NCBI GenBank assembly: GCA_038087875.1
Contig: CM075989.1
Coordinates: 20,338,001-20,402,000, forward strand
From: Malacoraja senta
Lineage: Eukaryota
DNA: 64,000 bases
Direction of reading: 5' to 3'
How positions within the stretch are numbered: position 1 is the first letter of the stretch; every line of letters begins with the position of its first letter. A program made the position numbers and the translations under genes. Shown one piece after another: positions 1 to 64,000 of this stretch. The notes below the pieces were generated by a model, which was given only the letters and a program-made list of their open reading frames with translations, did no database searches and had not been told where the DNA came from.

Positions 1-65
1 CACTGCCTACACATTAGGGGCCAATTCACAACAGAGGCCAATTCACTTACAAATTCACACGTTTT

Positions 66-440
66 TACAAAATTCTTAAGGGGTTGGACAGGCTAGATGC
101 AGAAAGATTGTTCCCGATGTTGGGGAAGTCCAGAACAAGGGGTCACAGTTTAAGGATAAGGGGGAAGTCGTTTAGGACCGAGAAGAGAAAAACATTTTTC
201 ACACAGAGAGTGGTGAATCTGTGGAATTCTCTGCCACAGAAGGTAGTTGAGGCCAGTTCATGGCTATATTTAAGAGGGAGTTAGATGTGGCCCTTGTGGC
301 TAAAGGGATCAGGGGGTATGGAGAGAAGGCAGGTACAGGATACTGAGTTGGATGATCAGCCATGATCATATTGAATGGCGGTGCAGGCTCGAAGGGCCGA
401 ATGGCCTACTCCTGCACCTATTTTCTATGTTTCTATGTTT
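66..440 (+). mobile_element. CR1 LINE 3' fragment
   Basis: Encodes RGHSLRIRG...FFTQRVVNLWNSLP, followed by the 3' UTR and a (TTTCTATG)n tail. Confidence 0.9.
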
Positions 441-2659
441 TGGGATGTGGGAGGAAACTGGAGCACCCGGAAGAAACCCCCACGTGGTCACGGAGAACAT
501 GCAACCTCCACTCAGAAAGCACCCTTGGCCAGGGTCCCTGGCGTTGAGAGGCAGCAGCTCTACCAGCTGTGCCACTGTGCTGCTCCGATGGAGCTACAGG
601 GGTTATTTCCACAAACGCCTTAAACCCTTGGCATGTGTCCTTGATCCTATTGCGTCCTCATCAAAAATATCTGCATCATTTCTTCCCATACAATAGGCTA
701 GTTTGGAGCTTAAATTAATATGAATCATATTGAGCAGTGCAACGCAAGGGACAGGTATATACAGTGTCTACTAGCCTAATCGAAGAGGATTCTCCTACAG
801 GTGCACGGTAGAGAACACGCTGACTGGTTGCATCAATAGACAATAGACAATAGGTGCAGGAGTAGGCCATTCTGCCCTTCGAGCCAGCACCGCCATTCAA
901 TGTGATCATGGCTGACCATCCCCAATCAGTACCCCGTTCCTGCCTTCTCCCCATATCCCCTGACTCCGCTATCTTTAAGAGCCCTGTCTAGCTCTCTCTT
1001 GAAAGCATCCAGAGAACCTGCCTCCACCGCCCCCTGAGGCAGAGAATTCCACATCGTGGCCTAGTTCGACAACTTGAACTTCCAGGAGTAAAAAAGATTA
1101 CAAAAAGTTGTGACCACTGCCCAGTCCATCACCGGCTTTGACCTCCCCATTGTCGAAGGGATCTACCATAGTCGCTGCCTCAAAAAGGCAGCCAAAATCC
1201 ACAGAAGGTCTGGCAACATCTGTGGAGGACGAATCAATCAACAATTTAGGATGGTGAAATATCATTAATCTGAAGCATTATCCCTTACTTCTTGTCTGCA
1301 ACTATTCCCTCCACACATGATGAGCACAGAATTTCTTGCTTCTATTTCCCCTGAAGCTTAGTGCCTTTTGAAATGTGATCTTACGCTCGCAAGTGTTTGA
1401 CTAGTGGGTGGAGGATTTGTGTGGGATGTCAGTGAGCGTTTATAAGGATGGTGGTTGCTCAGTGTGTCAAAAAAGATCAGAAAATGATTTAAAGTTACAC
1501 TGAATAACAGGGTTTTCTTGTTGAGATTACATCTACAGTGATTTGAATCACGACGCCTGGTAGCTTGATTTTCCTGGGGGGAAATCTGATTCAGCTTGTG
1601 CCAATTATCTGTTGCTGAAATTAATTCCTGTGTAATTGCGGGGACAATGTGCATATCCAAGTTTGGCCAGGTAAGCTTCAATAGATTGCATGTGATGGAC
1701 GATAGGCCCCAGTAATTGCATTTATCAAAGCAGAATGACCCTCGGGCCGTGGCTATCCCCCCCCCCCCCCCCCACAACCGAACCTGAAGGGGGAAGCCGC
1801 CGAGCCCGGCCCCTGCTCGTGCACGAGGACTGGAGAGTGGTGGGAGTCGTCGACAGCAGACCCAAGGACAAAGGGCCAGGAAATGGATCCGGGGTCTTAC
1901 CTTACATGCCCTTAAGCTAGGCCGCGGGAAGCGCCCCCAGGGTACAAAGGCAGAAGGTGGACGGGGGGGGGGAAGGGGAAGACGGTTCACAGGATGATCC
2001 AGATCGAGGTCACCACTCTAACACCCCACTGGGGATTTAATGTGTGCTTTAGTATGCTTACAGTTAGACTGATCTTGAAACAGTTTTGAATCGCAAAGTG
2101 CAGGAGCAACGCAGCGGTTCAAGCTTATCTCAGGCGAACGTGGATAAGTGATGCTTTGGGTAGGGACCCATCTTCAGTCTGAATGTAGTAGGGGGGAGAA
2201 AGCTGGATGTGAGGTGGGGATGGGACAAAGCCAGGCAAGTGATAGGTGGAAATAGACACAAAAAGCTGGAGTAAAAGCATCTCTGGAGAAAAGGAATAGG
2301 TGATGTTTCGGGTCGAGACTCTTCTTCAGACTGAGAGTCAGGGGAGTCTCGACCCGAAACCTATTCCTTTTCTCCAGAATATTGCTATCTTTGGTTTAAA
2401 CCAGCACCTGCAGTTCCTTCCTACACAAGTGATAGGTGGATACGGGTGATTGGTAGACGAGTGGATAAAGGCCAAAGATGGGAAGAAGACTAAAGTATGG
2501 TTATATATGTAACTGCTGCATAATCTACCTTGGTAAAAGAGAGGGGAGAAAATGAATAGCAAGTATACCTGAAGCAGTGAAGGCCTCTGCTTTCAATGTT
2601 TCTGCAATCATTTCTTTGCCTCCATGTTCATAACCTTTTGCGCTCTCTTCTCATTACAG

Positions 2660-2923
2660 GTCTATGATGGCAACATTGAGGACCACACCTTACCTGCCTT
2701 GTTATCTGAAGACTTTGGAAAAGAATTAAGGAAGAATTTCATGCTGAAAATGAGAGGAGATATATCCACTCAAGAGTGCAGGACGCTATCCAACTTCTGT
2801 GACTGTACAGATATGAAGCTATAACTTTATCCAGATGATGTGTTTGCCAAATGTAATGGAAGATGCACTCAGCATCTTGATATGGTTAAATTACATGGTT
2901 GAACAAGTTGTGCATTTAGAAAG
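2660..2923 (+). other. Putative exon of unknown identity (upstream gene end or CATSPER2 5' UTR exon)
   Basis: Non-repetitive sequence with a good acceptor (ctctcttctcattacag), an open frame VYDGNIEDHTL...TDMKL* to 2824, and a strong donor AAG|GTGAGC after 2923. The peptide was not recognised. Confidence 0.3.
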
Positions 2924-4764
2924 GTGAGCAGTTATTTGATATCAATGCATTCTTTGGTGGCAATGCAATTTGTTTCATTATATTATATCATCACGTCAGC
3001 CTTTTTATTCTGTAAATATATCGTTATAACTTACTCAAACACTGATAGGTAAATCAAAGTGCTTTGAGCAATCGGAACAGTGATAAGACGAATTAAGTAA
3101 CGAGGTGGGAGGACAGATGTAAGAAGGGTCTCAGGATCAACTTTTTCACTCAGAGAGTATCCATATCTCAAATGAGCTGCCACAGGAAGCAACTATGTGG
3201 ATATAACTATTACTTTCAAAATACGTTTGAACAAATATATGGATAGCATCTATGGAGCGAAGGAATAGGTGACGTTTCAGGTCGAGATCCGAAACATCAC
3301 CTATTCCTTCGCTCCATAGATGCTGCCTCACCCGCTGAGTTTCTTCAGCATTTTTGTCTACTTTGATTTTTCCAGCATCTGCAGTTCTTTCTTAAATAAA
3401 TGGATAGGATGAGTTGAGAGGCCTGTGGGCCAAATGCAGGCAAATATGCCAATTTGGTCAGCATGGACAAAATGGATAAGAAAAGCCTGTTTCTATGTAC
3501 AGCTCTATCGCTCTATGAGTCCATAACTCAGCTAATTGATGAACACAATGTGAATATGTGTGCAAAGGAACTGCAGATGCTGGTTTAAACAAAAGATAGA
3601 CATAAAAAGCTGGAGTAACTCGGCGGGTCAGGCAGCATCTCTGGAGAGAAGGAATGGGTGACGTTTCGGAACGTCACCTATTCCTTTTCTCCACAATATG
3701 AATCTGGTCAGAAGATAAATGTGTACGCCTGTGAAGAGACTAGAATGGTGTTGGGATGGTGGCTACATAAGGTTGAATGCCCTGGTAAGTGAATAAATTT
3801 CAACCGGGCCTAATGAATGGCTTATGAAATAGCTAATGGTCTTCATTGTTCTAGAGTTCTAAATACGATTCTAAATACTGTTCTCTTTCATGTTCTTGTA
3901 TGATATCATAATATAGTGAAGTCACTATGGCAAGGAGAGTATTTTTTGATATGAATTATTCAAAAACATATTCACCCAACATGGATAAAATTTGTCGACG
4001 GTGTGATATTTTAGAAGTACAATAACACCTCTGCTTTTCTTCTCAAGGTCTTAACTATCAGGTAAGACCGAAAAATAAATGAGCTGAGATCCCAAAATCA
4101 AAAAGAATCTAACATCTTGAAAAGTATATGATTAATCAGTAACAAAAGATTGTAATAGTCATAGAGTCATGGAGTGATACAGCGTGGAAACAGAAGATAG
4201 ACACAAAATGCTGGAGTAACTCAACGGGACAGGCAGCATCTCTGGAGAGAAGGAATGGGTGACGTTTTAGGTCAAGACCCTTCTTCAGACTGGAAACAGG
4301 CCCTTCGGCCCAACTTGCCCACAATGACCAACATGTCCCAGCTACACTAGTCCCACCTGCCTATGTTTGGTGCATATCCCTCCAAACCTGACCTATCCAT
4401 GCACTTGCCTAGCTGTTTCTTAAACGTTGGGATAGTCCCTGCCTCAACCACCTCCTCTGGCAGCTTGTTCCATACACCCACCACCCTCTGTGTGAAAAAG
4501 ATTACCCCTCAGATTCCTATTAAATCTCTTCCCCTTCACGTTAAACCTATTTTAATTGTGATATTGAAAAGTTGAAAATAAAAATCTTCATGAGGGCTTA
4601 TAAAAAAGGAGAAAATTCATAGTCATGGAGATATACAGCACAGAATTTGGACTTTCTGCCCAGTGGGTCCCCACACATTCACACTACTTAGTACTGGCAA
4701 TGGTTTGGAAGAAAGAAACTGCAGATGCTGGTTTACACAAAAGGACACTGAATACTGGAGCAAC

Positions 4765-6058
4765 ATGGAAACATAGAAAAATTGAAAAATAGGTGCAAGA
4801 GTGGGTCATTCAAGACAACACCGTCATTTAAAATGATCATAGGCTGATCATCTAAAATCAGTACCCCGCTCATCCTTTTTCCCCATATCCCTTGTTTCCT
4901 TTAGCCCTAAGAGCAAAATCTATCTTTCGCTTGAAAAATCCCGTGAATTGGCCTCCACTGCCTTCTGTGGCTGAGAATTCCACAGATTCACAACTCACTG
5001 GATGAAAAAAAAATTCCTCATCTCAGTCCTAAATGGCCTCTACCCCTTATTCCTAAATTGTAACCCCTGGTTCTGGATTCACCCAACATGGGGAACCTTT
5101 TTCCTGCATCTAGCCTGTCCAATCCTTTAAGAATTTTATATGTTTCGATAAGATCCCCTCTCATACTTCTAAATTCCAGTGACTACAAGCCCAGTCGACC
5201 CATTCTTTCATCATACGTCAGTCCTGCCATCCCGGGAATTAACCTGGTGAACTTACACTGCACTCCCCCAATCGCAATAATGTCCTTCCTCAAATTAGGA
5301 GACCAAAATTGCACACAATACGCCTGGTGCAGTCTAGCCAGGGACCTGTACAACTGCAGTAGGACCTCCTTGCTCCTAAACTCAAATCCTCTCGCAATGA
5401 AGACCAACATGCCATTGGCTTTCTTCACTGCCTGCTGTACCTGCATGCTTACATTCAGTGACTGATGTACAACCACATCCAGGTCTCGTTGCACTTCCCC
5501 TTTTCCTAATCTGACACCATTCAGATAATAATCTGCCTTCCTGTTCCTGCCACCGAAGTGGATAACCTCACATTTATCCACATTATACTGCATCTGCCAT
5601 GCTTCTGCCCACTCACCCAACCTATCCAAGTCACCCTGCAGGTTCCTAGCATCCTCATCGCAGCTCACACTGCCACCCAGCTTTATGTCATCCGCAAACT
5701 GGGAGATGTCACATTTAATTCCCCCGTCTAAATCGTTAATATATATCGTAAATAACTGGGGTCCCAGCACCGAGACTTGCGGCACCCTACAAGTCACTGC
5801 CTGCCATTCTGAAAAGGACCCATTAATTCCTACTTTTTGCTTCCTGTCTGCCAACCAGTTCTGCTCTAATTTTGGACACTAATCTCTTGTGTGGGACCTT
5901 GTCAAAGGCTTTTTTGAAAGTCCAGATCCACCACATCCACTGGCTCTCCCTTATCTATTCTACTTGTTACATCCTCAAAAAATTCCAGAAGATTAGTCAA
6001 GCATGATTTCCCCTTCATAAATCCATGCTGACCTTGACCGATCCTTTCACTGCTTTCC
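4765..6058 (-). mobile_element. CR1 LINE 3' fragment (degenerate RT)
   Basis: ORF 5183-5854 with VPQ.SVLGPQLF, FADD and YCVQFWSP. Confidence 0.92.
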
Positions 6059-6656
6059 AGTGGTTCAGTGGGTCAGGTAGTATCTCTGGATCCCAACCCG
6101 AAACATTGCCAATGCATGTTCTCTGGAGATGCTACCTGACCTGCTGAGTTACTCTAGCATTTTGTGTCCTTTTTGTATTGAGTTGTTTTTTGTTGTTGTC
6201 AGGTTTACTGACATACAAAGTAAAACATTGCTTTGCATGCTCTCCAGGCAGAAGAAAATAAAATGTGGCGTTAGGGCTACAGAGGAAGGGCAGAGTAATT
6301 TTAAAAAAGTGCATTGGGCCATAATAAGCTGGATTGGGAATCATCTTTAGCACATGAGAGGTCTGTTTATGGGACTGATAACAGCGGAGAAGAAGAATTC
6401 TCTTGATGAGAATATTCATTTCTTAAACATTAGTACCAGAAATAGATTGATTATTACAGCATCTTGTTTGCCTCTTGTAAGCCTCTACCAAGCTGAAATA
6501 ACCATTGGCCGCACAACGCAGCAAATGCATTTCAAAATAATTAATTGACCTTCAAATGCTTTCATATAGATAAGGTTTATCTTTATGTAAAACCCTTGCT
6601 TTTGTTTCTTACTTACGGGTTAACTAAACATATATACTGTGGATTTTTAGCTGACC

Positions 6657-6962
6657 TTTAGTTTAGTTTAGTTTAGAGATCCAGCGTGGGAACAGGCCCT
6701 TCAGCCCACCGAATTCGAGCCGACCAGCGATCCCCGCACACTTACACTATCCTACACACACTAGGGACAGTTTTCAATTATACCAAGCCAATTAACCTAC
6801 AAACTTGTACGTCTTTGCAGTGTGGGAGAAAACCGGAGATCCCGGAGAAAACCCACGCAGGTCACGGGGAGAAAGTACAAACTCCGTACAGCCAGCACCC
6901 GTAGTCTGGATCGAAGCCGGGTCTCTGGCGCTGTGAGGCAGCAACACTACCGCTGCGCCACC
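6657..6962 (-). mobile_element. tRNA-derived V-SINE-like element
   Basis: Reverse complement of the same family as 31127-31402, with a (CTAAA)n tail. Confidence 0.85.
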
Positions 6963-7022
6963 TCTCATCAAGAAGTCACATCTGACATCCTATTGTGCCA
7001 AGTTATTTACTTCCACGTGTAA

Positions 7023-7351
7023 AAGCCCTGTCCCACGGTACAAGTTCATTCCAAGAGCTCTCCCGAGTTTTTAAAAAATCAAACTCGTGGTAAGCACGGA
7101 GAATGAACGTAGCGGGTACGTCGGAGCTCGGGGACGTCTCTTAGCGGCTCGTAGCGCCAACGGCAGATACTCGGGAAGACTCGCTAACGGCAGGTAAGCA
7201 CGGGAAGACTCGTGAAGATTTTTCAACATGTTGAAAAATGTCCACGAGAGCCCTGATACCGACGAGTGGCCATTACCGTAAATCTCCGAGTTCGAATCAG
7301 GGCAAACTCGGGAGAGCTCTTGGAATGAACTCGTACCGTGAGACAGGGCTA
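7023..7351. mobile_element. MITE with ~47-bp terminal inverted repeats (possibly PIF/Harbinger-type)
   Basis: AGCCCTGTCCCACGGTACAAGTTCATTCCAAGAGCTCTCCCGAGTTT at 7024 and its reverse complement (2 mismatches) ending 7350. TAA on both flanks. Confidence 0.85.
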
Positions 7352-8153
7352 TAACTATATTTACATATTACAAGCAGGATCTTACTGGCATTTAGTTATT
7401 ATTTACACTTTACAAACAAGTTTAACAAGAAGGGAAATCGTCTGCATGATTGGATTATAAGACATTTGGTTTATATTTAGGTTGAGAGAATGACTAATTA
7501 ATTATTATTATAATGCAGCTTCTGAATAGCTCCAATCAGTGCTTTTATGTGATGGTATGCCCCAATAGGAGGTACTGGCACCTTCAAGATGATAAATGTC
7601 ATTATTTTGTTTATTAATTGTGCATACACGCACTGTTATGTCTAAAAACAACACTGGTTACATGTTTGTTAATGCCACGTATTATCACGATCAATTGTAT
7701 ATCGCAGATTCAGAGAATTACTGTTCCACCTCTTACAGGCTAAGATTTATAAATAATTAATTGACACAGCAACCGATGGTTGATCGTCTGCAAGTGGTCA
7801 GGGTTTGAAAATGAAGGTAGAAACAAGGAACTACAAACGCTGGCTTTCATAAAGTGCTGGAGTCACTCAGCAGGTCAGGCAGCATCTATGGAGGAACATG
7901 GATAGGTGGCATTTCGGGTCGGGACCTTCCTTCAGAATGATCAGTGCTGAAGGAGGGTCCCGGCCCGAAACATCACCTATTCAAGTTATTCCAGAGATGC
8001 TGACTGACCTGCTAAGTTACTCCAGCACTTTGTGTCCTTTTTGGAAAAGGAATGGATCTTTAAAGGTTGTAGATGTGGAGATCGCTGACAGTTGGACATT
8101 TGTATAATGGGTGCATTTATACGCTTTTTTCTCCGTTGAATAGATTCTTAAAA

Positions 8154-8325
8154 ATGGAGTCATCGAAATACCTTTTGGAACCTAAAAGTGTTTCTCAGAT
8201 ACATTCAAAGGAGAATCCTCTGGCACAAGTTATCCGATCAAAGCTCATTCAGGACTTCAATTTGTTGGATCATTTACAAGGATTAATCATCAATGATCCA
8301 AAATATAATATGAATGATATTAAAG
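8154..8325 (+). CDS. CATSPER2: CATSPER2 coding exon 1 (N-terminus)
   Basis: Acceptor TAG ends 8143, ATG at 8154. Encodes MESSKY...AQVIRSKLIQDFNLLDHLQGL...DIK, matching the recalled CatSper2 N-terminal motif (ADAIRSRLIDTFSLIEHLQGL). Donor AAAG|GTATT, phase 1. Confidence 0.9.
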
Positions 8326-10247
8326 GTATTTTTTGAACCATTACATTGACAATATTGATTTTGGTTGTTCACATAATAATGAAAGAAAAAAAGAATCGGA
8401 AATGTATGCTGTGTCAAAACACAGTAAAATGGGAAATTGTATTTAAAGGTGTCTCTTCGCTACAACCAAAGTCCATGTGGACAAAGTGCAAGACCAAATG
8501 TTTACATATGCAGTGGAAACATTATGTTACACAACAATGGTAAATACTGCAGAAAAAGACACTGCTTTTTTTGCTATCTTTCTGATCTTTAATATTCTGA
8601 ACTTGGAAATTATACAGTATGCACCTTAGTTTTTCCAGCAAACATTTTTTTAAAGCATATTTACATACTTCCTTACGGTGCCAGAGATCCTGACTACAGG
8701 TGCAGTATGTACGGAGTTTGTAAGTTCTCCCCGTGACCAGTCGGTTTTCTCCGGGTGCTTCGGTTTCCTCCCACACTCCAAAGACGTACAGGTTTGTAAA
8801 TTAATTGGCTTTGGTAAAGTTGGAAATTGTCCCCAGTTTGTAGGATTGTGCTAGTGTACGGGGTGATTGCCGGTCGGCGTGGACTCGGTGGACCAAAGGG
8901 TCTGTTTCCCTGCTGTATCTCTAAAGTCTAAAGTCTAAAACTCAGCGGCTCAGGCACTGTCTGTGGAGGGAATGGACAGGTGGCGGTTTGGGTCAGGACC
9001 TTTCTCAGACTGATCAAGACATCAGTCTGAAGAAGGGTCCCTACTAGAAATGTAATTTGTCCATTTCCCTCCACAGATGCCGCCTGATTGAAGAGTTCCT
9101 TACGAATTTTGTTAATACTGGAAATACCCAGCTCACATGTTATCTAAAAAATCTGAATTAAGTATATTTAGCTTATTTGAAACACTAAGTGCTACAGGAA
9201 CCCAGTGGGTCAGGCAGCATCTATGGAGGTGATGGTCAGCCAGCAATTCAGGTTGGAACCGTTCTTCAGTCCCGATCTGAATAACTGAAATGTTGTCTGT
9301 CAAATTTTTTCCACAGATCCTACCTGACCAGTTGAACTCCTCCGGCACTTTGTGGTTTGCTCAAGATTCCAGCATCTGTAGTTCCTTGTATCTCCATATT
9401 TATAGTGGGAAGGAACTGCAGATGCTGGTTTACACCGAAGATAGACACAAAATGGTGGAGTAGCTCAGCAAGTCAGGCAGGATCTCTGGAGAGAAGTCAT
9501 GGGTGACGTTGCGGGTCGAGACCCTTCTTCAGACTGAGAGTCAGGGGAGAGGGAGTCGAGATAAGGAGGGTCAAGGTGGGAAAATGACAGATAAAAGCAG
9601 ACGATGATAAGGAAATGTAGAATGGTTCATTGTTAGCTGAGGGGAAGATGACAAGGATGCGTATAATCAGTAAAATTAATCAGAAGGACAGTGAAACTAG
9701 TCGGAGAACTAGGGTCGTGTCCCGAAACGTCAACCATTCCTTCTCTCCATAGATGTTGCCTGTTCCACTCAGTTACTCCAGCATTTGGTCCATATCTCCA
9801 TATTCATCTTATTTCCTTCCTGCCCTTTTCCCCTACTGAAATGATTGGGAAGTTGCCTTTGAGCCATGTTCAACCTGGCATAGATGTTAAAGTGGGATTC
9901 ACAGATTTATGATTTTCACAACTTTATGCTCCTTCACTGGAGTCCTTGAACAGTCCAGCATTGGAGCCTATTTGCGAAAACCATCACCAACAATTGGCCA
10001 TTACTTTGAGACTTACACATTTGACCAAATTCCCGAAGTTCAGACAATTGTATTAGAAAATAATGGGTAGATACTGCGAAACTTGGCCTTTTTGTAAGTA
10101 GCTTGGAAAGTAAACTACTGATTTAAAATTTGAGTCTATAATAACAATTGTAGAAATTAAAATTGCATAAAAGGCATTTGTCGTAAAATATGCGGCTTGG
10201 ATGTAAAAAAAGAAGGTTTGTAACAATAGGTCCCTATTTTTTCACAG

Positions 10248-10421
10248 ACCCAAAAAAGTTGACCAGGTTGATGATTGAAGATCCACTGCAACTGGTGCGT
10301 TTTGAATTCAATCCAGTTCGGAATATAAATGTTTCCTCAAATGACCGAGAGAGAAATTGTCTAAAGAATCGCTATGTCAAATACCCACCACTCAACATGT
10401 GGGCACAGTGGATTTTAGATA
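10248..10421 (+). CDS. CATSPER2: CATSPER2 coding exon 2
   Basis: ttttttcacag acceptor. Encodes DPKKLTRLMIEDPLQLVRFEF...YPPLNMWAQWILD (cf. QLVRFSI...PPLSLWAGWVLE). 174 nt, phase 1 to 1. Donor GTATCCTTT (U12 consensus). Confidence 0.92.
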
Positions 10422-13400
10422 GTATCCTTTATTAAATCTATGACACTTTGAATTTAACATTCGTTTAGAAAATAGTTTAGTTTACTGTCGTGTGTATTGA
10501 GGTACAGTGAAAAGCTTTTGTTGCGTGCTATACAGTCAGCGGAAATACAATACATGATTACAATCGAGCCATTTACAGTGTACAGATACATATGAAGTCC
10601 GAGGGTCACCAAAGTGGTAGATAGTAGTTCAGCACTGCTCTCGGGTTGTGGTAAGATGATTCAGTTGCCTTATAACAGCTGGGATGGAACTGTCCCTGAA
10701 TCTGGAGGTGTGCATTTTCACACTCCTATATCTTTTGCCTGTTCAATGCTCAATAATTAGTCATAGGTTCTCTGCACAGCCAAGTTTGAAAAGTAATTGA
10801 GGGAATTTTCCCGGGGTAGGGTAATCAAGAACAAGAGGGCATGGGTTTAAGGCGAGAGAGGAAAGATTTAATAGTAACCTGAGGGGCAACCTTTCTCACT
10901 CAGAGGTTGGTAGGTATATGAAACGAGCTGCCAGAAGTAGTGGTTAAGGTAGCTGCAATAATATCATTTACAATAAATTTGGACAGGTGCATGGATGGGA
11001 AGCAATTAGAAAGATAAGGGCCAAACATGGGCAAATGGGACTAGATTAGTTGGGGCATCTTGGCCACCACGGACAAGTTGGGATGAAGGGCACGTTTCCG
11101 TGCTATATAACTCTATGTGGTTTAAATGGAACGCCTAGCTCCTTATCTGACCTCATCACAGAGGTGAATGAAAAGAGCTTGAAATAATGTTTTATTTAAG
11201 AGAATATCTCAGACATTGCAGCCTCAAAATGCATTGTTAGTTAGTTTGTTTTGTTTATTGTCATGTGTAATGAAATACAGTGAAAAGCTTGTTGTTGCCT
11301 GCTATCCAGTCAGCAGAAAGACTGGACATGATTACAATCAAGCTGCCGACAGTGTACATAGAATATAAAGGGAATAATGTTTAGTGCAAGATAAAGTCAA
11401 GTAAAATCTGATTGATGATAGTCCGAGGGTCTCCAATGAGGTAGATGGGAGCTCAGGACCGCTCTGTAGTTGGTGTTAGGATTATTCAGTGGCATGATAA
11501 CAGCTGGGAAGAAAGTGTCCCTGAATCTGGATTGTCGTATCATCCTGGTGTTCTTGTTCTTGATGTCGGGCTTGGACTTACCGTCTTTGGAGATTAGCCC
11601 TCTGCCAGTCACAGAGTATGGCTGGGCATTATGAAATACCAAATCTAGCCGTGGCTACTTAGCACAGCCAATATCACCCGGTACTCATTTAGAGGTCGAG
11701 AAGTGAAGCATGGCTTAAAATATTGTCATCTTGCTAAATCCTGGAACACATCATGCAGCGTGATGAACCACGTGGTTCTGCTTCTTAGTTCAAGCTCTGC
11801 TGCCAGTCAGTGAACAGTTATAAGAATTCAGTACATGTTTCCTCTTTGATAATATATCAAGCTTACGTTTGATATGCTATCAGTTTACATGGTAAAGTGA
11901 GATTGTGAAAAGCAAACTCAATGATGGATATTGCGATTGTGGTAAGCTTTTAGAAACCAGCAGCGTACTTCTCCAGTCTATTTACTCCCTCTGACATCCC
12001 TGTTCATGCTTGGGACGGGTAAGAAGACTCTCTCCACTGCACCACCTTCACCCATCTTCCCATTTCCCATCCAAACATGCCGGGCAACACAGTGGCGCAG
12101 CTGGTAAGAGCTACTGCCTCACAGTGTCAGAGACCTGGTCATTTCGATCTTGATCTTGGGTGCATTTCTGCATAGAGTGACCATGCGGGTTACCTCCAGG
12201 TGCTCAAGTTTGATCCCAAAGACGGGTTTGTAGCTCAATTGGCCTCAGTAAATTGCCCCTATTGTGTAGGAGTGGATGCGAAAGTGGGATAATAGATAAC
12301 TAGTGTGAAAAGGTGATCGATGGTCGGCGTGAATTCGATGTGCCAAAGGGCTGTTGAATCTTTCAGTTATTCAATCAATCAATCAATCGATATCGATCCA
12401 TCGAATAAATGAATAAATAGATAGACAAATAAATAAATAAATCAGACCACTTTTCTATGAAGCACAGTTTGTATCATGAGATTTGAAAATGCAATTCCAA
12501 AAATGAATATCACCTTTCTGGAGCTGGTGAATCCATTTCCAACCCTGGCCAATCCACTCTGCTCCACTTCTATTTTAATCTCTGCATGGTCTAATCTCTC
12601 CCTCTGCCCCACTCTGTCGTGTTCCGTAGCCACACTGATTTCCTTCACTTGCATCATGATGGTGTACATGGAGTGTGCAAAGTCTGTTTTACCTACTTGA
12701 GCTTTTGTTTTCAACACCAAACAATATTAATGCAGGGAGTCTTGGACAAAATTGTTGCAGGCTCCCCACACAGGAGGTCCATGTTAATGTTTCCCTTCAG
12801 GCTAGCCTGGTACCTTTGCTGTCCTAGTACCTAATTCCACCATGCTGTGCACCCATTTCTCCCACCGCCTCCCACCTCCCCAGTCAACCTACTCCTCTAC
12901 CTCCTCCCATATACTCGTCTCCCATTCCTGAATCCCATATTTCCTTCTATCTTCTCATTCCTGTCTCCTCCCACCCATATCTCACTCCTCCTCTTCTTTC
13001 CTTATATGACACCATTTTATTTCCATTTCACCTATAGCCATCGTTAGAATCACCACCCCCCACCTGTATCCACCGATCACTTGCTAAACTGTGTCCCGTT
13101 GCCACCTCTCTTGTCCAGATTCCCCCCCCCCCCTCCAACAGCATCAGTCCGTGTCCGAATTGTCATCCGTCCATTCCATCCATTGATGCTGCTTGACTTG
13201 CTGAATTCCTCCCGCATTTTGTTTGTAGCTCAAGATTCCAGCAACTGCAGTCTCTTGTGTTTCCATAACACCTTTGAATATTTGCTTGATAAGAAATTTA
13301 ATAAATGCTAATACTGAAAAATATAATTCTCCCGGGTCAAAGGTAAAATGCTGGCTAATGTTAATTCAACTACTAAATGATAAGATAGTAATATATATTA

Positions 13401-13510
13401 TTTAGTCAACACCATTATTTAAACATGTCCTTGAATATGATATTGATACCTTGAATAATTCATTGATTGAGAAAAATATAGTGTGCATTTTCCTGATCAG
13501 ATTCATGCAG
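10422..13510 (+). other. U12-type (minor spliceosome) GT-AG intron in CATSPER2
   Basis: 5' splice site is GTATCCTTT. Branch-like TTTTCCTGAT has its A at 13496, 14 nt before the 3' AG, with no polypyrimidine tract between branch site and AG. Confidence 0.85.
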
Positions 13511-13579
13511 GTTTATTTTTCAAAAATCTGATTCTGTATCTCATTATCATCAATATAATTGTGTTTGGCGTGTTGGCAG
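13511..13579 (+). CDS. CATSPER2: CATSPER2 coding exon 3 (S1 helix)
   Basis: Encodes SLFFKNLILYLIIINIIVFGVLA (cf. PLFKNFIIFLVFLNTIILMVEI). 69 nt, phase-compatible with exon 2. Donor CAG|GTACAA. Confidence 0.88.
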
Positions 13580-14044
13580 GTACAAAATTGCAATGTTTTT
13601 CACTATCTTAAAAATGTGAATAATTAAACAGCTCATCAGTTTACAGCTACAATTACTGTATTTTCCAAATGGTGATATACACAAAAATAAAGCCAATCTA
13701 TTTATTTTAAAAAGCATTCCATATGCATAGAAGCCACTGCTTACATCTGTATACAAAATTATGGTATTAATTCAGAAATTCACGCCAACGGTTTTCAGGT
13801 CAAGTACATTTTCTATCATTTGGCTACATTCATTCTTTACGGTATGAAAATGAAAAAAGAGTGCATCCCCCTCACAAACCATTAGAATCTGCATTCTACC
13901 AAACGTTTCACTTAACAAAAAATCTATTTCTCCTCAAGCTATCTTGAGGGATATTCGTTATTTACTTTTATGCAACTTCAGGACAGATGATACAGGTCGT
14001 ACTGTTATAATGAGATAGCTGCGTTCCTAAGAGAACACATTTGT

Positions 14045-14117
14045 GTTATAAAAACAATTGTGTCTATGGGAAACAGGGGGGTTATAAAAACAATTGTGTC
14101 TATGGGAAACAGGGGGG
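14045..14117. repeat. 36-bp tandem duplication
   Basis: GTTATAAAAACAATTGTGTCTATGGGAAACAGGGGG occurs twice (14045 and 14081). Confidence 0.95.
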
Positions 14118-14969
14118 TAAGGGATGAGGAGTTTCAGATTTTTAATAATAAAGTTACTTTTCATGCAAGATTTTCAAACATAACTGTTTTCATTACTGCA
14201 AGTTAAAAATATTGAAAAGTGTATTTTTACAATGTTTTATGATACATATGTCAATTGCTCGTCAATTTCTAATTGTCTCCCACCGAGATAATGTTGTATG
14301 ATTACTGCAGTGTGGTTACATGAAAACAGTTTTTCTCCTAGACTTTTTGTTTCCCACTGCAGCATTTTTTCAGCTTGTCAATTTCCAAAGTAACTTCCAA
14401 GTGCTTCTCCAGTCACATTATAACTGATTCATGTCATGTAAATAGTGTTCCCCAATACATCAATCGTGTTATGTCCAATTTGCATTATGGAAACATGGTT
14501 AAAACTGATCTCAATGGTGGTTCAATAGTTCTTTATTGTCACATGTGCAAATCCACAGTAGCGGGTTTCTCTTCTTTAGAAACATAGAAAATAGGTGCAG
14601 GAGTAGGCCATTCGGCCCTTCGAGCCAGCACCACCATTCAATATGATCATAGCTGAATCAGTACCCCGTTCCTGCTTTCTTCCCATATCCCTTGATTCCG
14701 TTAGCCCTAAGAGCTATATCCAACTCTCTCTTGAATACTTTATCTGTTCATCAGTCACAAATGTATCAAGAGCTGTTAAGGTTTAAAAACACCAGCTTTA
14801 AAAAACATAACCCTTGACTTGCGGCAAAGAAACAAACCGTGAAACATTTTACAGATGCACTGAGTACAGAGAAGTAAATGAAAAATGTTGATGGTAACTT
14901 ATTTTTTGTGTCAAATATACATTGTTTGCATTCATTAAATTACAATGTGTGATTCTGATACATCCTCAG

Positions 14970-15141
14970 ATGTGTCTTCCAGCCTGGAATGAAATACACT
15001 ATTTTATTGATCATGCTAGTCATCATCGACTGGTCCATCCTTTCAGTTTTAGTGAGCGAAATCATCCTCCGGTGGCTTCAAGACTTTGTCAAATTTTGGA
15101 GCAGCGGCTGGAATGTCTTTGACTTGACAGTACTAATCATA
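14970..15141 (+). CDS. CATSPER2: CATSPER2 coding exon 4 (S2-S3); apparent 1-nt frameshift near 14988
   Basis: Encodes MKYTILLIMLVIIDWSILSVLVSEIILRWLQDFVKFWSSGWNVFDLTVLII, with the WNVFD channel motif. Acceptor cctcag ends 14969, donor ATA|GTAAGA. Its 172-nt length is one base short of phase compatibility. Confidence 0.85.
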
Positions 15142-16284
15142 GTAAGAAATACATTATGTTTAGAAGTAAAAACAAGGAACTGATGGTTGACCAAAAAAAC
15201 CCCCGCAAAGTGCTGGAGTAACATCGGGTCAGGCAGCATCTCTGCAGATCCTTCTTCAGATTGGAGAAAGCTGGAAAAGAGTGGTGGGGATGGGACAGAG
15301 CATCAGGTGGATAAAGGTGAAGGGGGGGGGGGAGGGGGGGGGGGGCAGGTGGTGATTGAATTTCAGGTCCCAACACAAAATGTCACCTATTCATTCTCTT
15401 TAGAGATGCTGCCTGACTCCCTGAATTACCTCAGCAATTTGTGTCTTTTTTTAATATATAGAAGACTGTTTTAATTATTGTTGTTGTCTTCCTCTTTCAT
15501 TTAAATAGATATTACGTTTACTTAAAAAAGTTTGCTAGCTTCTTGGAGTGAGTATCGTTTGATTACCAGAGTCTTTCAGTGCATAGATTAGAATCAACTA
15601 GTGTGGTGATACCTTAGACTGTGTTAGTGCCTCCCCCATAACTGCAGTTTAAGCATTATTGTCAGTTCATGTCCAGCGAAATTGATATAAACAAAGAGAG
15701 ATAAGTAAAAGTAATTATTGAACACACCAGGAACTGGCTGAACACATTGTGTTCAGTTTTGGTCACCCTGCTATGGGATAGATGGCTTCTGTGAATATCA
15801 GCAGAATCAATCCGTGGATCATGTGTTGGAAGGATCTGCAGATGCTGGTTCAAACCGAAGGGAGACTCAAAAAGCTGGAGTAACTCAGCTCGACCCGACA
15901 TGTCACCTATTCCTTTTCTCCAAAGATGCTGTCTGACCCGCTGAGTTACTCCAGCTTTTTGTGTCAAACTATGGATCATATGCTCTGAGGAGCGGCAGCA
16001 CCATAATTCAGCACATGAGCAGATGCCTGTGCAGAATATTGGGATCAAACTATCTAGAAAGGTTGGGATGGAGATACAATAATGAAGAATGACACTCTGG
16101 ACAATATTATCCTTTCTTACGTACTGACTATCCCCTTATCTACTCCCTCTAGAATTCAGTTGTCTCCTTTTGGGTCCTGACAACTCCCCCCCCCCCCCCC
16201 CAATTAATTTAGTAAGCTTATCTAGACTAATGGCTTTAATAGACCAATCTGAAGACTATAGTTTTTACTCTTTTAATTGCCATT

Positions 16285-16484
16285 NNNNNNNNNNNNNNNN
16301 NNNNNNNNNNNNNNNNNNNNNNNNNNNNNNNNNNNNNNNNNNNNNNNNNNNNNNNNNNNNNNNNNNNNNNNNNNNNNNNNNNNNNNNNNNNNNNNNNNNN
16401 NNNNNNNNNNNNNNNNNNNNNNNNNNNNNNNNNNNNNNNNNNNNNNNNNNNNNNNNNNNNNNNNNNNNNNNNNNNNNNNNNNNN
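16285..16484. other. Assembly gap (200 N)
   Basis: Run of 200 N, located where the CATSPER2 S3-S4 exon is expected. Confidence 1.
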
Positions 16485-16570
16485 ATAATTAATATAGAAC
16501 TGAGAGAATAGGCACTGCTATCTTACCACCGTGTGCAGTAAAGTGACATTTTGATTTTTATCGATCCCAG

Positions 16571-16695
16571 GCAATGACTTTCATCTTGATGTTAGTGCTG
16601 TTATTTGCCTATATGTTTGCAATAGTTGGAGTGTCACTTTTTCGAATCTACACAGAATCTGGCAACCCAGGACGTGACTATAAGTCAGCTTTTGT
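16571..16695 (+). CDS. CATSPER2: CATSPER2 S5 exon
   Basis: tcccag acceptor. Encodes AMTFILMLVLLFAYMFAIVGVSLFRIYTESGNPGRDYKSAF (cf. SMTFLLMLLLIFFYIFAVTGV). 125 nt, donor GT|GTAAGT, phase 2. Confidence 0.92.
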
Positions 16696-17233
16696 GTAAG
16701 TGCATTATAAAACCTCTCCAAAAATGTCAACTTAGTTAACTTTGAAAAATTTAGCACTTCCGAATGCAAGATGTGTGTGTGTGTTCATTTTTGACAGTAA
16801 TTTTACCAGGGTTAAGATTCTACTAATTAAGTCTAGTTAAGTCTATTCTTGAAATGTACGATTTCTTCAAAAATAGGTTGCACTGCAAAAGACAATATGT
16901 TGTATTGAGGAGTATAATCTTATTGAGGTGTACTAAATCATGAGAGGAATAGATCGGGTAGATGCACAGTCGCTTGCACAGACTAGGTGAATCGAGGATC
17001 AGAGGACATAGGTTTAAGGTGAAGGGGAAAAGATGTAATAATAATGTGAGGGGTGTCATGTTAGACTAACAGACGTGCACCTAGCTCCTCTCCCGAAAAA
17101 CTTCACGATTTATCGTGTAAAACGGGTCCAGAAATCGGGATTGTTTTTAAAAACCTTACCGGAGCCTCTGGTCACGAGCTGATGACGTCATCGTTAAACG
17201 CGATGTTTTAAACGGTGGTTTGAAGCCCTTTAA

Positions 17234-18208
17234 ATGAGTAAACTGTCTCCAGCTGTGAGCCCTCAGAGAGCAGTGAAAAAGCTGTTGAAAGACCAGAAGA
17301 AGTCTGAAGCAGAAGTTACTTCTGAAGTTACCTCTGAAGTCTCTGAAGTGGCTGCAGAAATGGATACAAGATCTAAGAAAGACTTTGATGACTTGAAGAA
17401 ATCAATGAAAAATTTGAAAGATGAGATTTCGGATAATATGAAGGAAGATAAGAAGGAAATGAAGGAAAATAGGATGGAAGATAAGAAGGAAATGAGGGAA
17501 AATACGGCAAAAATGATGGAAGGAATGGAGAAGATGATGAAGGATTTAAACGCTGGTAACCAGAAGAATATGATGGACTTACTGGACATTATGAATAAAC
17601 GAATTGATGAGGTGAAAGATGGACTATCAGAGAAAATGGATAAGATGGATGTAACTACTACGGATAAGTTCACGGTTGTGCTTGAAACAGTAGCTGCAAG
17701 TATGCACACAATTACGGAATTGGAGAAAAACACGGCTCGAGTGGTTGAAGACATGGCGAAACTGAGGCAAGAATATGAGCAAATGAGGCGAGAAAACGAA
17801 CAAGCTTCACTACAGATGGTGACTCAACTGGAGAAAGTCTCAGCCAAATGCCTGGACCTGGAAGCTCGCTCTAGACGCCAGAATTTGAGAATTCTTGGTG
17901 TTTCAGAGGGGGCAGAAGGGGAGCAGGTACGTGAATTTGCCATGGGCTTGTTGAAACAACTGTTGAATCTTTCCAAGGAACCGAAAATCGAAGTGGCTCA
18001 TCGTGTCCCAAGATTTAAACAAAGATCTGGTGCGGGAAAAGCTTATCCACGACATATTATTGTGAAATTTCGGGATACTGTAGAACTGGAATATGTTATG
18101 AGCAAAATCAAATACGGTGTACAACTGCGGATGGACAAGGACACTATTAAGATATTCAGGGACTACCCATTCAAATATGCCCAAACTATCGTTGAAAAAC
18201 AGAAATGA
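17234..18208 (+). CDS. L1 ORF1p (coiled coil plus RRM-like region; C-terminus appears truncated)
   Basis: Long K/E/M-rich coiled coil followed by DLEARSRRQNLRILGVSEGAE, AHRV and PRHIIVKF motifs typical of L1 ORF1. Confidence 0.9.
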   Translation: MSKLSPAVSPQRAVKKLLKDQKKSEAEVTSEVTSEVSEVAAEMDTRSKKDFDDLKKSMKNLKDEISDNMKEDKKEMKENRMEDKKEMRENTAKMMEGMEKMMKDLNAGNQKNMMDLLDIMNKRIDEVKDGLSEKMDKMDVTTTDKFTVVLETVAASMHTITELEKNTARVVEDMAKLRQEYEQMRRENEQASLQMVTQLEKVSAKCLDLEARSRRQNLRILGVSEGAEGEQVREFAMGLLKQLLNLSKEPKIEVAHRVPRFKQRSGAGKAYPRHIIVKFRDTVELEYVMSKIKYGVQLRMDKDTIKIFRDYPFKYAQTIVEKQK

Positions 18209-19019
18209 AAGGGAGTTTTGGCAGAACTGTACTATTCTAAGCAATGCTTTGTCTGGGGATAGTTACACTGTTATCTTTGGAATGTTGAATCAAGGACATT
18301 TTCTGTTCAAAACGTGTAAACAACTGAACAGTTGGAATATAAACCAGAAAATAATTGCTTATTGATTAAAATATTATAACCAATTGTAAGAACTTATCCT
18401 ATTAACAACTTAACAAGTTATGTAGGTTAGATTAGAATACTAACAAAAACAAAAATAAAAAATAATGAACTAACATACTAATATGAATTTTTAATAAATT
18501 GTAACCTTATCTATAAGTGGGAGGAGGGGATGAGAAACGAGCACCTGGCTTATGTCCAGGGGCACGTCTCGTTAACCCCTTCAACCAACAGTTGATTCTT
18601 ATTGAAGTCAAAAATATTGGTTTAATAATTAAACTCCGATATATATATATGTTATAAGGAAATATCAGGGTAAAATTGTATTATATATCTGAATGTGAGG
18701 CCTCGTTTTAATATTTTAATATGTTATGATTAACTAAGAGAGCGGAGCTATTTGTGTAACAACGCAATGGAAGTCAAAACAAGTTTTTTTCCCACCTACA
18801 GGTGGGACACTCGCTACAGTGCCGACTATATTAGACACTGTAGCCTCACTTTTTTAGGGTTTTTTTTACCACATAAAATCACTTGTTTGTGTTTTGTGTT
18901 TAGTGATAAGCGTAAAATGGACATACCAGCAAAATTTATTAATTCAAAAACTCCCCCAATACCTAAAGACCTGGGATATGGACGCACCACAAGATTCAAA
19001 GGTACTATAATTATTCAAA

Positions 19020-22000
19020 ATGCATGACACCACACAAAAGAACCTAGGAGGAATCTCATTTTGTAGTTGGAATATAAGAGGTATTAACGAACCTATTAAA
19101 AGGGGTAAGATACTAGCTCAGCTGAAACTGTACAACTCTGACATTACCTTCCTACAAGAAACACACCTAAAACCTCAGGATCAAGTTAGACTGAGGGCGA
19201 AATGGATAGGTCAAACATACCATTCTTCATTTACTTCAAAATCTAGAGGCACGTCAATCATGATAAGAAAAGGTATACCATTTAAAGCAAAGAATATTAT
19301 AACAGATATAGAAGGGAGATACCTAATAGTTAATGGAGAAATCCATGACACTCCACTTACTTTGGTAAATATATATGCCCCTAACTTTGATAACCCCCAC
19401 TTTTTCAATAAAATTTTCAACATAATTGCAGAGTCAAACTATCAAAATGTTATAATAGGAGGAGACTTTAACTGTGTTTTAGACCCGTACCTAGATAAAT
19501 CAAGTCAAAAACAGAGAGGGAATATGAAATCGAAAACTGGGGAACTCCTCAATACCTATATAAATAACACTAATATAGCAGATGTTTGGAGAATTGTTGA
19601 TCCAACTGGCAGGGAATATTCGTTTTACTCAATGGTACATAAGACATACTCACGTATAGACTACTTTCTGCTGGATACAAAATTAATCCCCCAAACATCT
19701 AATGCAATATACCATACAAATTCAATTTCAGACCATTCCCCACTAACTTTCTTTTTAAAACTGGAAGGATTGTCTAAGAATAAATCGTTCTGGAGATTTT
19801 AAAGCATACATTAGGGGTATTATAATTTCATATCAAGCTTTTCAAAATAAAAAGAATAAGAATGAACAAAGACAGTTAGAAGAACTTATTAGACAAATGG
19901 ATATAGATAATGCTAAAGATCCATCAATAGATAAACATAATAAAATAATAATTTTAAAATTTAAATTAAATAAATTATTATCTGCCAAACTTATAAGACT
20001 TTTTCAAATTACAAAACAAGAGCACTTTGAATTTGGGGATAAACCGCATAAACTTTTGGCTCGCCAGCTAAAAAAACGAGAAAAGGAACATACTATACCA
20101 AAGATCAAATCAGATAAAGGGGAATTATTAACAACACCGAAGGATATTAATAAAAGATTTGCGCAATTTTACAAGAATTTGTATACATCTAAAACGATAA
20201 TTGATTCCGATAATATCACAAAGTTCTTGGATACCTGTAATCTTCCAAAGTTAGAGCTGAAGGAACAAGAGGAACTGGGTGCACAAATCTCAATTAAGGA
20301 ATTAGAAGATACAATAAACTCATTAAAGAATGGAAAAACACCAGGCCCTGATGGATTTACTAATGAATTTTATAAAAGCTTTTATGATAAACTAATACCA
20401 AGATTACAAAAAATGTACCAATACGCTTTTAAAAAACGAATACTACCTGATACATTAGCGGAATCAACGATTACATTAATACCTAAGAAAAATAAAGATC
20501 TAGAAGAACCTGGTTCATATAGAGCTATAGCATTGTTAAACACAGATCAAAAAATATTAGCGAAAACATTAGCTAGAAGATTAAGTAAATACATTAGTAA
20601 ATTAATAAACCCAGATCAGACAGGGTTTATCCCTAAGAGATACTCTTCTAATAATATGAGATGTCTACTCAACATAATGCACTCACACAAATCTGAAGAT
20701 CAAGAATTATCAATTATTTCGCTGGATGCTGAAAAAGCATTTGATCAAGTAGAATGGAATTATATGGATAAAGTATTACAAAAATTTCAACTGGGAGAGA
20801 ATTTTATTTTATGGATTAAGTTACTATATAATAAACCTACAGCTAGAATACTAACTAATAACATATTATCCTCGAAATTTCAACTATCAAGGGGAAATAG
20901 ACAAGGATGCTCATTATCACCACAGCTGTTTGCTCTCATTATTGAACCGCTAGCAGAAAAAATTAGAATACACCCTGATATTCATGGATATAATACTAAA
21001 GACTCATATAATAAAATATCTTTATACGCGGATGATATATTACTGTATATAACAAAACCTCAAATTACTATACCAAATATATTAAATTTAATTGAACACT
21101 TTGGATCTTTTTCTGGATATAGAATAAATTGGAATAAAAGTGAAATTATGTCAATAAAACCGAAAGATTCAACACATCTTTTAAAATTCCCTTTTAAAAT
21201 AGCTACAGAAAAATTTAAATATTTGGGAATCAAAATTACCAGAACATATCAAGGTATGTTCAGGGCAAATTTTGACCCCCTACTTAATAAATTAAATACA
21301 CTAATTAAATTCTGGAAAACGCTCCCGATGTCTTTAATAGGCCGAATAAACGCAATAAAAATGATCTTTTTACCACAAATTTTATACCTATTTCAATCAA
21401 TTCCTATATACTTACCTAAGAAGTTTTTTAAAAAACTCGACTCAGATATCACTAATTTTATATGGGACTATAAATCACATAGAATACAAAAAACTCATCT
21501 GAATAAACCTAAAGTATTGGGGGGTTTAGCACTACCTAATTTTATGTATTATTATTGGTCAGTAAATATTAAAAACATGATTCAACTGATGGATAACTCC
21601 GCCCAGCAAGTAGACTGGATTGTAATGGAGAAAGAGGATTGCTCCTCTAGAAACATTGGAGCGATCCTCCTCTCTCCAATGAAACTGAATAACATAAATT
21701 ATAATAAGAACCCAATTATTCATAGTACAATCCGTATTTGGAAACAAATAAAACAAAATTTAAAATTAAGAAATTTATCACTTTTATTACCTATAGTCAA
21801 TAACCCTTCGTTTAGTCCTTCTATTATAGATAAAGCTTATACACAATGGGATAGACTAGGAATTAAAACGCTGGTGACTTGTATGAAACTGGAAAATTAC
21901 TTTCATTTCAACAATTACAAATAAAATATAAACTCGGAAATAATCAATATTTTAAATATTTTCAAATATGCGACTATTTGAAAAAATATACAAAAGATCA

Positions 22001-22694
22001 TTATAATAACCCAGTAGATGTATTGGACGAGGCAATGCAGATAAAAGCGGAATCAGCAAACTTAATATCATATTTGTATAATATTATTTTAAATGTACAA
22101 ATACCACCTACGGAGGGTATCAGAAGAGACTGGGAACAAGAGTTAGCTATTAAAATTTCAAAGGAAAGTTGGAATGAATACTTATTAAACGTGCATAAAT
22201 GCTCGATTAATGTAAGACACACTTTAATACAATTTAAAATTTTACATAGATTATATTATTCGAAAACTAAAATTCATAAAATTTTCCCAAACGTATCATC
22301 TATTTGTGATAAATGTCAATCCCAAGAAGCTACTATAGCGCACTCATTCGTCTTCTGTACAAAAATTCAAAAATTTTGGAATGAAATTTTTGAAATCTTT
22401 ACAAAGTTATTTAAAACAAGACTGATACCCAAAGCAGAATGGATTATCTTCGGAATAACGGAAGATGATCCAGAACTAAATGTGTTTCAAAAGAAATTAA
22501 TGGACTATGGGTTAATAACTGGAAAAAAGCTAATTCTAAAATTTTGGAAGAAGGCTCCAATACCAACTATAAATATGTGGATTTCAAATATGTTTGAAAC
22601 ATTACACCTAGAAGAGATAAGACTCCTCCTAGCAGGTAAACCAGATCACTTCCACCTGACGTGGTCTGCATTTATAGAATTATTACAAACATAG
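19020..22694 (+). pseudogene. L1 ORF2 (endonuclease/reverse transcriptase) broken into three ORFs
   Basis: EN motifs SWNIRG, LQETH, GGDFN, SRIDY and SDH in 19020-19802. RT motifs PGPDG, DAEKAFD, RQGCSLSP and YADD in 19897-21924. CDKC..H...C in 21879-22694. Breaks near 19800 and 21875. Confidence 0.93.
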
Positions 22695-23766
22695 GGTGCA
22701 AAAGTACTTTAAAAAATAAATAAAAAATTGAAGTCAGGTAAGGGGGGATGATAGTTGAAGAGTTGGTATGTCCTATTTACGTAATACTCAAAAAAAAATA
22801 TATATATTTTTTTTTTCTTTTTCCTCTCTTTCTCTTTTTTTTCCTAGGGCCTATCTCTTAACTCTTTTTTTTTAGTTTTTAATTTCGCTCTTATAGGGTC
22901 TTCGTCCTTTTTTGTTGTTACATTTTCTACACTTTTCTACACTTTCACTTTTTCCTTCACTTTCTTCTTTCTTTCAATCTTTTCCTTTTCTAGTGTAAAA
23001 AAAAAAAAAATAAAGGGAGTACATTAATTGTAAGAAGATACAAATGACGAGTATTAATGTATGTGGTTGTAATGTAATGTACTTCTAATAAATAAAAATT
23101 AAAAAAAATAATAATAATAATAATAATGTGAGGGGTCACTTTTTCACACAAAGAGTGGTAGGTGTATGGAACAAGTTGCCAGCGGAGGTAGTTGAGGCAG
23201 GGACTAACCCAACGTTTAAGAAACAGTTAGACATGTACATGGATAGGACAGGTTTGGAGGGATATGGACCAAACGCAGGCCGGTGGGAGTGGAGTAGCTG
23301 GGACATGTTGGCCGGTGTGGGCAAGTTGGGTCAAAGGGCCTGTATCACTGTATCACTCTATGACTCTATGACTCTAAGTCAGTGTCATCATCAGCATTCC
23401 AGATCAGGCATTACATGAATTAATTTAGTGTAGTTTCAGTAATAATCTCATACAATTCCATAACCCTGAGCATGGGCAGGTTCTTAATGTTGTACTTACA
23501 AGACATCCCCTACATAGGTACAATTGCAGGCATCACAAAAAAACGGACAACTGTGAACTAATTATTAGAAGTTTCCACTCTGTTGGAATTTCTGCTAGTA
23601 ATGGTTTCAGGCAGGTCCGTGCAGTAAGTAAAATGGACAGGAATTAATAGCATACACACCCTTTTTAAAAAAACTTATTTTTTGAACAGATATTCAGATT
23701 TTTCGTGTTGGTTTTGCAACTAGTTGCATAGAAGTGTAACGTAATTATTATATATTTTTTTGCAAG

Positions 23767-23945
23767 TAATATCTTGCACACATTGCAGACCCTATTTCAG
23801 TTGTTTACTCTGGACCATTGGCACGCATTGCTCATCGACATATGGAAAGTAGATGAAGTTGACAAAATTGCAAGTGGCATCTACATAATATTCTGGATCC
23901 TGATCGGCTCTTTCATATTCAGAAATATAATTGTGGGAATAATGG
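23767..23945 (+). CDS. CATSPER2: CATSPER2 pore loop and S6 exon
   Basis: Encodes NILHTLQTLFQLFTLDHWHALLIDIWKV...IYIIFWILIGSFIFRNIIVGIM. TLDHW is the CatSper2 selectivity-filter motif. 179 nt, donor G|GTAAGC. Confidence 0.95.
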
Positions 23946-25314
23946 GTAAGCAAAAATATAGTTTTGTTTGTTAATCATCGCCACGTTAAATAGCAAGTGC
24001 AAATTACATCCGTTGGTACATGGCGAGGATAGGTTTGGAGCCCACACAGAATTCAGACTGAAAATGTACTTTGTGTTAGCAGTGGTTCTAAATCAATAGG
24101 AAAAGTAAAAAGCCTACGGATTTTATTTATGATCATTCATTGGAAGTGAGCATTGCTCAGAAGGAAGTTGTTTATTGTTCATTCCCAATGCTAACGGGCA
24201 ACTACATTGCTCAGAGATTGGAGTGACGCTAGTCCTAAATGGGCAAGGATGGCCGATTTCCTTCCCTAAAAGGCATTTGTGAATCAGATGGGCACTGAAG
24301 ACAAGCATTGGATGCATCCTCACTATTACTGATATAAAAAATATATTTTACATTTATTAAGTTAATTGAATTTAATACCCCCACTGCTGTGACGCCATTC
24401 AAACCCATAATCCTGGATTTTCAGTCCAGAACTCTGTATTACTGGAAGAACTCTGCGGCTCACGCAGGAACTGGGATGATAATGGACAGGTGATGTTTCA
24501 GGTCAGGACCCTTCTTCATATTGAAGATGGGTCCCGATCTGAAATGCCGTTTATCCTTTCCATCCTCAGATGCTACCTGACCCGCTGAGTTTCTCCAGCA
24601 CTTTGTGTTTTGCTCAAGATTCCAGCATCTGCAGTCTCTTGTTTTCATATTGTTTTTGTTCTCTCTTGCCAATAATACTGATTTGTGACTAAACAGGCGA
24701 GTGAGCCTTTTTCTGTTCTGCTCGTCAGATCCTGGGACCTGTTCCCTTGTAACACTGTATTTTTTGTTTAGTTTAGAGATACAGTGCGGGAACAGGCCCT
24801 TCAGCCCACCGAGTCCGCACTGACCAGCGATCCCCGCACACTAACACTAAGGAAAATGTTCACATATTTATACCATGCCAATTAACCTACCAACCTGTAC
24901 GTCTTTGAAGTGTGGTAGGTGCTGTAAGCATTGTAAGTCAGCAACTCTACCGCTGCGCCATCGTGCTGCACTTTCAGTAACAAAACCACTGTGTTACTGT
25001 GTAGGAAAGAATTTAACAGAGGAGAACTTCTTCAAAGTCGACATACCTTGAGGTTAAGAGATAACTTCTTCAAATAAGAGAGGAGGAGAACTTCTTCAAT
25101 GTCTGAAGAAGGGACTCGACCCAAAACGTCACCGATGAATCTGAAGAAAGGTCTTGACCCGAAATGTCACCTATTCCTTCTTTTGTGTCTACCACTGTGT
25201 CACCGTGTCTCATAAACATGATACAAAGGAAATTGAGTTTTTAGAATTTCATTTCAAAATTAATATGCAAAATCTTATTGTAGCTGCTAAATGTTTTAAA
25301 TATTTTATCCGCAG

Positions 25315-25414
25315 TGAGCAATTTTCAGACCATAAGAAATGATCTATCAGCACAAGTTCAGCAGCTTGAAGACCAACGAAAGGCAGAACAATTTAAAATA
25401 CAGATTATGCAGAG
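25315..25414 (+). CDS. CATSPER2: CATSPER2 post-S6 exon
   Basis: Encodes VSNFQTIRNDLSAQVQQLEDQRKAEQFKIQIMQR (cf. VTNFQNIRKEL...KADMFKRQIIQR). 100 nt, AG/GT boundaries, phases compatible. Confidence 0.92.
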
Positions 25415-26858
25415 GTAGGAGTCAAGATTTTGTTATAATCTGCAAAACAACATAGAACAGTCCAGCACAGGAACAGGCCCTCTGCCCACAATGTCTGTGC
25501 CAAACATGGCTTCAAGGTAATATCCTCTGCCTGCACGTGATTCATGTCCATCCATCCCCTGTATATCCATGTGCTTTTCTAAAAGTTGGCTTAATGCTAC
25601 TATCATAACTGCCTCCACCACCATATCTGGCACAGGCACCCACCACTCTCTGTGTAAGACAATTTCCCTACACCTTGTGCCCTCACCTTTACGTGTACTC
25701 ATTCCTTCCTTCTCCCTTTCCCCTTGCCCTGTCCCCTTCCACCTATATTTCTTCCTCATGCTTCACCACATTTTACACCTCTTCTATCTTTACCTCCTCA
25801 TCTCACACTTCTTGTCTTTTCTTCTCTGGCCTTTGTCCAACCTGGTTTGGCCCATATCCCTGTAAACCTTTCCTGTCCATCTACCTGTCCAAATATATTT
25901 TAAATATTGTCATAGTACTTGCCTCAACTACCTCCTCTAGCAGCTCGTTCCATATACCCACCACCCTCTGTGTGAAAATGTTGTCCCTCCGGTTCCTATT
26001 AAATCTATTCCCCCTCACCTTAAACCTATGTCCTCTGGTTCTTGATAACGCTATTCTGGGTTAAAAAAACTACGTGCATTTACTCTATCTATTTCCCTCA
26101 TAATCTTGTACACCTCTATAAGATCACTGTGTAGGAAGGAATTACAGATGTTGGTTTCCACTGAAGATAGACACAAAATGCTGGAGTAACTCAGCAGGAT
26201 AAGCAGAATCTCTGTAATCTTATTCTGAATTTGAATTTCACTGTACCTTAATTGGTACATGTGACAATAAACTGACCTTGAAACCTTGAAGAAGGGTCTC
26301 GACCTGAATTGTCACCCATTCCTTCTCTCCAGAGATGCTGCCTGTCCTGTGGAGTTACTCCAGCTTTTTGTGTCTAACTATAAGATAACTAAAATAAATA
26401 ATAATATGATCCTGTGTTTCCATGATTTTTTTCAGGGAGATAAATATTGACCCTGGGATGGCTTGTCTTATATTGCCTGGGTTCTTAAAAATACTTTGCC
26501 TGAAACTTAACAGGAAACTAAAGGCCATCCTTTAGTTTAGTTTAGAGATCCCCGCACACTTAACACTATCCAACACACATGACATTAGAGACAATTTACA
26601 ATTATGCCAAACCAATTAACCTACAAACCTGTACGTCTTTGAAGTGTGGGAGGAAACCGGAGCACCTGGAGAAAACCCACGCAGGTCACGGGGAGAATAT
26701 ACTAACAATGTTCAGACAAGCACCCATAGTCAGGATCGAACCAGTGTCTCTGGTGCTGTAAGGCAGCAACTCTACCATTGGGCCACCGTGCCGCATTTAT
26801 GTTTGGAAATTTCAGGAAAAACAAAAGTTACCTATTGTTTTTATTTCTTATTTTACAG

Positions 26859-26891
26859 GAGAATGAGTCAGTCATTAACTTTCAACAAAGC
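26859..26891 (+). CDS. CATSPER2: CATSPER2 short C-terminal linker exon
   Basis: Strong pyrimidine tract plus ttttacag. Encodes RMSQSLTFNKA. 33 nt, phase 2 to 2, donor GTAAGT. Confidence 0.75.
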
Positions 26892-27922
26892 GTAAGTGAT
26901 TTGTAATTTTGATTCATCTAAAGTAATACTTTATGTCAAATATATAAAAATGGATTTGCACAGCTATGAGAATGACCGTGTTACACCTGAGAATTTTATA
27001 AGAGGATCAGGAATGTTAGATTAAAAAGGATGGAAAAAAATCAAATAGTAGAGGGCATAGCCCTAAGGTGAGAGGGGCAAAGTTTAAAGATGATGTGAGG
27101 GGCAGGTTTTTTGACGCAGGGAGCGGTGGGTGAGTGCCTGGAATGTGCTGCCTGGGGTGATGGTTGAAGCATACACGATAGCGGCATTTACAAGGCGATC
27201 CACCTACTACGCAGCAGATCATTCCGGGTGTCAGAGGTTATGGGGAGAAGGCAGGTGAATGGGGTGAGGAGGGAGAGATAGATCAGCCATGATTGAATGG
27301 CAGAGTAGACTTGATGGGCCAAATGGCCTAATTATGCTCCTATCACTTATGACCTTATGATCCAGGCACACCCCACTCTCTGTATAGAAATCATGCCCTT
27401 CTCACTTTATAACTAGGCACTCCAGTCTTTCATATTTCCACTAGAAGGAAGGTTTCTGCTAATATTATCAGCAGAAAGAATTGTATTCTAATGTTGGGAG
27501 AGATTTGTACAAGATTGCTTTGGGAGTTCTGTGCCCAATTTAGTTTAGTATAGTTTAGTTTAGTTTGGTTTAGTTTAGCTTATTGTCATGTGTACCGAAG
27601 TACAGTGAAAAGCTTTTGTTGCGTGTTAACCAGTCAGCGGAAAGACAATGCATGATTACAATCGAGCCATCCACAGTGTAGAGATACATGATAAAGGGAA
27701 TAAAGTGAATAACGTTTAGTGCAAGATAAAGTCCAGTACAGTCCGATTAAAGATAGTCTGAGGGTCTCCAATGAGGCAGATGGTAGCTCAGGACCGCTAT
27801 CTAGTTGTTGGGAGGAAGGTTAAGTTGCCTGATAACAGCGGGGAAGAAACTCTTCCTGAATCTGGAGGTTTGGGTTTTCACACTTCTATGCCTCTGGCCT
27901 GATGGTAGATGGGAGAAGAGGG

Positions 27923-29080
27923 ATTCAAGAGATTCAAGAGAGTTTATTGTCATGTGTCCCAGATAGGACAATGAAATTATTGCTTTGCTTCAACACAACA
28001 GAACATAGTAGGCATGAATACAGAACAGATCAGTGTGTCCATATACCCTTATATATATATATATATACACACATGAATAAATAAACAGATAAAGTGCAAA
28101 TAAACAGATAATAGTCTATTAATGTTCAGAGTTTTGTTTCAGTTGAGTTTAATAACCTGATGGCTGTGGGGAAGTAGCTATTCCTGAACCTGGACGTTGC
28201 AGTCCTCAGGCTCATGTATCTTCTACCTGAAGGTAGCAGGGAGATGAGTGTGTGGCCAGGATGGTGAGGGTCCTTGATGATGCTGCCAGCCTTTTTGAGG
28301 CAGCGACTGCGATAGATCCCATCGATTGTAGTGGAGGTCAGAGCCGATGATGAACTGGGCAGTGTTTACTACTTTTTGTAGTCTTTTCTGCTCCTGGGCG
28401 CTCAAGTTGCCGAACCAAGCCACGATGCAACTGGTCAGCATGCTCTCTACTGTGCACCTATAGAAGTTCGAGAGAGTCCTCCTTGACAAACCGACTCTCC
28501 GTAATCTTCTCAGCAAGTAGAGGCGCTGATGTGCTTACTTTATAATTGCATCAGTGTTCTCGGACCAGGAGAGATCTTCAGAAATATGCACGCCCAGGAA
28601 TTTGAAGCTCTTGACCCTCTCCACCATCGACCCGTTGATATAAACGGGACTGTGGGTCCCCATCCTACCCCTTCCAAAGTCCACAATCAGTTCCTTGGTT
28701 TTGCTGGTGTTGAGGGCCAGGTTATTGTGCTGGCACCATTTGGTCAGTCGGTCGATCTCTCTTCTATACTCCGACTCGTCCCCATCAGTGATACGTCTCA
28801 CAACAGTGGTGTCGTCAGCGAACTTGATGATGGAGTTCGCACTATGACCGGCTACGCAGTCATGAGTATAGAGTGAGTACAGCAGGGGGCTGAGCACGCA
28901 GCCTTGAGGTGCTCCTGTGCTGATTGTTATCGAGGCTGACACATTTCCACCAATATGAACAGTCTGTGGTCTGTGGATGAGGAAGTCGAGGATCCAATCG
29001 CAGAGGGATGCGCAGAGACCCAGATCTGAAAGCTTGGTAACCAGCTTGGAGGGGATGATTGTATTAAATGCCGAGCTGTA
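27923..29080 (-). mobile_element. Rex1/Babar-type LINE 3' fragment
   Basis: Encodes [21 protein letters not shown]...KFADDTTVV...KTKELIVDF. Has a (TCTTGAATC)-type tail preceded by AATAAA on the minus strand. Confidence 0.85.
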
Positions 29081-29241
29081 AACAACAGTGGCCAGGGTGC
29101 GATTTATAAGGGAATCTTCGATGGCTTGCGTGCAGTTCCGGAGAGTGTCTCTGCAAATAAGTAAGTGGCCTCAGTTGTGAAAAAAAGGTAGGGAGGAGTT
29201 AATTTGTAACAGATTGCTATTGTTTTCTCTACTGTGTGCAG

Positions 29242-29348
29242 AGATGGAGCTCTGGAGTCTGAATTCTCTGCACCCAGTGAAATTAATGTAAAGGGGAGCA
29301 GTCACAATAGCTATTCAAGTGAGATCTCCTTCAAGCCCACGGGTAAAG
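29242..29348 (+). CDS. CATSPER2: CATSPER2 Ser-rich C-terminal linker exon
   Basis: tgtgcag acceptor. Open frame DGALESEFSAPSEINVKGSSHNSYSSEISFKPTGK. 107 nt bridges phase 2 to phase 1 exactly. Donor AAG|GTAAGC. Confidence 0.75.
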
Positions 29349-29552
29349 GTAAGCAGAAACATTCAGCTTAATGAAAACAAATTTTAAACATCGATTGTTT
29401 TTACAACTTTCAAAATGCACTAACATAATCTGTAAAAGTTTTTTAGGGATTGTTTTTTTTCCATTTATAGTTTAGTTTAGTTTATTGACACGTGAACTGA
29501 TGTACAGTGAAAATCTTTTGTTGTGTGCTAACCAGTCAGCAGAAAGACAATA

Positions 29553-30790
29553 CAGATGCTCCCTGAATTACGGTGCTTGGACTTAAGATATTTCGACATT
29601 ACGATCGGCAAACGCTTGGCAACAGCAGCGAGCCGCACGTCACTTCCAGCCACGTGATCGCAATGTATTAAATGCGTTTTTGACTCACGATATTTTCGAT
29701 TTACATAGAAACATAGAAACATAGAAAATAGGTGCAGGAGTAGGCCATTCGGCCCTTCGAGCCTGCACCGCCATTCAATATGATCATGGCTGATCATCCA
29801 ACTCAGTATCCTGTACCTGCCTTCTCTCCATACCCCCTGATCCCTCTTAAATATAGCCAATGAACTGGCCTCAACTACCTTCTGTGGCAGAGAATTCCAG
29901 AGATTCACCACTCTCTGTGTGAAAAATGTTTTTCTCATCTCGGTCCTAAAAGATTTCCCCTTTATCCTTAAACTGTGACCCCTTGTTCTGGACTTCCTCA
30001 ACACCGGGAACAATCTTCCTGCATCTAGCCTGTCCAACCCCTTAAGAATTTTGTACGTTTCTATAAGATCCCTCCTCAATCTTCTAAATTCTAGCGAGTA
30101 CAAGCCGAGTCTATCCAGTCTTTTTTCATATGAAAGTCCTGACATCCCAGGAATCAGTCTGGTGAACCTTCTCTGTACTCCCTCTATGGCAAGAATGTCT
30201 TTCCTCAGATTAGGAGACCAAAACTGTATGCAATACTCCAGGTGTGGTCTCACCAAGACCCTGTACAACTGCAGTAGAACCTCCCTGCTCCTATACTCAA
30301 ATCCTTTTGCTATGAATGCTAACATATCATTCGCTTTCTTCACTGCCTGCTGCACCTGCATGCCTACTTTCAATGACCGGTGTACCATGACACCCAGGTC
30401 TCGTTGCATCTCCCCTTTTCCTAATCGGCCACTATTCAGATAATAGTCTAGTTTCCTGTTTTTGCCACCAAAGTGGATAACTTCACATTTATCCACATTA
30501 TACTGCATCTGCCATGCATTTGCCCACTCACCCAGCCTATCCAAGTCACCTTGCAGCCTCCCAGCATCCTCCTCACAGCTAACACTGCCCCCCAGCTTTG
30601 TGTCATCCGCAAACTTGGAGATGTTGCATTCAATTCCCTCGTCCAAATCATTAATATATATTGTAAATAGCTGGGGTCCCAGCACTGAGCCTTGCGGTAC
30701 CCCACTAGTCACTGCCTGCCATTCTGAAAAGGACCCGATTTACGATGGGTTTATCGGAACGTAGCCCAATCGTAGGTCGCAGAGCAGCTG
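29553..30790. mobile_element. Tc1/mariner (Tigger-like) MITE interrupted by CR1
   Basis: TA|CAGATGCTCCCTGAATTACG...CGTAGGTCGCAGAGCAGCTG|TA, i.e. imperfect TIRs with a TA duplication. Confidence 0.75.
29705..30735 (-). mobile_element. Young 5'-truncated CR1 LINE
   Basis: Uninterrupted RT C-half (SGVPQGSVLGP, KFADD) and a (TTTCTATG)n tail. Flanked by 8-bp CGATTTAC (29697-29704 and 30736-30743). Confidence 0.95.
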
Positions 30791-31126
30791 TACATGATTA
30801 CAATCGATCATTTACAGTGTGTAGATACATGATAAGGGAATAACGTTTAGTGCAAGGTAAAGCCAGTAAAGTCCGATCAAGGATAGTCCGATCAAGGATA
30901 GGCTAAGGGTCATCAAAGAGGTAGATAGTGGTTCATATATTATACAACCTAATGTAAAGAAGGGTCTCGCTGAGTTACTCCAGCTTTTTGTGTCTACCTT
31001 CTTTAGGTTTTGGTTTAGGTTTGTTTTTGTCATGATTACCGAGGTACAGCAAAAAGCTTTGCTTTGCATGCTATCCAAACAAATCAGATGATGCTATACA
31101 TGAATATAATTAATTAATACAACTCT

Positions 31127-31402
31127 GGGCAGCACGGTGGCGCATGGTAGTGTTACTGCCTTACAGCGCGAACAGCGCCAGAGACCCGGGTTCGTTCCCG
31201 ACTACAGGTGCTGTCTGTATGGAGGTTGTATGTTCTCCAAATGACCCCGTGGGTTTTCTCCAAGATCTTCGGTTTCCTCCCACACGCCAAAGATGTACAG
31301 GTTTGTAGATCAATTGGCTTTGATAAAAAAAGGGGTGATCGCTGGTTGGCACGGACTCGGTGGGCCGAAGGGCCTGTTTACGCGCTGCATCTCTAAACTA
31401 AA
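31127..31402 (+). mobile_element. tRNA-derived V-SINE-like element (HE1-like)
   Basis: A-box-like GGTGGCGCATGG, B-box GGTTCGTTCCC (31189-31199), conserved central GTGGGTTTTCTCC...GGTTTCCTCCCAC and a CTAAA tail. Related copies near 440-580(-), 8690-8940(+), 12085-12390(+), 26530-26790(-) and 41010-41240(+). Confidence 0.85.
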
Positions 31403-32073
31403 GTAAAAAATTAAGCCAAACTTAAATAGAATAGCTAGAGCAAAGGGAAAGATACAGTGCAGAATATTATAGCGCATCAGTTTCATAGACAAAGTGCAGT
31501 GTCTGCAATGGGGTGGAGGCAAATCAGACAGTACCCTTGTTTACAGAAGGACTGTTCAGATTGTGACTTTTAACCACAGGACATTTGGGCTTGGATATTA
31601 AACCCTAAAATAGGCAGTGGAAATCTTTATTGTTAAATATTAGTTTTCAAAATTAGACTGTTGAATGCTTAACCAGGCAAGTTTATATTTCCACTTGATA
31701 TGTATTCACATTTGAATGTGTCTCAATGGTGATATTGTGCAATTGTGAGTGATTGCTGCACTTAGCAACAAGCAATTCATACGTATTCCTGATAAAGATG
31801 CTTTTAATGTAATTATTTTGTACATACCCAATTAGCAATTTGAAGCTCTTTGAGATAAATCCATTGAAACCACATGTCATACAATTGGCACTGCTGAATC
31901 TTTATCTCAGAACCCTTCCGAGCGCTGTGTCCTCACAAACTGTGACTGCCACTCCTTACAGGTGTATGGAATGAAATAACTGGCTTTTTTGCTCTTTTAA
32001 CAGCTAGAATGCTAGCTAACAAAGGCTGAAAAGAAGCAGAAATTAAAACCATATCGATTTCATTTCTATATAG

Positions 32074-32232
32074 ATTGGGAGAGCTATGTCCGTATCAACA
32101 TCAAACTAATGAAATTTAACCCAACAAGAGAGAAGGTTATTTGGCCAAGGGACTCCTTGTTTCGCTATTATGAACTGTTGGAGCAACTTCAATATAATCT
32201 GGAGGAACGGAAGACCCTGCAATTTCTAGCAG
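32074..32232 (+). CDS. CATSPER2: CATSPER2 penultimate exon
   Basis: Encodes DWESYVRINIKLM...VIWPRDSLFRYYELLEQLQYNLEERKTLQFLA, closely matching the CatSper2 motif WPRDSLFRYFELLEKLQYNLEERKKLQ. Confidence 0.95.
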
Positions 32233-33269
32233 GTTGGTATGTTATAAGATGTAGGAGCAGAATTAGGCCATTCGGCCCATCAAGTCTACTCGCCATTCAA
32301 TCATGTCTGATCTATCTTTCCCTCTCAACCCCATTCTTCTGCCCTTGCCCCATAACCCCTGACACACGTACTAATCAATAATCTGTCAATCTCTGCCTTA
32401 AAAATCTCCATTGACTTGGCCTCCACAGCCGTCTGTGGCAATGAATTCCACAGATTCACCACCCTTAAAGAATGGGTAGTTTCCAGCTGTTTCTCCCTGG
32501 TACTTAAAGAAATGAAGTGTTAATCACAAACAATCCTATTAGATTGTGTAGTCATGAATGATAAAATTCACATTATTGATCATCTTAAATTACATAACAT
32601 TTTAGATTTGTAATATGGAGTAAGAAAAAGGTAACTTTTTTTCCATCATTGTGTTGCTTTGAATCTTTGAAATACTCTGTTGAACTGCACTGTGAATACT
32701 TCATCAATAAGTTACGTTGAACACTGAAATAAGTGATAGGAGTAGAATGAGGCCACTCGGCCCATCAAGTCTACTCTACATTTCAATCGTAGCTGATCTA
32801 TCTCTCTCTCTCAACCCCGTTCTCCTGCGTTCTCCCCAGAACTAAATAGTGGACTAGGCATGAAGGATATCACGAGACAATGTTCCTAATTCTACTGCAG
32901 TTTATAGGTTAAAGACAATGTTTTCCCCCTTTGGGCTTTTCCCTGTAGCTATCAAACTGTATAACTCCTCCCCCTTCTGTAGTGGGGTAGACTGACTCCC
33001 CCCCCCCCCCTCCCCCTCCAATTCTCTGCATGTCCCCAATCCTGGACTTTCCATCGTCACATTAATTTCATGGTTCATGTATTTTATTATAACTGTTGGC
33101 AGACCAATTTTCCTCCTGGGATAAATAAAGTTCTATCGTATCGTGTCGTATTGTATGTTCCATGATCAAAGTCAGTTTCAGATTATGAACTGTAAGAAAG
33201 ATAAAGGCTTATCTACAAACTGTATCAGTCTACCAACTGTAATTAACACTTTGTTTCTGTTTCTTGCAG

Positions 33270-33301
33270 CTCAAGCCCTCATGAATATACATGATATATA
33301 A
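33270..33301 (+). CDS. CATSPER2: CATSPER2 last coding exon
   Basis: ttcttgcag acceptor. Encodes AQALMNIHDI then stop (cf. VQALMNLEDK). TAA at 33299-33301. Confidence 0.9.
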
Positions 33302-33739
33302 AATGACTTCATGTTCACGGAAATGAAATTTGTTATTGATAAAGCCTGTAGTACTAATATTTGTTAAATGGCATTTCACCTTCTATTGTTGCATTACATT
33401 TTCAATTCCACTTAGTTTGCCATATATTTGAATGATATACAAGCATGAGTAGATTTGCAACATTATCCCCATGTAAAGATCATATGTTCAAAAGAAAGTC
33501 TTGACAACTTCATCCTCTACATTCTAAAAAATGCAGAGGTTGAAGGCCCTTTATTGATAAAGGCCCTAGATTGATAAACACCCATAGATTACTTATTCTC
33601 TTAAAAGATGGGAAGTAAGATTCAATGATCCTCTCACTTGTCACCAAGTACTTTGAGGAAAGTACAGGCAGAGGAGATCAGTTTAACTTGGCATCGTTCA
33701 GCATGGAATAGGTGGGCCGAAGGGCCTGTTCCTGTGCTG

Positions 33740-33971
33740 AAGATAGACACAAAAAGCTGGAGTAACTCAGCGGGACAGGCAGCATATCTGGAGAGAAGGA
33801 ATGGGCGACGGTTCGGGTCGAGACCCTTCTTCTTGAGTCTGAAGAGGGGTCTCGACCCGAAACGTCACCCATTCCTTCTCTCGAGAGCTGCTACCTGTTC
33901 CGCTGAGTTATTCCAGCTTTTTGTGTCTATCTTCGGTTTAAACCAACATCTGCAGTTCCTTCTTACACTGG
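33740..33971. mobile_element. Penelope-derived inverted-repeat insertion with hammerhead core
   Basis: ~93-bp inverted arms (33739-33934), flanked by TCCTGTGCTG direct repeats. Contains CTGAAGA-G-GGGT-CTCG-ACCC-GAAAC-GTC at 33839-33866. Confidence 0.7.
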
Positions 33972-34857
33972 TCCTGTGCTGTACTGTTCTATCTTGAAAG
34001 TAAGACCGCGATGCCAAACAGGAGTTTAAAAGTGGAAATGTGAGGCAAAATTGAGAAAATGAAGACTTGAAGAAGTCCTTATAGACTGGATGAAAGAAAG
34101 AAAATGGAAGAAGGTGTGAAATGATGAGAATGTTGTGTATTCTGAAGCTTAGGAACACAGAAGTTTGGCTTGATAGCTGAGTAGAGATGAAGAAAGTCCA
34201 TTGCTTCCAGAAAGCTGTTGGGTAATGGTTTGCCTCTTGGAATACAAAGCCAGGAGGCATTTGAAAGCCTGGCCAAAAGGTTTGGTCAACTCCTGAACCT
34301 CTGGAGAAAAGGAATAGGTGACGTTTCAGATCGAAACCCTTCTGAACTAGTTGAGGGCTGTGCCCATATAAGGACTCCGCTCTCCTGGCAGTCTGGTTGG
34401 CAAACAGGGAGACTGACAAGAGAAGATTCAAGAGTGTTTTATTGTCATATGTCCCAGACAGAACAATTAAATTCTTACTTGCTGAAGTACAACAGAATAA
34501 ACTGCTGGTAAGATTCATGAACAAAAATAATAGTTTTGACATCTGTAAGTCTGAGAAATATTTCGATCATGAGGCCAGAGTTGGAGTTGGTTAATATAGC
34601 AAAGGGTTTGTGGCTAATTGGGTGATTAAACAGGAAGTGTAAAGGTTTATGACACCCAGAGTGCAACAGGCAGGTGATAAAGCATAAGGGACTAAGAATA
34701 AATTAATGGTCCCACAGAGATATCATTGCAGATAGCTGTGGTGCGGGTATCAGAAGTATTGTCGTTGTTTAGTGAATTCATTCAGGAGAAAGAAGGATAA
34801 CAATGGTCTTGACAGATATTGAGAACAACCTGGGATGATAAATTTGTATCAGAAGTT

Positions 34858-34984
34858 TTCTTCTTGTGTATGGCGTGCACAGCCTAAAGTTGTAGGTCAA
34901 TTTGTTCTATTTGTTTGTGCACATCGGGTTAATTGCATTAGTTGAAACAGGGTGGACCATGTGAAGGTTGCAATCTCCCACCCC
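34858..34984 (-). mobile_element. Second copy of the ribozyme-headed short retroelement
   Basis: Colinear with 62433-62570 and has the same 5' nucleotide. Tail GGCTGTGCACGCCATACACAAGAAGAA. Only a degenerate flanking repeat (..AGAAGT). Confidence 0.75.
34931..34984 (-). ncRNA. Minimal HDV-like ribozyme, copy 1
   Basis: Minus strand reads GGGGUGG GA GAUUGCA ACC UUCACAU GGU CCACCCU GUUUCAA CUAA UGCAAUU. 7-bp P1 with G1-U wobble, 7-bp P2, 3-bp P3. Confidence 0.8.
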
Positions 34985-35820
34985 ATAATAGAAGTCATTT
35001 AAAAAATATTAGAGACTTCTTTACTAAAAGGATGATCAATATTTGCAATTATTTACTAAATAACATAGTGGACCTAAAAAGAGTAAATAGTTCCAGACAA
35101 AACTAAATGCTACGATGGAAATTTGCAGTTGTTAGATTCCATTCAACTAGCCCTGTGATTCAGAACAGTACTGCAACAGAATAGGCCTTTCAGCCCACAA
35201 TGTCCATGCCGAACATGATGCCATGTTAAATGAATCTCCTCTCTTACATTATCCATATCCCTCCATTCCCTGCATATCCCCGGAGAGTTTTTTGAGGGAT
35301 ATGATATATATGTATTTGGATAGAGAGGGGCTGATTAAGGATAGTCAGCATGGTTTTGCGCATGGAACATCGTGTCTTACGAATCTGATTGAATTTTTTG
35401 AAGAAGTCACCAAAAACATCATCAAAGTATGCAGACAACAAAGACACCCTCTTGAAATCTTTACGTTTAAACTGTTCTCTGGAATAATATATTTTTCTAT
35501 TGGTGTAAGCAAGCTTTGATATCTATTTATATGGAATATGATCTTTTACATGAACATATTGAAAGGGGAAATATTTGGAAAAGTTTATCATTTTTATTAC
35601 AAATGCACTAGACAATGACTCCGACATAATCTTCACACATAACTCCTGGTTGCTAGTGATTTTAAACACAAAATGCTGGAGTAACTCAGCCGGACAGACA
35701 GCATCTCCGAATAGAATGAATGGGAGACATTTCAGATCAAGACCCTTCTTCAGATGGAGTTCCTCAAGCATTTTGTGTCCATCTTCCGTGTAAAATAGCA
35801 TCTGCAGTTCTTTCCAACAC

Positions 35821-35912
35821 ATGCCAACCATTTTAACTCCACTTCCCATTCCCACACTGACCTTTCTGCCTTGGGCCTCCTCCATTGCAAGAGTAAGGCC
35901 ACAGGCAAACTA
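35821..35912 (+). mobile_element. Penelope-like element ORF remnant (C-terminal endonuclease region)
   Basis: Translates to ANHFNSTSHSHTDLSALGLLHCKSKATGKL, resembling the HFN..H..DL.V.GL..C motif of PLE GIY-YIG domains. Abuts a hairpin repeat of the above family. Confidence 0.6.
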
Positions 35913-36446
35913 GGGAGGGAGGGAGGGGAGGTGGTAATTAAACCAAGAAACTACTGACTGAACAAAATTACTGATTGAGCCAAGGGTGGGGGGGGGGGGG
36001 GTTGGGGCAGGTAGATAAATTAAAAGCTTTTGGAGAAGAGAAGCTGTCAGCATTAATCATTGGTAGACAAAAATGCTGGAGAAACTCAGCGGGTGCGGCA
36101 GCATCTATAGAGCGAAGGAAATTTTTTTGAGGGATATGATATGTATGTATTTCCTTCGCTCCATAGATGCTGCTGCACCCGCTGAGTTTCTCCAGCATTT
36201 TTGTCTACCTTCGATTTTCCAGCATCTGCAGTTCCTTCTTGAGCATTCTTGGTCCTCCAAAATATTCCAAATGGAATTTAAACTGGAATTTAAACTAAGA
36301 GCATTAATCATTGGGCGTGTAGGGAGGAACTGTAGATGCTGGTTTAAACCGAAGAGGATACAAAGCTGGAGTAACTCAGTGGGCCAGGCAGCATCTCTGG
36401 AGAGAAGGAATGGGTCATGTTTCAGGTGGAGACCCTTCCATCAGAC

Positions 36447-36615
36447 ATTGGGCACTGGGACATTGGCCCAGGGACTACAACTCCCACAATGCCCCGCGGG
36501 GCCAGACCAATCAGAGCGTGCCGTGCTGGTGTCGTCAGAGATCCCGGCGGACCATTGGCGACGGAGGACGAATCAGGAGCGGCGTTGGGACGATGCGCGG
36601 CAGCGTTACCGTTCG
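36447..36615 (+). promoter_or_regulatory. LRRC28 promoter and probable non-coding first exon
   Basis: CpG-rich patch. ZNF143/THAP11-type motif ACTACAACTCCCACAATGC at 36474-36492. CCAAT at 36507-36511 and ATTGG at 36447, 36462 and 36554. Donor TCG|GTGAGG at 36616. The ATG-bearing exon downstream has an acceptor, so an upstream exon is required. Confidence 0.75.
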
Positions 36616-36653
36616 GTGAGGCCAACGTTGTTTTAAAATGTCTCCCGTCGTCT

Positions 36654-36760
36654 TTGTGTGTGTGTGTGTGTATGTGGTCTGTGTGTGTCTGTGTGTGTGT
36701 GTGTGTGTATGTGGTCTGTGTGTGTCTGTGTGCGTGGTCTGTGTGAGTGGTCTGTGTGAG
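36654..36760. repeat. Imperfect (GT)n microsatellite
   Basis: Visible GT-rich tandem run. Confidence 0.9.
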
Positions 36761-36855
36761 GGTGAAGGGGCTGTGGCCGCTGGGGAGGCGGGCGGGTGGG
36801 AGCCGCGGTCCCGAGTGATGAATGTGGCTGAGCAGCCCCTCACACCGGCCCCCTC

Positions 36856-38699
36856 TGCAGCCAGCTGTGCGCCCACCAGTGCAGCCAGCTGTGCGTCCAC
36901 CAGTGCAGCCAGCTGTGCGTGTTCAACAGTGCAGCCAGCTGTGCGTCCACCAGTGCAGCCAGCTGTGCGTGTTCAACAGTGCAGCCAGCTGTGCGTCCAC
37001 CAGTGCAGCCAGCTGTGCGTGTTCAACAGTGCAGCCAGCTGTGCGTTCACTAGTGCAGCCAGCTGTGCGTGTTCAACAGTGCAGCCAGCTGTGCGTCCAC
37101 CAGTGCAGCCAGCTGTGCGTCCACCAGTGCAGCCAGCTGTGCGTGTTCACCAATGCAGCCAGCTGTGCGTCCACCAGTGCAGCCAGCTGTGCGTCCACCA
37201 GTGCAGCCAGCTGTGCGCCCACCAGTGCAGCCAGCTGTGCGCCCACCAGTGCAGCCAGCTGTGCGTCCACCAGTGCAGCCAGCTGTGCGTCCACCAGTGC
37301 AGCCAGCTGTGCGTGTTCAACAGTGCAGCCAGCTGTGCGTCCACCAGTGCAGCCAGCTGTGCGTCCACCAGTGCAGCCAGCTGTTTGTCCACCAGTGCAG
37401 CCAGCTGTTTGTCCACCAGTGCGGCCAGCTGTGTGTCCACCAGTGCAGCCAGCTGTGCGTGTTCAACTGCAGCCAGCTGTGCGTTCACCAGTGCAGCCAG
37501 CTGTACGTCCACCAGTGCAGCCAGCTGTGCGTCCACCAGTGCAGCCAGCTGTGCGTGTTCAACAGTGCAGCCAGCTGTGCGTCCACCAGTGCAGCCAGCT
37601 GTGCGTCCACCAGGGCAGCCAGCTGTGCGTCCACCAGTGCAGCCAGCTGTGTGTCCACCAGTGCAGCCAGCTGTGCGCCCACCAGTGCAGCCAGCTGTGC
37701 GTGTTCAACTGCAGCCAGCTGTGCGTTCACCAGTGCAGCCAGCTGTACGTCCACCAGTGCAGCCAGCTGTGCGTCCACCAGTGCAGCCAGCTGTGCGTCC
37801 ACCAGTGCAGCCAGCTGTGCGTGTTCAACAGTGCAGCCAGCTGTGCGTTCACCAGTACAGCCAGCTGTGCGTGTTCAACAGTGCAGCCAGCTGTGCGTTC
37901 ACCAGTGCAGCCAGCTGTGCGTCCACCAGTGCAGCCAGCTGTGCGTGTCCACCAGTGCAGCCAGCTGTGCGTCCATCAGTGCAGCCAGCTGTGCGTCCAT
38001 CAGTGCAGCCAGCTGTGCGTGTTCAACAGTGCAGCCAGCTGTTTGTCCACCAGTGCAGCCAGCTGTGCGTCCACCAGTGCAGCCAGCTGTGCGTTCACCA
38101 AGGCAGCCAGCTGTGCGTCCACCAGTGCAGCCAGCTGTGCGTCCACCAGTGCAGCCAGCTGTGCGTCCATCAGTGCAGCCAGCTGTGCGTCCATCAGTGC
38201 AGCCAGCTGTGCGTCACCAGTGCAGCCAGCTGTGCGTCCATCAGTGCAGCCAGCTGTGCGTCCATCAGTGCAGCCAGCTGTGCGTCCACCAGTGCAGCCA
38301 GCTGTGCGTCCACCAGTGCAGCCAGCTGTGCGTCCATCAGTGCAGCCAGCTGTGCGTCCACCAGTGCAGCCAGCTGTGCGTCCACCAGTGCAGCCAGCTG
38401 TGCGTTCACCAAGGCAGCCAGCTGTGCGTCCACCAGTGCAGCCAGCTGTGCGTCCACCAGTGCAGCCAGCTGTGCGTCCATCAGTGCAGCCAGCTGTGCG
38501 TCCCTCAGTGCAGCAGTGTGCGTCCCATCAGTGCAGCCAGCTGTGCGTTCACCAGTGCAGCCAGCTGTGCGTCCACCAGTGCAGCCAGCTGTGCGTCCAT
38601 CAGTGCAGCCAGCTGTGTGTCCATCAGTGCAGCCAGCTGTGCGTTCACCAGTGCAGCCAGCTGTGCGTTTACCAATGCAGCCAGTTGTCAGTTCACCAG
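36856..38699. repeat. Minisatellite, ~24-nt unit GTGCAGCCAGCTGTGCGTCCACCA, roughly 75 copies
   Basis: Direct tandem repeats with 23-26-nt variants; copy number estimated from array length. Orphan units at ~39086-39145. Confidence 0.98.
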
Positions 38700-40592
38700 A
38701 GACTGACACAAAATGTTGGAGTAACTCACTCTGGGCCACTGCTGCTGTCTGTTCATGAATGCATAAGGTCATAAGTGATAAGAGCAGAATTAGGCCATTT
38801 GGCCCATCTGGTCTACTCTGCCATTCAATCATGGCTGATCCTCCTAACCCCATTCTCCTGTCTTCTCCCATAACACCTGACACCCCATATTAATCAAGAA
38901 TCTATCTATTTCTGCTTTAAAAATATCCACCGACTTGGCCTCCACAACCTTCTGTGGCAATGAATTCTACAGATTCACCTCCCTCTGACTAAATAAATTC
39001 CTTCTCATCTCCTTCCTAACGGAACGTCCTTTAATTCTGAGCTATGACCTCTAGTGGATACATCCACTCCGCATCCATTCTATCCAAGCCAGCTGTGTGT
39101 TCACCAATGCAGCCAGCTGTGTGTTCACCAATGCAGCCAGCTGTTTCTCCCACTAGGTTCACTGTCCTCATTAATTTTACTGATTGTGTGCCTCCTTGTC
39201 ACCTAACCCCTCAGCTAACAATGAACCATAGAAAGACACAAAAGCTGGAGTAACTCAGCGAGACAGGTGGCAAGGAATGGGTGACGTTTTGGGTCGAGAC
39301 CATTCTTTGATGAATCATTCAAAATTCCTTATGTCTGCTTTGATCTGATGTTTTCTCACCTTATCTCTAGACTCCCTCTCCCCTGACTGAAGAAGGATCT
39401 CGACTCCAAGTCACCCATTTCTTCTCTCCAGAGATGCTGCTGTCCCGCTGAGTTACTCCATCATTTTCTGTCGATCTTTTTTGTCTGTTCATCAATGCAG
39501 ACAGTGCACCTTGTACAAAGCAAGGAACTGCAGATGGACACAAAATGCTGAGTAACTCCGTGGGTCAGGCAGCATCTCTGGAGAACGTGGAGATGTGATG
39601 TTTCCAATTCGAGACCCTTTTCCAAATAATGCACCGTATTCTCTCAGCAGATTATAGCAGCTGCCTTTTCTCAACTCATCCATGCCGACCACCTAAGCCA
39701 GTCCCATTTGCTTACATTTGCACCATATCTCTCTAAAATGTTCCTATCCATGTACCTGTTAAAATGTCTTTTACGTTCTCCTTATTGGGGACCTTTGCGC
39801 CATCTTCATTTGGACTTCAGTGTTATATCTTTGCACTACATCTTGTATCCTTTATCTGTGCACTGTTTTAAAGGCTTGACTGTATTCATGTATAGTCTTT
39901 TCTGGTTAGCACACAAACAAAATATTTTCACGGTACCCCAGTACACATGACAATAATAAACGGAACTAAATGTTATTTTACATACCTTAAATATCTCTGG
40001 CATCTCGTCAAAAGTACATCACTGACTACATGTGCTCTGTCCGAATGGAAATTTGAAATGCTAACATAGCAGCAGGATTTATTTCTAAATATATAGAATT
40101 CTACAATAGTTGCATTAGACATGTCCCACCGTGGGGTTTCGTTCTTCTCCCTGCTCCTGTTCGGCAGAAGGCACAGGAGCTTGAAAGCACACACAGTGAG
40201 ACTTTGGAATAGCATCTCCCTTCTGTTATCAGGCTCCTTAAATGTCTTTCCATAAGCCAGGGTACTGCCCGATTCATCTCTACCCCATTGAGGACGTTGG
40301 ACTTTGTCTGGGGATCTGATACGCTACAATGCTGAGAACTATGGGTGGGGTGAGAATAGGAGGGGGTGAATGGTGTCCATTATTACCGATTGTCCACTAT
40401 GACCGAGTAGGATTCGCTCCAACCGCCCCAACAATAAACAATTGTAATTGTTTATTGTAACTAAACAATTTCTTTCCATTATTGTGTTTGGTTAATGTTG
40501 GAGAATTGCAAAAGGTTTTCTTCGAATAACCTAAGGCTGAATTTCTTTTTCTAAAGAAACCATGGATGTATGATGAAGTGACCTCTGTTTAA

Positions 40593-40865
<273 letters not shown>

Positions 40866-41605
40866 TGATATCAGCTTTATTAGACTTAGTTTAGTTTAGA
40901 GATACAGCATGGGAACAAGCCTTTCAGCCCACTGAGTCTATCGCCCGTTCACACTAGTTCTATGTTTTCCCATGTTTTCATCCTGACATTTTCATTCAAC
41001 TTCGTTCCTGACCTCGGGTGCTGTGTGTGTGTGGAGTTTGTACGTTCTCCCTGTGCCCACCGTAGGTTTTCTCCGGGTGCTCCGGTTTCCTCCCACATTC
41101 CAAAGACGTGCAGGTTTGTAAGTTAATCGGCCCTCTGTAAATCGCCCCAAATGTGTAGGATAGAACTAGTGTACGGATGATTGTTGGTTGGCATGGTGGG
41201 CAGAGGGGCCTGTTTCCATGCTGTATCCCTAAACTAAACTACTAATCCTTTCATTGGATATGTACATGCAGATTGCCATTCAGTTGGGTGAGAGCTGTCA
41301 ACCTCAATACCTCAACCTTCGGGGAGTAGTTGACAGTAATTTGTATTTGAACTTCAGCATTTTGGTCTCTTTGACAGATGAAATTGCTGCATAACGGTAA
41401 TTTTATTTATACCAGGCAACATAAGGGAGCACATTGTTGCAGAAAGCTTTTAGCCAGCAACAAGCATGTTGTATTGTAGGGTTGTGTAATCTGTTGTCAT
41501 GCAAATATGAGAACCATTTTGGTATATTTAATTTTACATTCCCTAAAAGTCACCTACAAACAGAAAGCATGAAAAAAAATAAGTGCAGTATTTTATTATT
41601 TTTAG

Positions 41606-41646
41606 CCTGAAAACCTTGGACAGAAACTTCCAAACCTTATTGAACT
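41606..41646 (+). CDS. LRRC28: LRRC28 coding exon 2
   Basis: Encodes PENLGQKLPNLIEL. 41 nt, tttag acceptor and GTAAGT donor. Confidence 0.93.
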
Positions 41647-42302
41647 GTAAGTATCATTTCTTTGTTCACTTACTATTTTGTTCATATGGTTTTCACATTG
41701 TTTCAGCATCATTTATTTGGCACCACTAAGAATGCAAGCTACACTTTTAAACTGCTTGAGTTAAAATATAATTTGCTTACAACTAATACCATTTTAGACA
41801 CCGATAAAGTTTTAAAGCTGAATAATAGTTCCATTAGAATTTGTTTTGCATTGAGTGTAATGCTGCATTCGAGGGCTTTTGTTGTGATATCTTTTCAGAA
41901 TGGATGGTGTATTTAAACATCTCAGGAGGGGGAAATAATTTGGGCAAACAAATTACATTAATGAACCATTTGGAGCATATTTTGGGCAGATTTATTTTGA
42001 ACATGTCAAGCCGCACATTATGGAATCTGGAACAAAATTGCAATTAGAATGAGTTTCCTTATGCTAAACAATTAATTTTATGCACTTAGCTTTTGTTTCT
42101 TAACTGAATTTTGAAAACCTGCGAAATCCAACAAAACCTTTATTATATTCAATGATAGTGAATGAATAGTGAGCAGTCCGAATTAATAATAATAGTTTGA
42201 TAATGTATCACATAGAAGCTTCAGCAGGATGCATGCATTATATAAATAATCAGAATAAATGAACATTCTTTAAGCTAAGATGCAACTCATTTCCTTTTCT
42301 AG

Positions 42303-42340
42303 TTACTTGCATTCCAATAACATAGAAGTCATTCCAGGAG
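42303..42340 (+). CDS. LRRC28: LRRC28 coding exon 3
   Basis: Encodes YLHSNNIEVIPG. 38 nt, ttttctag acceptor and GTGAGC donor, phases compatible. Confidence 0.92.
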
Positions 42341-44429
42341 GTGAGCATTATTTGTACAGAAAATATTTGATGTTTCAGTAACTAAACACTTTCGAATTGC
42401 TGCTTTATTTGCCAAGCCAGTATTTGATAGGTTTTAAATTGCTGCAGACCTTACGGTGAATGCACTTCTGGAGTTCTGTTAGACATAGAGTTTCAAGATA
42501 TACATCCAGCATCAATGAAGGGATAGCAATATATTTTCAATTCAATTCATGCTTATGTTAGAAGACCAAATTGTCGTCTTTACAATTTTTTTAAAAAGAG
42601 GGCAAAAGTGGTTGCTGCAGGGAATAAATCAATCAGGGTTATGTGTAAATGATTCCTTCAGGTGAATGAGGATTAGTTTGACTTTTTGTTTCCTCTTTAG
42701 TGGAAGGATTTTTTTTTTTTTAATTTTCATTTGTGCGTCTTAGCTATTGCAAGTAAGCTCGAGGAATTTCAAGCCCTGGGTGCTTGTTGCTCTTTTTCTG
42801 CCAGGGTAGTAAAGATGGTAATGCGTAGAAAGGAACTGCAGATGCTGGTTTCTACCGAAGGTTAGTACAGATGGTAGGTTTGGCTAGAGAAGTAATCCTA
42901 GAGAAGCTATGGCGAGTTGCTGCAGTGCAATTTGTTGCTGATCATTGTAGGGTCCAAGGTACTCGCTGTGGTGGAGCGAGCAAGTAGTTACACGAGTCAT
43001 AGAGTCATGCAGCACAGAAACTGGCCATTCGCCTCAACTCGTCCATGCCGACCAATATCAGCTAGTCCAACCTGCCTGTGTCTGGACCAGATCCCTCTAA
43101 ACCTTTTTAATGTTGTTATAGCACTTGCCTCAACTACCTCCTCCAGCAGATCATTCCATATACCCACCACCCTCAATGAAAAAGTTGTCTCTCAGGTTCC
43201 TATTAAATCTTTCTCCTTTCACCTTAAACCGATATCTTCTTGTTCTTAATTCCTGAAACCTGGGTAAAAGACACTGTGCATTCACTCTATCTATTCCCCT
43301 CATGATTTTATCAGATCTCCCCTCAGCCTCCTGCGCTGCAAGGAATAAAGTCCTAGCCTGCCCAGATATGTGTGCCAAGTAATTGCATAGTTTTTACTTG
43401 AACGTTGCTGAATGTCTTGAGTGTTTTATTTGGAGCTCCTCTTACCCAGGTAAATGGGGAGGAGCATTCAATTGCACTCACTGCATGCCATGCTGTGGAC
43501 AAAAGCATTTGGGGAAGGAACAGCTTCCCCAGTTATGGGCCTGCTCTTGTAGTCTCTGTGTTTATGTGGCTAATTCCATTATGCTTCTAGTTGCAATGTT
43601 CAGGTGGATTTTTAATTGTGATTGAGATTATTTTCTTTCTGGAACAGATTGCAAATTATATTTAAAAAACTATCATCCTTAAAAGAGATTCATGGTTAAA
43701 CCACTGAGAAAAGATGTTGTGAAGAGCAATCTCGAAATTTGTTTGAATCGAGGTCCACAGGACAAGAAGCGACTCAATGCATGCACTTTTTAAAAAGAGC
43801 AATGGATCAGTTCTATGAAGCTGTGGTTTATTTTTAGTTAATTTTCATTGTCAAATAAAATAGATTTTTTTCTGAGAGGTAACCTGAAGAGTTACCCATG
43901 AAATAGTACCATCTACAAAGTCATGATCGCTGATACTTATTTTGTCTCTGGCACTGTGAGGCAGCAGCTCTAGTAGCTGCGCCACTATTCTGCCTTTACG
44001 GAAAGTCTTTTGAATATCCAAACACACCACATTCACTGTTCCACCATTATCAAGAGTGTTTTATTGCCATATGTCTCAGATAGAACAATGAAATTCTTAC
44101 TTGCAGCAGTGCACTAAAATATGTAAACATAGTACACTATAAACAATATAATAAATGAGAAAAAAATACAGTGTGTGTGTGTGTATACATATATATATAT
44201 ATAATTATATACACACACACACACACAATAATAGTGCAAAAAGACAAAATTAACGCATCCCAAGTCTATTGGTTCAGAGCTCATTTGGAGGTTGTGGTGT
44301 TTAATAGCCTGATGGCTGTAGGGAAGAGGCAGTTACTGAACCTGCACGTTACAGTTTTTCAGGCTCCTATATCTTCTACCCGATGGCAGTAGTGAAATGA
44401 ATGTGAATAAATATGAATAAAAATATATA

Positions 44430-45140
44430 AATAAATACCTTTTATTGTTATACAAACAGACATGGGTCGTACGAAATTTCGTTCCTGCAGTCATAACATC
44501 AAAAAAACCAAGACACGCAATTAACACAATTTACATAAACATCCATCACAGTGAGTCTCCAAACATCTCCTCACTGTGATGACAAGTCTTGTCTCTCTTG
44601 TCTCTTCCCTGTTCTTTATTCTCCCGAGGCTACCGGGGCTCCCGATGTTAAAGCTCCCGGCGGGCGATGGTAAGTCCCGCGGCCGTTAAAGCTGCGCCGG
44701 GCGATGTAAGGCCCCGCTCCAGGTCGTTTTGACCCCGCGATTCGAGCGGGAGAAGTTGCTATTGCGGGAGCTCTGAAAAGCGGTCTCCCACCAGGGACCT
44801 GCGAGCTCCCGATGTTACCGTCCACCAGGCCTGCAGCCGGAGCCTCCGAAGCATCCGAAGTCGGTCGCAGCTCCGCGATGGTGAGTCCGCAGGCTCCACG
44901 ACTGGAGCCCTCAGGTCGGTTCCGGTTGGAGGCCACCGGCTGCACGATGTTAGGCCCAACAACAATGGAGACCCGACAGGGAAAATGTTTTTAAAGTCTC
45001 CCCCACCCCCCCCACCCTCCCACATATACACATCTAAAAAATAAAACCAAAAACCTACAACTAACAGGACAAAATGAAAGAAAAGACGGACGGACTGCAG
45101 TCGAGCCGCTGACACAAGGCGCCGCCACACCGAATGATGT
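44430..45140 (-). mobile_element. Unclassified GC/CpG-rich interspersed repeat
   Basis: CpG-rich body with recurring GCTCCCGATGTT and CTCCGAAGC motifs, also present at ~54180-54400. AATAAA-type end on the minus strand. Confidence 0.55.
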
Positions 45141-45640
45141 GGCTATTGTATAATAATAATAATGCATTTTATTTGCTGGCGCCTTTCTGGACACCCAAGG
45201 ACACCTTACAGGCCATGTTGGACATAGACTCACAGACTAACACAGGCACTTAACACTACACACAAAAGTCTCTAGGACACCTTACAATTTAACAAAGAAA
45301 CATATAAACATATAATCAGAGTAAAATAAGTTATAAAGACATCACAAATACATAAATTAAAAACAGAAATTTGATCCAAAGAAGACAACAACAAAATTCA
45401 GAAAACACAATATGAAGGGAGAGCAGCGGCAGCCAAACTGCGCCAGCGTACACTCTCCCTTCCGACCGCCATGTTGGACATAGACTCACAGACTAACACA
45501 GACACTTAACACTACACACAAAATCATCCCCCCACAATGGATACCACTGTGGGGGAAGGCACAATGTCCAGTCCCACATAATGTATATGTGAATCTATTG
45601 CACTAGCCATATATACATACAGAATATATTTTTGTTTTGA

Positions 45641-45955
<315 letters not shown>

Positions 45956-46875
45956 TAACTGGACATGTGTATGCACTCTGATGTAAGTTATATTTTCATT
46001 ATCTTCAGTATTATTGTTGCGTTCTTTTAATTTTCCACAACAAAATAATTAATTAATTAATTAATTAATTAATTTATTGGCCAAGTATTCACACACAAGG
46101 AATTTGCCTTGGTGCTCCGCCCGCAAGTAAGGAACAGTACACCGTGGCAGCCATTGTCGGCGCCAGCAGCAGCAGCTACACTGCAAGCAGCTACATATAT
46201 GAGCAAATATAATCAAATCATGAAAGATGGCCAAATATTAATAAGTTTGGCAGAAAAATATTTTGCATTTTATAGAGGAAATTGATTTCAAATCTGTTGC
46301 TGTTCTTGAAGTTGTTGAATTTGTGAAGTTCATTGCATTTTGGTGATACAAGGAACTACAGATGCTGGAATCTTGCGCAAGAAACAAAATGCTGGAGGAA
46401 CTCAGGGGGTCAAGCAGCATTTGGGGAGGGAATGAATTGACGACGTTTTGGGTCTTCACCAGTTCTTCAGATTGATTGGAATATTGGAAAGCTGCAAAAG
46501 AGAGATGGGGTTGAGACAAAGTCTGGCAAGTGATGACTCAAAACTGATGAGGGGGTGGGGGGGGGGGGGTGATTGGTAGATGGGTTGAGCTAGTGACAAA
46601 GGCTAGAGGTGAAAAGGAATCCAATGGGTCTCAGATAAGGAAAGAGGACTCGGTGGGCCGAAGGGCCTGTTATTGTGCTCTTTCTCTAAACTTACTTAGC
46701 TATTTGAGTGTCTGGCCATTCTCTAATCTATTTTTCTTTAAAAATCTTTATGTGAGATATCTGGGGCAGTTTGCTGTGTTGAAGGCACTATATAAATGAA
46801 TTAATCAAACAGGAAGGCAAATTTAGATAATCTTGCCTATTAAGTGGCCTCTTCTATAACAAAAATGCAACTTTA

Positions 46876-46893
46876 GGCCACCAGATGGCAGAT
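46876..46893 (+). promoter_or_regulatory. Candidate CTCF site in an LRRC28 intron
   Basis: GGCCACCAGATGGCAG matches the CTCF core CCASYAGRKGGCR and lies in non-repetitive sequence. Confidence 0.55.
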
Positions 46894-48616
46894 GTAGCAC
46901 AGAATAAGAATTGAAAGGTTCCTTACTAGAATGTCATGGCGCAGTAATTATTGATATCTACGATGTTACACACCAAAAATATTGCATAGTCTGAAGAAGG
47001 GTTTCGGCCTGAAACAATGCCTATTTCCTTCACTCCATAGATGCTGCCTCACCGGCTGAGTTTCTCTGGCATTTTTGTCTACCAAAAATATTGCTTAGCT
47101 ATTTGGAATTTTAGTGAAGGATATTTTAAACATTTGCTTTTGACCTGAACAATGGTAAACAAAATGTTGAACACTTAGTTTAGAAATTATTTAGATTTTG
47201 CTTTACAACGAGCTGGGTCACATTGCTCTTCAGCTGATGGGTCCACTAATTGCTTAGTCGTGACACTTGCTCCTGCATATTGCAGTGCAGCAGAAAGGTT
47301 TGAGCAGGAAGTTAGGTGCAGATCTCCTGATCTAGACGTAAAACACACACATACAGAGCTGAAGGACCTGAAGCAACTTGCTTTCGACCCTTCAGTTTCA
47401 CACTAGGTATAGCTGACATGTGTGGCACCACCTTTGTTTGAAAAGGTATGTATTTTTAATTAGATCAGAAAGTTTTAAATTATTAATTATGTGAATCCTT
47501 TAAAACAGTTGTTTTGCAGTCACTAATAGAACACAGAAGTATCCAACACAGGAACAGGCCCTTTGGTCAACAATGTCCATGCCCGACATGATGCCAGGTT
47601 AAACTAATCCCCTGTGCCTGCACATGATCGATATCCCTCTATTCCCTCATATCCATGTGCCTTTCTGAAAACCTCTTAAATACCACAATTGTATCTGCCT
47701 CTACATCCACCTCTGGTAGCTCATTCCAGGCACCCACCACTCACTGTGTTTAAAAAAACAACTTGCTCTGCACCCCACCTTTAAACTTTCCTCTTCATAT
47801 CTAAAAGTTATGCCTGTTACCTTTTGATATTTCCAGCTTGGGCAAAAGGCTCTGAGTGTCTAATCATCGTTATAAGCATTGGTTTAGAGGCTTTTGACAG
47901 AGTGAACTGGGGTCAAGGAAAGAGCATTCACGTCGCGACCCTGTTTTCTCCAATCTTTCCACCACCACGCATAAGAAGCGCAAGACAGACACCATTGTGC
48001 AGATGCCGAGAAGTGTGTTCAGCTCTGGCTGAACAACATCTAATCTTGTGTGTGGACTCGACAAGAAGAAGACAGTGAACTGTCAAAAGACCATGTGGTT
48101 GATCCAAGGGTGGGGCTGAGGTGTCTAATGCCCAGTTGCGGGTTGTGGACCACTCTGTTTCGTGGGTGGTAGTGGCAACTTGGCCATGATTGGACATTTG
48201 GGGCTGCATAAAGTTAGTGGGACTAGAGGAACAGTGTTCACATCTCTGGCCAGAGCAAGCATTATATGTTGCTGTAAGCGATGCTACACAACTGCAAGTT
48301 TTTCTTTCACAATTCTTAAATATTTTTTATCTTGAACAATGCATTAAAAAAAACCATGGTGAGTTTTAGATCAGTTCCACGAGAACTTTATTCTATGTTA
48401 CAATTCTGTGTTTGTAATTATGAAGTAAGGCGAGCTGATGTAAACATGTGAGGACGAAAGAATAGAAAGATGAGTTGTTTAAATGAGAAGAAATGAAGTG
48501 GAAGGAGTCTTGTAAATGCTCAAATATTCGCAAAGGCTTGGAAGGGGAAATTATTTATTTCTGTGTTATAAAGACTATTAAGACTTATAAAGACGTGCAT
48601 ATTAATGTGCTAATAC

Positions 48617-49654
48617 TAGCAATGTTACAAAATTTTGAGATTTTAAAAATAAAGTCTGCAATTTATCCCATCAGATAAAGCATAAAAAGAAGTTTAATTT
48701 GACACTTAATTCACTTTCATATCTTCAGTATTAAAAAAGTTATGGCCATTATCATACTCAGAAATTAGCATCTAGTTCCCTATTGCTTTTCCATTGACTT
48801 AACACAAAAGCTGTGATCGAGGACAGTTAAAAGCCCATAACTTTCTTAAAAATTATGGTAACTGAAAGAAATTTTCAGGTATTATAGATTGAAGCATTCT
48901 GAAACAAATATGAAACAATCTTACTTCGAAGACATGAAAGTAAAGCATATAATTAGTTAGTTACCTAATTGTAGCTAATTACAAAATTCAATTACTAGAT
49001 CTAAACATCTATCAATTTCTTAAGAATAGATTAACATTTTTAAATAGCCTAAGTGTCCAAATAACATTCACACAATAATTCACAATATAACATAATTTTT
49101 AAATCTAATTTTCATGAATTTACAGGCCAAATGGAAGGAATTGAATGTTTAATACCTGTAAATTAATGGGGATTTAATTCATTTTGCGAGTGAGGATTAC
49201 TGGAACGCGATCTTTTGGAACGTTCATTTGCGGTGAATTTAACCCCGTATTGGCATGAAAAATACTGCCGTTAATTCGGGGAATAAAATCACCGTGTCGC
49301 ATGACAAAATGTGAATTAAAGGTTTCTTAAGAAGCACTTTTATACATTTAAAGAAAGCACTTTCGTTTACCTGTCCATTGTGTGAAATCCGTCCCCGTTA
49401 TCGGCGTTGACGCTTCAGGAGCTGCTTTTAAAATGACTAGCGCTGACATTGACGATTTAATAAAAATAAAAAATTCACAAATCGCCACTAGGAACGATTT
49501 TGTCAGCCAACGCTTGTACTCCAACAAAATATTCCCAGGACAAGGTAGGAGAAACCGCGTTTTAACCCCGCCCCCCCTTAAAGGCGCCAAAATCACGCAC
49601 ACGGCCAGTGGCAGAATTACAGCGCGACTGAAGGTACGTTTTGTAACATACCTA
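48617..49654. mobile_element. Non-autonomous DNA transposon, 16-bp TIR, 7-bp TSD
   Basis: Left TIR TAGCAATGTTACAAAA versus right (rc) TAGGTATGTTACAAAA, 14/16 match. CTAATAC is duplicated at 48610-48616 and 49655-49661. Confidence 0.8.
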
Positions 49655-50097
49655 CTAATACCAGTGTGAGCTGCAACCTGCCGACATGTACTGAATCCAA
49701 AAAGTTGAAGGAGGGAGGCAATTGGTATGTTTTAGTTTAAGATTCCTGGGTGAATTTGGTGATCTGCCATCCGGTATATAATTAATAGAGGTAAACCAGC
49801 TTTTTCTAATTGGCATTAGTTTGTCTAACTCATTTTTGAAATATCAGAAGTCTATCATGTGTTTATATAAATTAAAATATATCACACTTGGTTATTTCTT
49901 GTAATATGCTATGGAAAGTGCTTGCTCTTGAGAATAAATAACTGAATATATTAGTGAAGATGCAGGTATCCGATGAGAGATCATTACTTGGATGAATAAT
50001 CGCATTAGAAGTTGATACTGGCAGGTTTTCAACTGTAATACGTGGGTGTGTTTGTTTACACAAATGGCTTTGCACGCCCAGGCAAGTAGTGAAACGC

Positions 50098-50105
<8 letters not shown>

Positions 50106-50178
<73 letters not shown>
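50106..50178. repeat. (CA)n microsatellite
   Basis: Perfect CA run. Confidence 0.98.
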
Positions 50179-50181
<3 letters not shown>

Positions 50182-51480
50182 TGGTGAGCATAAAATGTGT
50201 GCAAGAGTATAATTTAAGAAGTGCTTTCATTCATTTTTACTATCTACTGATCTTGAGCAACAGTTAAGTCTGCAAATTTCCTGAAAACAAAATATATCAG
50301 TGTCCACAACAGTAAAACGCTTGAAAGGTATGCTGATTTTTTTTTTAAATTTTGGCTGGGATACAAAAGCCAATTTCCTAAAGTTTTCGGGACTTGTCTG
50401 GAAATAAAATTACTCTGTCTCCCACATTACTGTGAATTTCTAAGAAAGCTTATTGTGCTTTTAGTTAATGACCTTTATGTTCAACATACAACATTACTAC
50501 ATATTGCAATACTACATACCACAACAATAAGCCAAAATAAATTGTTGCATACTCTTGCCAGTATTATAGACACTAAATGCATTGCAGCCAGACGAGAAAG
50601 TACGACTGAGTTTTTTCCTTTTGTTTTCATTTTGTTAGAAGTTCCTATGACAACACTGGTCAAAGCCAGAAGTTAAGAGTAGGTACATTTTCTTCTTCAA
50701 GAGTGCTGCAGAGTTTATTTGAAAACATGCTTGTCATTTGCCTATCAATTCTTATATTTTTGTTTCATATCTCAGATGCAAATACTAATTATGCAGCACT
50801 AATTATCCAGAGTCATTCTGTCTCAGCCTCGTTGAGGAGACTGAATAACCACCCTTTCACAAGGCTAGTGAAAAAGGCACAAAAGCAGGAGTAACTCAGC
50901 GGGTCAGACAGCATTACTGGAGAACATGGATAGGTGACGTTTTGGGTCAGGAATCTTCTTCAGACTGATTGTGGGGAGGGGGAGTAAGAAGGTTGGAGTA
51001 GCTGCCTTTCACAAGCCGTTAGTTCCCTCCAATGTTAACAGTTAATGCTAACACTTCTCTTGTTTCTAAATATAACTTTTCTCATCTTCCAACCCCACAA
51101 CTTGGCTCAGCCCCTGGTTATCCTTCTACACCTGCCTTTAATTTAGCACTACTTTTTTTCCTCTGGCGTCCTCTCTTCAAGCTTGTACATTTAATGCAGA
51201 TCATTTTACCACCCTTCCTCCCTCTCCCGAAATGGTTGAGTCATCCACTTCTGTGCACCCTTGCAGTTTATGCTGGTAATTTTCATGCCCCTATTTCAAA
51301 GCACTGATTCTTAGACGGCATTACTTCAGTTTTTTCTTCCATTATTCCCCATTCACCCAATTCCTAGCCTTCCCTCTTTGTTTTACCTCCTCCCCATGGC
51401 ACCACATTGCTGCTAATGGAAATGGTTCCATTACCAATGGAACTGGTCTGAAGAAGGGTCTCGACCCAAAACGTTTCATA

Positions 51481-52205
51481 ACTGACTCTAAAAGCTTCTT
51501 TAGATATGTAAAAAGGAAATCTCTTACAATCAGAGACAGGTGATATTTTTAAAGGGAAACGAAGAAATGGCAGAACAGTTAAACAAGTACTTTGTTTCTG
51601 TCTTCACTAAGGAAGACGCAAACAATCTCCCAGAAATACTGGGGGACCGAGGATCTAGTGGGAAGGAGTAACTGAAGGGAATCCTCATCAGTCAGGAAAT
51701 AGTGTTAGGTAAACTGTTGGGACTGAAGGCAGATAAATCCCCAGGGCCTGATGGTTTGCATGCCAGATTACTCAAGGAGGCGGCCCTAGAAATCGTGGAT
51801 GCATTGGCGATAATTTTCCAATGTTCTCTCGACTCTGGATCAGTTCCTGTGGACTGGAGAGTAGCCAATATGACCCCACTTTTTAAGAAAGGAGGGAGAG
51901 AGAAAACGGGGAGTTATAGACCAGTTAGCCTTACATCGGTAGTGGGGAAGATGCTTGAGTTGATTGTTAAAGATGTTATAGCAGCGCATTTGGAAAGCAG
52001 CGGCAGGATCGGTCAAAGTCAGCATGGATTTATGAAGGGGAAATCATGCTTGACTAATCTTCTGGAATTTTTTGAGGATGTAACAAGTAGAATGGACAAG
52101 GGAGAGCCAGTGGATGTGGTGTATCTGGACTTTCAAAAAGCCTTTGACTGTGTCCCACACAAGAGATTAGTGTGCAAAATTAGAGCACATGGTATTAGGG
52201 GTAGG
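51481..52205 (+). mobile_element. CR1 LINE internal fragment (RT N-half)
   Basis: Contains KSPGPDG, YRPVSLTS, QHGFMKGKSCLTNL and YLDFQKAFD. Confidence 0.92.
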
Positions 52206-53746
52206 GCCTGCAGCTCATTTTATAAAATTTATATCTACCTATTTTCTTGTAAAGTATTTACTTTTCGCCTTTTGCACATAAATGCTTACAAGCTCATTTA
52301 AATGTTTGTATTGTTTCCAAACTGGTCAAAGCCAACATCGTGACAATTGCATTTTTAGCCATTGTCCTTTCCTAAGTTAGTGCTTTGCTGTGGATAGGTT
52401 ATTGTTTCTTCGAACAAAAAAGATTGATTTTAAAATGTTAGAGTTAACATGAGAATGGCCCATAAACCAATGATGCATGTAATTAATTTTAAACGTGGTT
52501 ACTTTTATATTTATGTTTCTGAGGTCCAGGAAGATTGTCCTATCCTGAAATAAATTTTGAAATTTGGAAAGATGTTCAATTCTCTGGTAATACAGAATGG
52601 AGTGTTTCATTTTAGTTGCAAAATATACCGCGGCAGATTGCAGTGATGCAAACTGACCTTGTTATCCACTTGAGTTTCATATGATGCATTTATCCTGTTC
52701 TGGAGTTCTTCTACACAATCAGACTTCCTGAGAATCATAAACAGACTTCCACTTCTTTTGCCTGCAGATCATTCAGTGAATAGAATAACATCCTTTCAGC
52801 AGTGGTGCATCTGATAGCAACGGAAATGGGGCCTGAATGTAGTTTTGGTGCCTTTGTTTCTCACACACACAGACAATCATTTTAATGAATCTGTTTTTTC
52901 CCTTTTTCAGTGTGTTACATTTTTCATATTCCCTGAACTGTAATGTTTCATCTGCCCGTGTAAGTGAAAAAAATGGTGTAATTATTTGTCAAGCATATTG
53001 TTTATTGAATGGGAACTTGGTATTGAATATTATTTAGATTTACTTATCGTGTAAAAATGCAGCAGCCTATTGGTGATCTTAATAGCTAAACTCTCATTGC
53101 TCAAGGAAATGTTGAAAGCAAAAAAGTAAAATTTTTGCACGTATAATCTTTCCTCTGACTGGATAGCAGGTAACAAAAAAGCTTTTCACTGTACCTCGGT
53201 AAACGTGACAGAAGACTAAACTAAACTAACAAATTCCTCTTTGAATTCCTTCCAGTCCGAATCCGTCAATGTGTTTTTTTTTTGTTTCTGGTTAGATTAC
53301 TGGTGTATTCTACCTCCCCTTTCCCCAATAATGCCTTGGTCCACCTCACTGAATTCTGGAAAGGCTGTGGAAACCAAATGTCATTCATCGAGTTTGTTGG
53401 TTGATTCTAAATTAAATGGGTTGCGAGTGTGGAGGAGGATTTTAAAAGGATTCAAGAGGATAAGGACCAGCTGATTGAGTGGATGAGAAGACTGGAATAA
53501 AATGCAGAAAAACATGAGAACATAGCAGAAAGGACCTAGGGGTGCGTGTGCACACGTCGGTGAATGCCAGAGTGTAGGTACAAGTGAATAAGAGGACTAT
53601 GGGATATTAACCTTGATTACAAGTAGGTTTGCTTACAGTAGTAAGGAAGTCTTACTGCAATTTGATAAAAACCTGAGACTGTATCTGAAGTATTGCGTGA
53701 AGTTCTGATTTCCTTAGCCAAGAATGTACTTGCCATAAAGTAAGTG

Positions 53747-54480
53747 CATGGGCGGAAATCCCGGGGTGAAAAGGGGGACACGCGTCTTCCCCCCCCCCCC
53801 CCCATGTTTTTGAGAGGTGGGGGACAACCCCCCCCCCCATGTTTTGTAATTCGGTGAAAAAAAACGATGAAAAATCTCTGCTTTCCGCGAGACAGTGGGG
53901 GTGGGACTGATGATCGAGGGTGCCGGCAGGCAGTTGGGGGGGGGACATGATTCAGCGCGATGATTGGAGGAGGGAGGTGTCGGTCAGAGGCTGAAGTTGG
54001 GGGGGTGGGACTGAGGATAGAGAGCAGTGATTGGAGGAGGGAGACGTCCTGGTGGAGCAAAGATGATAGAGCGGAGCTTGAATTGGCCCGTTCGCGGGGC
54101 CTTTCATCGCCCGGCCTGGCGCGGCCTAAAATTGTCCGTGGGATTTTTCCATCGCCCCGTGGTCAAATAGCTGCGTCGAGGCGATCGAGGCTCCCGATGT
54201 TGAAGCCCCCCGCTGGGTGATGGAAGATCCCGTGGCTGGTTTTAAGCCGTGCCGGGCGATGAAACGCCCCGTGAATGGGCCGATTCAAGCTCCACGATTA
54301 GGGGCGGACAAAGCGGTTATTGCTGGAGTTCGGAGTCGGACCAGGTGAGCTCCTGATGTTATCGTCCACAGGGCCCAGGGCTGAAGCCTCCGAAGCCTCG
54401 CCCTTGTGTGTGTGTGTGCGCGCGTGCGGCACCAAGGAATTGTGTCCGCCCCCGTGTTCTGACAGCGATTTCCGCTCCTG
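53747..54480. mobile_element. hAT-like non-autonomous element inserted in an old CR1 relic
   Basis: Left TIR CATGGGCGGAAATC versus right (rc) CAGGAGCGGAAATC. 8-bp flanks AGTAAGTG and TGGAAGTG (6/8 match). GC-rich interior. Confidence 0.7.
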
Positions 54481-55815
54481 TGGAAGTGTAACAAAGATTT
54501 GCATGTCAGACTCTGGGGATAGTGGATTTGGCATGAAAGGGAAGATTCTGGCACTATCTTCTCCAGAGTGGAGAAGAATAAGAGCTCTTGTTAAAATATA
54601 CAAAATCATTAAAGGATTTAACAGGTTGGATGGGGGAGAAGACATTTCCCATAGGTGTGCAGTCTAGGGCCAGGGCACAGTGTTTCAAAAGAATGGGTAG
54701 GCCATTTACGACTGATTTGAGGAGAAATTTGTTCAGAGGGTGCTGAAACTTAGGAATTCTCTACCCAAGTGGTCTGTGGTGGATGTGGGTCATCGTGTTC
54801 TTCAAAAACAACTATTTGTATATCATTGTCAGGATATGAGGTTAATTTTGGAATGTGGCACTGTGGTAGAAGATCATCTATGGCCTTAATGAATTGCGGG
54901 CTTTATGGATTGCTCCAGCTCTCTTTCATGTTCATTGAAAATAAGATGAAAGGAGATGATGTGAAAATCATACCCAACCATATTTTAATAATATTTGGGA
55001 ACATATGATCTGTAAATGTGTACCTAGTGAATCATGACTGAAAAGCATAAAAAAATACTCACACAAGGAGCTGCTGATGCTGGAATCTTGAGCAAAACAC
55101 AATGTGCTGGAAGATCTCAGCTGGTCAGGCAACATCTGTGGAGGGAAATAGACTGATGATGTTTCAGGTCGGGACCTTTCTTCAAAATGTTCAAGCTGTA
55201 TTGGTTCTTTGGTTAGGGTGGAGGAGGAGAGTTCATTTTAATGCCCCACCTGGACTCGCACATATTTTTCCTCTCCTTCCCTTCCACCTACATTCCTTCC
55301 TCTAGCTTCACAATTTTTCTCTAGCTTCAATCTACCTTCCTCTAGCTTCAATCCTTTTCTCTCACACCTGCCCTTTCATCTCTGGCCTTTGTCCGTCCAT
55401 CGGCCAACTAAAAACACCACTCACTTGTATCACCCCTCTTCTCTTCTAGCTTTCTGCCTAGCCCCCCGCCCCTCCCACCTCCATACAATTAGTCTAAAGA
55501 AGGGTCCCAACCTGAAACATCACCTATCCATGTTCTTGGAGATACACAAAAATGCTGGAGAAACTCAGCGGGTGCAGCAGCATCTATGGAGCGAAGGAAA
55601 TAGGCCCGAAACGTTGCCTATTTCCTTCGCTCCATAGATGCTGCTGCACCCGCTGAGTTTCTCCAGCATTTTTGTGTACCTTCGATTTTCCAGCATCTGC
55701 AGTTCCTTCTTTAACACATGTTCTTGGAGATTTTACATGACTTGCTGAGTTACTTCAGCACTTTGTGTTGTGTTTTTTTTGTCATAGTTAAGATTGTTAT
55801 TTTTCTCGGAAACAG

Positions 55816-56022
55816 AAATTGGAGATCTAAGGGAACTGCAGACCCTCGATGTCTCAGCCAACTGCTTGACTCTGTTGCCAGAAAGTCTGCACTTATGCGT
55901 TTCTCTTGAGTATTTGGCTGCAGATCGGAACCAGCTTAAAGATTTACCTCGGCAGCTTTGCACGCTTCCAAACTTGAAAGAACTCTCCGTAACTAGCAAC
56001 AAGTTAAAATGTTTACCACAAG
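55816..56022 (+). CDS. LRRC28: LRRC28 coding exon 5 (gene continues beyond window)
   Basis: Encodes EIGDLRELQTLDVSANCLTLLPESLHLCVSLEYLAADRNQL...NKLKCLPQ (three LRRs). 207 nt, donor GTGAGT. No later exon was recognised in the window. Confidence 0.95.
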
Positions 56023-59000
56023 GTGAGTTTCATGCATCGTTTTGTTAATGAGTAATACATAATTTTTTTTTAATCCAAATGTGGAAAAATTCAGTTAACC
56101 TGTATTCCGGATCAGTTTACTATTAGTTAAAGATTCACAAATAGTGAATGAAAATAAAAAAAATCTGCAAATGTTGGAAATAGTGTATCGGCATCTCAAT
56201 TCCCAAACTATAATTGAACACTTTAAAAAACATTTAATTCCCCAAGCTTTAGTGTATCCAAATGGATGCCACTGAACTGATGCAGTATATTATTTTCATT
56301 GAAAATTGGTGGTTAGAACCAAGGTTCAGCTTTAGTGGGTTAAAGGTTGAGGGTCTAGGGTGAGATCACCTGAAAGGATCAAAGGGCTAATCTATGTATG
56401 GAACCAGGGGATGAGCAAGGTCCTAAATGAATACTTCTTATCTGTATTCATCAAGGAGAAGAAAAATAGCAAGTTCAGGGAGGGGTAAATTGATAGTCAG
56501 GAGTATGTCAATGGTAGACAAAAGTGCTGGAGAAACTCAGCGGGTGCAGCAGCATCTATGGAGCGAAGGACATAGGTAACGTTTTGGGCCGAAACCCTTC
56601 TTCAGACTGATGTAGGGTGGGGGGGTGGGGGTGGGGAGAAGAAAGGAGAAAGGAAGAGGGTTCTCCCCACCCCCACCCTACATCAGTCTGAAGAAGGGTT
56701 TTGGCCTGAAATGTTCCTTCTTAAACAGGGATATGTCAAAATTAAGAATAAGCTGGAATAATATGGAACAAGCTGCCAGTGGAGGTAGTTGAGGCAGGGA
56801 CTATCCCAACATTTAAGAATCTGTTAGACAGGTACATGGACAGGACAGGTTTGGAGGGATATGGACCAAATGCAGGCCGGTGGGACTGGTGTAGCTGGGA
56901 CATGTTGGCCGGTGTGGGCAAGTTGGGCCGAAGGGCCTGTTTCCACGCTGTGTGTCTCTATGACTATAAGAAGGGGAAGGTGTTGGATGCCATGGAGCGC
57001 ATAAGGGTTGATAATTCTCCAGGACTGGATGAGGTTTAATCCAGGATACTCTGGGAAAGAGGGGAGAAGATACTTGGAGCCCTGACAGAGATTTTAACAT
57101 CTTCATTAGCCACATGTCTGAGCTAGCAAACTGGAGGATAGCTAATGATGTTTCTTTAAGATGTTGGACAGAATACTGAGGAGATTCAGCAGAATACTGC
57201 CTGGATTTAGTTTAGTTTTAGAACTTTTGTTAGGAGGAAAGATTGTGTAGGGTGGGTTTATTGTCCTTGATGTTCTGGTGGTTGAACGGTGACCTGATAG
57301 AGGGTCATAAAAAACATGAAAGGCAGAGAAAGAATAGATGATCAGAATCCATTTCTCTTGGTAGGGCTATAAAAAATGTAGGTAGTATTTTATGGTAAGA
57401 CCAAGTTTTAAAGGGGAAATGAGAGGAATGCTTTTTAATGCGTAGAATGGTTAATATCTGGAGTATGTTGACAGAGTAGATGGTGAAATCAGACACGATT
57501 ACAATGTTTAGGAGACATTTAGACAGGCACTCAAATAACTAGGACAGAAGGATACGGATCTGAAGTGGGCAGATAGGATAATCATGTAGGAAGGAACTGC
57601 AGATAGACAATAGACAATAGGTGCAGGAGTAGGCCATTCGGCCCTTCGAGCCAGCACCGCCATTCAATGTGATCATGGCTGATCATCCCCAATCAGTACC
57701 CCGTTCCTGCCTTCTCCCCATATCCCCTGAGCCGTATCTTTAAGAGCCGTATCTAGCTCTCTCTTGAAAGCAAAGATAGACACAAAATGCTGGAGTAACT
57801 CAGCGGGACAGGCAGCATCTCTGGAGAGTAGGAATGGGTGACATTTCGGGTGGAGACCCTTCTTCAGACTGAAGATAGGATTAGTTGATGGACAAAAAGG
57901 TTGGAATGGACATGATGAGCTGAAGGGTCCATTTCTGTGCTGTATAAGTCTGTGATCCTGAGACTGACCGCACAGCAATCCCAGTGCAACACTTTGTTAG
58001 TAAAAGATGGCAGTTCCCAATAGCAACCAAGGCTGGTCAGTCCTGAGTTAATCTGGTCTGAATTCCCTTGGAGTGCTGCTTCTTGTCGTGTCGCTACACT
58101 TTTCCAAGCCACTGCATAACACAGGCTCTGGCACGTGGGTTGAAGACCTTGCGATCTTCTGGTTTGCAGGGCTCTGGGAGTATGACTGTCATCACAAGGA
58201 TGAGACATGTGTGGCACTATTGTCTTGCTTTGACTCTGATCTGAGTAGGTTTTCATTCCAGATTTCCACCACCTATTTAGCCTTGAGGGAAGCAGAAATT
58301 GCTTAAGTCAGTTACAGTGTCATTGTGAAAACACATAGGAGTTGAAATAATTACTGTATTTCAGTATTGACTCCATTTTAATTGAACTTCTCATTGTGCA
58401 CTTTAAAGACTTGTACCTCATGAAAAGTGCACAATGATTTTTGTATTAAAATGCAATTGAAATTCCTGATTTTATTAATTTATCCAATACTATAAATGTA
58501 TCAGTATATGATACTGATCATTTTATTTTCATACTAATTTACAGCTTATTAACCACGTAAATTATCCATTGCAAATGGAAATGAGCCATGTCTAAAGTGG
58601 TCATCTGTCTCATTATTTTTTGGCATTTAGCCTGTGAAGTGTGACCAGTTAGTTGATTTGAAAATTATTATGTGCACTCCTAGTGGAATCAGATTTGATA
58701 TTAGGTCATGTACAAGCATTTAATATTTCAAGTTAGTCATATGCGACATAATGCCTTAAACCCTCCACTATGAAATGGTAAGGTGTCATTTTGTTATTTA
58801 GTACAAAAAAGGTGAATATCACTTACTATCTCAACTGTTATTGTGTTCCCTCGAGAAATTTTTCATGTCTGCTAATTGATTAATAATTAATTTTATCAAG
58901 TGTAAAGATTGAAAATCAAATATGAAGAATTCATCTTGTTTATAAAGGTTGGGAAATAGCTTTTTTCGATTTTCAAGACTTCACTGCTTCAGATCTAGAG

Positions 59001-61960
59001 GCTAAAGTGAACTGTTCAAGAATCTGAATGATATTTGAACTGTCCAGTGTAAACTTTCTGCCTTTAGGGTTTACGATTTATCCACTAGTACATTGCCACA
59101 GCCACAAAATCCTATCATGCTTGAAATCACCAAAAGGATAAGAAATTTTCATTGGGATTTCTAGTGCATGTAGTCGACAAGTAACGATGGCTTCCTCTGC
59201 TGCGACCACAAGATGTGAAATCTTTATTGTATAGTGAGCCAAATAGCCAAATTTACAGTTACAAATCGATCTAATTGAAAAAAATCTGGATGAAATTTTC
59301 TTCAACAAAGTTGAAATGGCCTCATTTCACTTCCCAAAGTTGCCTGGAACTAATTAACCTAAATAGCACTTAAAGTTGGCCCATCTAATTCCTTAAATAC
59401 ACAGTCAACCAAGAGAGAAGGTTAATATGCATTGTTAATAAACCTGTCCCTACTGGGTGACTAAGTGTGAATGATTTTGAGCAGATTTTTTTGTGTTGTG
59501 AAGCAATTCTCCATTATGTGTATCCAATGCTTGCTTTGCAATACGCTCCTGAATACATTGGCAAAATAGTGGTAATTTGCTGTTAACACAATTTCCTTAG
59601 TGAAGCGTTGCTCTTGGAGTTGGATAAATGTGATGAAAAAGCAGTTGGACGTGATAATATGGCATTGGGCAAATTTATTTACATTTATTTTTTTCTATGT
59701 GAAAAAAATATCCAGAAAAACTGTACTTTGTGGTTCATAATATATTTTTCTTAATCTAAAAATTCTAGGTATTGTTTATTACAACATGCTTTCATAGACT
59801 GGCGCAACACGAAACAGGCCCTTCGGCCCAATTAATCTATACTGAGCTAGTCCTGTTTGTTTGCGTTTGGCCCATATCCCTATAAAACCTTTCCTATCCA
59901 TGTACCATATCCATCTTGCAAACAAGAAAGATGAGGTATTAAAAGTAAGGTAGTATTCTCTGTCCTCACTTTCCACATTTGCCAAAATTTTCAGCATTTG
60001 CTTGACCCATTTTATCTGGCAATTAATTCCTACATTTTTGGGAATTTAAGGAGCCTTGGCTGAACAGGAGAAGTTGATCGGTTTTAGTTGCCTCATGATA
60101 GTGGATTGGTTGTGCTGATGTGATGATTTGGAGGGTTTGGTAAATCAGATGAGGACAAACTTGTGGTGCCAGACCTTGGGATAGAATATATCAAATGCTA
60201 GCATGAAGGAAGGAGGGATGAATTTGGAAAACAAAATAGTAATGCTCCCCAGAATTATTGAGCCACATATATTTATGATCTCTTCTTACAGAACAGATGG
60301 TCTTTCAGATCTCAATGATAATTAGATTTTTGACTTTTGTGCTAGGAAATATTGGGGGTTTCTAACGGAAATTCTCTGGAAATTCAGCAGAAATCCTGGA
60401 CATATGGTTGACATAAATGCTAATGTATGCCATCACATTGGTGTTTACAGTAGAGTTTGAGTAGAAATTGCAAACTCCACTTTTAATGAGCACATTTTAT
60501 TTTATGTTTGCTTAATAAATTGTCATGCCTGTGTAGACTGATCTCTGTTTCATGATTCCAATCAGTGTGTTGCTCCTGACTGGACTGCAGTCTGTTCCAA
60601 CACACACTGAATAGGTCTCGATGTTAACGTTTGGAATTTTACACAAACACAAGTCTGATATCAGATTTTAGTCAAGAACAAAAGTCCTTATAGATCTTTG
60701 CTTTCCTCCAAAGAGGGAAGACTTGTAAACAACTTTTAGAATATTTGGAACAAGAATTGAATTTAAATACCCATTACAAAGTCATGAAGCGGTCTCTATA
60801 CATTGCATGAATAATCTTATTCCAGCTAGAAAATGTAGCAGCTTGCCCTTGGTCAGATTGTAGAGACAGACTGTTACCTGTGAGGAAAAATATCAAGTTA
60901 AGCTTCCATGCTTCAGTGACAGCTTTTAAGTGCAACCCTTTTCACAGATACTCCAAAGGTGCAAATAAAATGTTTGACCTAAATCATGAGGTGATGTATC
61001 TAAATGTTTAATGCTATTATTTTAAAAAAATCTTAATTTGAGGTCTTTGTCAACAAGCTGAGGTAATAAATGAAAAATGAAAGAACACTGCTATGATTCG
61101 TTGTTTCAGATTTGATTTTAGACTGCGTGTAATTTTCATTTCAACCATTCAAAAATGAAAAAATAATATATAATATATATTGATTTGCGCGTTTAATTTA
61201 GTTAAATGTCCCAGATATGTTCAATTCGGAGTAAACACAAAGAGATGGAACGACAGCAGGTTCACTCCCCGTTAATTTTATTTCCTCCTGTGAGGATGCA
61301 CCTGCCATTTACTCCATACCTACGCACAGCGGCATGGAAAGCAGCACGTGGAGAACAAGGGAACAAATTCACATCCTGTCTCAAATGAAACAGAATGTTA
61401 GAGTTCCAACACGCTGTGCCACTGCACCTGCTGATGTCGAGAAACATTTTGGTTGTTAATCTTCCATTGATGTTATTTCATTATATGAAAAATGAGAGCG
61501 ATTCCATAGTTGATCCCTTGGTTGTTACAGTGATCCAATCACTTGTTAACTCTTCAGGTGATTTTAGTTTTGTTTGCTTGAGGTTGGCCTTTGTTTCCCT
61601 TCTATCAATCATTTCATGGCCTTTTATCTTCTCATTTGATTTAAGAAAGATATTTTTTTTGCAACTTGTTAGCTAAACACATTTCTTTTGTCTGCGGTTA
61701 TCAGGAGAAGGCTGGCTAATAGGGTTGAGGGGGCGAGTTAGATATGCCATAATTAATGGCAGAGTAGACTTAATGGGTCGAATGGCCTAGTTCTGCTCCG
61801 ATAACTAATGATGAACTTATGAATTTTGTAGGATCATAACCTAGTCCATATCTCCACGAGTTGTCAGTAACATAAGCAATGTTACTGTCTTGGAAAATGC
61901 TGAGCATAACAATGTGGTTTGCTAGACGCACAACAGAATTCCAGACTTTAGTTACTAGTT

Positions 61961-62152
61961 TGTCAGAATGAACTGCAGATGCTGGTAAAATCGAAGGTAG
62001 ACACAAGACGCTGGAGTAACTCAGCGGGTGAGGCAGCATCTATGGAGAGAAGGAATGGGCGACGTTTCGGGTCGAGACCGAAAACGACGCCCATTCCTTC
62101 TCTCCATAGATGCTGCCTCACCCGTTGAGTTACTCCAGCATTTTGTGCCTAC
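61961..62152. mobile_element. Penelope-derived inverted-repeat insertion
   Basis: Long hairpin of the same family. 15-bp TSD CTTTAGTTACTAGTT (61946-61960 and 62153-62167). Confidence 0.75.
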
Positions 62153-62432
62153 CTTTAGTTACTAGTTAATCTATTGGAAGACTTCTTCAAAACCTGGATT
62201 GGCCATTGTTCATGCATAGCATCCGCTTGAGATTCTTGAGCAATTGCTTCAGGCAATCCATAGTATAAATAAGATCACTCATCTTATTCAATTTATTGAA
62301 CAGGTCTTCTAGATCAATTGTTTCTCCCCTACCATACGTTAGTGTGTTTTACTATCACTATCCTCTTGTTTGGGAAATCTGCCAATGAACATGGAAGATC
62401 TCATCTCTAAGTGAACATCGTGTACCATGATC

Positions 62433-62570
62433 TTCTTTGACTTTTGTGTGGCGTGCACAGCCTAAAGTTGTTGGACAACTTGTTCTATTTGACCTTCCGT
62501 TTGTGCACGTCGAGTTGATTGCATTAGTCGAAACAGGGCAGACCAAGTGAAAGTTGCAATCTTCCACCCC
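62433..62570 (-). mobile_element. Short non-autonomous retroelement with ribozyme head and RTE-like tail
   Basis: Flanked by the 13-bp direct repeat GTGTACCATGATC (62420-62432 and 62571-62583). 3' end GGCTGTGCACGCCA..AAAGAA. Homologous to 34858-34984. Confidence 0.8.
62517..62570 (-). ncRNA. Minimal HDV-like ribozyme, copy 2
   Basis: Minus strand reads GGGGUGG AA GAUUGCA ACU UUCACUU GGU CUGCCCU GUUUCGA CUAA UGCAAUC. This parses as P1, P2, P3, L3, P3', P1', reduced P4, J4/2 with catalytic C, and P2'. Confidence 0.8.
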
Positions 62571-63677
62571 GTGTACCATGATCATTTTGTTCCTGTAAAT
62601 GAAAAATGGCCTTCTCTCTCCCTTTAGTTTTGCTGTCATTAACTGGATCCTACAATATTGGAGCAATTACAATTCATTTTCTGACGCTACTAATGCAGTG
62701 CCATCAGTAATGTTATCACTGTTCCTTTCAGGTTGTGTACAAGATAAGAATCCAGACAACCCCCATGTTACATTGAATTAATTTAATTCACATATAAATA
62801 GTTTCTAAAATAAAGCATTCGCTGAGAGCCACTATTATTTTGTGATTTTTCTTTTTGTTTTAGACATCTAATAGTTTCTACAAAGTTGAGGCGCGCGAGA
62901 TTGCAGGTGTTGGAATCTGTGCATAAAAAAGGAGAGCAGCTGGAGGAACTCAACGGGCCAGGCAGCATCTGTGGAGAAAAATGAACAGTCAACGTTTCTC
63001 CACAGATGCTGCTTGGCACATTTTGCCCTTTATTGAGAACAGACTATCGCATATTAGTCCTTGGGAACCGTCAAACAGCATGTAATTTACATCACACGTT
63101 GAACTGGTGTTAATTTTTCATTTTGATGTCTTCATAATGTTTATTCTGTATGTAGAATCTTTCATCCATATTGCGACTCAAATTGCTATTTAATATTTGG
63201 TTTTGACAAGATATTAGTGAAGCACTTTGGTCCAATTTTATTCTCTGATATTATGAAATAATGTTTACTCCCTAATGTCTACTCCACCATTCAATAAAAT
63301 GACTGATCTTTTCCCTCCCCTCTAATTCCCCGCACTAACCTAAAAATACCAGTTTTGATGTTAATAGTTAGAATCAATGGTTTATTTATAGACAAAAAGA
63401 TGACATTATGCATATCAAATAAAAAATAAACATTTATAAACAATCGTTTTCTATCAATACGCTAATATGTGGCAAATGCAGGAAAATGATTAGCGTGGAT
63501 AAATAGTTTGTCAAAATGGATGAAAATGGCTTAATAGCGTGTTTCTGCGCTGTGTGACTCTCTATGAAGAGTATCAAGTCTTTGAAGTTGGCTTCATTAC
63601 TTTCAAAAGAGTAACCATTTCACCAGTAGGCAATTCAATTGGAAAGATTCTTTCAGCAAGTTCCCAAACAAGGTATC

Positions 63678-63997
63678 TCTGGCACAGCTGGTTGAGCTGC
63701 TTTCTCACAGCACCAGAGACCAGGTTTTGATCCTGACCTTGGGTGCTAACTGCATGGAGTTTGTATGCTCTCCCTGTGACCACGTGGGTTTCCTCCAGGT
63801 ACTCCAGTTTCCTCCCACATCCTCAAAACGTGTGAGTTTGTAAGTCAATTAGCCTCTGTAAATTGTCCCTAGTAGGCATTGGATGCAAAAGTGGGATAAA
63901 GAACTACTGTGAATGAGTGATCGCTGGTTGGGTGGTCGTCGGTGGGATGGAGGGCCTGTTTCCAGCTGTATCTTTCAATCAATTCAATTCAATCAAT
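63678..63997 (+). mobile_element. tRNA-derived V-SINE-like element (older subfamily)
   Basis: Same head and central domain as the other V-SINE copies, with a (TCAAT)n-type tail. Confidence 0.75.
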
Positions 63998-64000
63998 TTG

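Follow-up and report, generated by a model that had tools for sequence, protein, structure and literature searches.

A 138-base mobile element on the minus strand of the window (the whole 64,000-nt stretch of DNA analysed here), at positions 62433–62570, probably consists of a self-cutting RNA of the HDV/CPEB3 type joined to the tail of an RTE-like LINE. The full account that we favour, and consider likely, is that this is a bipartite deletion derivative of a ~3.2-kb RTE-like LINE with a P4-less ribozyme as its head, which would be transcribed by read-through, cleaved at G1 and mobilised in trans. The design is known and rarely documented; its noteworthy parts here are the P4-less CPEB3-like core and the CPEB3-family ribozyme found on a related LINE.

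Organisation of the element

The element is flanked by two copies of the same 13-nt target-site duplication (TSD), GATCATGGTACAC (62571–62583 and 62420–62432, minus strand). As originally predicted, this duplication is perfect, and it lies flush with G1 on one side (62583–62571) and with the end of the A/G-rich tail on the other (62432–62420).

The first 54 nt (62517–62570) constitute the HDV/CPEB3-like ribozyme candidate, an assignment drawn from the reading of its helices, a descriptor search and covariation. Reading the minus strand from 62570, GGGGTGG (62564–62570) forms P1 with CTGCCCT (62535–62541) over 7 pairs, 3 of which are wobbles (G1-U, U5-G and G6-U). After the AA of J1/2 (62562–62563), GATTGCA (62555–62561) forms the 7 perfect pairs of P2 with TGCAATC (62517–62523), while ACT (62552–62554) and GGT (62542–62544) supply the 3 pairs of P3 (ACU/GGU, 1 wobble) on either side of the 7-nt L3, TTCACTT (62545–62551), which begins UUC in the RNA. 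The 3′ strand of P1 is followed by the G of P1.1 (62534), a 6-nt linker, TTTCGA, at the P4 position (62528–62533) and a J4/2 of CTAA (CUAA; 62524–62527) whose putative catalytic C is 62527. These letters are identical to those given in the original prediction, and the order of P1, P2, P3, L3, P1.1 G and J4/2 proposed there is wholly present on direct reading of the window copy.

The ribozyme candidate is followed, on the evidence of a match to a LINE copy (L127), by a continuation of the LINE 5′ UTR (element nt 55–72; 62499–62516, minus strand), which holds the 5′ strand of a closing stem, CGTGCACA (62502–62509). A middle stretch of ~27 nt (nt 73–99; 62472–62498, minus strand) includes the 5′ arm of a small hairpin and matched none of the LINE pieces compared. 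The remainder (nt 100–138; 62433–62471, minus strand) corresponds to the LINE 3′ end, comprising the last LINE codons CTA CAA CTT, the stop TAG, a ~20-nt 3′ UTR in which the 3′ strand of the stem lies (TGTGCACG, 62452–62459) and, after it, a decayed (GAA)n tail (62433–62445) that is cleaner in other copies. The predicted 3′ stem and inner hairpin were recovered in the minimum-energy fold (CGTGCACA/TGTGCACG, or more fully CGUGCACA/UGUGCACG). At 138 nt, the element is too short for a protein-coding ORF.

A second, older family copy is present in the window at 34863–34984 (minus strand), with 83 % identity over element nt 1–130 and a U5-A pair in place of U5-G in P1.

Putative ribozyme at the 5′ end

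The head displays the order of an HDV-like nested double pseudoknot, P1-J1/2-P2-P3-L3-P3′-P1′-P1.1-P4-J4/2-P2′, in all parts apart from P4. That helix is absent in the family, where the 6-nt UUUCGA lies between P1.1 and J4/2, in keeping with the earlier description of a P4 reduced to a UUCG turn. The G1-U at the base of P1 is present in all eight sequences compared, and G1 is also the first base of the insertions. J4/2 reads CTAA, CGAA or CAAA across subfamilies, such that the putative catalytic C is constant. The P1.1 pair C22-G37 was likewise found in 8/8 sequences; as it never varies, its invariance says nothing more. We therefore describe the head as a candidate minimal P4-less HDV-like ribozyme with a CPEB3-type core.

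Judged by the predicted pairings, the HDV-like fold suits the family majority better than the window copy. The latter has ACT for ACC in P3, TTCACTT for TTCACGT in L3 and CTG for CCG in P1, three departures that are later changes; the commonest family ribozyme has P3 ACC/GGT, L3 TTCACGT and a P1 3′ strand of CCGCCCT or CCACCCT.

Rfam did not recover the predicted ribozyme in the window copy, as scans at E≤10 over 1,001 and 171 bases returned no HDV-type match. A consensus-like copy (L008), of which 80 nt were scanned against 4,227 Rfam families at E≤10, matched only two families, both HDV: RF02682 HDV-F-prausnitzii (16 bits, E value 0.29, below the gathering score of 44) and RF00094 HDV_ribozyme (14.8 bits, E value 2.3, below the gathering score of 50). 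These E values are multiplied by the number of families and would thus be far smaller for a hypothesis that named the HDV families beforehand. Both alignments run the whole length of the model: G1 falls on the first position of P1, the helices P1 and P3 are paired, P4 is deleted, and the J4/2 C aligns with the C of the model GCuAA. RF00622 (CPEB3) gave no match to this copy at E≤10.

A strict HDV-type descriptor written for this analysis did match the window copy, as the original prediction would have it. Over 891,098 scanned bases it returned three matches, namely the two window copies and L156, a metagenome locus whose ribozyme is verified by Rfam; over 263,556 × 2 bases of other loci of the same genome, it returned 70 family copies and nothing else. 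In about 1.4 Mb, there were thus 0 matches outside the family and L156. The ribozyme-like arrangement in the window element is more than chance.

Folding of the 3′ domain was variable. The fold of the whole window copy did not differ from that of shuffled sequences (z −0.13), a value that is uninformative on account of the pseudoknot. The LINE 5′ UTR and 3′ UTR strands CGTGCACA and TGTGCACG are complementary over 8 bp (element nt 58–69 and 112–122), and an abundant subfamily has a stem of 11 bp through two diagnostic changes (CGAC to TGGC). The 3′ domain of a copy from this 11-bp stem subfamily (L069:349–432) gave z −3.71, a value reached by 0/200 shuffles; two other copies gave −1.46 and −0.15.

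Family size and position of the 5′ ends

The genome searched was a 1.94-Gb assembly of 6,182 contigs. It is a chordate genome, in that Chordata is the phylum met most often among the nearest Atlas clusters of an L1-type reverse transcriptase from the window. Exact matches to a 21-nt ribozyme core numbered 5,666 genome-wide and those to a 21-nt tail motif 4,748, the reversed control returning 0 in each case. A first look found 1,861 candidates for the window element, the 40 scored ones (40/40) being 94–100 % identical, and 3,318 candidates for the older window copy, which copies match at 89–94 %. Identical flanks were seen on different contigs or at nearby places (L036-L039, L054-L058, L014/L015, L016/L017, L101/L102, L105/L106 and L117/L118); such copies represent segmental duplications or uncollapsed haplotigs, so the copy counts are slightly inflated.

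The prediction that 5′ ends pile up at G1 was borne out by four kinds of observation. Firstly, 28 of the 30 best matches start with GGGGTGG after unrelated upstream DNA and have visible TSDs, the other two differing in the first 1–2 bases. Secondly, we examined a sample chosen independently of the head, with the tail as its sole anchor. It comprised the first 60 of the 4,748 tail-motif places, among which three pairs with common flanks represent duplicated loci. The head was present to within 1–2 nt of G1 in 55/60; three were 5′-truncated (L064 by 6 nt, L086 and L082) and two were LINE 3′ ends (L061 and L065). No sequence upstream of G1 was common to the copies in this sample, which is contrary to what would be expected had the element routinely extended 5′ of G1. 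One of the two LINE 3′ ends (L065, which is L122:7876–7905) has only the last ~30 nt of the tail in common with the LINE and unrelated sequence upstream; it may be another tail-using element.

Thirdly, among 44 copies with both a head match and an exact TSD of at least 8 nt, the TSD ended within −3 to +2 of G1 in 40, the offset being 0 in 15, +1 in 13, +2 in 1 and −1 to −3 in 11. The +1 offsets are ambiguous because the TSD ends in G in those cases, and one of the four outliers is a spurious 8-mer. TSDs in the family are variable in length (8–14 nt), and insertions occur genome-wide.

Finally, contigs from four public runs match only inside the element and break at G1 with dissimilar flanks, with 23, 30 (plus 8 one base earlier), 119 and 1 loose contig ends at G1, respectively. 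Near-identical copies of the element were found in 23 runs, which belong to 12 studies and carry eight coded organism labels. All 23 consist of contigs, which cannot show RNA ends, and one is surely RNA; in this RNA-library run two contigs match the element, and one of them extends 85 nt upstream of G1 into unrelated flank. In runs X7 and X8, compared with L008:1401–1740, contigs pass from element position 67 to position 1 again (a step back of 68), which suggests a partial head directly before a full element, in a tandem or nested arrangement.

The partner LINE and the origin of the short element

The original prediction held that an autonomous LINE should share the 3′ end of the element. Such a partner was found: a LINE of ~3.2 kb that has domains for an endonuclease and a reverse transcriptase and of which no intact copy was seen. 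It begins with the same 54-nt ribozyme candidate and ends with the same ~35-nt tail and (GAA)n. Two tail-motif places run upstream into other sequence. At L121, the ORF before the tail ends ...AWMSTLDLQL, its stop TAG lies within the common tail (CAA CTT TAG GCTGTGCACGCC...) and the LINE 3′ UTR occupies ~20 nt before (GAA)n. The LINE 3′ region taken from this locus gave 522 candidates, the scored copies being 91–94 % identical. A scan for LINE tails based on (GAA)n across 250 kb of loci returned only family copies and four unrelated sites.

Most LINE copies are 5′-truncated, and L123, L124, L125 and L126 are 5′-truncated or interrupted. A copy with a 5′ end (L127, G000:C1:194035600-194039100) carries at positions 1282–1346 a match to element nt 8–72 at 91 % identity, followed by an ATG at 1381, 106 nt after the G1 position, and its frames match Exo_endo_phos_2 (4e-8) and RVT_1 (1e-25). 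The LINE-specific 5′ region gave 31 candidates genome-wide. We compared 14 LINE 5′ ends, made up of that of L127 and those of 13 of the 31 candidates (matched from query base 1, with obvious inversions and very short matches set aside). G1 or G2 is reached by four of them (L134, L136, L129 and L138). In another eight, a truncation or rearrangement falls within ribozyme nt 5–20, and the last two are truncated further in; none (0/14) extends past G1.

The short element, as read from these alignments, is an internally deleted ('bipartite') derivative, made of LINE nt 1–72, the last ~35–40 nt and (GAA)n; its middle ~27 nt (nt 73–99) had no match among the LINE pieces compared. Because the LINE starts with the same ribozyme candidate, the short element is an internal-deletion derivative and not a fusion of unrelated modules. 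The earlier picture of a ribozyme fused to an RTE-like 3′ end consequently stands as regards the borrowed LINE tail (~35–40 nt) and falls as regards a foreign fusion, nt 1–72 being the 5′ end of the same LINE. In line with the definition of bipartite elements and SIDEs, the 3′ end is that of the parent LINE (~35–40 nt, within which the LINE stop codon falls, and (GAA)n), TSDs are present and there is no ORF. Some variants (L101, L102 and L116) keep the LINE 5′ UTR up to the start codon and then pass into the tail.

These findings bear on whether the element could be a conventional pol III SINE, in which a LINE tail follows a head derived from a small RNA. In favour of this are its SINE-like size and copy number and the LINE origin of its tail. 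However, the head is the partner LINE's own 5′ end, which contradicts this reading, and the predicted absence of a tRNA-type head held, with ARAGORN detecting no tRNA and Rfam returning no tRNA, 5S or 7SL match at E≤10. A classical pol III SINE identity was therefore rejected, given the lack of a tRNA/5S/7SL-derived head and the evidence of the LINE 5′ ends, and we regard it as extremely improbable.

The relatives of the LINE protein are ~1,000 aa long with endonuclease and RT domains and lie on 3.1–3.6-kb contigs, the best (P0002) being 1,019 aa with 72 % identity. RTE elements are described as 3.2–3.9 kb in length, with one ~1,000-aa ORF encoding an AP endonuclease and RT, and a very short 3′ UTR that ends in AT-rich short repeats (PMC1291365). 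The partner LINE corresponds to this architecture in its domains, the size of its relatives, and its ~20-nt 3′ UTR followed by (GAA)n. The term RTE-like used in the original prediction is thus apt as a description of architecture, and it is in this architectural, not phylogenetic, sense that we apply it to the LINE.

An intact ORF of ~1,000 aa was not seen for the partner LINE among the 2 × 150 places listed by protein searches, in which the longest open frames were 449–490 aa, making current activity doubtful. This brings up a reading in which both the element and the LINE are dead and the HDV-like fold is either a remnant in decay or a coincidence, the 54 nt never having cleaved for want of P4. 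Besides the failure to find an intact LINE ORF among the places listed, the divergence of the copies (LINE copies match the query copy at 91–94 % and older short copies match the second window copy at 89–94 %) and the whole-element fold (z −0.13) point in this direction. Set against them are the strict descriptor, which over about 1.4 Mb matched nothing but the family and L156, the thousands of insertions that begin at G1, the unchanged core of at least three subfamilies, and the published description of P4-less ribozymes as 'minimal drzs' (PMC10879173). A relic or chance fold is, in our estimation, very unlikely.

Covariation and a CPEB3-type ribozyme on a related LINE

The comparison was extended to 80 metagenome loci that encode proteins related to that of the LINE. 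A degenerate RTE-like LINE on one metagenome contig (L156:3606–3689, plus strand) matches RF00622 'Mammalian CPEB3 ribozyme' with 55.6 bits (gathering score 35, E value 4e-12), and the match ends ~24 nt before the inferred start of the LINE ORF. Its P1, P2 and P3 match the CPEB3 consensus, with L3 UCCACGU and J4/2 CUAA. L174:3789–3890 is a copy of this LINE that is 5′-truncated inside the ribozyme. An Rfam scan of 18 related loci at the gathering score matched in L156 only. A relaxed descriptor, applied to the region before the ORF in 19 metagenome loci of related LINEs (one without a usable region), matched only in L156 and L160; the latter, a related LINE, has an HDV-like candidate at 3796–3865 (plus strand) with L3 UCCACGU, J4/2 CGAA and a 9-bp P2, which ends 7 nt before the ORF and in which A stands in place of G as the first paired base of P1.

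Pairs were counted over seven family copies and L156, L160 being left out as it gave no consistent MAFFT alignment. The helices P1, P2 and P3 covary between the family and the L156 ribozyme, as predicted, with a double-sided change in 10/18 pairs, and 99.3 % of the 144 cells in the eight sequences are paired. In contrast, slid controls were 26–44 % paired with 0–1 double changes, and 0/500 shuffles reached the observed pairing values. The L3, G1·U, P1.1 and J4/2 C positions stay fixed between the family and L156, save for the L156 L3, UCCACGU. As this covariation in effect compares two lineages, and the structure was read from the same sequences, it constitutes good, not overwhelming, evidence.

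Variation within the family was also considered. Three subfamilies differ at three places within the 54 nt: the first J1/2 base (A/G), the partner of U5 (G/A, paired either way) and the second J4/2 base (T/G/A). The density of variants was taken from an alignment of 101 copies (two biased samples and an unbiased one, with duplicate flanks dropped), counting variants common to at least 12 %. The five variant positions in the ribozyme (5/54) are all unpaired or pair-preserving, and the density of variants, against 16/~76 elsewhere in the element, is only weakly lower (Fisher p 0.09). We regard the apparently lower density in the ribozyme as suggestive only.

Together, these observations bear on an alternative in which the first 54 nt act mainly as an internal pol II promoter or a protein-binding element of the 5′ UTR, with G1 as the transcription start and with no, or only secondary, cleavage. 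The sharp 5′ end would be explained equally well by transcription starting at G1, the 77 nt of L1Tc are both a promoter and a ribozyme (PMC3383444), and the missing P4 and the sub-threshold Rfam scores fit a promoter too. A promoter, however, needs no complementarity in P1, P2 and P3; all the defining HDV features bar P4 are present and kept across subfamilies, and a related LINE (L156) has an above-threshold CPEB3-family ribozyme at the same place, with compensatory changes in its helices. We therefore judge a mainly promoter or protein-binding role unlikely and prefer that of a ribozyme.

Proposed mechanism

With a ribozyme at its head, the element could propagate as follows. Having no promoter of its own, it would be transcribed within longer host or neighbouring transcripts, from which the ribozyme would cut just 5′ of G1 to give an RNA that begins exactly with the first base of the element. 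The LINE reverse transcriptase would then recognise the 3′ end and copy this RNA in trans by target-primed reverse transcription, and insertion at the new site, primed at the target nick, would generate the 8–14-bp target-site duplications. We infer this sequence of read-through transcription, cleavage 5′ of G1 and reverse transcription in trans because the ribozymes of R2, RTE and L1Tc behave in this manner in PMC6765202 and PMC5786205.

Comparison with known systems

Both the element type and its link to 5′ ribozymes are already in print. 'Bipartite nonautonomous LINEs' have been named in the RTE, Ingi, Vingi and R2 clades, and a 5′ ribozyme has been proposed as the reason why the 5′ end is kept (PMC5786205). 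The MAR4_MD, RTESINE2 and WALLSI3 elements (Kojima 2018, PMC5786205) are similar to the window element in comprising only the 5′ and 3′ ends of a LINE, with an internal deletion, no ORF and dependence on the LINE. They differ in being marsupial and longer, with no ribozyme shown for them in the parts of that paper drawn on here, and in that the 5′ part kept by the window element is little more than the helix-mapped ribozyme candidate.

R2 SIDEs and NARTc are described as ribozyme-headed deletion derivatives of their LINEs (PMC6765202). Drosophila R2 SIDEs (PMC3414825, PMC6765202) likewise have a 5′ HDV-like ribozyme, a 3′ end that binds the RT and no ORF, and are cut from a co-transcript and copied in trans by the parent. 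However, R2 is specific to 28S rDNA and has a restriction-like endonuclease, whereas insertions of the window family, flanked by variable TSDs, are spread across the genome, and the endonuclease of its parent is of the AP type. L1Tc and NARTc of T. cruzi (PMC3185411, PMC3383444) are an autonomous LINE and a truncated partner with a common HDV-like ribozyme in their first 77 nt, a clear likeness to the system described here; unlike the window family in both clade and host, they belong to the ingi/L1Tc clade of a protist, and their 77 nt also serve as a promoter. The 5′ HDV-like ribozymes of RTE and other LINEs (Ruminski et al. 2011, via PMC6765202 and PMC5786205) are similar in setting the 5′ end of promoter-less, read-through RTEs, and the use of HDV-like ribozymes by some non-autonomous SINEs is noted in PMC6765202, citing the same study.

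The mammalian CPEB3 ribozyme (RF00622) and the family agree in L3 (UUCACGU), the ends of P1 (GGGG...CCCU), the G after P1 and a J4/2 of C-N-A-A. They differ in P2, P3 and half of P1; moreover, the family ribozyme has no P4 and sits in a repeat and not in the CPEB3 intron. In minimal P4-less HDV-like ribozymes (PMC10879173), a short linker replaces P4, as in the family. Those ribozymes come from metagenomes and phages, and their origin and role are stated there to be unknown, whereas those of the family lie at the 5′ end of an animal retroelement.

Other features of the window

A near-perfect hairpin of ~120 nt is present at 62014–62134 (both strands), and plant miRNA models match it below threshold (MIR2118, 50 bits, gathering score 85). 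Similar sequence recurs in the flanks of other loci of the same genome, such as L082, L121:7200–7280 and L130, so it is an interspersed repeat and not a miRNA gene. An AT-rich L1-type LINE at 17234–22694 (plus strand) shows, in consecutive frames, a weak RBD-like match in ORF1, an AP endonuclease (2e-18), RVT_1 (1e-39) and a weak zf-RVT. Further RT fragments lie at 5183–5878 (minus strand), 28535–30739 (minus strand) and 51672–52301 (plus strand). The region 36067–38889 is GC-rich (0.59 GC at 36–38 kb) and has long overlapping open frames on both strands, with only a faint match to a PT repeat.

Implications

Two observations, the agreement of the family L3 with the CPEB3 consensus and the presence of a CPEB3-family ribozyme at the head of a related LINE, make it possible to test whether the mammalian CPEB3 ribozyme arose from a retrotransposon. 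A literature search over a limited library found no stated link between the CPEB3 ribozyme and an RTE-type LINE. We put forward tentatively, and with less confidence than doubt, a bolder proposal: that the mammalian CPEB3 intronic ribozyme may be the exapted 5′ end of an RTE-like LINE lineage with CPEB3-type ribozymes, and that a 54-nt P4-less ribozyme may suffice as the sole 'start signal' of an animal retroelement with >5,000 copies.

The family supports the published idea that 5′ ribozymes explain the bipartite non-autonomous elements derived from RTE, Ingi and R2 LINEs, and it offers a P4-less HDV-like ribozyme candidate with a known biological setting. Repeat annotation of this genome should include both the family and its LINE, and the compactness of the element makes it a candidate for use in self-processing RNA cassettes. 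In this natural case, a ribozyme of ~54 nt and a LINE tail of ~40 nt seem sufficient for a retroelement to multiply into thousands of copies.
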